Positions 1 to 40,338 of a stretch of DNA of 40,338 bases are shown here, in pieces; position 1 is the stretch's first letter; the number at the start of each line of letters is the position of its first letter. Made by a program: the position numbers and the translations under genes. The notes under the pieces were generated by a model that had not been told where the DNA came from, made no database searches, and saw only the letters and a program-made list of their open reading frames with translations. Location: positions 1 to 40,338 of the forward strand of contig DATBBI010000502.1 in NCBI GenBank assembly GCA_036271115.1, given 5' to 3'. The stretch is from Trebonia sp. Its GTDB lineage: Bacteria > Actinomycetota > Actinomycetes > Streptosporangiales > Streptosporangiaceae.

Positions 1-141
1 ACGACCCGGCCCGCCACGTAGACGCGCAGCAGCTCCGGGTCGGCGTCCCACACCTGGGAACGCTCCACCATGTCCGCCAGCGCGTGGGAGATCGCCTTGT
101 TGAGCTGGCTATGGATCATGACGGGCCGCCGCTCAACGGGA
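1..141. repeat. 141-bp terminal overlap identical to 40198-40338 (circular assembly overlap)
   Basis: First 141 nt match the last 141 nt exactly, and the start of the minus-strand ORF 39708..40316 lies inside the overlap. Confidence 0.95.
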
Positions 142-403
142 CCACGGACGGCGGGCCGACCGGCACCTTGTCGATCTCGGCGAAGTGGGCCACGGTGCCG
201 TCCGACAGCCGCGCCTGGTACCCCTTTTTCAGGTACTCCACCGCCGCAGCGAGGGCCTCCACCGGGTCGTTGAACCACAGCTTGCGGATGTTTTCCGCGT
301 GCCCCCCCTTCCACACGATCGCCGCGAATTGCGTAACCGGGTCGCCGTCACCGCGTCCGTAGGCGGCTTGTGGTGACTTCTGCGGGTTCTTGGCGGTGGT
401 CAT
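116..403 (-). CDS. hypothetical protein, 95 aa
   Basis: Plausible protein; stop overlaps the ATG of the next gene (ATGA) across the circular junction. Confidence 0.7.
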   Translation of the reverse strand: MTTAKNPQKSPQAAYGRGDGDPVTQFAAIVWKGGHAENIRKLWFNDPVEALAAAVEYLKKGYQARLSDGTVAHFAEIDKVPVGPPSVVPLSGGPS

Positions 404-584
404 CGGAGATCCTTTCGGGGTAATCCAATTCCGTCCCGTCGACGGAATTGCGGTGTGCTTCCAGCCCTCTCAGCAGGGCCGCGTTAACGCTTACGCCCAG
501 CCGGTCGGCGTAGTGCTCATACCAGCTGAGCAGGTCCGACCCGGAGGTGAACCGTAGTGACGTCGGCGGTCCCTGCTTGCCCAT
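348..584 (-). CDS. ribbon-helix-helix (Arc/CopG-like) DNA-binding protein
   Basis: ACAGGAGG RBS before the ATG at 584; pattern TSLRF...LLSWYEHYADRLGVSVNAALLRGLE fits the RHH fold. Confidence 0.65.
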   Translation of the reverse strand: MGKQGPPTSLRFTSGSDLLSWYEHYADRLGVSVNAALLRGLEAHRNSVDGTELDYPERISDDHRQEPAEVTTSRLRTR

Positions 585-786
585 GGCGGCGCCTCCTGTT
601 GGCGTGGTCACTGGCGTTTGGCCCTCTTACCGAATGGCGGGGGACCGAATGTGGTGGCATCGGTGGTGAACACGGGTTCCCTTTCTCGTGCGGCCCGGTA
701 AATGGCGTCCGGGGCCATCCGTATAGGCTAGTCCTAGTACTACTACGAAAAAAGCCCGTAACGAGGGACATCTCCGCCGGGGTAGT

Positions 787-830
787 GGTAATAACGAACC
801 CGCATGGAACCATGCGGAGTCGTTATTACC
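787..830. other. candidate attP site for the serine integrase
   Basis: GGTAATAACGA-AC-CCGCATGG-AA-CCATGCGG-AG-TCGTTATTACC: 44-bp near-perfect inverted repeat around a central dinucleotide, just upstream of the integrase. Confidence 0.65.
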
Positions 831-887
831 TATACTTCCGGGTAGCCCGAATTACGGTGCCACCACACCCAGGAAGGCATTACCCGA

Positions 888-2336
888 ATGAGCGCCACCA
901 GGAAGATGACCGCGCCCGCCGCCACCGCATCCCCCGCGCCCGTAGGCGTCATGCGCGGCTACGCGCGGGTGTCTACCGTCGACCAGCACCCGGAAGTGCA
1001 GATAGAGCGGCTGATCGCCGCCGGGATCGCGGCGGGGCAGATCTACGTCGATAAGGGACAGAGCGGGTCGAAGGCTAAGCGGCCCGCGTGGGACCGGCTG
1101 ATGAACGACATGGAGCCCGGCGACAAGATCGCCGCCGTCCGCCTCGACCGGATCGGCCGGTCGGTGAAGAACCTGTACGACACGATGGAGCTGTTCCGGT
1201 CGCGCGGCTGCTACCTGTGGATACTCGACCAGGGCATTGACACCGAGCAGCCCACCGGGATGGGCAAGCTGTTCTTCGGCATCCTCGCGGTGATCGCCGA
1301 GTTCGAGCGTGACCTGATCATCGAGCGCACGGTGGACGCGCAGGCCGTCGTGCGGCTGACCGGGAACATGCGCCGCATCGCGGGCGGCGGGCCGCCGCTG
1401 GGGTTCCGCGACCCCGGCGGCGCCCCGGACCGGGACTGGGTGCTCGACCCGCGCGCCGCGGACTGGCTCGCGTCCGGGGCGAGGATGGTGCTCGATGATC
1501 CCCAGCACCGGGTGGAGACCGCGTTCAAGGCGCTGCCGCCGATGACCGACAGCACGGGCACGCCGGTCAACGTCAAGATGTTCCGCAGCGCGCTGAAGCG
1601 CGCCGCCTCGGCCGGCATTATCACGGTCCGCGACGTGGAGATCGGGCTCGCGGAGTGCGGCGGCCCGCTGGATGAGCAGACGTGGAAGCGGCTCAAGGGG
1701 ATCTTCGCCGCGCGGAGCAGGGGGCGGACGCCCAGCCTGGTCTACTACCCGTTCGGGCCGCTGCTGCGGTGCGCCAAGTGCGGGAACACGCTGACCGGCG
1801 AGATCGGCTACAAGGGGCGCCGGATGTACGGGTGCCGCAGCCCGCGCAAGGTCAACGGGACGATGCTCACGCCGTGCCGGGGCGTCTCGGTGAGCGCCGC
1901 CGCCGTGGAGGAGCTGCTGCGGGTCACCGTCGAGGAATGGCTGCGCTCCCCGGCCGCCCGCGCGGCCGCCGCCGAGGCGCCGCGCGCGAGCGGGCGGCGC
2001 GAGGAGCTGGAGGAGCTGATCGCCGACCAGCAGGACATGATCGCGGAGTTCGCCGCCCAGCGGCTAGCGCGCCACATGCGGGCCGAGAAGTGCGCGGAAC
2101 TGTCCGGTGAGGCGGCGGCCATGATCGACGCGGCCCGCCGGGAGCTGGACGAGCTGGACGCGCTGGAGGACGACGGCGGCCAGCTTCCCGCCGGGGAAGG
2201 CTGGGACGACATGACGGTGCCCGAGCGGCTGCGCGCCGTGCAGCGCGCCGTGGTCACCCCGATCCGGGTGCTGCCGGGCACACCCGGCCCGAAGGCGGTC
2301 CCGACGGACGAGCGGCTGCTGATCATCCCGCGCTAG
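888..2336 (+). CDS. int: large serine recombinase (integrase)
   Basis: GYARVST catalytic motif, RLDRIGRS, AEFERDLIIER, recombinase domain, Zn ribbon (CAKCG...YGC...C), coiled coil; 482 aa. Confidence 0.95.
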   Translation: MSATRKMTAPAATASPAPVGVMRGYARVSTVDQHPEVQIERLIAAGIAAGQIYVDKGQSGSKAKRPAWDRLMNDMEPGDKIAAVRLDRIGRSVKNLYDTMELFRSRGCYLWILDQGIDTEQPTGMGKLFFGILAVIAEFERDLIIERTVDAQAVVRLTGNMRRIAGGGPPLGFRDPGGAPDRDWVLDPRAADWLASGARMVLDDPQHRVETAFKALPPMTDSTGTPVNVKMFRSALKRAASAGIITVRDVEIGLAECGGPLDEQTWKRLKGIFAARSRGRTPSLVYYPFGPLLRCAKCGNTLTGEIGYKGRRMYGCRSPRKVNGTMLTPCRGVSVSAAAVEELLRVTVEEWLRSPAARAAAAEAPRASGRREELEELIADQQDMIAEFAAQRLARHMRAEKCAELSGEAAAMIDAARRELDELDALEDDGGQLPAGEGWDDMTVPERLRAVQRAVVTPIRVLPGTPGPKAVPTDERLLIIPR

Positions 2337-2562
2337 CCTGGCGGAGGCCACGGGCCGGGCCGCCCTGCCGGATCAGGGCCGCCCGGCCCGTGTGCTGTGC
2401 GCGGCTGCACGCGGCCCCGTGGCGGCCCCGGCGGGCGCACGGACGCCGGGGCACCCGCACGGCCGCCTACGGGCCGCGTGCAGCCGTACGCGAGGGGGAT
2501 GGGTGTCTCCCCGTGGTGCCCGGCCGTACGGGCACGCGCCACCCGGTACAGCACCGTAGGGG

Positions 2563-2592
2563 TTGACACCGATCGATACACAGACGTACGTT
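2563..2592 (+). promoter_or_regulatory. housekeeping-sigma early promoter
   Basis: TTGACA-N18-TACGTT upstream of the early operon. Confidence 0.65.
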
Positions 2593-2643
2593 GCAGAACT
2601 GAACGTTTAACCGCTTGCCGGGGCGCGAGACACACCCCCGGCC

Positions 2644-2740
2644 GACCGCCGGATGGTCGTTAAAGATCCGAGAACGACCACCGGACGGTCGGTAAAGGCC
2701 CGAGAACGCCCCGCTCGGGAGGCGTGAAACCTCCGAGACC
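2644..2740. promoter_or_regulatory. tandem 32-bp degenerate repeats containing palindromes (putative operators)
   Basis: GACCGCCGGATGGTCGTTAAAGATCCGAGAAC followed by GACCACCGGACGGTCGGTAAAGGCCCGAGAAC, plus a weaker third copy. Confidence 0.5.
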
Positions 2741-2823
2741 CACCCATTGGGCTCCGCCCGGCTCGCAGCGTACACCCCGCGCTGCGGGCCGTGCGGTCAC
2801 CGATCATCCGTGGAGGATGGGTC

Positions 2824-3054
2824 TTGACTGCCGCCGTGCCCGACACCGGGCCGCTTTTCAACTACCTGATGCTGCGCCAGTGGCGCTATGACGCCGCGCT
2901 GACCCGCGAGCAGGTGTGGGCCGGGACCGGCTGCTCCGTCGCGTGGCTGCGCGACCTGGAGGCCGGCCGCGCCATCCCCAGCCTGGACATGCTCGGGCGC
3001 CTGGCGCGCTTCTACGGGCACGAGCCCGGCGAGCTGCTGGCCGGTGCCGGATGA
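2824..3054 (+). CDS. XRE-family HTH transcription regulator (Cro-like)
   Basis: LRQWR..AALTREQVWAGTGCSVAWLRDLEAGRAIPSLDMLGRLARFYG; GGAGGA RBS before TTG at 2824. Confidence 0.85.
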   Translation: MTAAVPDTGPLFNYLMLRQWRYDAALTREQVWAGTGCSVAWLRDLEAGRAIPSLDMLGRLARFYGHEPGELLAGAG

Positions 3055-3269
3055 TCCCCGCCGAGCGCCTGGCGGCGTTCCGTGAGCGGCTGCGCGAGGC
3101 GTTCGCCGCGGCGCCTGGCCGAAGCGCCGACGACCGCGAGGAGGACCGTCAGTTCTTCGCTTCCTGGCGGGCACGGCAGGCCCGTGACGCCGCGCACGTG
3201 CAAACGCCCCGTGCAATCACACGGGCAGGCGTCCGTGCAGGTCGGAGGGCATACCAAAATGTGCGGTGA
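3051..3269 (+). CDS. hypothetical protein
   Basis: ATGA overlap with the HTH gene. Confidence 0.5.
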   Translation: MIPAERLAAFRERLREAFAAAPGRSADDREEDRQFFASWRARQARDAAHVQTPRAITRAGVRAGRRAYQNVR

Positions 3270-3377
3270 ACCAATCATTAGGTATTGTCTGGAAATCGTC
3301 TGCGGCCTACCGTCGAACCGGAGGGACGTTCCGGTCAGCGTCCGGAGGTGCAGGAACGGCAGGGGGGCGGTCGCGAC

Positions 3378-4178
3378 ATGAGCGTCGCGCGCCACGAGCA
3401 CGGCAAGGGTCACCGCTACAAGGTCGACGGCCAGTGGGTGCCGGGCGTGACCACCATCCTCGGCAAGACCATGCCCAAGCCCGGCCTGGTCAACTGGTCC
3501 GCCCGCTGCGCCGCCGACGAGGCCGTGAGCTGCTGGGATGAGCTGGCGGAACTGCCCGACGAGGTGATCCACAACCGGCTGCTGACCGCTCACCGCCGTG
3601 ACCTCGACGTGGCCGCCAAGCGCGGCACCGAGATCCACAAGATCGCCGCCGCGCTCAACGACGGCCTGGACGCCGAGGTGCCCGAGGAGCTGGAAGGGCA
3701 CATCGACGCCTACCGCGACTTCCTGCGCGTCGTACGGCCCGTCCCGCTGCTGAACGGCACCGAGCTCGTCGTGGCGAACCGCACGCACCGCTACTGCGGC
3801 ACCGTCGACCTGGTGGCCGACCTGCCCGCGCTCACCCTCGGCGGCGAGCACATCCCCGCCGACCGCTGGCTACTCGAGCTGAAGTCAACGCGCTCGAAGA
3901 TCTGGCCCGAGTCCGCCATCCAGGCGTGCGCCTACACCAAGGCCGAGGTTTTCGTGGACCCCGCCGCGCCCGAGGACGAGCGGCGCATGGAATGGCTCGG
4001 CGTCCACCGGACCGGCGTGGTCTGGATCCGCTCGGACTGCTGGGAGTTCCGCCCGGTCAGCACGACCGACGCGACGTGGGACTACTTCCTGTCCCTGCGC
4101 TGGCAGTACGACCACCGCGACGAGCTGGATACGTGGATCGGCGGAACGCTCGCCCCGGCCGAGCTGGAGGCCGTGTGA
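3378..4178 (+). CDS. PD-(D/E)XK exonuclease (Cas4/RecE-like, recombination module)
   Basis: VPGVTTIL, RGTEIH, E...YCGTVDL...LLELKS, QACAY motifs; followed by a RecT-like gene. Confidence 0.85.
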   Translation: MSVARHEHGKGHRYKVDGQWVPGVTTILGKTMPKPGLVNWSARCAADEAVSCWDELAELPDEVIHNRLLTAHRRDLDVAAKRGTEIHKIAAALNDGLDAEVPEELEGHIDAYRDFLRVVRPVPLLNGTELVVANRTHRYCGTVDLVADLPALTLGGEHIPADRWLLELKSTRSKIWPESAIQACAYTKAEVFVDPAAPEDERRMEWLGVHRTGVVWIRSDCWEFRPVSTTDATWDYFLSLRWQYDHRDELDTWIGGTLAPAELEAV

Positions 4179-4325
4179 TGCGCCCTAGGGAACGGGGCGG
4201 GCGCCCCGCTGCTGACGACAGCGTGACGCCCGCAGCCATCCGCGAGCACCTCCGCCGCACACACCTGGAAGAGATACCCCGATGACCACCACCACAATTA
4301 CCACCACGAACGGACACCGAACCTG

Positions 4326-5453
4326 ATGGCCGCGCGAAACAGCGCCGCCAATGACGGCGGCGCCAACCTGTCCCTGCGCACCTGGGCGCTGGAGGCCGAG
4401 GCCGCCGCCGGGATCGCCCGCTCCCTGGCCCCCACCGCGTTCATTCCCGATCACCTGCGCGTCTGGACTAACCCGGCCGAGCGCGACCCGGCCAAGCGGG
4501 TGCTCGACTTCGAGGGCACCGTCGCCCAGGTCACGGCCGTGCTGCTGGCCGGGCAGGAGCTTGAGTTCGGCCCCATGGCCAGCCTCCGCGCGTTCGTCAT
4601 CATCCGGGGCACCGTCGCCCTGTACGCGGTCGCGGCCCGCGCGCTGCTGCTGCGCCACGGCCACGAGATCGTCGTGCACGAGTCGACCGCCTCCCGCGCG
4701 ATCGTCCGGGTGCGCCGCGCCGGTTCCGACGACTGGCAGCAGGTCGTATGGGACACCGAGCGGGCACGCCTCGCGGGCCTGTACCCCGGCCGGGTCGACG
4801 GCCAGTGGCGCACCCAGACCAAATCCATGCTGGTGGCCCGCGCCACCGCCGAGGGCTGCCGGTGGGTCGCCGCTGACGCGCTGCTCGGCCTGCCGCTGCT
4901 CGCCGAGGAGGTCGCCGATGAGATGCGCGGCACCGCCGAGGCGCCCGACCCGGACGCGCCGCCCCCCGGCTCGGCCGCCACCTCCACCTCGACCACCACG
5001 CGCGCCCGGCCGCCGCGCTCGGCCGCCGTGCGGGCCGGGCTGCCTGTAGCCGCGCCGCTCGGCACGCAGGCGCCGCCCCCGGCCCCGGCCGACTCGACGC
5101 CGCCGCCGGGCACCCCGCCGCCGAGCAAGCAGGCGCTCGGCAAGATCCACGCCGGGCTGCGTGACATGGGGGTGACCGGCGCGGCTGAGGGCCTGGCCCT
5201 GATCTCGATATGGGCCGGGCGGCCGATCACCAGCACCGGGCACCTGATGCCTGACGAGGTGAAAGCCGTGCTGATCCACCTGCGGGAGATCGCCGCGGCT
5301 CGGGCCGCCGACCGGGGCGAGGACCAGCCGCCGCCGCCCGAAGGCGGCCAGCCGATGCGCCCGCCGCCCGCCGGGCAGCCCGGCCAGGACGCCGGGACCG
5401 CCGAGCCCGCCGGGGAGGTGAGCGGCGATGGAGATGCCCCGCCAGCTGAGTGA
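4326..5453 (+). CDS. RecT-like single-strand annealing protein
   Basis: LAGQELEFGPMASLRAFVIIRGTVALYA...WDTERARLAGL...ML.ARAT..GCRW.A.DALLGL, typical of actinophage annealases; adjacent to the exonuclease. Confidence 0.75.
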   Translation: MAARNSAANDGGANLSLRTWALEAEAAAGIARSLAPTAFIPDHLRVWTNPAERDPAKRVLDFEGTVAQVTAVLLAGQELEFGPMASLRAFVIIRGTVALYAVAARALLLRHGHEIVVHESTASRAIVRVRRAGSDDWQQVVWDTERARLAGLYPGRVDGQWRTQTKSMLVARATAEGCRWVAADALLGLPLLAEEVADEMRGTAEAPDPDAPPPGSAATSTSTTTRARPPRSAAVRAGLPVAAPLGTQAPPPAPADSTPPPGTPPPSKQALGKIHAGLRDMGVTGAAEGLALISIWAGRPITSTGHLMPDEVKAVLIHLREIAAARAADRGEDQPPPPEGGQPMRPPPAGQPGQDAGTAEPAGEVSGDGDAPPAE

Positions 5454-5652
5454 GGCCGAACTGGCCGGCATCGAGCAGCGCGCCGACCTGTGCTTCCACC
5501 ACGGCGACCCGGCCGCGCTGCGCGAGCAGGACGTAGCCGACCTGATCCGCGAGATCCGCGAGCTGTGGGCGCTGCGCCGCTCGCTGCTGGCCCGCACCCG
5601 CCAGATGCTCCACGACGTCAACGACCCCGACGACGGCGGCGATCCGCCGTGA
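5428..5652 (+). CDS. hypothetical protein
   Basis: GGAGG RBS, overlaps neighbours, GC3-biased codons. Confidence 0.6.
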   Translation: MEMPRQLSEAELAGIEQRADLCFHHGDPAALREQDVADLIREIRELWALRRSLLARTRQMLHDVNDPDDGGDPP

Positions 5653-5741
5653 CAGACGCCGCGCGGCGGGCGAGCCTCTCCTGTGCTCCCTACCCCCTGG
5701 CTCCCCGCCGCGCGGCCCGATCGGCGAGGAGGCAACCGCCG

Positions 5742-5966
5742 ATGACGCACCACTGCCCCGTGCGGGCCTGCGCCCGCGACGACATCCCCGATCACCTGTT
5801 CATGTGCCTGCCGCACTGGCGGCTGGTCCCGCCCGCGATCCAGAAGGCGGTGAACGTCGCCTACGCCCGTGGCGCGGGCGTCGGCTCCGGCCAGCTCGTC
5901 GCGGCGCATCATCTCGCCGTCCGGGCCGTCAACCTGGCGCTCGGCTACCCGACACCCGAGGAGTAA
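5742..5966 (+). CDS. small Zn-binding protein (C-x4-C...C-x2-H)
   Basis: GAGGAGG RBS; HHCPVRAC...MCLPHW. Confidence 0.7.
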   Translation: MTHHCPVRACARDDIPDHLFMCLPHWRLVPPAIQKAVNVAYARGAGVGSGQLVAAHHLAVRAVNLALGYPTPEE

Positions 5967-5971
5967 CCACC

Positions 5972-6352
5972 ATGCCCACCGTGAAGACCAACGCCGTTCT
6001 CCCGAAGGGCGACGAGAACGGCCTCTACACCATCGCCGCCGAGCTGATCGCCGACCCCAAGAAGTACCGGGCGGTCATCGCGATCGTGGACTGCCGCCGC
6101 GTCACGATCGACCAGGATAACGGCGAGGAGGCGGCCACCATCCGCATCCGCCGCGCCGAGGTGGTGCTGCCCGAGGACCTCGCCGCGGCCGAGCGGCTGA
6201 TCCGCCGCGCGCTGGAGCACCGCCTGGGGCAGACCACGCTGCCGCTCGACCTGGAAGACGAGATCGAGGAGGCGTTCCGCGACATGCCCGCCGAGCTGCC
6301 CCTTGACGACGGCGGCGACGACCCGGAACAGGACGGGGGCGGTCCCCAGTGA
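5972..6352 (+). CDS. hypothetical phage protein
   Basis: GAGGAG RBS; globular sequence with an acidic tail. Confidence 0.75.
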   Translation: MPTVKTNAVLPKGDENGLYTIAAELIADPKKYRAVIAIVDCRRVTIDQDNGEEAATIRIRRAEVVLPEDLAAAERLIRRALEHRLGQTTLPLDLEDEIEEAFRDMPAELPLDDGGDDPEQDGGGPQ

Positions 6353-6834
6353 ACGGCGGCGAGGGCGGCACCAGGCGCACCGGCTCGAACCGTGCCGTGC
6401 GGACCCCGCCCGGCGGGAACGACACGCTCAGCGCCGAGACGGTCGACGGCACAGGCCCGATCGGCGGGGAGCTGCTCGCCGCCGGGGTCGCCGATGACCT
6501 GCGCGCCCAGATCCAGCGCGCCGAGGGCGTGCTAAGCGAGCTGCGCGGCCTGATCAGCGAGCACCGCCAGGCCGCCACCGAGGCGGCCGACACCGCGCGC
6601 GGCGCCGCGTTCGCCGCCGGGCAGGCCGAGGTGCAGCGCTTCCAGACGTTCCTCGCCGGGGAGATGACGGTCGCGATGCAGGGGTTCGACGGCGCGGTGC
6701 ACCGTGCCCGCCAGGCGGTTCTCAGCTCCATCCGGCCGCGCCTGGTGCAGATCGACGCGCGGACCGGCTGGGTCACCGTCCAGTTCGACGGCGACATGCC
6801 GTCCGAGACGGCCAGGGCGGAGCGTGAGCGATGA
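6349..6834 (+). CDS. helical hypothetical protein, paralog of 7088..7486
   Basis: GTGA overlap; ungapped similarity to 7088..7486. Confidence 0.7.
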   Translation: MNGGEGGTRRTGSNRAVRTPPGGNDTLSAETVDGTGPIGGELLAAGVADDLRAQIQRAEGVLSELRGLISEHRQAATEAADTARGAAFAAGQAEVQRFQTFLAGEMTVAMQGFDGAVHRARQAVLSSIRPRLVQIDARTGWVTVQFDGDMPSETARAERER

Positions 6835-7091
6835 GCGACGGTTTCGGCTTCGGGCCGGGCCAGTGGTTCGTGGTCCGCTCCCGCGCGGAGTGGGCACGGC
6901 AGTACCACGAGGCCGCCGAGGCGGTCAAAGCCAAGAACGGCGGCGAGGACCCGCCCACGCTGCGCGAGAGCCACCGCATTGACCCGTGGGCGTTCTCGCT
7001 CATGGTCGAGGCCCTGGTGGCGCTGGACGTCGCGGTGGACGACGAGATGGTCGACCTGGCCGGCCTGCACGACGTGGGGAGCTTCTGGTGA
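6831..7091 (+). CDS. hypothetical protein
   Basis: 4-bp overlaps at both ends. Confidence 0.7.
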   Translation: MSDGFGFGPGQWFVVRSRAEWARQYHEAAEAVKAKNGGEDPPTLRESHRIDPWAFSLMVEALVALDVAVDDEMVDLAGLHDVGSFW

Positions 7092-7486
7092 GCACGGGCC
7101 GCCGGGCCCGCGCCGAGCAGGTACCCGAGGCGGAGGCGGCGCTGCGCGAGCTGCTCGCCGACGCGCACGGCGCGATTCAAGATCTCACCCGCCTGCTGAA
7201 GGAGGTCCGCGCCGCGATCGCCGCCGGGGCGGCCGCCGCCGACAAGGCCGCCTACGACGCCGCTGACAAGCAGATCCTCGCGTTCCAGGAGCACCTCCAG
7301 CGCGAGGCCAACAAGGCGTCGGCGGACCTCAACGAGGCGGTGACCCGCGCCCGGCTCGACGTCGCGGCCGCGATCACCCCCACCGCGATCCACGTCACGG
7401 AGGCGGTCGGCGATCAGCCCGGCCTGGTCTCGATCGACTTCGCGGGCCACCTGTTCGATGACGCCGTGACCGTGAGGAAAACATGA
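7088..7486 (+). CDS. helical hypothetical protein, paralog of 6349..6834
   Basis: GTGA overlap; similarity to 6349..6834. Confidence 0.7.
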   Translation: MSTGRRARAEQVPEAEAALRELLADAHGAIQDLTRLLKEVRAAIAAGAAAADKAAYDAADKQILAFQEHLQREANKASADLNEAVTRARLDVAAAITPTAIHVTEAVGDQPGLVSIDFAGHLFDDAVTVRKT

Positions 7487-7638
7487 GCCGCGAGCGGAAG
7501 CGCCGCGCCAAGTGCCGCTGGTGCGGGGTCACGAAGTCGCTCACCAAGGACGGGCGGCTGCGCCAGCACATGCGCCGCACCGACGACCCGCGCAACCCCA
7601 CCGCCAGGTGCGGCGGGTCGGGACAGAGGCCGGTATGA
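7483..7638 (+). CDS. small basic Zn-finger protein, 51 aa (not in ORF track)
   Basis: MSRERKRRAKCRWCG...GRLRQH...RCGGSG; ATGA overlaps at both ends. Confidence 0.7.
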   Translation: MSRERKRRAKCRWCGVTKSLTKDGRLRQHMRRTDDPRNPTARCGGSGQRPV

Positions 7639-7982
7639 GCGATCACGACTGCTGCCAGGTGCGGATGATGGTCGGCCTGACCGTCGTACTCGAGGTGAGC
7701 TTCTGCCCCGAGTCGATGCACCCGGCGTTCAAGCGCGACCTGGAGGCGCGGCTGCTGCTGACGGCCGCCGCCGCCTCCATGGCCGGCGTGCCCTGGCGGG
7801 TGCTGTGGAAAGACCTCCGCGAGCCGTCATCACGCCCGATGAGCCAGTCGGGCAACCCCCGCGGGCTGCCCGTGGCCCGTGAACAGATCATCCTCGCCGC
7901 CGCGACCGGGCTGCGGCTCATGGCGCTCGACCGGCCGTGGCTGGCACGGCTGCTGGACTGGCCAAAGCAGGAGGCAACGTGA
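7635..7982 (+). CDS. hypothetical protein
   Basis: Translationally coupled on both sides. Confidence 0.55.
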   Translation: MSDHDCCQVRMMVGLTVVLEVSFCPESMHPAFKRDLEARLLLTAAAASMAGVPWRVLWKDLREPSSRPMSQSGNPRGLPVAREQIILAAATGLRLMALDRPWLARLLDWPKQEAT

Positions 7983-8236
7983 CACCGCTGGAGATGGCGC
8001 GCAACGCCGCGAAGAACGTGGAGCTCTACGCGATCGCCCAGGGCGAGGACCCGGCGCGGGCGATGGCCGCCCGGATGGGCGAGCGGGGCAAGGCCGCCGC
8101 CGAGACCGCCGCGTGCATGGCCATGGTGTCGATCGCCGAGGACCTGCACCGCATCGCCGAGCTGCTCGGCGCGATGCCCATGCCCGAAGGGATGCTCGAC
8201 GCCGAGGAGCGGGAGAGGCCGAAGGACGCGCGGTGA
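7979..8236 (+). CDS. hypothetical protein
   Basis: AGGAGG RBS, GTGA overlap. Confidence 0.7.
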   Translation: MTPLEMARNAAKNVELYAIAQGEDPARAMAARMGERGKAAAETAACMAMVSIAEDLHRIAELLGAMPMPEGMLDAEERERPKDAR

Positions 8237-8574
8237 GCCGGGACAAGGGCAACGCCGCGCCCGCCTGGGTTGCCGCGTGGCTTCGGCCCTGGTGGCCTGA
8301 CGCGGAGAAGACCCCGAACTCGCGGCCGGGGCGCGACATCCTCGGCACGCCGGGCACCGCCATCGAGGTCAAGACCGAGATGCGGTGGTCGCACAAGTGG
8401 CTCGCCCAGGCCGCCAAGTACGCGGGTGACGGCGAGATCGCGCTGGTCGTCTACCTGCCGCCCGGCTGCGGCGAGACGGCGGTCGGCGATGCCCTGGTGG
8501 TGCTTCCCTTGCGCCAGGTCATGCCGCTGCTCACCGCAGCCGGGTACGCCCCACAACCTACCGAGGTGACGTGA
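8233..8574 (+). CDS. Holliday junction resolvase-like PD-(D/E)XK nuclease
   Basis: SRDKG...GRDILGTPGTAIEVKT...WLAQA pattern; lies directly before the replication gene. Confidence 0.75.
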   Translation: MSRDKGNAAPAWVAAWLRPWWPDAEKTPNSRPGRDILGTPGTAIEVKTEMRWSHKWLAQAAKYAGDGEIALVVYLPPGCGETAVGDALVVLPLRQVMPLLTAAGYAPQPTEVT

Positions 8575-9788
8575 TGCCATTCGGCGAAATCTACATCCCG
8601 CTCTACGTCGGCTTCGGCCGCGACCCGAAGGTGCGGCGCCTCGTGCAGGCGTCCGGTAGCGAGGGGATGGCAGCGGCCTATCTGTACCTCATGATGGCCT
8701 GCTACTGCCGCGAGGAACTGACCGACGGATTCGTGCCAACTGAGCAACTAGGAGCACTTGCATACCCAGTCGGCATCAGAACCGCACGGCGTCTTGCCGA
8801 CCTTCTTCAAGACGAAAAGCTGATCCGGCCACGCGTGTCATCAGACGGTACGGGCTGGACTGTTCCCGCGTACGTCAAGCGGAACGGCACCCGCGCCGAC
8901 GCGGAAAAGCGCGCGGACCAGGCGCGGAGCGCGGCGCGGCAGCGCTGGAACTCCAGCGGTCCGCGTAGCGATCCGCATGCGCATGGCAGTGCGTCGGGCA
9001 CTGCGGGTCGCACTACGGGCCGCAATGCGACGGGCAATGCAGGTCGCAGTGCGACGGGCAATGCTAAGTCAGAGACAGAGTCAGAGTCAGAGTCAAAAGA
9101 GTCGTCGGCCGGGGTTGTCGACTCGCGCGCGCCCGCACGTGGGCGCGCGCGCGACCCGGACGACGACCGGATTTCGAGTAATTCGAACAACCCGGACGAC
9201 GACGACGAACTTGACCAGCGGATCGTGATCATGCTCGCCGCGCACGGCTTCACGGTGAACCGGCAGCAGGCCCGAGGGGTCCGGCTGCGCATCATCGGCG
9301 GGCGGAAGATCGACAACGCGGCCCGGTACGTCTCGGCGGCGCTGGCGACCCGTGACGGGGCGCGCAAGTGGGCGCCGTCGGCGCCGAGCATGCCGCCCCG
9401 CGGGCTGGACCCGGTGACGGCGATCCGGTCGGCGGGCCTGCGCGGCTCCGGCGGGTACGAGTCCGTCGGCGACGCGCCGATGCCGCCGTGGGACCAGCCC
9501 CGGCCGGTGCAGGACACGCTCGATGACGACGTGGCGGCCGACGTGGCGCACCGTGGCGCGGCGGAGGCCCGCAAGCGGCTCGCCGAGCGGCCCCGCGCCG
9601 AGGCGGTCCCGGTGGCGCCGCCGTCGCGTCAGCTGCACGGCGAGGCCCTCGCGGCGGCCCAGCTCGCCGAGGCCCGTGAGGCGCTGGCGGCGGCGGGCGT
9701 GGCCGAGGCTCCGGACGACGGCGAGGAAGACCCGAGGGACATCACCGACGTTGACCTGCCCGAAGACGGCGACGATCCGCCGTTCTGA
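8571..9788 (+). CDS. replication initiator protein (RepA / lambda O-like organisation)
   Basis: N-terminal DPKV...YC.EELTDGFVP winged-helix-like domain, central low-complexity linker with DNA repeats, C-terminal DPPF. Confidence 0.7.
   Translation: MMPFGEIYIPLYVGFGRDPKVRRLVQASGSEGMAAAYLYLMMACYCREELTDGFVPTEQLGALAYPVGIRTARRLADLLQDEKLIRPRVSSDGTGWTVPAYVKRNGTRADAEKRADQARSAARQRWNSSGPRSDPHAHGSASGTAGRTTGRNATGNAGRSATGNAKSETESESESKESSAGVVDSRAPARGRARDPDDDRISSNSNNPDDDDELDQRIVIMLAAHGFTVNRQQARGVRLRIIGGRKIDNAARYVSAALATRDGARKWAPSAPSMPPRGLDPVTAIRSAGLRGSGGYESVGDAPMPPWDQPRPVQDTLDDDVAADVAHRGAAEARKRLAERPRAEAVPVAPPSRQLHGEALAAAQLAEAREALAAAGVAEAPDDGEEDPRDITDVDLPEDGDDPPF
8986..9103. repeat. iteron-like origin repeats inside the initiator gene
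   Basis: Seven tandem 12-bp units with a GCANTGC core (8986-9069), then CAGAGW hexamer repeats. Confidence 0.7.
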
Positions 9789-9853
9789 GCGCTAGGGTCT
9801 TGCCGGGGGCACGCCTCGGCGTGCAGAATGCGACCGGGGGACGGTGACCGCCG

Positions 9854-10216
9854 ATGGAGGCGAACGATGGCCGCGAAACGACACTCGGCGCAGAGCCAGG
9901 CCAGGCATCAGCCGCGCACGGGGTCGGGCCGGTTCACGGAGACTCCGGTTCGGCACCGGGCCGCCGTCCCGCCGAGCGCGCCGGGGCTCGTGCCGCCGGG
10001 CCGGATGGCACCCCCGGCGTCACCCTCGGCCCCCTCGGCGCCTTCGCCGCCGACGTCACGGACGGCCTCGCCACGGGCTTCGAAGCCATCGGCGACTTCA
10101 TCCTCGGGCCGGGCTGGACGCGGTGGCGGGTAATCGGCGTCCTGCTCGTGCTGCTGGCCGCGATCCTGCTTGCCGGGCCGCTGTGGTGGCTGCTCGCGGT
10201 GCGGCTGACGCCGTAG
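9854..10216 (+). CDS. membrane protein (possible holin or virion membrane protein)
   Basis: C-terminal hydrophobic stretch VIGVLLVLLAAILLAGPLWWLLAV; TTGCCG-N18-CAGAAT promoter-like site at 9800-9829. Confidence 0.6.
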   Translation: MEANDGRETTLGAEPGQASAAHGVGPVHGDSGSAPGRRPAERAGARAAGPDGTPGVTLGPLGAFAADVTDGLATGFEAIGDFILGPGWTRWRVIGVLLVLLAAILLAGPLWWLLAVRLTP

Positions 10217-10220
10217 CGCG

Positions 10221-12524
10221 GTGACCGTCCTCGCGGCGCCGGCCCCGGTCCCGCTGCCGCCGTACATCCTGACGGGCCTGGTGCTCGGCCGCTCCATCGT
10301 GGTGGGCGTCGACACGGCGGGGGACGCCGACACGGCGCCGGATGCCCGGTTCCCGGCCGGGTCACAGCTGGCTTTCACGCCGAGCGTCGACACGCTGATC
10401 TTCACCGCGCAGCACGACACGGTCTACCTGGCGGCGGTCGGCGCGGTGATCGACGGCGGCGGCAACCCGGTGACCCCGGACGGCGATCCGCTGTACCTGG
10501 TGGCGAACACCGGGCAGCCGGGCACCGACCAGGCGTGGTGGTGGACGTGCAAGCCGACGATCGAGGGGGCGACGCGCACCGCGTTCCGCGTCGACGTCCC
10601 GGCGGGCGGCACGGTGTACCTGACCGACCAGCAGCCCATTCCGTCGACCCCGGCGGGCGCCACGGTGGTGCGCGGCCCGCAGGGCGACCCTGGCGTGAAC
10701 ACGCCGCCGCCGGGCACGCCGGACGGCGCGGTCGCAACGTCGGCGGGCGGCCTGGTGAGCTGGGCGGGCGGCGCGGGCGGCGTGCAGAGCGCGGTGTCGG
10801 CGATGGCGGCGCGCTCGGCGGGCTTCATCGCCAGCCAGGCGGGGCCGCTGGCGGTGCCCACCTCGGCGTCGTGGCTGCGGCCCGATAGCGACTGGCAGGC
10901 GTCCTACACCGGGCCGGTGGCCGGCGCTTACGCGCTGGTGCTGGGCACAGACGAGCCGTCGGCGCCGTGCCCGGTGACGGTGGCCAACCCGGTCGGGGCG
11001 CTGCCCGACTCGTTCCGGGGCACGGTGTTCGGCGGCCTGGCGATCGCGCCGCGCGCCGGGCTCGTCGTGCAGGCGTACAAGCTGACCGACGTGTTCTACC
11101 CGTTCATCGCGCCGCAGCCGGTGGACGCCGGGACGGGCACGTGGGCGGTTGACCTGTCGTCGGTGGCGCCCGACCAGGCGGGTCAGTGGTTCTTCGGCCT
11201 GCTGGACACCGCGAACGGCAATGCGCAGGTGGGCGAGAAGTGGCCGAGCGCGGCGGCGTTCGCCGACGTCGCGGCCGAGCATTACGTGGTGACCGATGCG
11301 GTCTACCCGGTGTCGTCGCAGACCGCGACGGCGGCCGGGCGGTTCTCGTTCACGCACTCGCTGGCGGGGCGCAAGGGCTACCGGCTGACGCGCCGCTCGA
11401 CCGGGGCGGTGCTGGCCGACGCGCCGCCGCTGTCCGGCGCGGTCCGCTCCTACCTGGTGGCGCCGGGGGAGCCTGGGTTCGGGTCGAATTTCGTCACCCA
11501 GTCCTACGCCTACGACCAGGCGCTGTGCCTGTTCGCGGCGATCGCCCGCGGCGACCGCGCGCAGGCCGGCCAGCTGGTGGCCGGGCTGCTGCGGTTCCAG
11601 ACGGCGGGCGGGGCGTCGGACGGCGGGTTCATCTTCTCGGGCCAGCAGCTCGCGCCGTCGCTCGGCGACCCCGCCTACCGCACCGGGTCGCACGCGATCT
11701 GCACCGACGCGCTGCTGGCCTACATCGGCGCGTTCTGCTCGGCCGAGTTCGCCGGGCAGGCCCCGGTGTACGCGCGCCGTTCGGTGCTGGCGGCGGCGGC
11801 GGGCCGCGCGCTGGCCTACCTGGGCACGATGATGTCGGCGGCGGGCACCACGGCGGGCCTGTACCTGGGCGGGACCGGCGTCTACGACTCGACCAGCGGC
11901 GGCCAGTTCGACCCGGCGCAAGACCTGACGTGGGCGTCGACCGAGCACAACCTGGACGCGTGGCACTGCCTGACGCGGGCCGCGCAGGTCCTCGGCGGCA
12001 CCTGGCAGCAGCAGGCGGACACGCTGGCGGCGGCGATCCACGGCACGCTGTGGGACGCGGTGAACGGCCGCTACTACCAGGGCATGAAAGACACCGGGCC
12101 GGACACCGCCGACCCGCTGGACTGCCACACGTGGGCGGCGATCATGGCGGCGCAGAGCGGCCACCCGGACCGTGCCGTGGCGATCACCGCCCCGGCGGTG
12201 CTGGCGCCCTACCGGCACGTGATGCACGGCGGGGCCGGGTACGCGCCGATCCGGCCGGCCGACCCGCAGTATCCCGGCTCGGTGCCGACGATCTGGGCCG
12301 AGGGCACCATGGCGGCGGCGCTGGCGTTCCTCGCCGTCGGCGACCAGGCCCGGTGGTACTCCACGATCACCGACATGCTGGCGATCCAGGCGCCGGACGG
12401 GTCGTTCCCCTACGTGACCGACACCTCGCCGTCCTACGACTGGACGCCGAGCAAGGCCGTGGTCGGCTGCGCGTGGTCGGTGCTGGCCGCTGCGGGCGGC
12501 GGCATCTGGGGCGTGGCGCCCTAG
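10221..12524 (+). CDS. minor-tail-type protein with C-terminal six-hairpin (alpha/alpha)6 glycosidase-like domain
   Basis: Actinophage minor-tail-like N-terminus ending in GPQGDPG; C-terminal YDQAL, STEHNLD, PLDCHTW, WAEGT and QAPDGSFPY motifs. Confidence 0.7.
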   Translation: MTVLAAPAPVPLPPYILTGLVLGRSIVVGVDTAGDADTAPDARFPAGSQLAFTPSVDTLIFTAQHDTVYLAAVGAVIDGGGNPVTPDGDPLYLVANTGQPGTDQAWWWTCKPTIEGATRTAFRVDVPAGGTVYLTDQQPIPSTPAGATVVRGPQGDPGVNTPPPGTPDGAVATSAGGLVSWAGGAGGVQSAVSAMAARSAGFIASQAGPLAVPTSASWLRPDSDWQASYTGPVAGAYALVLGTDEPSAPCPVTVANPVGALPDSFRGTVFGGLAIAPRAGLVVQAYKLTDVFYPFIAPQPVDAGTGTWAVDLSSVAPDQAGQWFFGLLDTANGNAQVGEKWPSAAAFADVAAEHYVVTDAVYPVSSQTATAAGRFSFTHSLAGRKGYRLTRRSTGAVLADAPPLSGAVRSYLVAPGEPGFGSNFVTQSYAYDQALCLFAAIARGDRAQAGQLVAGLLRFQTAGGASDGGFIFSGQQLAPSLGDPAYRTGSHAICTDALLAYIGAFCSAEFAGQAPVYARRSVLAAAAGRALAYLGTMMSAAGTTAGLYLGGTGVYDSTSGGQFDPAQDLTWASTEHNLDAWHCLTRAAQVLGGTWQQQADTLAAAIHGTLWDAVNGRYYQGMKDTGPDTADPLDCHTWAAIMAAQSGHPDRAVAITAPAVLAPYRHVMHGGAGYAPIRPADPQYPGSVPTIWAEGTMAAALAFLAVGDQARWYSTITDMLAIQAPDGSFPYVTDTSPSYDWTPSKAVVGCAWSVLAAAGGGIWGVAP

Positions 12525-12787
12525 CGGTCGGGCTTCGACGCCTCGTCCATCAGCGCGGACATGTGCCCCACGGTCATCCCGTCGTCGGCGAGCCGCTGGG
12601 CGCGCTCCTCGCCGAGCAGGTCGGCCAGGGCTTGCTCGACCAGGCCGTTGGAGAGCATCGTCATGATGGTGATGGGCCAGGACTGGACCGGCGGCAGCAC
12701 GTAGCCGAGGCCCCGGAAAGTGAACGTGAACGGGGCGCCGGGCTTGGCGGCGCCGTCGAGCTGGAACGGCTCGGCGGGCTCGCTCAT
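12521..12787 (-). CDS. orphan tail assembly chaperone paralog
   Basis: PFTFTFRGLGYVLP....WP aligns with PFRFTYKGVIYELP....WP of 27314..27676; ATGA-coupled to the upstream gene. Confidence 0.75.
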   Translation of the reverse strand: MSEPAEPFQLDGAAKPGAPFTFTFRGLGYVLPPVQSWPITIMTMLSNGLVEQALADLLGEERAQRLADDGMTVGHMSALMDEASKPDR

Positions 12788-13116
12788 GTCAGCCGCCCCC
12801 GGAACTGGCGCCACGTCTCCTGGCCTTCGGGGGACCGCGCCCATTCGTCGCCCTCGGCGCTGCTGGCGTCATGCTCGCCGTCCGCGACCGACTGGGCGAC
12901 GAGCAGCAGCGCCACGGCGTTGTCCGGGTCGCGCTTGGCGGCGCGGCGCAGCTCGGTGATGAGCGACAGCTCGGGCATGGCCAGCGGCGAGAGGTAGTCG
13001 TGGTAGTAGCCGCGTTCGGCGCGGCGCACGATGGAGCGCGGCGCCCCGGCGGCCTCCAGTGCGGCGGCCAGGACGCGGGCGGTGTGGCCCTCGGGGAGGG
13101 GCTCGTTTGCGATCAT
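12784..13116 (-). CDS. hypothetical phage protein
   Basis: AGGAG RBS; GYYHDYLSPLAMPE...DGEHDAS..E.DEWARSPEGQ. Confidence 0.75.
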   Translation of the reverse strand: MIANEPLPEGHTARVLAAALEAAGAPRSIVRRAERGYYHDYLSPLAMPELSLITELRRAAKRDPDNAVALLLVAQSVADGEHDASSAEGDEWARSPEGQETWRQFRGRLT

Positions 13117-13130
13117 CTCCGGTTCTCCTG

Positions 13131-13490
13131 TCACTGCATCCACGGCCAGACCTTGACCTGGCTCGGCTCGACCATTCCGGCCCGGTCGGTGCCGAACCGG
13201 AGGCAGGCGGCTGCCTCGGGCGCGTCGGGGTCCCAGATCTCGACTAGCCACACGCGGCCGGCCCGGTCGGCGTCCTCAGCGATCGCCTGGTGGCGCACGC
13301 CGATCTCCTCGACCAGCTCGGGCGAGCCGACCCATTCCTCGGCGGCGATCTTCCCGGCGACGTAGACCCGCATGCGGAGCTGGGCGCGGGTGAAGGCGTG
13401 GCAGTTGCCGCAGTAGCCGTTAGCGGCGTCGTCGGGGTGGTGGCTGGTGCGCTGGCACCGGGGGCAGGTGAACGGCGGCGCTGGTGGCAT
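13131..13490 (-). CDS. Zn-ribbon protein (CPRC...YCGNCH)
   Basis: Two CxxC motifs; probably leaderless, with GACACT 6 nt before the ATG. Confidence 0.7.
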   Translation of the reverse strand: MPPAPPFTCPRCQRTSHHPDDAANGYCGNCHAFTRAQLRMRVYVAGKIAAEEWVGSPELVEEIGVRHQAIAEDADRAGRVWLVEIWDPDAPEAAACLRFGTDRAGMVEPSQVKVWPWMQ

Positions 13491-13634
13491 GCTCCCAGTG
13501 TCGCCCCGCGGCCAGTAGGATTGCGACTGGTGGTGCGAATCGGGTAACCCTTTCGTGTCCGGGGCGCGGCGCGCGTGGTGGCAAGCCGCGCCCCACTCTT
13601 GCCGCTGGCGGCGGGCGCGGGGCACACTGGCGCC

Positions 13635-13949
13635 ATGCCGACCCGCGCGCCGAGCTCGTGCCGTCCGGGCTGCCCGTACCCGCGTCGGGGCTGCCCGGTT
13701 CACCCGCCCGCGCGCTGGGCCGAGGGGGCGCGCGGCCGCCGGATGCCGCCCGGTTGGCCAGCGACAAGAGCGCGCGTGCTGCACCGCGACGGGTACCGCT
13801 GCCGCCGCTGCGGGTCGCTGGCCAACGAGGTGCACCATGTCGAGCCGGGCAACGAGGACGAGGCCATGATGGTGTCGCTGTGCCCGGACTGCCACCTGGC
13901 GGTCACCCTGGCGCAGGCCGCGGCAGCGCGGGCACTGGCGCGTCCGTGA
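13635..13949 (+). CDS. HNH endonuclease (packaging-associated)
   Basis: W...RARVLHRDGYRCRRCG..ANEVHHV...SLCPDCH; upstream of the terminase genes. Confidence 0.85.
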   Translation: MPTRAPSSCRPGCPYPRRGCPVHPPARWAEGARGRRMPPGWPATRARVLHRDGYRCRRCGSLANEVHHVEPGNEDEAMMVSLCPDCHLAVTLAQAAAARALARP

Positions 13950-14539
13950 CCGCGCCCGCCGTCACGCCGCTCGGGCCGGTCACCGTCATGCCGCTGGCGA
14001 ACCTACGGCCGTACCCGAAGAACGCGCGCCGGATCAACGCCAAGGCCGTCGACCAGACCGCCAAGTCGATCAAGGCGTTCGGCTGGCAGCAGCCCATCGT
14101 CGCCGACCCGGACCTGGTGATCATCGCCGGGCACGTGCGCTGGCAGGCGGCCCGGCAGCTGTCCGAAACGGAGGTGCCGGTGGTGGTGGCGGCGAACCTG
14201 ACGCCCGAGCAGGTCAAGGCGTTCCGCATCGCGGACAACCGCACGCACGATTACACGATGTGGGACTACGCGCTGCTAGCGGCCGAGCTGGACGGCATCG
14301 GCGCCGAGTTCGAGGGGGTGCTGGACCTGGCCGACTGGCAGGAGATCATCGACGGCTACGCGGCCAGCCCGCCCGAAGGAGAGCCGCTGGATGACGACCC
14401 GGAGACGGCCGCGCTGCTGGGCGCCGGGTTCACCCTGACGCTGGTGTTCGCCAGCCGCCGGGAGGCCGAGGAGGCCGGGCCGGTCGTGCTGGCGAAGATT
14501 CCGGGGGTGCTCAATGTCCGCTACGGTCACAAGCACTGA
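13946..14539 (+). CDS. ParB/Srx-like nuclease domain protein
   Basis: LRPYPKNAR...SIKAFGWQQPIV..D.VIIAGHVRWQAA...AFRIADNR. Confidence 0.9.
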   Translation: MTAPAVTPLGPVTVMPLANLRPYPKNARRINAKAVDQTAKSIKAFGWQQPIVADPDLVIIAGHVRWQAARQLSETEVPVVVAANLTPEQVKAFRIADNRTHDYTMWDYALLAAELDGIGAEFEGVLDLADWQEIIDGYAASPPEGEPLDDDPETAALLGAGFTLTLVFASRREAEEAGPVVLAKIPGVLNVRYGHKH

Positions 14540-15530
14540 GGCCCTGGCGGGCATCCTGCCGTGCGTCGTCTCCGGCGGCCGGCCGAGCCTGGACGAGCGG
14601 CGCACCGCCCGGTGGCTCTCGGCCCTGCACGGCGTCACCGCCGACCCGGTATGGGTCGTGCGCGACGACGAGGCGGGGGCGTACGAGGACGACGGGCACG
14701 AGATCGCCGCCTACCCGCGCGCCTGGGCCGAGACCTGGGCGCGCGAGCACTGGACCGACGTCAAGCCGTACGAGGAGGGCGGGTTCCTCGGCGCGTTCCC
14801 CGGCCGGGAATGGGCCGCCCGGCTCGCCGAGCAGCGCGGCTACTGGGCCGTGCTCCAGCTGGACGACAACATCGTCCAGTTCTACGTGTCCACCGCCTAC
14901 GGGGTCGCGGCCCGCACCATGCACGAGCTGGGCGGCCTGGGGATGTACGCCGACATCATCGCCGCCGTGGCCCTGTCGACCAACGCGGCGATGTGCGGCG
15001 CCAACCTGGCGTCGGTCAACCCCGGCGGCGCCCGCATGGTCTTCGCCCGGCGCGGCTTCCCGTACTCGCTTTTCCTCGAGCGGACCGGCCCGCGCCGGAT
15101 GCCGTGGCACGGGCCGAGCGAAGACGACATCATCCAGGCGATCCAGTACGGCGCCAGCGCCGCGCCGGTCACCGCCGGGCTGATCCTGCCGCTGCGCTAC
15201 CAGAAGGACAACACCCGCTACGACGGCGGGCTGCGCCGCTGGTATGACGACAAGCGCAGCGTCGGCCTCCAGCGGATGCACCCGGAGGCGGCCAGGCTGG
15301 TGGTGCGCCGGGCGCGGTCCAACGGGCGCGGCGACCCGCGCGTGTTCCACGCGATGAGCCCCGACGCGATCCGCACGCCGCTCGTCGTGCTCGACCGGGT
15401 GCTGTTCAGCGCGGCCCGCGACAAGACCCTTGACGTCGCGCGGGCCACCGCCGCCGCCGTGCACGCCGACCTGCCCCGCCGCGTCGCCGAGCACGCCAAC
15501 AAGCACAAGGCGGCGCCGAATGGGGCGTAG
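14514..15530 (+). CDS. GT-A fold glycosyltransferase, GREB1/TAGT-like
   Basis: VVSGGRP, VVRDDEAGAY, G..REW, LQLDDNI, EDDI motifs; ParB neighbour. Confidence 0.65.
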   Translation: MSATVTSTEALAGILPCVVSGGRPSLDERRTARWLSALHGVTADPVWVVRDDEAGAYEDDGHEIAAYPRAWAETWAREHWTDVKPYEEGGFLGAFPGREWAARLAEQRGYWAVLQLDDNIVQFYVSTAYGVAARTMHELGGLGMYADIIAAVALSTNAAMCGANLASVNPGGARMVFARRGFPYSLFLERTGPRRMPWHGPSEDDIIQAIQYGASAAPVTAGLILPLRYQKDNTRYDGGLRRWYDDKRSVGLQRMHPEAARLVVRRARSNGRGDPRVFHAMSPDAIRTPLVVLDRVLFSAARDKTLDVARATAAAVHADLPRRVAEHANKHKAAPNGA

Positions 15531-15978
15531 AGGCCCCCAGCCGGTGCCGACCAACCTGCGGCTGCTGCGCGGCGAGTCCCGGCCGTCGCGGATCAACCGC
15601 CAGGAGCCCAAGCCGCGGGAACTGCTGCCCGAGCCCCCGGACTGGCTGAGCGCCTCCGCCGCCGAGGAATGGGCGCGGCTGGTGCCCGACCTGATCGTGA
15701 TGGGCACCGTCAAGGCGGCCGACGCCACGGCGCTGGCGTGCTACTGCGAGGCGGTCGCCCGGTTCCGCGTGGCGACCGAGATCGTCAGCCGGGCCGGGCT
15801 GATGCTGAAGGACCGCGACGGCATCGTGCGGAAGAACCCGGCGGTCGGCATGGCCCGCGACGCCGGGGCCGAGGTGCGCCAGTGGGCGCGCGAGTTCGGC
15901 CTGACCCCGGCCGCCCGCCAGCCGCTCCGCGTGGAGCACTCGACCGCGCCGGGCAGCGCCGAGCGCCTGCTGTCCTAG
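15520..15978 (+). CDS. terS: terminase small subunit, P27 family
   Basis: MGRRGPQPVPTNLRLLRG...PPDWLS..A.EEW...KNPAV...EFGLTPAAR. Confidence 0.92.
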   Translation: MGRRGPQPVPTNLRLLRGESRPSRINRQEPKPRELLPEPPDWLSASAAEEWARLVPDLIVMGTVKAADATALACYCEAVARFRVATEIVSRAGLMLKDRDGIVRKNPAVGMARDAGAEVRQWAREFGLTPAARQPLRVEHSTAPGSAERLLS

Positions 15979-15983
15979 CGCCG

Positions 15984-16056
15984 AATCGGCGGTTTCGGCG
16001 CATAATCGGCGATGAAATCGGCGCCCGGGCCGAATCGGCGTCGGCGCGGCTCGGCA
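15984..16056. repeat. AATCGGCG / TCGGCG direct-repeat cluster
   Basis: AATCGGCG at 15984, 16004, 16016 and 16033, plus further TCGGCG/TCGGCA copies. Confidence 0.6.
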
Positions 16057-16468
16057 CGACCCGGCTTTTCGGGCAAAACCTGGCCGGCATTGCGCGCGGA
16101 CGGGGACCGCCCGCGCCACTTCCGCCGACGAGGGGGTACCCCCCCACGTCGTCGCACGTCGGCCCTCCCTGGCGCCGAGGGCTGTCGGGGGTGTCCGTGC
16201 GGGTGCCTCGGCGCGGACGGCTCACGGGCTCGGCCACAGCTGGCGCCTAGTCGGCCGGGCACCATGGCCGTGATGTGACCATGCTCACCTCGCGTGAACG
16301 GGCACGCATCGCCGATCGCCTTGCCCGCAGTCGTTCGGTCACCGTGTGACATCACTCACCGTGCCCGTTACGAAAAAAGGTGCGGAAAAGCGGTCCAACC
16401 AGCGAAAACGCGACATAGTCTTATGGCGTAAGCACGGCACGGACACGGAACACGGGAGACACGGACAC

Positions 16469-16903
16469 ATGGCACGCACCACCACCACCACGCGTAAGAG
16501 CACGGCCGCCACCACCACCACCACACGTAAGGGGAACGCCACCATGGCCACCACCACCGCACGTAAGAGCACCACCACCACCGCGCGTAAGGGCACGGAA
16601 GTGGCCACGCGTAAGAGCACGGCCGCCGCGCCGGCCGCGCCTACGTCCTACCGTGGCGTGGCCGTGGCCGGCTACACGGTGCGGTGGCCCCATGGTGGCT
16701 ATGACCTCCTTAAGACCACGGACGCCACGGCGGAGCGTGCCGCGTGGCTAGTGCGGTGTAATGACCACGGCACCGTGGGCACCGTGGAGAACACGCGTGC
16801 CGGAGATGCGGCCGGTAGCCGCGCCGGCCGCGCCACGTGGTGCCCGGCATGTAAGCGCACGGCCGCCGCCGCCGCGCGTAGCGCCGCACGGCGCGCGGCG
16901 TAG
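16469..16903 (+). CDS. Thr/Arg/Lys-rich protein with C-terminal Zn-binding domain (WPHGGYDLL, CxxH...CxxC); alternative start at 16544
   Basis: About 39/69 identical to the C-terminus of 18751..19407; the GGGGAACGCCAYCATG leader at 16544 is shared with the next gene. Confidence 0.8.
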   Translation: MARTTTTTRKSTAATTTTTRKGNATMATTTARKSTTTTARKGTEVATRKSTAAAPAAPTSYRGVAVAGYTVRWPHGGYDLLKTTDATAERAAWLVRCNDHGTVGTVENTRAGDAAGSRAGRATWCPACKRTAAAAARSAARRAA

Positions 16904-16936
16904 GGCCGGGGCACGGTAGGGGAGGGGAACGCCATC

Positions 16937-17263
16937 ATGACTACGCCTAGCGGCCCGTGCGTGCGGTGTGAGGCATGCGCGGGGGGTAACCCGTGCGTGC
17001 ACACCGTGAGTGGTGGCGCCATCCCGTTCCGGGAAGTGGTGCGGGAAGTGCGGGAAGCGCTCACCCGTGCGGGCATCACCCGGCCGGGGATGAGTGAGCC
17101 GGCCGCCGCCCGCCTAGCGGCGGCGGCCGTGCGGGAGATGCCGGAGGAGCTGGAGCTGGCGGTAGATGACTACCGCCGCGCGGTCCGCACGCTCACCGTG
17201 GCCACGGAGGTACTTAACTCACTCTCCGCCATGGGCGCGGACATGACCGGTCTAGTGCCGTGA
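16937..17263 (+). CDS. hypothetical protein with N-terminal Cys cluster
   Basis: GGAGG RBS; CVRCEAC...CVH. Confidence 0.7.
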   Translation: MTTPSGPCVRCEACAGGNPCVHTVSGGAIPFREVVREVREALTRAGITRPGMSEPAAARLAAAAVREMPEELELAVDDYRRAVRTLTVATEVLNSLSAMGADMTGLVP

Positions 17264-17349
17264 AAGCGCGCGTCCTAGCCCTCATAGACCGTGCCCTAGT
17301 GGCGCTAACCGGAGGTGAGCTAGAGATCCCGCCGGATCTAGCCCGCTAG
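17260..17349 (+). CDS. 29-aa peptide MKARVLALIDRALVALTGGELEIPPDLAR (not in ORF track)
   Basis: GTGA overlap; ends just before a hairpin. Confidence 0.5.
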   Translation: MKARVLALIDRALVALTGGELEIPPDLAR

Positions 17350-17365
17350 CCCGCACCACCACCTA

Positions 17366-17396
17366 ATGCCCCGGCCGCACCACGCGGCCGGGGCAT
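17366..17396 (+). terminator. GC-rich hairpin terminator
   Basis: ATGCCCCGGCCGC-ACCAC-GCGGCCGGGGCAT perfect 13-bp stem. Confidence 0.6.
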
Positions 17397-17869
17397 AGTG
17401 CTGTCCGGGGCACACGCGTGCCCGGCCGCCGCCGCCGGAGGTGATGCCCGGCCGCCGCGTGCCCCGGCCGCCGGAGGTGATGCCCCGGCCGCCGCCGCGT
17501 GCCCGGCCGCCGTGCCCCGGCCGCCGCCGTGCGGCCATACCGCCTTAGTGACGTGCCCGCGCGCGACTGTGGGTGCCCCCGTAGGCGGTCGCGCCGGGCG
17601 CCCGGCGGTATTCACCCGCGCGGCCCCCCGCGACCGGCTACGGTGCGTTCCGCAGCCGTACAGCGCGTGACCTAGCTCACACGACCGGGTGTTCTAAATC
17701 GGGGATGAACCAGCGGCGCCGAAAGCGTTTCACGGATGTTCCATCCGTCTCATCCGCCTCACCGGAGGTCACCGGGCACCATGTCCGCCCACCCCCCGCC
17801 CGCGCACTGGCGCGGGCCGTCCCTGGCGCCCCGGCCGCACTCGCGGCCGGGGCGCTGCCGATTGCTGGC

Positions 17870-18045
17870 GAGCTGCCGAGCTGCCGAGCTACAAAGCTGC
17901 CGAGCTACAAAGCTGCCAGGCTCGTGGCCCTCCTTTCGGGCCTGGCCCTCCTTTGGCGCCGGGCTGCCGAGCTGCGAAGCTGCCGAGCTGCCGAGCTGCA
18001 ACCCCCCCCAGGTCATGGCCCTCCTTTCGGCCGTGGCCCTCCTTC
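17870..18045. repeat. two blocks of tandem 8-mers (RAGCTRCM), each followed by two TGGCCCTCCTTY motifs
   Basis: 8-mers at 17870-17917 and 17961-18000; 12-mers at 17925, 17943, 18016 and 18034. Confidence 0.85.
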
Positions 18046-18082
18046 CCGCGCGGACCCTCCGCACCGACGAAAGGCACGACCG

Positions 18083-18289
18083 ATGACACCCGAAGCCGAG
18101 GCGTTCGCCTCCAACCTGCTGGCCTACAACCTGACCCTGGCGGCCCGCGTGGCGCGCGGGCACGGGATCACGGCGGAGGAGGTGGCCGCCGTGCTCCGCT
18201 CCCTGGCCGACGCGATCGAGACGGGCGACTGCGCCGAGTCGATGTACCCGGTGTCCGACGGCAGCACCCTCGTGGAGCTGATCCCGTGA
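18083..18289 (+). CDS. hypothetical protein
   Basis: GAAAGG RBS; typical codon use. Confidence 0.65.
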   Translation: MTPEAEAFASNLLAYNLTLAARVARGHGITAEEVAAVLRSLADAIETGDCAESMYPVSDGSTLVELIP

Positions 18290-18663
18290 CGCTCCGGGAC
18301 GAGAGCTATGACGCGGCCGTGCGCGCGCTGGCGGCGGAGCCCGTGGTGCGGGAGATGGCGGCGTCGCTGCTGAACCCCGACGCCGAGCTGCTGGAGCCCG
18401 ACGGCACGCCGACCTACGCGTTCATGATGAACGCGCGTGGTGAGTATGAATTCCGCACGGGGCACGCGGCGGCCGGGCACATAGGCGCGGTGGCGGAGGC
18501 GCTGATGCTGATCCGCGACGAGGAGCGCTACGGGCCGAGCCATGACTGCCCGAAGGAGGCGTTCCTGGCCGACCCGATCACCTCGGCTTACGGTGTCGGG
18601 AGCGAGATGGTCGGCTCGATTAGGTGCGCGGTGTGCGACGCCGAGGAAGAGGGCCGCGCGTGA
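18286..18663 (+). CDS. hypothetical protein
   Basis: GTGA overlap; C-terminal HxC...CxxC. Confidence 0.65.
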   Translation: MTLRDESYDAAVRALAAEPVVREMAASLLNPDAELLEPDGTPTYAFMMNARGEYEFRTGHAAAGHIGAVAEALMLIRDEERYGPSHDCPKEAFLADPITSAYGVGSEMVGSIRCAVCDAEEEGRA

Positions 18664-18750
18664 CGCCTTACCGTCCGGGCGCGCGCGCGCCGCCGCGCTG
18701 GCGGGCACGTGACGCGAACCGAGTAACCGACCGGGAAGGAACCCGAGATC

Positions 18751-19407
18751 ATGACCGAGAACACCACCACCACCGAGGCCGAGACCGCGACCGCCGAGAC
18801 GGCCGCGCCAGAGGCGCCCACCGACCTGGACGCGGCGCGCGCGGCGCGGCGGCCCTCATCCCGTGAGCGCGCCCGCGCTGACTCGGCCGCCAAGCAGGCC
18901 GCGGCGAGCGGCGCCAGCGCCAAGCCCGCGCCCACGGCCGCCGCACTGGCCAAGGAGGCGGCGGCCAAGGTCTCGGCGGCGATCGGCGAGGAGCCGCACA
19001 CCGCTACCCTCCGCACGCGGTTCGAGGCGCTGGGCGTCGGCAAGCGGAAGGCGGCGGTCAAGGCGGCGCGGCTGGCGCTGGAGGGCGGGGCCACGCGCGC
19101 GGCCGCATGGAACGCGGCCATGGATGAGGTCGCGCCGAAGGAGGCCGCCGCGCCGAAGGCCCCGGCCAAGCCGAAGGCCGAGCAGAAGTTCCGGGGCGTG
19201 GCCATCCCCGGCTACGTGCTGAAGTGGCCGCACGGCGGCTACGACCTGCTGGCGACGACGGACAAGTCGGCCGACCGGCCGGTGTGGCTGGTGCGGTGTA
19301 ACGCGCACGGGACGACGAAGCCGATCAAGGCGGCCAAGGAGGGTGACGTGCTCGGCACTAACGCGGGGCGGCCCGCGTGGTGCGCCAAGTGCAAGGCCGA
19401 GGCGTAG
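18751..19407 (+). CDS. Ala/Lys-rich protein with C-terminal Zn-binding WPHGGYDLL domain
   Basis: GAAGGA RBS; paralog of 16469..16903; hairpin follows at ~19428-19455. Confidence 0.85.
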   Translation: MTENTTTTEAETATAETAAPEAPTDLDAARAARRPSSRERARADSAAKQAAASGASAKPAPTAAALAKEAAAKVSAAIGEEPHTATLRTRFEALGVGKRKAAVKAARLALEGGATRAAAWNAAMDEVAPKEAAAPKAPAKPKAEQKFRGVAIPGYVLKWPHGGYDLLATTDKSADRPVWLVRCNAHGTTKPIKAAKEGDVLGTNAGRPAWCAKCKAEA

Positions 19408-19486
19408 CCACCACCTACGCCGGGCACGGGGCCGCCCGCACGCGCGGGCGGCCCCGAGCCGATTCCACCACCGAAGGGAAACACTG

Positions 19487-19915
19487 ATGACGGACCACCG
19501 AGACCGTGACCTCGGGCCGGGCGAGCGCGGCCCGAGCCAGGAGTTGGCCGGCCACCACTCGCACCGCATGGTCGGGGCCGACTTGCGCGAGCGCTGGCTG
19601 CCGGATGACCTGACGCGCGGCATAGCGGCGGGGCTGTTCGGGATGCTGCCGGGCGAACTCCAGTACGTGGTGGTCGGGATGGTGCAGCCTGGCAAGCAGC
19701 GCGGCATCTGGATGCTGGGCCAGCGGGTGTTCACGGTGCGGGGCGCGCTGTTCCTGGCGGCCGATGATGACACCCGGTTCATGTCCTGGCGGGTGGCGCG
19801 CGGCGCGGCCGTGGCGCTGGCGCAGGCGCGGCTGGCCGAGACCGATGAGGGCGGCACCGTGGCCTACGCGACGATCAGCCGTGACGGGCATGTGACGGTG
19901 ACCGAGTGGCGGTGA
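19487..19915 (+). CDS. hypothetical protein
   Basis: GAAGGGA RBS before the ATG at 19487. Confidence 0.65.
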   Translation: MTDHRDRDLGPGERGPSQELAGHHSHRMVGADLRERWLPDDLTRGIAAGLFGMLPGELQYVVVGMVQPGKQRGIWMLGQRVFTVRGALFLAADDDTRFMSWRVARGAAVALAQARLAETDEGGTVAYATISRDGHVTVTEWR

Positions 19916-20271
19916 CCGTCCGCTAGGCGCCAGCGGCGGGCGCGGTCCCATTCCGGGGCCGCGCCCGTCATGCTGTGCGGCTGCACGCGGCCCCGTGCGG
20001 GGCCGGGACGGGCCGGGCCGGGTGATTCTCCACGGCGGCCCGGACCGAGCCGCACGCGAGCGTTCACAGCCGCCCGCAGCGTGCCCCGGCCGCCGCGTGC
20101 CCTCCGCGCGGCCCGTAGGCGGCCGTAGGCGGCCGGAGCGGGGCCGGAGCGGGTGCGCGGCCGTGCGGGGCCGGGGATGGCCGGAGCGTGCCGCGCACAG
20201 CCGCCGCGCGGCACCGTGAGACGCCGGTTGACACGGTGAGACACCGCGACACAGCCGGTCATACTGGCCCC

Positions 20272-21882
20272 ATGGCTGACCGGCGCCGATTCCCGCCGTG
20301 CGGGCGGGTCTTCGACGGGCAGACCTGCCTCCGCCGGGGCGCGCACTACTGCGCGCCGCGCGCCGACCACGCGATGGCGTTCTTCACCGAGCTGCTCGTG
20401 CACACCAAAGGCGTGTGGGCCCGGCAGGCGTTCATCCCCGCGGCCTGGGAGGAAGCCGAGGTCATCCGGCCGCTGTTCGGCACCGTCTACTGGGAGCCGG
20501 GCTGGGGCATGTACGTGCGCCAGTACCGCGAGCTGTACCTGAGCACGGGTCGTAAAAACGGAAAGACCGAGCTGATCGCCGGGCTGTCGCTCTACTTCAC
20601 CATCGCCGACGGCGAGGAAGCCGCGGAAATGTACGGCCTAGCGCTCGACAAGGACCAGGCCGGCCTAGCGTTCGCCGCCGCCGCCCGCATGGTGGCGCTG
20701 TCACCGCCGCTGGCCCGCCGCCTGTCGGTGGCGCTCGGCGCCCGGCGCATCTACGACGAGCGCACCGCCTCGTTCTTCACCGTCGCGGCGGGCGACGCGC
20801 TCGGCGCGCTCGGCACCGCGCCGCAGGCCGCCTACATTGACGAGCTGCTCGCCCAGCCGTCCCGCGAGCTTTACGACGCGATCCGCACCGGGTTCGGCAC
20901 CCGCCCCCAGCCGGTGCTCATGCTGGTCACCACCGCCGACAGCGACCCCAGCGGGTTCGCCGCCTCGGAGCGAGCCTGGTCGGAGAAGGTGCTGGAAGAC
21001 CCGAGCCTGGACCCGGCCCGCCTGGTGGTGCTGCACGCCGCGCCCGCAGAGGCGGACTGGACGAAGGAGGAGACCTGGAAGCTGGCCAACCCGGCGCTCG
21101 GCGACTATCTCGACCCGCGCATCCTGGCCGATGAGTGCCGTAAGGCGCAGGCCAACCCGGCGGCGGAGCGGGCGTTCCGCCAGTTCCGGCTTAACCAGCA
21201 GTCACAGGAAGCGGGCCGCGCCATCGCGCTGGACGCGTGGGACCGCTGCGCGCCCGTGACGGAGGACCTGGCCGGCCGCGCCTGCTACGGCGGCCTGGAC
21301 CTCGGATCCACCATCGACCTGGCGTCCTACGCGCTGGACTTCCCCGGCGGCGGCGGCCACGACGTGCTCTACCGGGTGTTCGCGCCCGAGGCGGCGCTGC
21401 CCAAGCTGGACCGGCGCACGGGCGGCAAGGCGACCGCGTGGCGCGAGGCCGGGCTGCTGACCGTGACCGAGGGCGACGTCATCGACTACGAGGCGATCAA
21501 GGCGGCCATGCGCGAAGACGCCGAGCGCTACGAGATCCGCGAGATAGCGTTCGACCGCTGGGGCGCTACCCAGCTGTCGCTCGACCTGCTGGACGAGGGG
21601 TTCCCGCTGTTCCAGACTGGTCAGGGCTTCGCATCGATGTCCGGGCCGACTAAGGAGTTCCTGCGGCTGGTCGCGGCGGGCGCCTACCGGCACGGCGGCA
21701 ACCCGGTCGCGCGCTGGCAGGCGGCCAACCTGATCGTCCGCACCGACCCGAGCGGGAACCAGAAACCCGACCGGGCGCGAAGCGCCGACAAGATCGACTC
21801 GATGGTGGCTGGCATCATGGCTCTTGACCGGGCCATACGGCACGCTGAGCCGCAACGCGACTACGCGGCGGCCGGGTTCTGA
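20272..21882 (+). CDS. terL: terminase large subunit
   Basis: Walker A GRKNGKT, Walker B YIDELL, nuclease GLDLG, DRWGA, KIDSMVA. Confidence 0.97.
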   Translation: MADRRRFPPCGRVFDGQTCLRRGAHYCAPRADHAMAFFTELLVHTKGVWARQAFIPAAWEEAEVIRPLFGTVYWEPGWGMYVRQYRELYLSTGRKNGKTELIAGLSLYFTIADGEEAAEMYGLALDKDQAGLAFAAAARMVALSPPLARRLSVALGARRIYDERTASFFTVAAGDALGALGTAPQAAYIDELLAQPSRELYDAIRTGFGTRPQPVLMLVTTADSDPSGFAASERAWSEKVLEDPSLDPARLVVLHAAPAEADWTKEETWKLANPALGDYLDPRILADECRKAQANPAAERAFRQFRLNQQSQEAGRAIALDAWDRCAPVTEDLAGRACYGGLDLGSTIDLASYALDFPGGGGHDVLYRVFAPEAALPKLDRRTGGKATAWREAGLLTVTEGDVIDYEAIKAAMREDAERYEIREIAFDRWGATQLSLDLLDEGFPLFQTGQGFASMSGPTKEFLRLVAAGAYRHGGNPVARWQAANLIVRTDPSGNQKPDRARSADKIDSMVAGIMALDRAIRHAEPQRDYAAAGF

Positions 21883-21898
21883 ACCGAAGGGAGGCGCC

Positions 21899-23392
21899 GT
21901 GGACTACGCGGCCAGTCTCGACCCCGGCGAGCTGCGCAAGATGGCGGCGGCCAAGCTGGACTTCCAGGCGGCGCGCGCCCGCTTCTACCAGTCGCACTAT
22001 GACCTGGAGGCGGGCATCATCGCGCTGCTGGACACCGCCGAGCGGCGCACGTTCCAGACGTTCCTCGCCGAGTCGCACGCTAACTGGTGCGAGCTGGTCG
22101 TCAACGCGGTCGCCGAGCGGCTCAAGGTGGTCGGGTTCCGGTTCGGCTCCAAGGACGACTCGGACGCGGCGTGGGCGATCTGGCAGGCCAACAGCCTGGA
22201 CGCGGACGCCTCCCTCGTGCTGAAGGACGCCCTCGTGCAGGGCAGCGCGTTCATGCTGGTCCAGCCCGATGACGACAACCCCTCGGGGGTGTGCATCAGC
22301 GGGGAGTCGGCGATGCAGGCCACGGTGCTGTACGAGCCGGGCTCGCGGCGCAAGCGGATCGCGGGCTACAAGCGGTTCCCCGTCGACCCCTGGGTCAACA
22401 TGGAGATGTCCGAGTTCGCGGAGGGCTCGCTGCTGACCGCGACCGGCAGCCAGGTCGAGGTGCTGATCCTGCCCGACGAGATCTACACGTGGCTGCCGGG
22501 CAGCTCCCAGCCGTCCGTGGAGCCGAACCCGGCCGGGTTCGTCGGTCTCATCGAGATCGTGCCGCAGCCGCGCACCCTCGGGCCCGGCCGGTCCGAGCTG
22601 CACAGCGCCGTCTCGATTCAGGACCGCATCCACACCACGATCTTCAACCGCCTGGTCGCCACCGACTACGGCGCGTTCCGGCAGATATGGGCCACCGGCA
22701 TCAAGATCGCCCGCCAGGTCATCAAGGACGACGACACCGCGACCGGCGGCACCGTGACCTCTAGGGTGGTCGCGCGGCCGTTCGACGTGGGCGCCAACCG
22801 GCTGCTCGCCAACGAGGCCCCGGACGGCAAGTTCGGCAGCTTCCCCGAGTCGACCCTGGCGGGCTACCTGTCGTCAGTCACCCAGGACGTGCAGCAGCTC
22901 GCCGCGATCACCCAGACGCCGCCGCACTACCTGCTCGGCCAGATGGTCAACCTGGCGGCCGACGCGATCAAGGCGGCCGAGACCGGCCTGGTGTCCAAGT
23001 GCGGCGAGCGGTCCCGCTACGCGGGCGAGTCGTTCGAGGAGGTGATGCGCTGCGCGTTCACGCTGACCGGCAGCGCGGCGGCGGCCGACACCTCCGCCGA
23101 AGTCGTCTGGGCCGACATGGAAACCCGCAGCGAGGGCCAGCGTGTCGACGCCCTGGTGAAGATGGCCACCCTCGGCGTGCCCCGCGAGATCCTGTGGCAG
23201 AAGTGGGGCGCGACGCCGCAGGAGATCGATGAGTGGAACGAGCTGCTGGCCGCCAGCGCGTCCGAGACCGTCGAGATCCAGCCCGCCCTGCCGCGCGGCG
23301 TCAAGGCGGCCCCGGCGGATACCGCGCCGCCGCAGCCCGACGCGCTCGCCGTCAACCCGTCCGCACCGCCAGCGCCAGCCCCGGCGCAGTAA
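21899..23392 (+). CDS. portal protein (SPP1 gp6-like)
   Basis: NWCELVVNAVAERL, W.IWQANSLD, TQTPPHYL, GESFEEVMR; AAGGGAGG RBS. Confidence 0.92.
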   Translation: MDYAASLDPGELRKMAAAKLDFQAARARFYQSHYDLEAGIIALLDTAERRTFQTFLAESHANWCELVVNAVAERLKVVGFRFGSKDDSDAAWAIWQANSLDADASLVLKDALVQGSAFMLVQPDDDNPSGVCISGESAMQATVLYEPGSRRKRIAGYKRFPVDPWVNMEMSEFAEGSLLTATGSQVEVLILPDEIYTWLPGSSQPSVEPNPAGFVGLIEIVPQPRTLGPGRSELHSAVSIQDRIHTTIFNRLVATDYGAFRQIWATGIKIARQVIKDDDTATGGTVTSRVVARPFDVGANRLLANEAPDGKFGSFPESTLAGYLSSVTQDVQQLAAITQTPPHYLLGQMVNLAADAIKAAETGLVSKCGERSRYAGESFEEVMRCAFTLTGSAAAADTSAEVVWADMETRSEGQRVDALVKMATLGVPREILWQKWGATPQEIDEWNELLAASASETVEIQPALPRGVKAAPADTAPPQPDALAVNPSAPPAPAPAQ

Positions 23393-23412
23393 GCCTCTGA
23401 GAGGAACAGCAG

Positions 23413-23979
23413 ATGACCACACCACCGACCGGCCCCGGCGCCCCGGCACCGGCACCGGCACCAGGCCCAGTGCCCCCCGCGCCGCCCGCGCCGCCAGCCC
23501 CGGCACCGCCCGCCGGGCACGGCGGCGATGATGACATCACCCGCCTGCGGGCCACGCTGGACCAGGAGCGCCAGGCGCGCAAGGACGCGGAGGTGAAGCT
23601 GGCCACCGCGCAGCAGGCCGCCATGACCGACCAGGAGAAGGCGGTCGCCGCGGCTCGCGCCGAGGGTAAGGCCGAGGCGGAGGGGGCGGCGTCACGGCGG
23701 CTCGCGGCGGCTGAGTTCCGCGTCGCGGCCAGCGGCCGGCTAGCCAACCCGGACGGGGCGCTCGCCGCGCTCGACCTGTCCAAGCTGGTCGGCAAGGACG
23801 GCGAGCCCGACCGCAAGGCGATCGCCGCGCTAGTCGACCAGCTCGCCCCGCCGCAGCCCCAGCAGACGGCCAACGGGCACGTGATCCCGGCCGGGGCACG
23901 GACGGCCGCGCCAGCGGCGGCCGGAAACGGTGACTGGCTCCGCAGCGTGCAGCGCGGCCCGCGAGGGGTGCGCGGCTAA
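23413..23979 (+). CDS. capsid scaffolding protein
   Basis: Pro-rich N-terminus, coiled coil MTDQEKAVAAAR.EG; lies between portal and capsid. Confidence 0.85.
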   Translation: MTTPPTGPGAPAPAPAPGPVPPAPPAPPAPAPPAGHGGDDDITRLRATLDQERQARKDAEVKLATAQQAAMTDQEKAVAAARAEGKAEAEGAASRRLAAAEFRVAASGRLANPDGALAALDLSKLVGKDGEPDRKAIAALVDQLAPPQPQQTANGHVIPAGARTAAPAAAGNGDWLRSVQRGPRGVRG

Positions 23980-24184
23980 GGCGCCCAGCTAGCGGGCACC
24001 TGGGGCGTCATGCATACTGGCCGTGTTGCCGGGCGGCGTGATGCTCCTGGCAGCCAGTAGCCGAATCTGGGCGCTTCACTAGGCGTGATGCCGGGCCGGG
24101 ACTGCGCGAGGCGTGATGCCAGCGGGGGCCAGGTGGCGCGGAAAGCGGCGTGACCTGTTCATGCCGTCACGCTGGAGCGCTGCC

Positions 24185-25174
24185 ATGACCACACCCCCAA
24201 TCGCCCCGCTGGACTTCTCGGGCCTGATCCCGATCGAGTACAGCACGCAGATCATCCAGGAGGCTTTGCAGCGCTCAGCGGTGCTGCAACTGGCCAACCT
24301 GGTCCCGATGGGCACCGGCATCGCCGAGATGCCGGTCCCTACCTCCCTGCCGCAGGCGGGCTGGGTCTCCGTGGCGGGCGGCCGCAAGCCGTACACCGCG
24401 CTTGGCCTGGGCACCAAGACCCTGCACGCCGAGGAGGTCGCGGCCGTGACCGCGATCCCCGACGTGTACCTCGAAGACGTGTCGATCAACCTGTGGGGCT
24501 GGGTACGCCCGCGCCTCGCCGAGGCCATCGCGATCGCCATCGATGAGGCGATCCTGTTCGGCCACAACAACCCGGCCACCTTCCCGGCCGGCGGCGTGCT
24601 GGACCCCGCGTACAGCATCGCGACCCCGGCGGGGTTCGACGCAGCCGACACGGTGAACAACGCGATGGCCGCCGTCGAGGCGCAGGGTCTCCAGGTCAAC
24701 GGCGACGCCGCCGACCTGACCGTCAAGGGGATGCTCCGCGGGCTGCGTGACTCCCAGGGCGCGCTGCTGCTCGGCTTCGACCAGATTAACGGCCGCGACA
24801 CGCAGACGCTGTGGGGCCAGCCGATCACCTACACGCCGTTCATCACGGGCAACACCAACTTCATCACGGGCGACTGGTCCTCGCTGGTCGTCGGCGTGCG
24901 GCAGGACATCCGCTACCTGATGGACCCCAGCGGCGTCATCGTGGACGACACGGGCGCGGTGGCGATCTCCGGGTTCCAGGACAACACCACGCCGCTGAAG
25001 GTGTGGGCGCGGTTCGCCTGCACCATCATCAACCCGGTCACCCGCCAGGTCCCGGCCGGCGCCAAGCCGTTCGCGCAGACCAAGCTCGCCGGATGGGTGC
25101 CGCCCGCCGCAGCGACGTCACAGGCGGGCACTCACGCGCCGGCCAAGTCGGGCACCGCGCAGAAGCCCGCGTAA
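24185..25174 (+). CDS. major capsid protein (HK97 fold)
   Basis: LIPIEYSTQII, AGWVS, IDEAILFG, LRGLRDSQG, GDWS, GVRQDI. Confidence 0.93.
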   Translation: MTTPPIAPLDFSGLIPIEYSTQIIQEALQRSAVLQLANLVPMGTGIAEMPVPTSLPQAGWVSVAGGRKPYTALGLGTKTLHAEEVAAVTAIPDVYLEDVSINLWGWVRPRLAEAIAIAIDEAILFGHNNPATFPAGGVLDPAYSIATPAGFDAADTVNNAMAAVEAQGLQVNGDAADLTVKGMLRGLRDSQGALLLGFDQINGRDTQTLWGQPITYTPFITGNTNFITGDWSSLVVGVRQDIRYLMDPSGVIVDDTGAVAISGFQDNTTPLKVWARFACTIINPVTRQVPAGAKPFAQTKLAGWVPPAAATSQAGTHAPAKSGTAQKPA

Positions 25175-25177
25175 GCC

Positions 25178-25561
25178 GTGACGAGCCCGGCGGTGCCGTG
25201 GCAGGAGTGGGCGCCCCCGCTGGACCCGCCCACGGACGGCGGCCTGCCCGCTGACCAGGCCGCCGCGATCGCCGACCAGTGGTGGGACACCGACCCGCAC
25301 ATGTGCGCGGCGATCCAGTGGGAGGCGTACGCGGCGATGCTGCCGCCAGCCGTCCCGGTCGCGCAGGTCACGACCGGCGCGCAGAACGTGAGCTACAGCC
25401 CGGCGTCCGCGCCGGGCCAGCTCGGGGCGGCGATGGCGCGCGCGGCGTGGCACCGCTCGTTCGTCACGGGTGAGCTCGTCTCCGTGCGGATGCACGCGCA
25501 CCACCCGCCCGCCTGGGGCTACTACGAGGGGCACTACTGGCCGGTCACGGAGGCGCCGTGA
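25178..25561 (+). CDS. head-tail adaptor (putative)
   Basis: Position after the capsid; VTTGAQNVSY motif. Confidence 0.6.
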   Translation: MTSPAVPWQEWAPPLDPPTDGGLPADQAAAIADQWWDTDPHMCAAIQWEAYAAMLPPAVPVAQVTTGAQNVSYSPASAPGQLGAAMARAAWHRSFVTGELVSVRMHAHHPPAWGYYEGHYWPVTEAP

Positions 25562-25953
25562 TGATGCCCGGCCTGCTGCTCGGCACCGACACGGTGGTCC
25601 TGTACCCGGCCGCCACGGGTGCGGACGAACACGGGTGGGCGCAGCCCGGCGCTGACCCGTACTGGACCGGCCCCGGCAGCCTCCAGCTGACCCCCGGCCC
25701 GTCCGACCCGCAGGCCGCCGCCGGAGGCGGCCACGGACCCTACGAGCCGCAGGCCGCGCTTCAGGGCCAGCTCTACCTTCCGCCGGACTGCCCGCTCGAG
25801 GAAGGCTCGGCGGCCCTCATCCGGGGCCAGTGGTTCGCCGTCTCCCGCGCCCGCCTGGTCACCGACCCGACCTGCCCGCCCGGCGAGGGCATCTCGTGCT
25901 GGGCCTGCGCCGTGGCGGGCACCGCTGGCTGGGAGGCGCCCGATGCCGGCTAG
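25558..25953 (+). CDS. head closure/stopper (putative)
   Basis: TVVLYP...DEHGW; synteny. Confidence 0.6.
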   Translation: MMMPGLLLGTDTVVLYPAATGADEHGWAQPGADPYWTGPGSLQLTPGPSDPQAAAGGGHGPYEPQAALQGQLYLPPDCPLEEGSAALIRGQWFAVSRARLVTDPTCPPGEGISCWACAVAGTAGWEAPDAG

Positions 25954-26257
25954 GTCAGTGTTCACCGTGACGCACCCGAACGCGCCGATGGAGGCGGTCG
26001 ACCCCGACATCTTCCTGATCGCGTTCGACCTGTCGGACAAGGCCAGGGCGGGCAGCCCGTACCACACCGGCAATCTCGCCGACGGCTACCACTACGTGCG
26101 GCTGGGCACCGCCCACTACGCGGTGCGCAACGGCGTCCCCTACTGGCGGTTCGTGGAGTTCGGCTTCCGGCGCCCCGACGGCACCCCCGAGGCGGCGCGG
26201 CCCGCGTTCGGCCGGGCGCTGCACGAGGCCCGCGTCAGGTGGGGGGCGCTGCGATGA
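25943..26257 (+). CDS. HK97 gp10-like tail completion protein
   Basis: SPYHTGNL, YWRFVEFG, ARPAF motifs. Confidence 0.75.
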   Translation: MPARSVFTVTHPNAPMEAVDPDIFLIAFDLSDKARAGSPYHTGNLADGYHYVRLGTAHYAVRNGVPYWRFVEFGFRRPDGTPEAARPAFGRALHEARVRWGALR

Positions 26258-26685
26258 GCTACCCGGTCACCGCCCAGCCCGACCTGGAGAAGTTCGTGGT
26301 GGAGTGCCTCGTGCCGCTGCCCGGCGTGACCTGCTTCGCCTACTCCTCAGCGCAGCTGGACCTCGCGGGCTGGCTGTGGTCCTACATGATCCAGGTCGAC
26401 GCGCGGGCCGGGCGCAAGGCCGCCGCCCGCGACCTGGCCGAGTCCGCCCGCCAGGTGATGGCCGGGCTGACGTCCGCGCCCCCCTGGGACGCCGGGACGG
26501 TCAACTACGTGCGCGCCGAGGCCGGCGCTTTCTGGAATCCCGACCCGGACGGCGGGCCGCGCTACACGGCCCGCTACGAGGTGCGGGTGCATCCCTCGCG
26601 TGACGCCTGGCGGCCCGCGACCCCCAATCCCCGGCGCGCGACCGCGACGCCGGCCGACCCCCGCAAGGAAGGGATCAGGTCATGA
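26254..26685 (+). CDS. tail terminator (putative)
   Basis: PDLE, IQVDARA, PDPD..PRY; precedes the major tail gene. Confidence 0.65.
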   Translation: MSYPVTAQPDLEKFVVECLVPLPGVTCFAYSSAQLDLAGWLWSYMIQVDARAGRKAAARDLAESARQVMAGLTSAPPWDAGTVNYVRAEAGAFWNPDPDGGPRYTARYEVRVHPSRDAWRPATPNPRRATATPADPRKEGIRS

Positions 26686-27317
26686 CGACTCCCGTCTATG
26701 AGCTAGACCCGGCCGAGGTGCAAGTTGGCACCAGCAACGGCCCCGGTCTCTACGTCGCGCCAGTCGGCACCACCCCGCCCGCCGACACCTCCACGGCGCC
26801 CGCCGCGCCGTGGGAGATCCTCGGCTACATCTCCGACGACGGCCCCACGGTCGGCTCCAGCACCACCACGCAGGACATCAAGCCGTGGCAGTCACGCTCG
26901 CCGATCCGCACGGTGGTCACCGAGCGCACGATGACGGTGAAGTTCATCCTGTGGCAGATCAACGAGCAGACCCTCGCGATGTACTTCGACGCCGACGTGC
27001 CCACGGCCGTCGCCGGGGCGTTCAAGCTGGAGGTCCGCACGGACGGCGACCAGCACCTGTACGCGATCATGGTGGACACCGCCGACGGCCCCCGCGCCAT
27101 GCGGGTGATCTTCCACCGCGCGTCGCTGTCGGACGCCGCCGACATGCAGATCCAGTCCGGCGCCGCCGTGCCGCTGGAAGTCACCCTGACCGCGCTGGAC
27201 GACGCGGGCGTGCTCGCCGACGTCCTGGTCGGCCCGTCCGCCGACGTCGGCATGAACGGGCAGATGCCGGAGACCACCAAGACCAGCATCACGACCGGGA
27301 AGGGCGCCAGCTCGTGA
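26682..27317 (+). CDS. major tail (tube) protein
   Basis: LYVAPVGT, LGYISDDG, IKPWQ, VTLTAL. Confidence 0.9.
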   Translation: MTTPVYELDPAEVQVGTSNGPGLYVAPVGTTPPADTSTAPAAPWEILGYISDDGPTVGSSTTTQDIKPWQSRSPIRTVVTERTMTVKFILWQINEQTLAMYFDADVPTAVAGAFKLEVRTDGDQHLYAIMVDTADGPRAMRVIFHRASLSDAADMQIQSGAAVPLEVTLTALDDAGVLADVLVGPSADVGMNGQMPETTKTSITTGKGASS

Positions 27318-27676
27318 CCCCGCCGAGGGCGGCGGCGGCGGACCTCGACCTGGACCTGTACGACCTGAGCGCGGCGGCCAACGCCGCGCTGGCCGAGGCG
27401 ATCGAGCGGCCGTTCCGCTTCACCTACAAGGGCGTCATCTACGAGCTGCCCAACCAGAAGCTATGGCCGCTGTCGGCCATGGAGGACACCAAGGGCGACA
27501 TCGGCACGTTCCTGACCGGGATCGGCGCCAAGCCCGAGGTGTACGAGGGCCTGGCGGCGGCCGGGCTCGTGGTGGGCGAGCTGCACCTGCTGATGGAGGC
27601 GGCCGCAGCGGACGCAGGGGTCGGGAACCTCCCAAACTCCAAGCGGCCAGCGCGGCCCGGTTCGACCCGGACGTAG
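27314..27676 (+). CDS. tail assembly chaperone (gpG-like)
   Basis: Between major tail and tape measure; contains the slippery site. Confidence 0.85.
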   Translation: MTPPRAAAADLDLDLYDLSAAANAALAEAIERPFRFTYKGVIYELPNQKLWPLSAMEDTKGDIGTFLTGIGAKPEVYEGLAAAGLVVGELHLLMEAAAADAGVGNLPNSKRPARPGSTRT

Positions 27677-28068
27677 AAGCGGCAATGCTGGCCGCGTACG
27701 GGGTCGACGTGCTCGACCCCGGCACGTCGCTTCGCCGTGTCCACGTACTGCTGGAGCGGCTGCCCCCGCATGCCCGCCGGGGCGGCGAGCAGTGGTCGAC
27801 CGAGGCTGAGCTGATGGCCAGCCTCATCGATCACGTCGCGGTGCTGACCTACGTGACGCTGAAGGCCAACGGCGCGAACGCGTCCAAGCCCAAGCCGGTC
27901 GAGCGGCCCCCGATGCGCAGGCGGCCCCAGCCGAAGGCCAGGGCGCCCCGGCCGCGCCGCCCGCTCGGCAAGGAGCAGCACGACGGCGACGAGCAGACCG
28001 GCAGCTGGGCGGACGCCATCGAGGCGATCGCCGGGTCGCCGGGAGTGCGGGTGAGCGGCGATGGCTGA
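27631..28068 (+). CDS. tail assembly chaperone extension (gpGT-like) via -1 frameshift at C CCA AAC (27631-27637)
   Basis: XXXYYYZ heptamer in the correct frame; -1 frame stays open to 28068 (RRVHVLLERLPP, WSTEAELMASLID). Confidence 0.85.
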   Translation, partial: PKLQAASAARFDPDVEAAMLAAYGVDVLDPGTSLRRVHVLLERLPPHARRGGEQWSTEAELMASLIDHVAVLTYVTLKANGANASKPKPVERPPMRRRPQPKARAPRPRRPLGKEQHDGDEQTGSWADAIEAIAGSPGVRVSGDG

Positions 28069-31000
28069 GTACAGCTACGCGGGGCTGTCGGTCGTCGTCC
28101 GGGCGGTCACCGAGCCGATGACCGCCGCGATCCGCAAGGACGCGGTCGCGGCGGGCGAGGCGGCGTCGCTGGCGCTGGAGAAGACGATCTCGGCCGGGAT
28201 CAGGAACGGGCTGCGGGCGGGCTGGTCGGACACCGCGTCGCGCAGCGCGGCCAGGGCGGCGGCGACGGCCGCGGCGGCGGAGTTCGGCGCGGCGATGACG
28301 GAGGGCGTCGCGAAGGCCGGGGCGGCGGCCGGGGAGGCGCTCGGGTCGATGAAGGCTCCCGCCGCCAGGTCGGCCAAGGCCGCAGCGGCGGCGGCGGGCG
28401 AGACGTTCAGCAAGACGCTCGTCCCGGCCGTCGCAGCGGCCGGCAGGGCGGCCGCTGACGCGATGGCGGGACCGATGACCGCCGGGGCCGAGGCGGCCGG
28501 GGCCGAGGCGGGCGCAGCGGCGGGCCGGGCGTTCGCCCTGACGATGGGCCGGCGCATGAAAGCGATCACCGCAGGCCCCGACCTGGGCGGCTGGGCGGCG
28601 GGTGCCGAGGCGGCCGGGGCGAAGGCCGGGGCGGGGACGGGCGAGGCGTTCAACGCGGCCCTGGCCGCCAGCATGAAGGCCGGCGGCGCGGGCGCCGCCT
28701 GGACCTGGCGGGCCGAGGTGATCCCCGGCATGGCCAAGGCGGGAGGCATGGCCGCCATCACGGCGGGCGACGCGATGGATGCCGGGCTCAGGACCCGCAT
28801 GTCGGTCCTGGGCCGCGAGGCGGGCGCCCGGTTCACCGCCGCGATGGACGAGATGATCCGGCCCGGCATGGCTAGGGTCGGGGCGTCGGTCAAGACCGGC
28901 ATGAAGCACGTGGCCAGCACGGCGGGCAACGCGGTCAAGGCGGTCGGCCTGGTCGCCGGAGTGCTCGGCGGCGGGTTCCTCGGCTACGCCATCAAGGCGG
29001 GCGTCGCCTACAACGTGCTGTACCAGAAGTCACAGAAGGCGTTCGAGACCATCCTGGGCAGCCAGAAGGCCGCCGACAAGATGATGACGAACCTGGCCAA
29101 GTTCGCCAAGACCAGCCCGTTCCCCCGGCAGACGTTCATCACCGCCACCCAGCAGATGCTCGGCTTCGGGGTCAGCGCCAAAAACGTCATCCCCACGCTG
29201 AGCGCGGTGCAGGACGCCGTGGCGGCGGTCGGCGGGAACGCCAACGACATCCTCGGCGTGGTCAACGTGCTGGCCAAGGTCCAGTCACAGGGCAAGTTCA
29301 CCGCCCGCACCCTCAACGAGATGGGCATACGCGGCATCGACGCCGCCACCCTGATCGGCAAGGGCATGAACATGACCTCGGCCCAGGTCCGCAAGGCGAT
29401 CACGAAAGACACGCTGAACTCCCAGACCGCGATGACCGTGCTGGTCCAGCAGATGCAGATCCGCTACCGGGGCGCGGCGGCCGGGCTGAAGTCGACGTGG
29501 ACCGGCGCGAAGCAGTCGATCCAGGCCGCCATGCGCGACATCGGCTCGGCGCTGGTGGAGCCGTTCATCTCCAAGAAGGGCGGCGGCCTGGCCATCCAGT
29601 GGGCGAACAAGCTCGGCAAGGTGCTGTGGAAGCTGGAGCCGCTGGTGCAGCCGCTCGCCGACGCGCTCATGGTGTCGCTGGCGCCCGCGATCAACGCGGT
29701 CAACAAGGCGATCGACTGGCTGCTCAACCAGGTGGACAAGCTGTCGGGCGCCAACATGAAGACCGCCACCGACGCGGTGAAGAAGTTCGGCGCGGCGGCC
29801 CTCGGGGTGGGCGTCGCGCTCAGCGCCATCACGGCGAGCAAGTTCCTGGCCGGCATCCCGCTGATCGGCGACGTCGTGACCGGGCTGCTCGGGCCGTTCA
29901 CCGAGCTGGCCGGGCTCATGCTCGACATCACCAACCCGATCGCCTGGGTGGTCGACGGGATCATCCTGATCGTCGTGGCCAGCTCCAAGCTGCGGGCCTC
30001 GCTGAGCCAGTTCGGCAAGGCGTTCATGAAGGACATGCGGCCCGTGCTGACCCAGATCGTGGCCGGGTTCAAGGAGCTGTGGCCCTACGTCTGGAACCTG
30101 GCCAAGACCATCGGCGACAGCCTCACGCCCGTGGTGCAGCACCTCACCAAGTTCCTCAAGCCGCTCGGCGTGCTGCTCGCCCTCATGGCGCACGTGATCT
30201 TCAAGGAGCTGGCGATGGAGGCGAAGTTCCTCGCGCCCGTGCTCAAGGTTGCGTTCCGCATCATCGGCGACGTGCTCATCTGGCTCATCGACGGGCCGCT
30301 CACCTGGCTGGTCAAGGCGATGATCTGGGTGTTCATCAAGCTGAAGTTCTTCACCGACCACACCAAAGTGGTCTTCACCACCATCGCGCGCGTGCTGTTC
30401 GGCATCTGGCGGCCGTTCGAGGCCGAGACGGTGCGGATCTGGAACGCCGTGGTGGGCGCGCTGACCGTCGCCTACAAGGCGGTCGCCGGGGTCGTGATGG
30501 CCATCGTGCACGCGGTCACGACCGCCTGGAACGCGGTGTGGGCCGCCTCGGTCGCGGTGTGGAACGTGATCGTGACCGTGATCAAGCTCGCGCTGGCCGT
30601 CATCGGCTTCGTGATCAACGTGTGGCTGATCCTGGTGCGGGCGATCTTCCTGGCCGCGTTCGAGATCTGGCGGGGGATCTTCCGCACCTTCTGGGGCTGG
30701 ATCGGCCCGTATGTCATGGCGGTGTTCCGCGCGCTCGTCGCGGTGATCAAGTTCTTCATGGCGCCGATCGTGCTGATCATCACCGCCGCCTGGACCCTGA
30801 TCCGCATCGCGGTGACCGCCTCGGTGAACTGGCTGAAGACCGCGATCCCGGCCGCCTGGCACTGGATCACCGCCGTGACCGCCAGGGCGTGGAATGACAT
30901 CGCAGCGCCCGTCTCGCACTGGTATCACAACGTGGTCGGCTGGGTAAAGACCGCGCTGAACTGGATCAAGGGCGCGTCCTCGGCGGTGTGGAGCTGGGTC

Positions 31001-34000
31001 ACGTCCAACACCGCCCAGGCGTGGAACGCGACCGGCGCGGTCGTCCTGTCGTGGTACCACAACGTGGTCGGCTGGCTGACCGCCGCGTTCAACTGGGTCA
31101 AGTCGAGGCTGGCCGCCGCGTGGCGCTGGGTGTCCGACACCACCGCGACCCTGTGGGGCAAGATCGCCGCGCCGCTGCTCGGCTTCTGGAACGTCATCAA
31201 GACGCCGCTCACCAAGATGATGGACTGGATCAAGGGGCTGTTCTCCGGCGCCTGGGCCGCAATCGTGTCCGCCGCCACCGGCGTTGGCGGGGACGTGCTC
31301 CGCGTGCTGAAGTCCGGTTTCGAGACGGCGTGGAAAGACATCAGCTCGTGGGTTAAGGCGCAGATCGTTGACCCGATCATCGGGGCGGTGCGGCGCTGGT
31401 TCCACATTCCCGGCGGGAGCGGCGGCGGCGGGGCCGCCACGGGCCGCGCGGGCGGCCCGCAGGGCGGCGGAGGCGCCTCCGTGGCGGCGGCGGCGGCCGG
31501 AGGCGCGGCCGGGGCGGCGGCGGCCGGAGGCGGCGGCGGCGGCGGGAGCCTGTGGGGCAACGTCGGCGACATGTTCAAGGGCATGCTGCACGACGTGGTG
31601 TCCGCCAACCCGGTCGAGACGGCCGAGCACGTGTTCGGCTCGATGGCCAAGGCGCTGGGCTGGATGGTGGTCCGGGGCGTGGTCGCGGCGAACTCGCTGC
31701 CGCTGGAGGCAATGAGCGTGCTGGAGAAGATCCCCGGCGTCCAGGCCGCGATGGGCTGGCTGGGCTCCGGCCTGTCGGGCGCGTGGAACTTCGCCAAGGG
31801 CCTAGCCGGCCTCGGCGGCGGCGGCGGCCTGGTCTCGCGGGCGCTCGGGTTCGGCGGGCACCCGTACGTGTGGGGCGGCGGCGCCAACCCGGCCACCGGG
31901 TTCGACTGCTCGTCATTCGTCAACATGGTCGCCGGGATGGCGGGCCTGCCGATCCCCGGCGGGTTCCGCGCGCCGAGCTCGCAGCACGGGCCGGTCACCA
32001 CGAACTGGCTCGGCTACGGCGGGCTGACCACCGTCCCCTACGACTCGATGATGCCGGGCGACCTGTACATCAACACAGGCCATATGGGCATCGTCACCGG
32101 GAAGGGCACCGGGTTCGCGGCCCGCTCGACCGCCAGCGGCACCGGGGCGCAAAGCGTACCGCGGGGCGTCTACACGATCCGCCGGTTCCCTGGCGGCGGC
32201 GGAGTCGGCGGCGGCGTGGCGGGCAGCGCCGACGTGCTCGCCCAGGCCCTCGCCGGGCTGCTGAGCCAGAGCCAGGGCCTCGTGCCGGTCATCGCCGGTT
32301 CGTCCAGCCAGAACCTGGAGACGATCGCCCGCTACATGGCCGGGCACGGCTGGAGCCTGCCGGGCGCGGCCGGCGTCGCGGGTAACGTCTGGCGCGAGTC
32401 GCTCGGTGACCCGCTGTCCTACGGCAGCGGCGGGCGCGGGCTGATCGGCTGGACGCCGCCTAACACGCTGCCTAACTCGGCGTTCATCGCGGGCAACCCC
32501 TCGGCGTCCCTGTCGCGGCAGCTGCCGCTCGTCAACTCGTTCTTCCGGGGCAACATGGGCCGCTACTGGTCCCTGGCCAACGCCCAGTCCGACGCGGGCC
32601 GCGCCGCGCTCGTCATCATGAACATGGGCGAGCGCCCGGCGGGCTCTAGCCAGTCCAACCCGTTCTACGGCGGGTCGGGCACCAGCGCGGGCAGCTCGCG
32701 GGCCGCGATGGCCCGCAACATCTTCGAGCTGCTGCGGCAGTCGGCCACGGTCAAGATGGCGAGCGGCGGCGTGATCCGCGAGCCGGTCGCGGGCCTCGGC
32801 GCGTCCGGCACCCGCTACCTGCTCGGCGAGGCCGGGCCCGAGGGCGTGCTGCCCGCCAAGCTGCTGGAGTACCTGCGGCGGCTGCTGGCCAGGATGGCGG
32901 CGGCCCGCGCGCCGAAGGGCGCGAACCTCGGCAACGTGTGGGCCGGGTCGCCGCTGCCCGCCGTCACCGCAGCGCCCAAGCAGGCCGCTGCGAAGACCGT
33001 CAAGGCGCACACGGCTGCCAGCGAGGCGGTGCGGCTCGCGGCGATCGCGGCGGCGGCGGCGGCCAAAGCGGGCGGCGCGACGACCGGGGCGGCGGCCAGG
33101 GCGGCGAAGGCGGCGCACACGGCGGCCGTGGCGGCGGCGAAGGTGGCCGCGACGATCGCGGCGCGCGCGGCGAAGGTGGCCGCGACCAACACGGCGGCGA
33201 TGGCGCGGACCGTGGCCGACAACGCCGAGCGGCTGGCGAAGGCGGCGGCCGAGAACACCGCCCGGCTGGCCAAGGCGCAGGCGTCGATCGCGGCGCGCGA
33301 CCAGCGCGCCGCGTCTGACAATGCCGCCCGCAACGCCAAGACCCGCACGGAGAACACGGCCGCGCTCCAGCGGGCGGCGCAGACCAACGCCGCTGAACTC
33401 GCCAAGGCGCAGGCCCACCAGTACGCCAACGCGAAGGCGCGGCAGAACGCGCTGAGCAAGGTGAGCATCGACAACGCCGAGCGGCTCACCAAGGCGCAGA
33501 GCGCCAACGCGGCCCGGCTCGCGAAGGCGAACACCAGCGACGCCAACGCGCTGGCCAAGGCGCAGATCAACGATAACTCCGCGCTCGCCAAGGCGAAGGC
33601 GGGCAACACCGCCAACCTCGCCAAGGCGGAAGCGGCCAACACCGCCGCGCTGGCCAAGGCGCAGGCGACCGCGCTGGAGAACCTCGAGAAAACCGGGATC
33701 AGCGCGGCCGAGGCAATGCGTAGGCTCGCCGCGCAGACCGCCGGGATCGTCGCGGCGGCGGCGGGCAAGCCGGTCAAGCCGACGCTCGGCAACGTCCGGG
33801 TGCGCCTCCACCCCCGGCTCGGCGGCATGCGGGTCACGCCGGGGCTCGTCTCGACCGGCCCCGTGGCGATCCACGACCAGCTCGCCGATGAGGCGGCGCG
33901 CAAGAAGGCGATCGTGGAGGCCGAGCACGAGGCGGCGCTGCGCAAGGCGGCCGAGCGGGCTCGCCGCGGCCTGGTGACCGTCAACGTGTACCCGCGCGCA

Positions 34001-34075
34001 AGCCAGTCCGAGACGGAGATCGCCGCCGCCGTCTCGCGGTCGCTCGGCTGGGCGGCACAGGGAGGTGCACATTGA
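28061..34075 (+). CDS. tape measure protein with NlpC/P60 and tail-lysozyme domains
   Basis: 2004 aa; FAKTSPF tape-measure motif, Trp-spaced repeats, PYVWGG..FDCSS..GHMGI, AGVAGNVWRES..GLIGW, GEAGPE. Confidence 0.95.
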   Translation: MAEYSYAGLSVVVRAVTEPMTAAIRKDAVAAGEAASLALEKTISAGIRNGLRAGWSDTASRSAARAAATAAAAEFGAAMTEGVAKAGAAAGEALGSMKAPAARSAKAAAAAAGETFSKTLVPAVAAAGRAAADAMAGPMTAGAEAAGAEAGAAAGRAFALTMGRRMKAITAGPDLGGWAAGAEAAGAKAGAGTGEAFNAALAASMKAGGAGAAWTWRAEVIPGMAKAGGMAAITAGDAMDAGLRTRMSVLGREAGARFTAAMDEMIRPGMARVGASVKTGMKHVASTAGNAVKAVGLVAGVLGGGFLGYAIKAGVAYNVLYQKSQKAFETILGSQKAADKMMTNLAKFAKTSPFPRQTFITATQQMLGFGVSAKNVIPTLSAVQDAVAAVGGNANDILGVVNVLAKVQSQGKFTARTLNEMGIRGIDAATLIGKGMNMTSAQVRKAITKDTLNSQTAMTVLVQQMQIRYRGAAAGLKSTWTGAKQSIQAAMRDIGSALVEPFISKKGGGLAIQWANKLGKVLWKLEPLVQPLADALMVSLAPAINAVNKAIDWLLNQVDKLSGANMKTATDAVKKFGAAALGVGVALSAITASKFLAGIPLIGDVVTGLLGPFTELAGLMLDITNPIAWVVDGIILIVVASSKLRASLSQFGKAFMKDMRPVLTQIVAGFKELWPYVWNLAKTIGDSLTPVVQHLTKFLKPLGVLLALMAHVIFKELAMEAKFLAPVLKVAFRIIGDVLIWLIDGPLTWLVKAMIWVFIKLKFFTDHTKVVFTTIARVLFGIWRPFEAETVRIWNAVVGALTVAYKAVAGVVMAIVHAVTTAWNAVWAASVAVWNVIVTVIKLALAVIGFVINVWLILVRAIFLAAFEIWRGIFRTFWGWIGPYVMAVFRALVAVIKFFMAPIVLIITAAWTLIRIAVTASVNWLKTAIPAAWHWITAVTARAWNDIAAPVSHWYHNVVGWVKTALNWIKGASSAVWSWVTSNTAQAWNATGAVVLSWYHNVVGWLTAAFNWVKSRLAAAWRWVSDTTATLWGKIAAPLLGFWNVIKTPLTKMMDWIKGLFSGAWAAIVSAATGVGGDVLRVLKSGFETAWKDISSWVKAQIVDPIIGAVRRWFHIPGGSGGGGAATGRAGGPQGGGGASVAAAAAGGAAGAAAAGGGGGGGSLWGNVGDMFKGMLHDVVSANPVETAEHVFGSMAKALGWMVVRGVVAANSLPLEAMSVLEKIPGVQAAMGWLGSGLSGAWNFAKGLAGLGGGGGLVSRALGFGGHPYVWGGGANPATGFDCSSFVNMVAGMAGLPIPGGFRAPSSQHGPVTTNWLGYGGLTTVPYDSMMPGDLYINTGHMGIVTGKGTGFAARSTASGTGAQSVPRGVYTIRRFPGGGGVGGGVAGSADVLAQALAGLLSQSQGLVPVIAGSSSQNLETIARYMAGHGWSLPGAAGVAGNVWRESLGDPLSYGSGGRGLIGWTPPNTLPNSAFIAGNPSASLSRQLPLVNSFFRGNMGRYWSLANAQSDAGRAALVIMNMGERPAGSSQSNPFYGGSGTSAGSSRAAMARNIFELLRQSATVKMASGGVIREPVAGLGASGTRYLLGEAGPEGVLPAKLLEYLRRLLARMAAARAPKGANLGNVWAGSPLPAVTAAPKQAAAKTVKAHTAASEAVRLAAIAAAAAAKAGGATTGAAARAAKAAHTAAVAAAKVAATIAARAAKVAATNTAAMARTVADNAERLAKAAAENTARLAKAQASIAARDQRAASDNAARNAKTRTENTAALQRAAQTNAAELAKAQAHQYANAKARQNALSKVSIDNAERLTKAQSANAARLAKANTSDANALAKAQINDNSALAKAKAGNTANLAKAEAANTAALAKAQATALENLEKTGISAAEAMRRLAAQTAGIVAAAAGKPVKPTLGNVRVRLHPRLGGMRVTPGLVSTGPVAIHDQLADEAARKKAIVEAEHEAALRKAAERARRGLVTVNVYPRASQSETEIAAAVSRSLGWAAQGGAH

Positions 34076-35613
34076 GCGATCCGGGCTGGACGTGGACCGC
34101 AAGCCCGCCGGTCACCTGGGACGGGCTCGCCCTCAACCCGCTGGCCGACGACGCGAACGGCGTGCTGTGCGTCGTGGAAGACGTCACCGGCTGGTATGAC
34201 TCACCGGACTACGACGGGCACGACACGGCGCTCGTGCTGTCCGACGGGTCGCTGACCGGGCCGAAAACGGCGGCGGCGCGCACCGTGACGATCAACGGCT
34301 CGGCGGTCGGCCCGCCGCCCGCCCTGGCGCTGTTCCGCGACCAGCTCGTCACCCGCGCCGCCAGGCTGGTCCCCGCTGACCTGATGATCCCCGACGCGGC
34401 GGGCCGCTACATGACCGCGAGCGTGCGGTGCGACAGCGATGGGTTCAAGCACACGTTCAGCGGGCCGGGGCTGTTCGCCTGGCAGCTCACCCTGACCGCC
34501 GCCGACCCGCGCAAGTACGGCACCTCCTATGACGGGAACCTGGCCCCGGTCAGCGTGGGCACCGGGTGGCGCTATGCCCAGGCGGGCGACTGGCGGGTCG
34601 GGGTGACGGTCCCCGCCAACGGTAACGCCCCCTACGACTGGGTGATGACCATGCTGGGGCTCGTGCCGACCGGCGGCGCCGTGTCGCACAACGCGTTCTG
34701 CTATACCTACAACGGCGGCAGCGCCACGTCCCTGGTCCTGAGTTCCTACGTCGGCGCCAAGCTGGTCGACAACGGCGACGTGGCGCTGCTGCTGCTCGTC
34801 GCCGACCGGCCGGTCAAGGTGCTGACGGTCACCGACACCCAGGGCAACGTCTACACCGAGGCGTACGTGAGCACGGCGGCCGGGCGGCAGCATCACATCT
34901 GGCTGTGCCCGAACGCGAAGGCGATGACGCAGGCGGCGGCGGACAAGGTGACCGTCACCACCGATGTCGGGTGGGTCGGCACCGCGCAGGTGACCGGCTT
35001 CAAGGGCGTCGTCGGGCAGCTCATGGCCGCCGCGACCTCTAGCGGGCACTCTGACATCCCGAACGCGTCGCTGTGGCTGCCGCAGCAGACCGCGGTCGTG
35101 CTCGCCAGCCTGTCCGGCCCGAGCGGGCTGGCGTTCCTCACTCCGCCAGGCGGCGTCTGGACGCCTTACGAGCTGCTCGGCACGGGCAACCTGTACTCGG
35201 TCGGGCTGCGCACCGGCCTGCTGACCGCCCCGGTCTGGCCGGTGGCGAACAACGTGCGCGGGTACAAGCGCCTGTACGGGGACAAGGTGCTGGCCAACAC
35301 CCTCGTGCTGGAGAACGCGGGCAACGTGCCCGCGCCGGTCCTGCTGAACTACCTGGGCGACCTGGGCACCTCGCGGCTGGTCGACAATGCGACCGGGAAC
35401 ACGATCTACCTGGCAGCGGTGCCCGGCCAGGCGCAGGTCACCGTCGATTCCGAGACGCTGAACGCGTGGGCGCCGGGCGGCGTGTCGCGCGCGTCCTACG
35501 TGCTGCCCGGATCGGCGCCGCTGATGGTGCCCGCGACGGGCTCGGCCACCTGGACGCTGTACTCCACCGGGGCCGGGCAGGTCACGGCGCAATGGTCGGC
35601 GGCATGGCAATAG
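34072..35613 (+). CDS. distal tail protein (Dit-like) with an inserted domain
   Basis: VTGWYDSP, RTVTING, LTAADPRKY, NAGNVPAP; GGAGGT RBS before TTG. Confidence 0.8.
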   Translation: MSDPGWTWTASPPVTWDGLALNPLADDANGVLCVVEDVTGWYDSPDYDGHDTALVLSDGSLTGPKTAAARTVTINGSAVGPPPALALFRDQLVTRAARLVPADLMIPDAAGRYMTASVRCDSDGFKHTFSGPGLFAWQLTLTAADPRKYGTSYDGNLAPVSVGTGWRYAQAGDWRVGVTVPANGNAPYDWVMTMLGLVPTGGAVSHNAFCYTYNGGSATSLVLSSYVGAKLVDNGDVALLLLVADRPVKVLTVTDTQGNVYTEAYVSTAAGRQHHIWLCPNAKAMTQAAADKVTVTTDVGWVGTAQVTGFKGVVGQLMAAATSSGHSDIPNASLWLPQQTAVVLASLSGPSGLAFLTPPGGVWTPYELLGTGNLYSVGLRTGLLTAPVWPVANNVRGYKRLYGDKVLANTLVLENAGNVPAPVLLNYLGDLGTSRLVDNATGNTIYLAAVPGQAQVTVDSETLNAWAPGGVSRASYVLPGSAPLMVPATGSATWTLYSTGAGQVTAQWSAAWQ

Positions 35614-36815
35614 CCCCGCCGTCACTGCGGCCCGTCCCGCTGCCCGGCGCATGGCGCTTCTGGGCCGACATGATCGTGACCGGGCAGCCACTCGGGCCGG
35701 TCACCTGCACCGCGTTCACCGGCTCACGGCTGCTGTCCGGGTTCGGCACCGGGTCGGTGACCGTGCCGTCCGGGTCGACGTCACTGCCGCCCGACCGGCT
35801 GCTGCGCCTGTGGTCGTGGCGGCTGTGGGTCTTCTACAACGGCAAGCCGGTCTGGTGCGGCGTCCCGAACGGCATCGCCGACCAGGCGGCGGGCACCGTG
35901 ACGCTGACCCTGACGGAGCTGCCCGGCTACCTGTCGAAGCGGGCGCTCGACGTGGTGGGCGGCGTCACCTACACGCAGGCCGAGCAGACGGCGATCGCGG
36001 CGTTCCTCGCGCAGCCCCTCGCCGACGTCGGCGTGAGCGTCCTCACCGACCCCGGCCCCGGCTACCTGCGCGACGCGTTCTTCGACTACCTAGCCAGCAC
36101 CGACCGCGCCCAGCTGCTCACCACGTTCGCGACGTCGCTGTCCGCGCCGGAGTTCCGCGCCGAGTACTACACCGACGCCGGGGGACGGCCGCACTGCCGC
36201 CTGCGCATCGTCTACCCGCGCGTCGGCGCGGCGACCGGGCTGGGGCTGATCGTGCCCGGCAACGCCACCGACTACAGCGGCACGTGGGACAGTGACCGGC
36301 TGCGGACCCGCACCTTCGCCACCGGCACAGTGCCCGCGGGCGCGGCCTCGGACGCGACCGCGCCCGTCGTCGTGGTCGACCTTCCGCAGGCCGACCTGCC
36401 CCGCCTCGACGCCATCGATGACTACCAGGACGTCTCCCTGGTCTCAACGCTGACCGCGCGCGCCAACACCGCCGCCGCCCAGTACGCCGCGCCCGCCGTG
36501 TCGATCAGCGGCACGCTGCCCGCCTCGCTGCCCGCGCTCGGCACCTACGACCCCGGCGACGACGTGTCCCTACTCGTCTCGGACCCGCTGCTGCCCGGCG
36601 CGCTTGTCGGCACGGCGCGGCTGACGCAGATGGACATGGACGCGGCGGCGGGCACGGTCGCGCTCACCGTCGCCGTCAGCCAGCCCGCGCCGAAGGCCCG
36701 CGACACGCTGACCGCCCGCCTATGGGGCGGCACCGTGCAGATGGCGCGGATGACCCACAAGAACCTGGCGCCCGTAGCGGCGCAGCAGACCGACACACCA
36801 GGAGGCACTCCATGA
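35604..36815 (+). CDS. minor tail protein (baseplate hub/Tal-like)
   Basis: Follows Dit; YNGKPVWCG, LGTYDPGDDV motifs. Confidence 0.75.
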   Translation: MAIAPPSLRPVPLPGAWRFWADMIVTGQPLGPVTCTAFTGSRLLSGFGTGSVTVPSGSTSLPPDRLLRLWSWRLWVFYNGKPVWCGVPNGIADQAAGTVTLTLTELPGYLSKRALDVVGGVTYTQAEQTAIAAFLAQPLADVGVSVLTDPGPGYLRDAFFDYLASTDRAQLLTTFATSLSAPEFRAEYYTDAGGRPHCRLRIVYPRVGAATGLGLIVPGNATDYSGTWDSDRLRTRTFATGTVPAGAASDATAPVVVVDLPQADLPRLDAIDDYQDVSLVSTLTARANTAAAQYAAPAVSISGTLPASLPALGTYDPGDDVSLLVSDPLLPGALVGTARLTQMDMDAAAGTVALTVAVSQPAPKARDTLTARLWGGTVQMARMTHKNLAPVAAQQTDTPGGTP

Positions 36816-37876
36816 CCACGCCGAGCGGGCTTCTCGCCTGGGGCCAGGCCGGGGAGTACAACGCCGTGGACGACCGCAGTGTCATCACTGCGCTCGCCAA
36901 CACCCGCAACGGGGTCGTCATCGCGGCGGCGCTGTCGGCCGGCTCCGGCCTGGTGGTGAACATCGCCTCCGGCTGGCTGGCCGTGGCGAACTGCGGCGAC
37001 GGCACGTGCGCGGTGATCGGCAGCCGGGTCGCGCAGTCCGTGACCGTGCCCGCCGGGCCGTCCTCGGGCAGCCTGACGTCCTACATCTGGGCCGACGTGA
37101 ACCCTGACTCGGCGCTCTACACGGTCAACGTGATCACGCCCGCGCAGGCCGCCGGCCGCTCGGGCGTGCTGCTCGGCACCGTCATCGCGAACGCGGGCAA
37201 CAACACCTCCGCGTCCATGACGCTGACCTCGGCGGCGCCGAGCTTCGCCACCGTCGACGGCGTGAACATCGCCACCGTGGAGACCGGGGGGGCCGCCTAC
37301 CTGTACGCCACCAAGTCGGGCATGCTCTACGTTGAGTCGCGTAACCCGCCCGCCGCCGCCGGGACGCTCGTCTGCTCGCTTCAGGACGGGCTGCACCGCA
37401 GCGCCGCCACCGCGACGGACGGCGTGTCGATCACCCCGAAGTGGACCATCCAGCAGGCCGACATGGTGGCCTGGTCGCACTACCGGCTGTGGACCTCCGG
37501 CGTCGGCCACGCGCCCAACCCGGCCGCCGCGTTCTGGTTCGACGTCAGCCTGAACGGGGTCGGCTTCGCGCGGGTCACCTTCCCCTCAGGCACCTACCCG
37601 GCGGGCACCACGTTCAACTTCTGGTGCGAGGCGCACGCCCAGCTCGACACCGGGGCGGTCAACGCGTTCGTCACCATCAAGGTCGACCTCACCGCCGCGT
37701 CGCTCGGCTCGTACACCACCGTCGCGTCGATCATCAACCAGCCGATCCCTAAGTCGGCAAGCTTCATGGTGGTCCGCACCAACCTCGCCCAGGTGACCGG
37801 CGGGTCGGCGGACACCTGGTCATCGGTGTTCCAGCGTGACGGCGGGCAGGACCCCACGGCGCAGATAACGCCGTAG
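36812..37876 (+). CDS. minor tail protein / receptor-binding candidate
   Basis: AGGAGG RBS; YNAVDDR, GLVVNIASG; beta-rich. Confidence 0.7.
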   Translation: MTTPSGLLAWGQAGEYNAVDDRSVITALANTRNGVVIAAALSAGSGLVVNIASGWLAVANCGDGTCAVIGSRVAQSVTVPAGPSSGSLTSYIWADVNPDSALYTVNVITPAQAAGRSGVLLGTVIANAGNNTSASMTLTSAAPSFATVDGVNIATVETGGAAYLYATKSGMLYVESRNPPAAAGTLVCSLQDGLHRSAATATDGVSITPKWTIQQADMVAWSHYRLWTSGVGHAPNPAAAFWFDVSLNGVGFARVTFPSGTYPAGTTFNFWCEAHAQLDTGAVNAFVTIKVDLTAASLGSYTTVASIINQPIPKSASFMVVRTNLAQVTGGSADTWSSVFQRDGGQDPTAQITP

Positions 37877-37916
37877 CGTAGGGGGCGACCGCACCGCCGC
37901 GAGAAAGGACCCCACC

Positions 37917-38045
37917 GTGACCGATGACGACGACCCCCGCATCGAGCCGGCCCCCAACCCGGAACCGCCGCCGGAGCGCCAGGCCGAGAACTGGAACCGG
38001 CCCGGCGACCGCGACGAAGACGAGGACGGGGCAAGCGAGCGGTGA
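37917..38045 (+). CDS. 42-aa acidic Pro-rich peptide (not in ORF track)
   Basis: GAAAGGA RBS; MTDDDDPRIEPAPNPEPPPERQAENWNRPGDRDEDEDGASER; GTGA overlap with the lysin. Confidence 0.55.
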   Translation: MTDDDDPRIEPAPNPEPPPERQAENWNRPGDRDEDEDGASER

Positions 38046-38905
38046 GCCTCAAGCGCGTATGGATCGGCTCGCCGAATTACTCGAGCAGGGGCGGCTCGGC
38101 CGTGCGCCTCATCGTGCTGCACACGTCCGAGGGCGCCCAGACCTACCAGTCGCTAGGTTCCTATTTCCAGGGGCCAGTTGAGGCCAGCTCGCACACCGGC
38201 ATCGACAACGCGGTGCGCGGCACGATCGGCGAGTACGTCAAGCGGGGCAACAAGGCGTGGACTCAGGCCAACGCCAACCCGTCGTGCGTCTCCGCCGAGC
38301 TGTGCACCCCGGCCGGGGCCGCCGCGGGCTGGTCCCGCGACTACTGGCTGAACCAGCAGCGGACCCTGCTCGACAACGCCGCCGACTGGGTGGCGGAGGA
38401 GGCGGCCGCGTTCGGCATCCCCATCGTCGGCCTCAGCGATAGCCAGGCACAGGGCGGCGGGCGCGGCGTGTGCCAGCACATGGACCTCGGGAGCTGGGGC
38501 GGCGGTCACTCCGACTGCGGCGGCGGCTTCCCGATCGACTACGTTCTCGACAAGGCGGCGGGCGGCGGCGGCGAGGCCGCGCCGATCGAGCCAGAGCAGG
38601 AGGAGGAGGAGCCAATGCTGCTAACCGGCATGCTGGAGCCCGGCGAGACCACGACCGTCCCATTCCCCAAGAAGTCGTTCGATCGCGTAATGCTGTTCCA
38701 CACGACTCCCGACGTCGGGTGCCCGGTGCGGTGCACCTTCCACTCGGCTGACGGCCCGAACAACGGCAACAGCATCGTGACCGTCAACGTGACCGACAAC
38801 GGGGTCGGCGGGCAGGCGTTCCCGCACCCCGCGACCACCGACGTCGCCTCGATGACGAACAACGGCGGCGTACGCGTCGCCTGGACGCTGTACTACGGCG
38901 GATAG
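38042..38905 (+). CDS. endolysin, N-acetylmuramoyl-L-alanine amidase
   Basis: IVLHTSEG, ASSH, AWTQ, SAELC, QH...HSDCG Zn-amidase motifs. Confidence 0.9.
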   Translation: MSLKRVWIGSPNYSSRGGSAVRLIVLHTSEGAQTYQSLGSYFQGPVEASSHTGIDNAVRGTIGEYVKRGNKAWTQANANPSCVSAELCTPAGAAAGWSRDYWLNQQRTLLDNAADWVAEEAAAFGIPIVGLSDSQAQGGGRGVCQHMDLGSWGGGHSDCGGGFPIDYVLDKAAGGGGEAAPIEPEQEEEEPMLLTGMLEPGETTTVPFPKKSFDRVMLFHTTPDVGCPVRCTFHSADGPNNGNSIVTVNVTDNGVGGQAFPHPATTDVASMTNNGGVRVAWTLYYGG

Positions 38906-38930
38906 CCGGCCGGCCCGCTACCCTGGCAGG

Positions 38931-38974
38931 GAAAAGCCCGCCCGGTGCCCCCGAGGCAGACCGGGCGGGCTTTC
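38931..38974. terminator. bidirectional intrinsic terminator
   Basis: GAAAAGCCCGCCCGGT...ACCGGGCGGGCTTTC between convergent operons. Confidence 0.8.
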
Positions 38975-38989
38975 TACGTCCCGCGCTGG

Positions 38990-39322
38990 CTAGGTGCGCA
39001 GCCTCCAGCGCCCGGCGTACAGGTCGCCCTCGACGTAGTGCAGCCACTCGCCGCTCACCGGGTGGTAGGCGTCATACAGGTAGTCGCCGTCGATGAACCG
39101 CACGTCCCACCCGGCGGCCGTGAGCGCGTCGGACAGGTGGTCGTCGGCGTTGTTGCCGAAGAACGCCACCCCCGACGACGGCGGCTGGAACGCGTTCAGG
39201 ATCTTCGCCAGCGCCGCGAGGGTATCGGGCTTCAGGTCCCGCACCCGCTCCAGCGTGACCTCGTAGCCGGTCCAGAAGCTATCCAGACCTCCGCCGCCCT
39301 TCGGCTTCTCGTGCTCGCCCAC
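38990..39322 (-). CDS. hypothetical protein
   Basis: GTG start overlapping the upstream TAG; aromatic-rich globular sequence. Confidence 0.7.
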   Translation of the reverse strand: MGEHEKPKGGGGLDSFWTGYEVTLERVRDLKPDTLAALAKILNAFQPPSSGVAFFGNNADDHLSDALTAAGWDVRFIDGDYLYDAYHPVSGEWLHYVEGDLYAGRWRLRT

Positions 39323-39708
39323 TAGTTCCCCTCTCCTGTTGCCTGGGCGGCGGCCGCCGCCAGTTCCTCGTCTGTGGCCGGGCCGAGCGGGTACTTCAGC
39401 CGCCATGACTCGCTGCCGATGAACGGCACCACCCGTTCCAGTTCCCGGCGGCAGTGCGGGCACGTGAACCGGTCGCCGGGCACCTTGTGGTGGATCGCGT
39501 GGCCGAGGGCCTGCCGGGCGGGCACCAGGCGCAGGCACGCCGGGCACCTCATCGGGTTCATGAACATCCGCAGCACGTAGCGCCGCTGCCCGTCTATCGT
39601 GCTGGACGGCCCTGCGGCGGTCAGCAGCTCGCGCTCCGGCTCGGTCAGCTCCCCGAACCGCCGTTCCCAGTCCGCGAGCTGCCCCGCGGTGAGTGCGTCG
39701 TCGGCCAT
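39322..39708 (-). CDS. Zn-ribbon protein (CPAC...CPHC)
   Basis: Coupled start and stop; two CxxC motifs. Confidence 0.7.
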   Translation of the reverse strand: MADDALTAGQLADWERRFGELTEPERELLTAAGPSSTIDGQRRYVLRMFMNPMRCPACLRLVPARQALGHAIHHKVPGDRFTCPHCRRELERVVPFIGSESWRLKYPLGPATDEELAAAAAQATGEGN

Positions 39709-40316
39709 CAGTTCATCTCCCCTGTCTGGACTCGGGCATCGGGGCGCGGGCCGAGGGCGGCGCCGGTCAGCAGCGTGACCATGCGGTCGAGCGCCTCCAC
39801 GACGATCCCGGCCGCCTTGGTCTCTGGGTCGTCCGGCGCCATGACGCGCCGCACCACCCCGATGTGGCCCCGCTTGTGCTCGGCCTGGTAGGTCCAGCCG
39901 TCCCGGTCGACGGCCACGCAGGCGCGGACCTCCACCGCGTCGGGGTGCTGGTACAGCCGGTGGTCGGCGGCCATCTTCTGCACCCGCCGCCACGCGTGGT
40001 GGTCGTTCATCGAGGGCTCAGGCCACACGGTCCACCCCTCGTGCAAGAACGCCACCGCGTGCAGCGTGCCGTGCTCGGTCGGCTCCCGGTCAGTGATGCC
40101 GCACATGGCCATCACCTCGGCGATCCTCTCCAGCCCGGCGGCGGTCCCGCCGAACGCCTCCCACTGGAGGCGGGGCACCTGCACCGGGACCATGGTGACG
40201 ACCCGGCCCGCCACGTAGACGCGCAGCAGCTCCGGGTCGGCGTCCCACACCTGGGAACGCTCCACCATGTCCGCCAGCGCGTGGGAGATCGCCTTGTTGA
40301 GCTGGCTATGGATCAT
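39708..40316 (-). CDS. hypothetical protein, 202 aa
   Basis: Coupled at both ends; typical codon use. Confidence 0.75.
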   Translation of the reverse strand: MIHSQLNKAISHALADMVERSQVWDADPELLRVYVAGRVVTMVPVQVPRLQWEAFGGTAAGLERIAEVMAMCGITDREPTEHGTLHAVAFLHEGWTVWPEPSMNDHHAWRRVQKMAADHRLYQHPDAVEVRACVAVDRDGWTYQAEHKRGHIGVVRRVMAPDDPETKAAGIVVEALDRMVTLLTGAALGPRPDARVQTGEMN

Positions 40317-40338
40317 GACGGGCCGCCGCTCAACGGGA

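Follow-up and report, generated by a model that had tools for sequence, protein, structure and literature searches.

A three-gene island purged of short DNA words beside the cos site of a temperate phage genome

The phage genome, its cos end, and the genes of the island

The DNA analyzed here (40,338 nucleotides; hereafter, the window) is the complete genome of a temperate cos phage; its two ends share a 141-base overlap, by which it closes into a circle. Its genes code for a serine integrase, RecE/T, RusA, a replication initiator, an HNH protein, a ParB_N protein, a TAGT-family glycosyltransferase, both terminase subunits (terS and terL), and siphophage-type structural proteins; a 767-aa tail-fiber-like gene (10221–12524) lies among the replication genes, remote from the tail module. 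Binning is no proof of the host, which we infer from the GC content and the relatives to be an actinobacterium. Between terS and terL sits a 1.15-kb island from which short DNA words have been purged. The features of this region are as follows.

13946–14539, forward strand: ParB_N protein (PF02195, 27.7 bits, cut-off 26.3)
14514–15530, forward strand: TAGT-family glycosyltransferase, a candidate DNA modifier (PF20691, E 1e-13, 52 bits, cut-off 27.5)
15520–15978, forward strand: terminase small subunit gene terS (P27 type), pointing at cos, from profile searches
15980–16100, reverse strand: short repeats and T-tracts between terS and cos, from the sequence
16101–16109, reverse strand: cos site with a 9-nt cohesive end, likely a 3′ overhang
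16132–16145, no strand: palindrome of a G-run and a C-run, 22 nt from cos
16414–17563, no strand: purged island, three genes, 1.15 kb, defined by triplet counts, a gap scan, shuffles, and simulations
16416–16421, forward strand: −10-like hexamer TANNNT, found by eye about 3 bases after the last CGA
16469–16903, forward strand: gene 1, a Thr/Arg/Lys/Ala-rich basic tail and an 85-aa domain, no Gln
16937–17263, forward strand: gene 2, an orphan of 108 aa, no Gln; a search matched only gene 2 itself
17260–17349, forward strand: gene 3, a Leu-rich peptide of 29 aa with five CTA codons
17366–17396, forward strand: terminator-like 13-bp GC hairpin after gene 3, lacking a T-tail, from the sequence
18751–19407, forward strand: paralog of gene 1, 55% identical in the domain, 2.3 kb away
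20272–21882, forward strand: terminase large subunit gene terL, from profile searches

We assign cos to 16101–16109 because of a hole in the contigs of X1 (a sequencing run, possibly of the source sample), a match to the start of L023 and L025, and a neighboring G/C element that recurs near the ends of other records. The X1 contigs (depth about 21) end at 16100 and resume at 16110; this 9-nt hole alone proves nothing, and the other X1 junctions overlap in five of the eight listed pieces (by 27–30 nt four times and by 6 nt once). A GC hairpin at 17799–17816 marks an X1 contig break with an overlap of 6 bases only. The minus strand at 16101–16109 matches the element that precedes the start base common to contigs L023 and L025, and the G-run/C-run element stands 20–26 nt from one end of the near-complete records G061, G062, and G067. 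A fixed end, a short unread overhang, and conserved flanks, all found here, are the marks of the 3′-overhang cos sites of phages with HNH and P27-type terminases. The stretch at 15980–16100 is presumably the terminase-binding side, by analogy with lambda cosB. The whole cos region (15980–16145) is inverted and follows terS; in L007, L024, and L032 its place is upstream of ParB, and the genome of this phage would be packaged in the direction opposite to that of its relatives.

The island spans 0.3–1.45 kb from cos, and the 302 bases that separate the two contain 18 CGA/TCG and 6 CAG/CTG. Its left edge coincides not with cos itself but with the hexamer at 16416–16421, which we take to be promoter-like from its resemblance to the −10 consensus; a scan of the region for σ70 consensus promoters and terminators returned none, the hexamer included. 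Just past the island, at 17862–18043, a 91-base repeat occurs twice and is rich in CGA and CAG/CTG. The 356 non-coding bases before terL (19916–20271) hold repeats like those at the 3′ end of the island and only 3 CGA/TCG.

Within the domain of gene 1, a C, an H, and two further C residues are invariant in 20 aligned sequences and form a predicted Zn site. The domain was modeled with a pLDDT of 95 and is predicted to define a new Zn-binding-like family, which has about 200 representatives when clustered at 50% identity. Gene 1 had no match in Pfam, PHROGs, or PDB sequences; its fold had none by Foldseek against PDB or viral structures at E ≤ 0.001, with a best VIA Z of 4.3 and ESM Atlas scores under 0.9. 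The family was absent from 60 relatives, gave one marginal hit only (E 8e-4) in 400 genomes of the order, and had no homolog in the cultured phage collection. Its closest homologs that also lack Gln are P0001, P0002, P0004, and P0008, of which P0001, P0002, and P0008 lie on short contigs. The paralog at 18751–19407 serves as an internal control with normal word use: it contains 30 CGA/TCG, 12 CAA/TTG, and 14 CAG/CTG, as compared with 34, 12, and 15 after shuffling.

Upstream of the island, the ParB_N gene adjoins the TAGT gene, whose DDN motif is invariant in seven of seven aligned sequences; the glycosyltransferase had no PDB sequence match, and its single-sequence structure prediction (pLDDT 33.5) was unusable. 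No TET/JBP or C5-methyltransferase that might supply its substrate was found in this phage, in which several ORFs are unannotated; the TET search was positive in no control genome either, and G000, the assembly, is 53% complete.

Word loss in the island

The first-pass annotation had described, from a base-by-base reading, an island free of CGA, TCG, CAA, TTG, and CAG in DNA of undiminished GC content, and counting bore this out. Between the flanking CGA triplets at 16411 and 17564, CGA/TCG occurs 0 times where the remainder of the window predicts 60.2, CAA/TTG 0 times against 13.5, and CAG/CTG three times against 45.0, all three being CTG (at 17150, 17156, and 17401). GC content is 0.723 in the island and 0.724 in the window. 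Elsewhere the words are as abundant as had been claimed: in 33 other non-overlapping segments of 1,150 bases, the medians for CGA/TCG, CAA/TTG, and CAG/CTG are 63, 14, and 44 and the minima 37, 4, and 29, and values for the rest of the genome are normal (CGA 1.45, CAG 1.08, CAA 0.85). In G000 (502 contigs, 3.56 Mb) the island is the longest gap between CGA/TCG triplets, at 1,153 bases, and the runner-up measures 390. Expressed in mean spacings, it is also the longest GC-neutral triplet gap among 226 loci (58.6, followed by 28.1 in the relative L031), host contigs reaching at most 21.8.

Low complexity was considered as a cause and rejected. In 500 simulations from the island's own dinucleotides the three word classes averaged 28.8, 11.5, and 36.2, with minima of 15, 3, and 21, and when the repeats were cut out (leaving 16641–17400) the counts were 0, 0, and 2 against 42, 9, and 29. 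The depletion lies outside the range of other segments of this size and persists with the repeats removed, and the loss is real and far beyond chance. An assembly artefact was likewise ruled out: the X1 contigs show no difference from the island, and X2, from another study, matches 16259–16566. Nor is this an ordinary horizontally acquired island by composition, GC being unshifted and only 3 of 32 triplet pairs falling below 0.3 of expectation; CCA, GCA, GAG, and CCG are not reduced. Tolerance of CAG in the context CAGC was not significant because half of all CAG precede C anyway, and avoidance of HNH nick sites was discarded, the cos cut contexts being CCG.

The loss extends to all parts of the island. 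Its 304 non-coding bases contain 0, 0, and 1 of the three word classes against 17, 4, and 12, and the GC-rich repeats that run from the hairpin to 17563 are likewise purged. In the three genes, observed counts are 0, 0, and 2, as compared with 39.6, 8.1, and 20.3 in synonymous shuffles (n = 500). Resolved by strand, these genes contain CGA 0 times against 26, TCG 0 against 13, and CTG 2 against 16; TTG taken alone is uninformative (0.7 expected). None of their 281 codons specifies Gln (P ~ 8e-5), and the five CTA codons reported for the 29-aa peptide are indeed there. Seven of the eight CTA codons of the island precede a codon that starts with G, where any of CTG, CTC, and CTT would give rise to a banned word, and none of the seven CTC or CTT codons stands in that position. 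TAA/TTA is enriched 7.9-fold and CTA/TAG 3.9-fold; T is favored in codons before AA or AG, and before GA the replacement is mostly G, not T. From the loss in non-coding DNA and on both strands, from the codon-shuffled nulls, and from the forced CTA codons, we conclude, as had been argued from the letters, that the constraint acts on duplex DNA and not on translation.

Recurrence in related phages

As the first-pass annotation had suggested, we looked for the same depletion in related phages, collecting loci by means of gene 1, TAGT, terS, and a ribosome-site motif. The same kind of loss recurs across lineages, with other words. Measured against a junction-aware null, strong synonymous word loss (minimum z ≤ −4.3, a cut-off set after seeing the data) was present in 12 of 20 gene-1 loci, which as related loci are not independent, and in 3 of 84 control genes, one of these three being the second island gene of L056. 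The 20 loci exclude near-duplicates and the short or broken L015–L018. The weakest of the 12 concern CC/CCC (L203, L209, L210, and L211) and AT (L230), and strong loss is absent from 8 of the 20 (L005, L006, L012, and L240 among them). A further class, GGA/CC in L007, L004, L205, and L215, had come from an independent-codon null and was dropped because control genes reached z −7.1 under that null; its junction-aware z is only −2.9 to −3.7. Long gaps in L097, L145, L136, and L090 proved to be AT-rich islands rather than GC-neutral word loss.

The missing word differs by lineage (CGA+CAG, CG, CA/TG, or CC). In L031, 1.13 kb between terS and terL lack CGA/TCG and have almost no CAG/CTG, and CAA is raised; the clean gene there (CGA/TCG 2 vs 36, CAG/CTG 2 vs 13) can be aligned with the unpurged paralog of this phage along 140 aa, which include the helical domain. 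Judged by this alignment, the two are orthologs, and cleanliness follows position. CG is lost in the clade of L020, L023, L026, L032, and L033 (for example, 31 vs 107 in 1.2 kb), a loss that follows the gene-1 clade (90/96 support) across differing gene neighborhoods. CA/TG is lost in L027 and in L056, the latter found through TAGT, blind to gene 1, and depleted in the same slot (28 vs 87). The CG-avoiding clade gains CA/TG; the CA-avoiding relatives gain CG and GA, not TA. In L031, L023, L056, and L027 a mild shortage of the island word is seen throughout the locus as well.

In five of six near-complete genomes the most depleted segment overlaps the gene-1 unit (one of these is a tie with weak codon support). 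The islands lie 3.5–4.7 kb from the G/C-element end in G062 and, from the opposite, terS-side end, 2.6–3.8 kb in G067 and 3.0–4.2 kb in L023; what they have in common is the unit around gene 1, not the side of cos. Islands are absent from cultured phages and from most loci that have TAGT and lack gene 1.

Several observations lie beside this pattern. Upstream of gene 1 in L027, L031, L056, L007, and L020, a common purine-rich ribosome-site motif precedes several genes of the unit, and a promoter-like stretch lies upstream. In G466, a complete 46-kb phage (L138), 695 bases (11450–12145) lack CAG/CTG/CTC/GAG, the next gap being 175; the stretch covers a leftward gene with a basic tail and two CxxC motifs that profile comparison does not relate to gene 1. 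Stretches poor in CGC/CGA also lie upstream of HNH and cos in two phages that lack gene 1 (L262, 4151–5350; L255, 3551–4950). G066 (L072–L076; 94.6 kb, ParB and TAGT, 74% GC) has CGA/TCG reduced to roughly a fifth of the normal level and low CAA/TTG over its whole record, a pattern of which L058 shows a milder version.

Gene-1 phages carry ParB together with TAGT, a C5-methyltransferase, or TET/JBP beside terS. In L240 (664–4110) the genes after terS encode ParB, a TET/JBP-like protein, ADDT, and an Asp/Asn hydroxylase, a cassette resembling those for T hypermodification. Modification genes are usual beside terS without gene 1 too (22 of 41 loci, with 68 of 119 candidate ORFs scanned), and adjacency of the cassette therefore counts for little. 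The ratio of observed to expected CGA falls short of 1 in 3 of the 16 loci of the TAGT clade of this phage and in 0 of 53 terS controls (Fisher p 0.011, post hoc). The missing word and the TAGT tree do not match: CA/TG is missing in two distant clades, and CG and CA in sisters.

Explanations and known systems

The observations to be accounted for are a purge of duplex DNA beside cos, its recurrence with lineage-specific words, and the neighboring ParB and TAGT genes. The explanation that we favor, tentatively and at somewhat less than an even chance, is one that the first-pass annotation had held in reserve, namely that the segment avoids the phage's own modification: the island would be an early transcription unit kept free of a predicted DNA modification that is directed to 2–3-base motifs and is probably phage-made. 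A near-total ban on a 2–3-base word calls for an agent acting at nearly every copy, and the post-replicative modifiers of phages fit. Virion DNA would be chemically marked at short words, most likely by ParB and the TAGT glycosyltransferase; the mark would hinder transcription, and the mark-free unit could be read by host RNA polymerase before the marked genome is copied. The island is likely the first-transcribed unit of the phage, its promoter-like edge and strong ribosome sites suggesting an immediate-early class, and gene 1 may help to start infection. The cassette and the inverted cos were perhaps imported from a lineage whose enzyme targets CGA/CAA/CAG, an import that we suspect because the rest of the genome is not low in these words.

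A phage-made mark is favored by the specificities of known modifiers, the cassettes beside terS, the low CGA in the TAGT clade, the shortage of CGA and CAA along all 94.6 kb of G066, and the mild loss across four relatives, which is as a genome-wide mark would cause. We also count in its favor the left edge at the hexamer and not at cos, the cleanliness that follows position, and the recurrence around gene 1. Set against it are the ordinary frequencies of the words outside the island in this genome, the failure of the word to track the TAGT tree, and the predicted substrate-making enzyme (TET/JBP or C5-methyltransferase), which the search of this phage did not find. L006 has ParB, TAGT, and gene 1 and yet no island, strong loss is missing in 8 of the 20 loci, and neither cultured phages nor most TAGT loci without gene 1 have an island. 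A temperate phage, besides, must use this same incoming DNA to express its integrase and its replication genes. Broadened to many actinobacterial cos phages, the proposal would be that virions carry a bulky mark at a 2–3-base word, that one bootstrap operon is immune, that the missing words give the modification specificity, and that the Zn-like family opens the marked genome, with ParB-activated TAGT and no dioxygenase in the present case; we consider this broader version possible but doubtful.

A hypothetical host agent of low specificity (a DarT-type toxin, a silencer, or a secreted intercalator) that stalls transcription at the words, so that an early unit of counter-measures stays free of them and the word reflects the host lineage, is unlikely in our estimation, though several relatives speak for it. 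CA/TG is lost in both L027 and L056 despite very different TAGT proteins, the CG loss follows the gene-1 clade from one neighborhood to another, and G466, without the gene 1 family, has a similar word-free stretch over a basic-tail Cys-finger gene. Intercalators also restrict transcription of T5-like phages to pre-early genes (10.64898/2026.01.13.699316). The host, however, would need to protect itself at a 2–3-base word in DNA of 71% GC. Small molecules have loose DNA sequence preferences, too loose for 0 of 60.

We find it rather improbable that the island is simply a relic, its cassette and inverted cos having come from a donor that avoided the words genome-wide, with no present function for the clean zone. 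The inverted and displaced cos, the normal words elsewhere, the second and unpurged copy of gene 1, the Gln-free homologs on short contigs, and the genome-wide CGA/CAA loss of G066, from a related niche, would all suit such an origin. But 0 of 60 is far below the level of G066, GC is unchanged, and in L031, L023, L056, and G062 word loss is far stronger in the unit than in the genome around it, so that local selection would be needed anyway.

The first-pass annotation had itself preferred stealth toward restriction: first-injected DNA purged of the cores of type I/IIG/III or BREX sites, allowing timely expression of anti-restriction genes. Part of that model has held, in that the constraint is at the DNA level, the island lies beside a genome end and looks early, and relatives are depleted. 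The end that it adjoins, at 0.3–1.45 kb, is probably the one packaged last (by analogy with lambda), and we liken CGA, CAA, and CAG to type I half-sites. Early regions of Murciavirus, T5, and T7 avoid sites too, as PMC12455610 describes. The restriction or BREX cores are the part that we now judge quite improbable. The words fill the terminal 302 bases, which would enter even earlier, and islands occur on either side of cos (in G067 and L023, 2.6–4.2 kb from the opposite end), so that stealth of first-injected DNA fits poorly. Moreover, CG, the word avoided by one group of relatives, offers no adenine to type I/III/BREX methylation, there is no reduction of CCA, GCA, and GAG, which are common half-sites as well, and selection per site would be weak because each triplet seldom belongs to a full site.

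Cytosine deamination in a highly transcribed unit could also have erased words by local mutational pressure. The missing set consists of the C-versions of the three stop codons, TAA/TTA and CTA/TAG are enriched, T is favored before AA and AG codons, and the CG clade gains CA/TG. In relatives the missing words are other ones. We hold deamination to be very improbable: relatives that avoid CA gain CG and GA and no TA, G mostly replaces before GA codons, seven of eight CTA are forced by the bans, and the loss is strand-symmetric and complete. Least probable of all is that the gene-1 protein, with its basic tail and predicted Zn domain, binds or blocks DNA at a 2–3-base word (for host shut-off or silencing) and that its own unit lacks the word, for although the island is centered on gene 1 and the word partly follows the gene-1 tree, the rest of the genome is full of the words, and the L031 gene and the unpurged paralog are orthologs in opposite states.

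If the missing words mark the target of a phage enzyme (or of a host factor), the specificity of DNA modifiers of uncultured phages would be readable from sequence alone, and genome modification would be seen to cost phages the recoding of a single start-up operon, even to the point of dropping an amino acid. The island also points to a new early protein family.

Among known systems, local motif avoidance occurs in early-injected phage DNA (the first-step-transfer region of T5, T7, and Murciavirus; PMC12455610) and, as avoidance of restriction sites, in plasmid leading regions (10.1101/2025.04.03.647016). Like these regions, the island combines motif loss near a fixed physical genome end (cos at 16101–16109) with small, probably early genes of no assigned function. 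Unlike them, it loses whole 2–3-base words almost completely, and not 4–8-base or bipartite sites missing from the very end onward; its zone begins 300 bp in from the end, at a promoter-like site, with words present before it, and the islands of relatives lie on either side of cos. Moreover, this is a temperate cos genome of siphophage type with no known staged injection. Our literature search, for which supplements and subscription papers were outside the scope, yielded no account of phage transcription units free of particular words.

Hypermodification by ParB-dependent 5mYOX/TET and TAGT glycosyltransferase systems has specificities such as GpC, NTC, and NTG and involves activation by ParB, as set out in the accessible part of PMC13229309, which does not mention motif-free transcription units. 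The present phage resembles such systems in having a ParB_N and a modifier gene beside the terminase and in the 2–3-base size of its word. It has two of four marks of the system (the TAGT domain and the adjacent ParB_N gene) and differs in that no dioxygenase or methyltransferase was found in it. The genome of Gingerbug is circularly permuted, and its modification is not commented on (PMC9670888).

Finally, cluster E mycobacteriophages have an unexplained, odd tetranucleotide usage in their last 5 kb, for which the authors consider horizontal transfer (PMC4841201). In Bask21 we note a leftward right-end operon (69.4–73.8 kb; L071, 29400–33750) that after GC correction is low in CCC (77 vs 143), CGCC (23 vs 67), CAGG (14 vs 48), and CGA (133 vs 203). 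This terminal operon is like the island in having its own word usage and unlike it in that the loss is partial, extends over 4.3 kb, goes with a lower GC content, and involves no gene-1 homolog. The explanation favored here offers a testable reading for this unexplained terminal region of cultured phages.

Follow-up and report, generated by a model that had tools for sequence, protein, structure and literature searches.

A recoded gene for a predicted zinc-finger protein beside the likely cos end of a temperate siphophage

Two genes of one phage carry copies of the same domain, yet only one of them is almost free of three short words on both DNA strands. What agent could have enforced such a purge, and why on this gene? 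The question arises in a 40,338-bp stretch of DNA (the window), which is a complete, circularly assembled, temperate siphophage genome of actinobacterial type, from soil. The preferred answer, held at a probability of roughly 0.35, is that the recoded unit is immediate-early and is kept free of the marks that the phage places on its own virion DNA.

The genome and its likely cos end

The following features place the end of the phage chromosome.

15430..15978, plus strand: terminase small subunit (PF05119), stopping 122 bp before the likely cos
16101..16109, minus strand: likely cos with a 9-nt 3' overhang, placed by contig breaks at 16100/16110; it starts CGGT when read on the minus strand
16132..16146, no strand: G-run/C-run palindrome 22 nt inside the end, marking a terminus of the L5-right-end type
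20272..21882, plus strand: terminase large subunit (PF03354, PF20441), 4.3 kb from the small subunit gene, across the cos

In run X1 (contigs, not raw reads), contigs terminate at 16100 and begin at 16110. One contig of run X2, which belongs to a second study, also begins at 16110, and none of the contigs listed bridges 16101-16109. This is the signature expected of a 3'-overhang cos in contigs (PMC5557969, extract), and a short uncovered gap between fixed ends was found together with an HK97-type terminase and HNH. The end resembles the right end of mycobacteriophage L5 (Z18946) in its terminal (C)GGT, close to the CGGT of the window, in the 9-nt 3' overhang common to both, and in the G-run/C-run motif about 20 nt inside, which the right ends of G151 and G152 also carry. 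Unlike in L5, the cos is inverted relative to the terminase genes and lies between them, and the last 2 kb of L5 show no comparable purge. The cos end and its polarity are inferred from the contig breaks, and the end next to gene A is likely of the L5-right-end type. No match of the window to the rest of G000 pointed to an attachment site, and a scan of viral contigs with the small subunit gene found nothing. Phage DNA ends are expected to enter by a last-in-first-out rule. Against this rule, either lambda end can exit first in vitro (PMC10287942, extract).

The word-depleted tract and the two domain copies

16412..17560, both strands: tract nearly without CGA/TCG, CAG/CTG and CAA/TTG (word counts)
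16469..16903, plus strand: gene A, 144 aa, recoded; start shared with homologues P0151 and P0014
16649..16855, plus strand: predicted zinc-finger copy A, recoded, in gene A
16937..17263, plus strand: 108-aa gene, recoded (word counts), likely on the same transcript as gene A
18751..19407, plus strand: gene B, 218 aa, normal codons (domain translation, word counts)
19189..19395, plus strand: predicted zinc-finger copy B, in gene B

In the 1,149-bp tract, CGA/TCG and CAA/TTG are absent (60 and 13.5 expected) and CAG/CTG occurs three times (45 expected), while GAC/GTC is halved and CAC is twofold enriched. All three avoided words consist of C followed by two purines, at least one of them A. The longest gap free of all six words measures 739 bp, versus at most 138 bp across the remaining 501 contigs of G000, and contigs of both runs match the tract without a differing letter. 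Besides gene A, the tract spans intergenic DNA and the 108-aa gene, which has 0 CGA/TCG (13.7 expected) and 2 CAG/CTG (9.1 expected) and no Pfam or PHROG match. With the protein fixed and the codon usage of the phage, gene A holds 0 CGA/TCG against 19.4 expected, 0 CAG/CTG against 7.1, 0 CAA/TTG against 6.4 and 5 GAC/GTC against 20.9; for each pair, none of 2000 protein-preserving shuffles was as low. Gene B is normal by the same test (CGA/TCG 30 vs 33.2, CAG/CTG 14 vs 14.8, CAA/TTG 12 vs 12.5), and the initial annotation was thus right that one copy is recoded and the other is not. The purge of both strands at the codon level points to an agent that acts on double-stranded DNA, and an RNase was rejected for this reason.

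As that annotation also reported, the copies are 69 aa each and align without gaps at 39 of 69 identical residues. They share 131 of 207 nucleotides, 21 of the 39 identical residues use different codons, and the codon pairs it quoted, such as TAT/TAC, are correct. As an internal control for the recoding, the pair is imperfect. In a quick tree, copies A and B each cluster with proteins of other sources (SH-aLRT 95 and 96), and these different subclades imply that the pair diverged long ago and did not arise by recent duplication. The 71 rows of the tree comprised the two copies, five locus domains, a further weak one and 64 of the 147 protein hits; 36 of its 68 forks are open.

Gene A consists of a Thr-rich tail with five RK[SG] units, copy A and a short Ala/Arg tail, and contains no Gln; gene B has an acidic start, Ala/Lys-rich linkers, a conserved 48-aa segment and copy B. 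Basic, low-complexity N-termini had been described for both. The tail of gene A is indeed basic (11 K/R vs 1 D/E), whereas the N-terminus of gene B is weakly so (23 K/R vs 18 D/E), its first 30 residues being acidic, and it is more than a histone-like tail because its 48-aa segment is conserved in P0005 (40% identity, E 3e-7). A histone H1-like or HC2 tail is not the main feature of the family either: of 142 members, a single one matched HC2 (E 0.005).

The purge goes with the gene rather than with the genome end. Between end and tract (16110-16411), 26 word sites are retained, and at locus L021 CA words persist in most of the 3.9 kb that separate the gene from the end. The L021 gene itself avoids CA/TG (16 vs 51.3 expected, z -7.6), with CGA abundant there. 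The L018 gene, of another subclade than copy A, avoids CGA and CAG, as does the DNA just after it (CGA 2 vs 36.5, z -7.2). In 88 chunks of other genes, the lowest z was -5.2 and the fifth percentile -4.0. Weaker depletions, mostly of CC, GGA or GA, were seen at L002, L003, L006, L014, L016 and L022 (z -3.5 to -5.3). The proposed check of whether homologues lie in motif-depleted regions found such purges at L018 and L021; only three of 14 domain loci reach log10 p <= -6.

The domain family

Genes A and B have no Pfam, NCBIfam or PADLOC match, and their PHROG matches are weak only (best phrog_208, E 0.02). By sequence, their domain forms an unnamed family of about 150 clusters at 50% identity with the pattern CxxH-x24-CxxC; the 24-residue spacer is present in 131 of 149 alignment rows, over which H40 is conserved at 100%, C37, W64 and C65 at 99% and C68 at 85%. 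A zinc site is predicted, and the domain model, of four strands and two helices, is confident (pLDDT 96.9). Hits of at least 450 aa were excluded from the alignment, fused forms being known from one protein search alone, and of five long multi-stretch protein hits, the four examined were unrelated repeat proteins. With tblastn, the domain had no match in 50,697 phage records, and its profile gave three weak partial matches only, with stop codons, in 400 phylum and 100 related genomes. L023, the single genome_contigs locus, and L017 were discarded as short, chance-level matches.

Profile and structure searches returned no characterised family with an unrelated role, which leaves the earlier interpretation intact on this point. 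Foldseek against pdb and viral sets gave nothing at E <= 0.001, PDB sequence searches gave nothing credible, and a fold comparison with 48,161 chains gave no match at Z >= 5. The three-stranded-sheet DNA-binding domains AP2, arm-type integrase and WGR share a sheet packed on a helix with the domain model, with weak scores overall (Z 2.9-3.5; whole-domain alignments to 6sy0, Z 3.5, rmsd 4.3, and 3jtz, Z 3.1, rmsd 3.4, 55 aligned residues each). Unrelated folds score as high, MmoD among them (6d7k, Z 4.2), and the window domain differs in its predicted zinc site. CapR, DUF723 and DUF4379 (PF21817, PF05265, PF14311) likewise place two ligand pairs among predicted strands with about 24 residues between them, 24-26 in CapR (PMC8096241, extract). 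The window family differs in using His for the second ligand, in its terminal WCxxC, and in lacking a Pfam match or a significant profile comparison: hhalign against the ICP1 CapR domains gave probabilities of 0.4% and 1.6%. PF21817 and PF05265 matched neither the window proteins nor, among the 25 families listed, any of 142 members at E <= 0.1. The nearest Atlas clusters are CapR/DUF723 (0.92, 169 shared features, recognition 2194, under the bar of 2300), and a search with full gene A scored under 0.8 throughout. No nuclease domain was seen in the family members scanned; PF18275 (His-Me finger beta4-alpha2 repeat) matched P0096 alone, over its last 20 residues and below the cut-off (E 8e-4), and had no hit to the window domains at E <= 10. 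DNA binding is likely, being made plausible by the basic domain, by the weak AP2/arm-type likeness and by winged-helix fusions (weak N-terminal matches in P0006, P0049, P0071 and P0091, all below the cut-off).

Agents that may have purged the tract

13871..14539, plus strand: ParB N-terminal-domain protein (PF02195, E 1.2e-6; phrog_620), start uncertain; candidate modifier partner
14514..15530, plus strand: TAGT family protein (PF20691, E 1.1e-13, above the cut-off); candidate virion-DNA modifier

The TAGT (TET-associated glycosyltransferase) family was reportedly defined in a 2013 paper. According to the preferred reading, the ParB-N and TAGT enzymes would put bulky marks at CGA, CAG and CAA on virion DNA. 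These marks would hinder the host RNA polymerase, and the gene A unit, lacking the words, would stay readable. Gene A would be made first on infection, early entry and expression being presumed, and its basic protein may bind the incoming chromosome, either shielding it or helping to activate the rest. Copy B, which is unpurged and of another subclade, would follow later, transcribed from replicated DNA that does not yet carry the marks. One enzyme with a short site would fit the pattern of C plus two purines; both modification by TAGT and its site are putative. The proposal of an immediate-early protected copy gains support from the purge in L018 and L021 and from the position of gene A 360 bp from the likely cos, early expression being presumed here too. 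A second copy made for later expression or packaging finds no support in the results: copy B belongs to another subclade, gene B lies 2.6 kb from the likely end within the same end-proximal gene cluster as gene A, and relatives mostly carry a single copy.

TAGT occurs in six domain-bearing lineages (the window, L002/L003/L009, G151, G152, G154 and G158), and TAGT and the domain are both absent from all three large-terminase relatives tested (G153, G155 and G159; 89, 70 and 40% complete). It was not found in G156 (L018) and G157 (L022), both 4.3-kb fragments. Among 80 TAGT loci, one carries the domain, namely the record of L021 itself, and of the remaining 79, two show a tract that reaches log10 p <= -6. 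At L005, ParB-N and TAGT adjoin the domain gene, and there is no purge. About 600 stretches matched one ParB-N/TAGT query, so such cassettes are common in phages. A single-sequence TAGT model was unusable (pLDDT 33.5). Glucosylated T4 DNA is read by host polymerase, which counts against the preferred reading. Tet_JBP (PF12851) had no match at E <= 1 in G000, G151, G152, G153 and G154, and no methyltransferase was found among the genes scanned; TAGT is thus without a known primed base here, and the failure to find a TET/JBP gene weakens the preferred reading, in which the phage avoids its own marks. Many phage dioxygenases of such cassettes, however, escape the PF12851 profile (PMC13229309, extract). 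According to the same extract, phage T-dioxygenases prefer NTC and NTG contexts and are found together with glycosyltransferases, ParB and terminases. In the avoided words, too, T stands before C or G, which resembles these contexts, and a ParB-N and a TAGT-family gene lie beside the terminase, as in the hypermodification cassettes of phage 5-methylpyrimidine dioxygenases (PMC13229309 and bioRxiv 10.1101/2023.12.21.572611, extracts); the window differs in lacking a Tet_JBP match, and modification by its cassette is putative. The Dpd site CxGCxG (PMC10164549, extract) does not fit the avoided words. Literature searches returned nothing on TAGT with ParB in phage and nothing for or against self-modification avoidance.

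Close to the preferred reading, though still tentative, stands escape from host restriction by adenine-methylation systems (types I, IIG, III, BREX) or a short-site system. The unit, in this equally tentative scenario, would enter first and, like T7 gene 0.3, supply a protein that counters defence or shields DNA. Half-sites of adenine-methylation systems contain A, as does each avoided word. The position of gene A at an L5-right-end-type terminus would suit such an order of entry, and the homologues in G151 and G152 lie no more than about 2.2 and 4.6 kb from an end of that type. The gene would survive a cut made upstream of the promoter, and no TET gene is required. However, known sites are longer than two or three letters, and a shared host pool would not predict the CAC enrichment or an L021 gene that avoids CA and keeps CGA. 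Neither gene A nor gene B has a PADLOC or NCBIfam match that would support anti-defence. Staged entry is not known for lambda-like phages, and the exit of either lambda end, cited above, also speaks against an ordered entry. In murciaviruses, it is the sites in the region injected first that determine sensitivity to type I systems (PMC12455610, extract), which favours restriction. With the restriction-site-free leading regions of T7 (gene 0.3/Ocr), T5 (first-step-transfer DNA) and these murciaviruses, the window shares a motif-poor unit near a fixed end with a small early gene. Those systems avoid a 6-8-letter site, whereas the window, a temperate cos siphophage, purges three-letter words on both strands; its purge follows the gene, with a word that varies between phages, and the gene A protein, unlike the acidic DNA mimic Ocr, is basic and has a predicted zinc site.

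It is improbable that the tract is a cassette from a donor avoiding the words genome-wide, the purge having no function here. The different subclades of copies A and B fit such an import, as does the lack of Gln, both codons of which are avoided words, in all three relatives of copy A of at least 100 aa (12 of 141 in the family). Against it, the L018 gene, though of another subclade, is purged of CGA and CAG together with the DNA that immediately follows, and no examined locus is depleted throughout.

Equally improbable is a sequence-specific, CapR- or AP2-like transcription regulator acting on GTGA-N6-TCAC, with the missing words as partial repressor sites. The boxes are listed here together with two hairpins.

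16274..16289, plus strand: CRP-like box 1 (consensus match)
16345..16360, plus strand: CRP-like box 2 (consensus match)
17366..17396, plus strand: GC-rich hairpin, possible terminator (-32.5 kcal/mol for 17355-17402)
17666..17681, plus strand: CRP-like box 3 (consensus match), just downstream of the tract
19423..19460, plus strand: GC-rich hairpin after gene B (hairpin prediction)

The three boxes, which match a CRP-like consensus, bracket the tract; 0.36 were expected in 40 kb, and one of 100 shuffles reached three. TGTGA/TCACA occurs 10 times upstream of 12 homologues against 1.8 expected (non-coding DNA against a mostly coding background), and the 24-residue spacer and the Atlas neighbours (0.92) recall CapR. 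Against this reading stand the low hhalign probabilities with the ICP1 CapR domains, and a repressor leaves the near-total loss of three-letter words unexplained. The window scan called no sigma-70 promoter or U-tail terminator.

A by-product of a Thr/Ala/Arg-rich protein, or chance, fits the weaker depletions at six loci within the background tail, but is refuted for the window, L018 and L021, the tract including intergenic DNA and a second gene and its counts lying beyond every shuffle.

Returning to the phage's own marks, a ParB-N/TAGT glycosylation independent of TET, with a 'bare window' that lets a starter zinc-finger protein be made from otherwise unreadable DNA, is a tentative reading. 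If it were true, the missing words (CGA/CAG/CAA in the window, CGA/CAG in L018, CA in L021) would spell the specificity of each phage's enzyme. The locus addresses the role of ParB-N and TAGT without TET and the first transcription of heavily modified virion DNA, and offers a direct test: three words are named, a single genome holds one family member with the purge and one without it, and relatives avoid other words. Should host restriction turn out to be responsible, the domain would represent a hitherto undescribed zinc-finger family with an early anti-defence role in phages that infect uncultured bacteria of the soil, and these hosts would use very short recognition sites.

The zinc-finger domain and its two copies

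The initial annotation described a domain present twice in the window, once in recoded form. The analysis confirms this observation and finds more to it than the annotation reported. The features concerned are as follows.

10221-13636: region separating the replication genes from HNH and distant from the tail operon, with a tail-fibre-like gene of 767 aa plus a tail-assembly-chaperone-like gene in reverse orientation
16101-16109: likely cos, between terS and terL
16274-16289, 16345-16360, 17666-17681: CRP-like boxes bracketing the purged tract; the genome has no others (one mismatch allowed)
16412-17560: purged tract, nearly without CGA/TCG, CAG/CTG and CAA/TTG (the avoided words)
16469-16903, + strand: gene A, with domain copy A
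16937-17263: next gene after gene A, also purged
17862-18060: a pair of direct repeats, each of 91 nt and 78% alike, built from short GCTGCCGA and TGGCCCTCCT units, directly after the purged tract and abundant in avoided words
18286-18663: gene matching phrog_2223 (function unknown; E 5.7e-13), with a short stretch in common with 16937-17263
18751-19407, + strand: gene B, with domain copy B
19916-20271: second, weaker low-CGA stretch before terL, containing short direct repeats and 3 sites over 356 bp

The two copies align gap-free over 69 residues and are identical at 39, of which 21 are encoded by a different codon in each copy. In a quick tree of the domains (70 columns, many forks open), copy A groups with the homologues P0002, P0014 and P0151 (SH-aLRT 95); the group of copy B comprises P0001 and the protein of locus L003 (SH-aLRT 96). 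There are two copies, as claimed, but each groups with proteins from other sources in this tree, and they do not represent a recent duplication. Every related locus examined has a single copy. The tail of gene B, described as histone-like, is basic, but weakly so, and is not mere low-complexity sequence, as it contains a conserved 48-aa segment.

A search against 1.84 billion representatives returned 156 matches at E<=0.001, of which 150 were listed. Five of the listed matches are long repeat proteins; the four examined are unrelated to the domain. Across 149 aligned rows, H40 (100%), C37, W64 and C65 (99%), W33 (97%) and C68 (85%) are conserved, with His or Asp at position 68 where Cys is absent, and the spacer between the ligand pairs measures 24 residues in 131 rows. 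The N-termini are diverse and net positive in 104 of 148 members; four show weak winged-helix matches there. P0033, P0128, P0138 and P0144 form a subfamily with an N-terminal zinc finger and a shared C-terminal domain of ~100 aa. The AlphaFold2 model of the domain has four strands and two helices (pLDDT 96.9). No family library searched gives it a name, and no fold matches at Z 5 or above; partial whole-domain matches to AP2, the arm-type integrase domain and WGR are tied with unrelated folds. The domain is not assigned to the CapR/DUF723 family, despite CapR/DUF723 clusters as Atlas neighbours and a spacer fitting that given for CapR in PMC8096241; the profile comparison with CapR is not significant. 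It was not found among 50,697 phage records, and 500 sampled genomes gave no convincing match. The predicted zinc finger probably binds DNA.

The purged tract and the likely cos

The window spans contig G000:C502 in full, and the 141 bp repeated at its ends mark it as a complete circular assembly. It is a temperate siphophage by its gene content: a serine integrase, RecET-like genes, HNH, a ParB N-terminal-domain protein (ParB-N), a TET-associated glycosyltransferase (TAGT), both terminase subunits (terS and terL), portal, capsid, tail and amidase. The GC content of ~72% and the gene content suggest an actinobacterial host; no attachment site match occurs in the rest of the 53% complete genome bin. 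Both domain copies and the purged tract lie within 4.3 kb of small genes between terS and terL.

In the tract, CGA/TCG occurs 0 times against 60 expected, CAG/CTG 3 against 45 and CAA/TTG 0 against 13.5, and CAC is enriched. With the protein fixed, 2000 codon-shuffled versions of gene A gave none as low for any of these three pairs or for GAC/GTC; gene B is ordinary. The longest stretch without avoided words is 739 bp, compared with 138 bp across the other 501 contigs. Since the purge affects both strands, its agent likely recognises double-stranded DNA. The purge tracks the gene rather than the end, as the first 302 bp from the likely cos end (16110-16411) hold 26 avoided-word sites.

In sequencing run X1, which may be the one the window came from, one contig stops at 16100 and the next begins at 16110; in X2, from a separate study, a contig likewise begins exactly at 16110. 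These breaks, which are contig ends rather than reads and come from records that a filter can drop, make a cos at 16101-16109, adjoining the purged copy, likely. A 3'-overhang cos is expected to appear as a short uncovered gap, according to PMC5557969. The terL side carries a G-run/C-run palindrome, set 22 nt in from the end, which resembles the motif ~20 nt inside the right ends of mycobacteriophage L5 and the comparison genomes G151 and G152. A GGTTT element on the terS side (minus strand) recurs at the left end of G151, G152 and G153. Given these positions, the cos would be inverted with respect to terS and terL. Gene A starts 360 bp from the likely end and would be the first gene at a right-end-type terminus. 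A homologue of the domain gene is also near this type of terminus in G151 and G152. The terS/terL orientation is rearranged in G153 and G155 too. Under the last-in-first-out rule, a right-end-type terminus would enter the cell first. One in vitro study, however, found that either end of lambda can lead (PMC10287942).

Recurrence and possible causes of the purge

At log10 p <= -6 in a 600-bp window, three of 14 domain loci (some of them near-copies) pass the purge test, namely the window, L018 and L021, each time on the homologous gene. Of 32 terL loci none passes, and of 80 TAGT loci 3 do, one of them being L021's own record. L018 avoids CGA and CAG (z -7.2), and L021 avoids CA/TG (z -7.6), yet CGA is abundant there; the lowest background z is -5.2 (88 chunks). 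Gene A reaches z -5.2 for CGA alone, with two further words at zero. Six other domain loci show weaker depletions inside the background tail, and L005, L011 and L015 none on the words tested. Two TAGT loci of lower GC and without the domain are CGA-poor: L144 1-600 (7 vs 35) and L127 8451-9050 (17 vs 50).

An ECF-sigma-type promoter pattern (GGAAY-N17/18-GTT) is found upstream of the homologous gene, at a distance of 74-101 nt, in L002 (~2740), L003 (~2594), L005 (~9663), L018 (~829) and L021 (~9441), and at -36 in L011; it is absent from both window copies. A shared GAAGGGAACCACC-type element, resembling a start-associated sequence, precedes many genes in these end-proximal clusters (L021 9537-11700; L018 ~920, ~1790; L002 ~2815, ~3925; window ~18740, ~19475).

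With a probability of about 0.65, an early unit has been purged under selection, and two close readings of that selection can be given. Avoidance of the phage's own DNA modification, the favoured though tentative proposal, suits words that are short, variable and tied to a transcription unit. TAGT occurs in six domain-bearing lineages, a count leaving out three loci without a profile test; it was not seen in two 4.3-kb domain-bearing fragments, and three terL relatives (incomplete genomes) lack both TAGT and the domain. According to PMC13229309, the preferred contexts of phage T-dioxygenases are NTC or NTG, and these enzymes co-occur with glycosyltransferases, ParB and terminases. Counting against self-modification, the genomes searched have no Tet_JBP match, the domain is missing from 79 of 80 TAGT loci, and L005 has the ParB-N/TAGT cassette with no purge. 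Escape from host restriction, somewhat more doubtful, has a direct precedent in leading regions (PMC12455610), but poorly explains the loss of two- to three-letter words, the CAC enrichment and L021's switch from CGA to CA. Import of the tract from a purged donor is improbable, and so is a purge reflecting a regulator role of the protein.

To the initial annotation the analysis adds that the zinc-finger family has no name, that the purged copy likely adjoins an inverted cos, and that relatives show purges with differing words. By analogy, gene A resembles a protected gene of a leading region, with a putative role in anti-defence.
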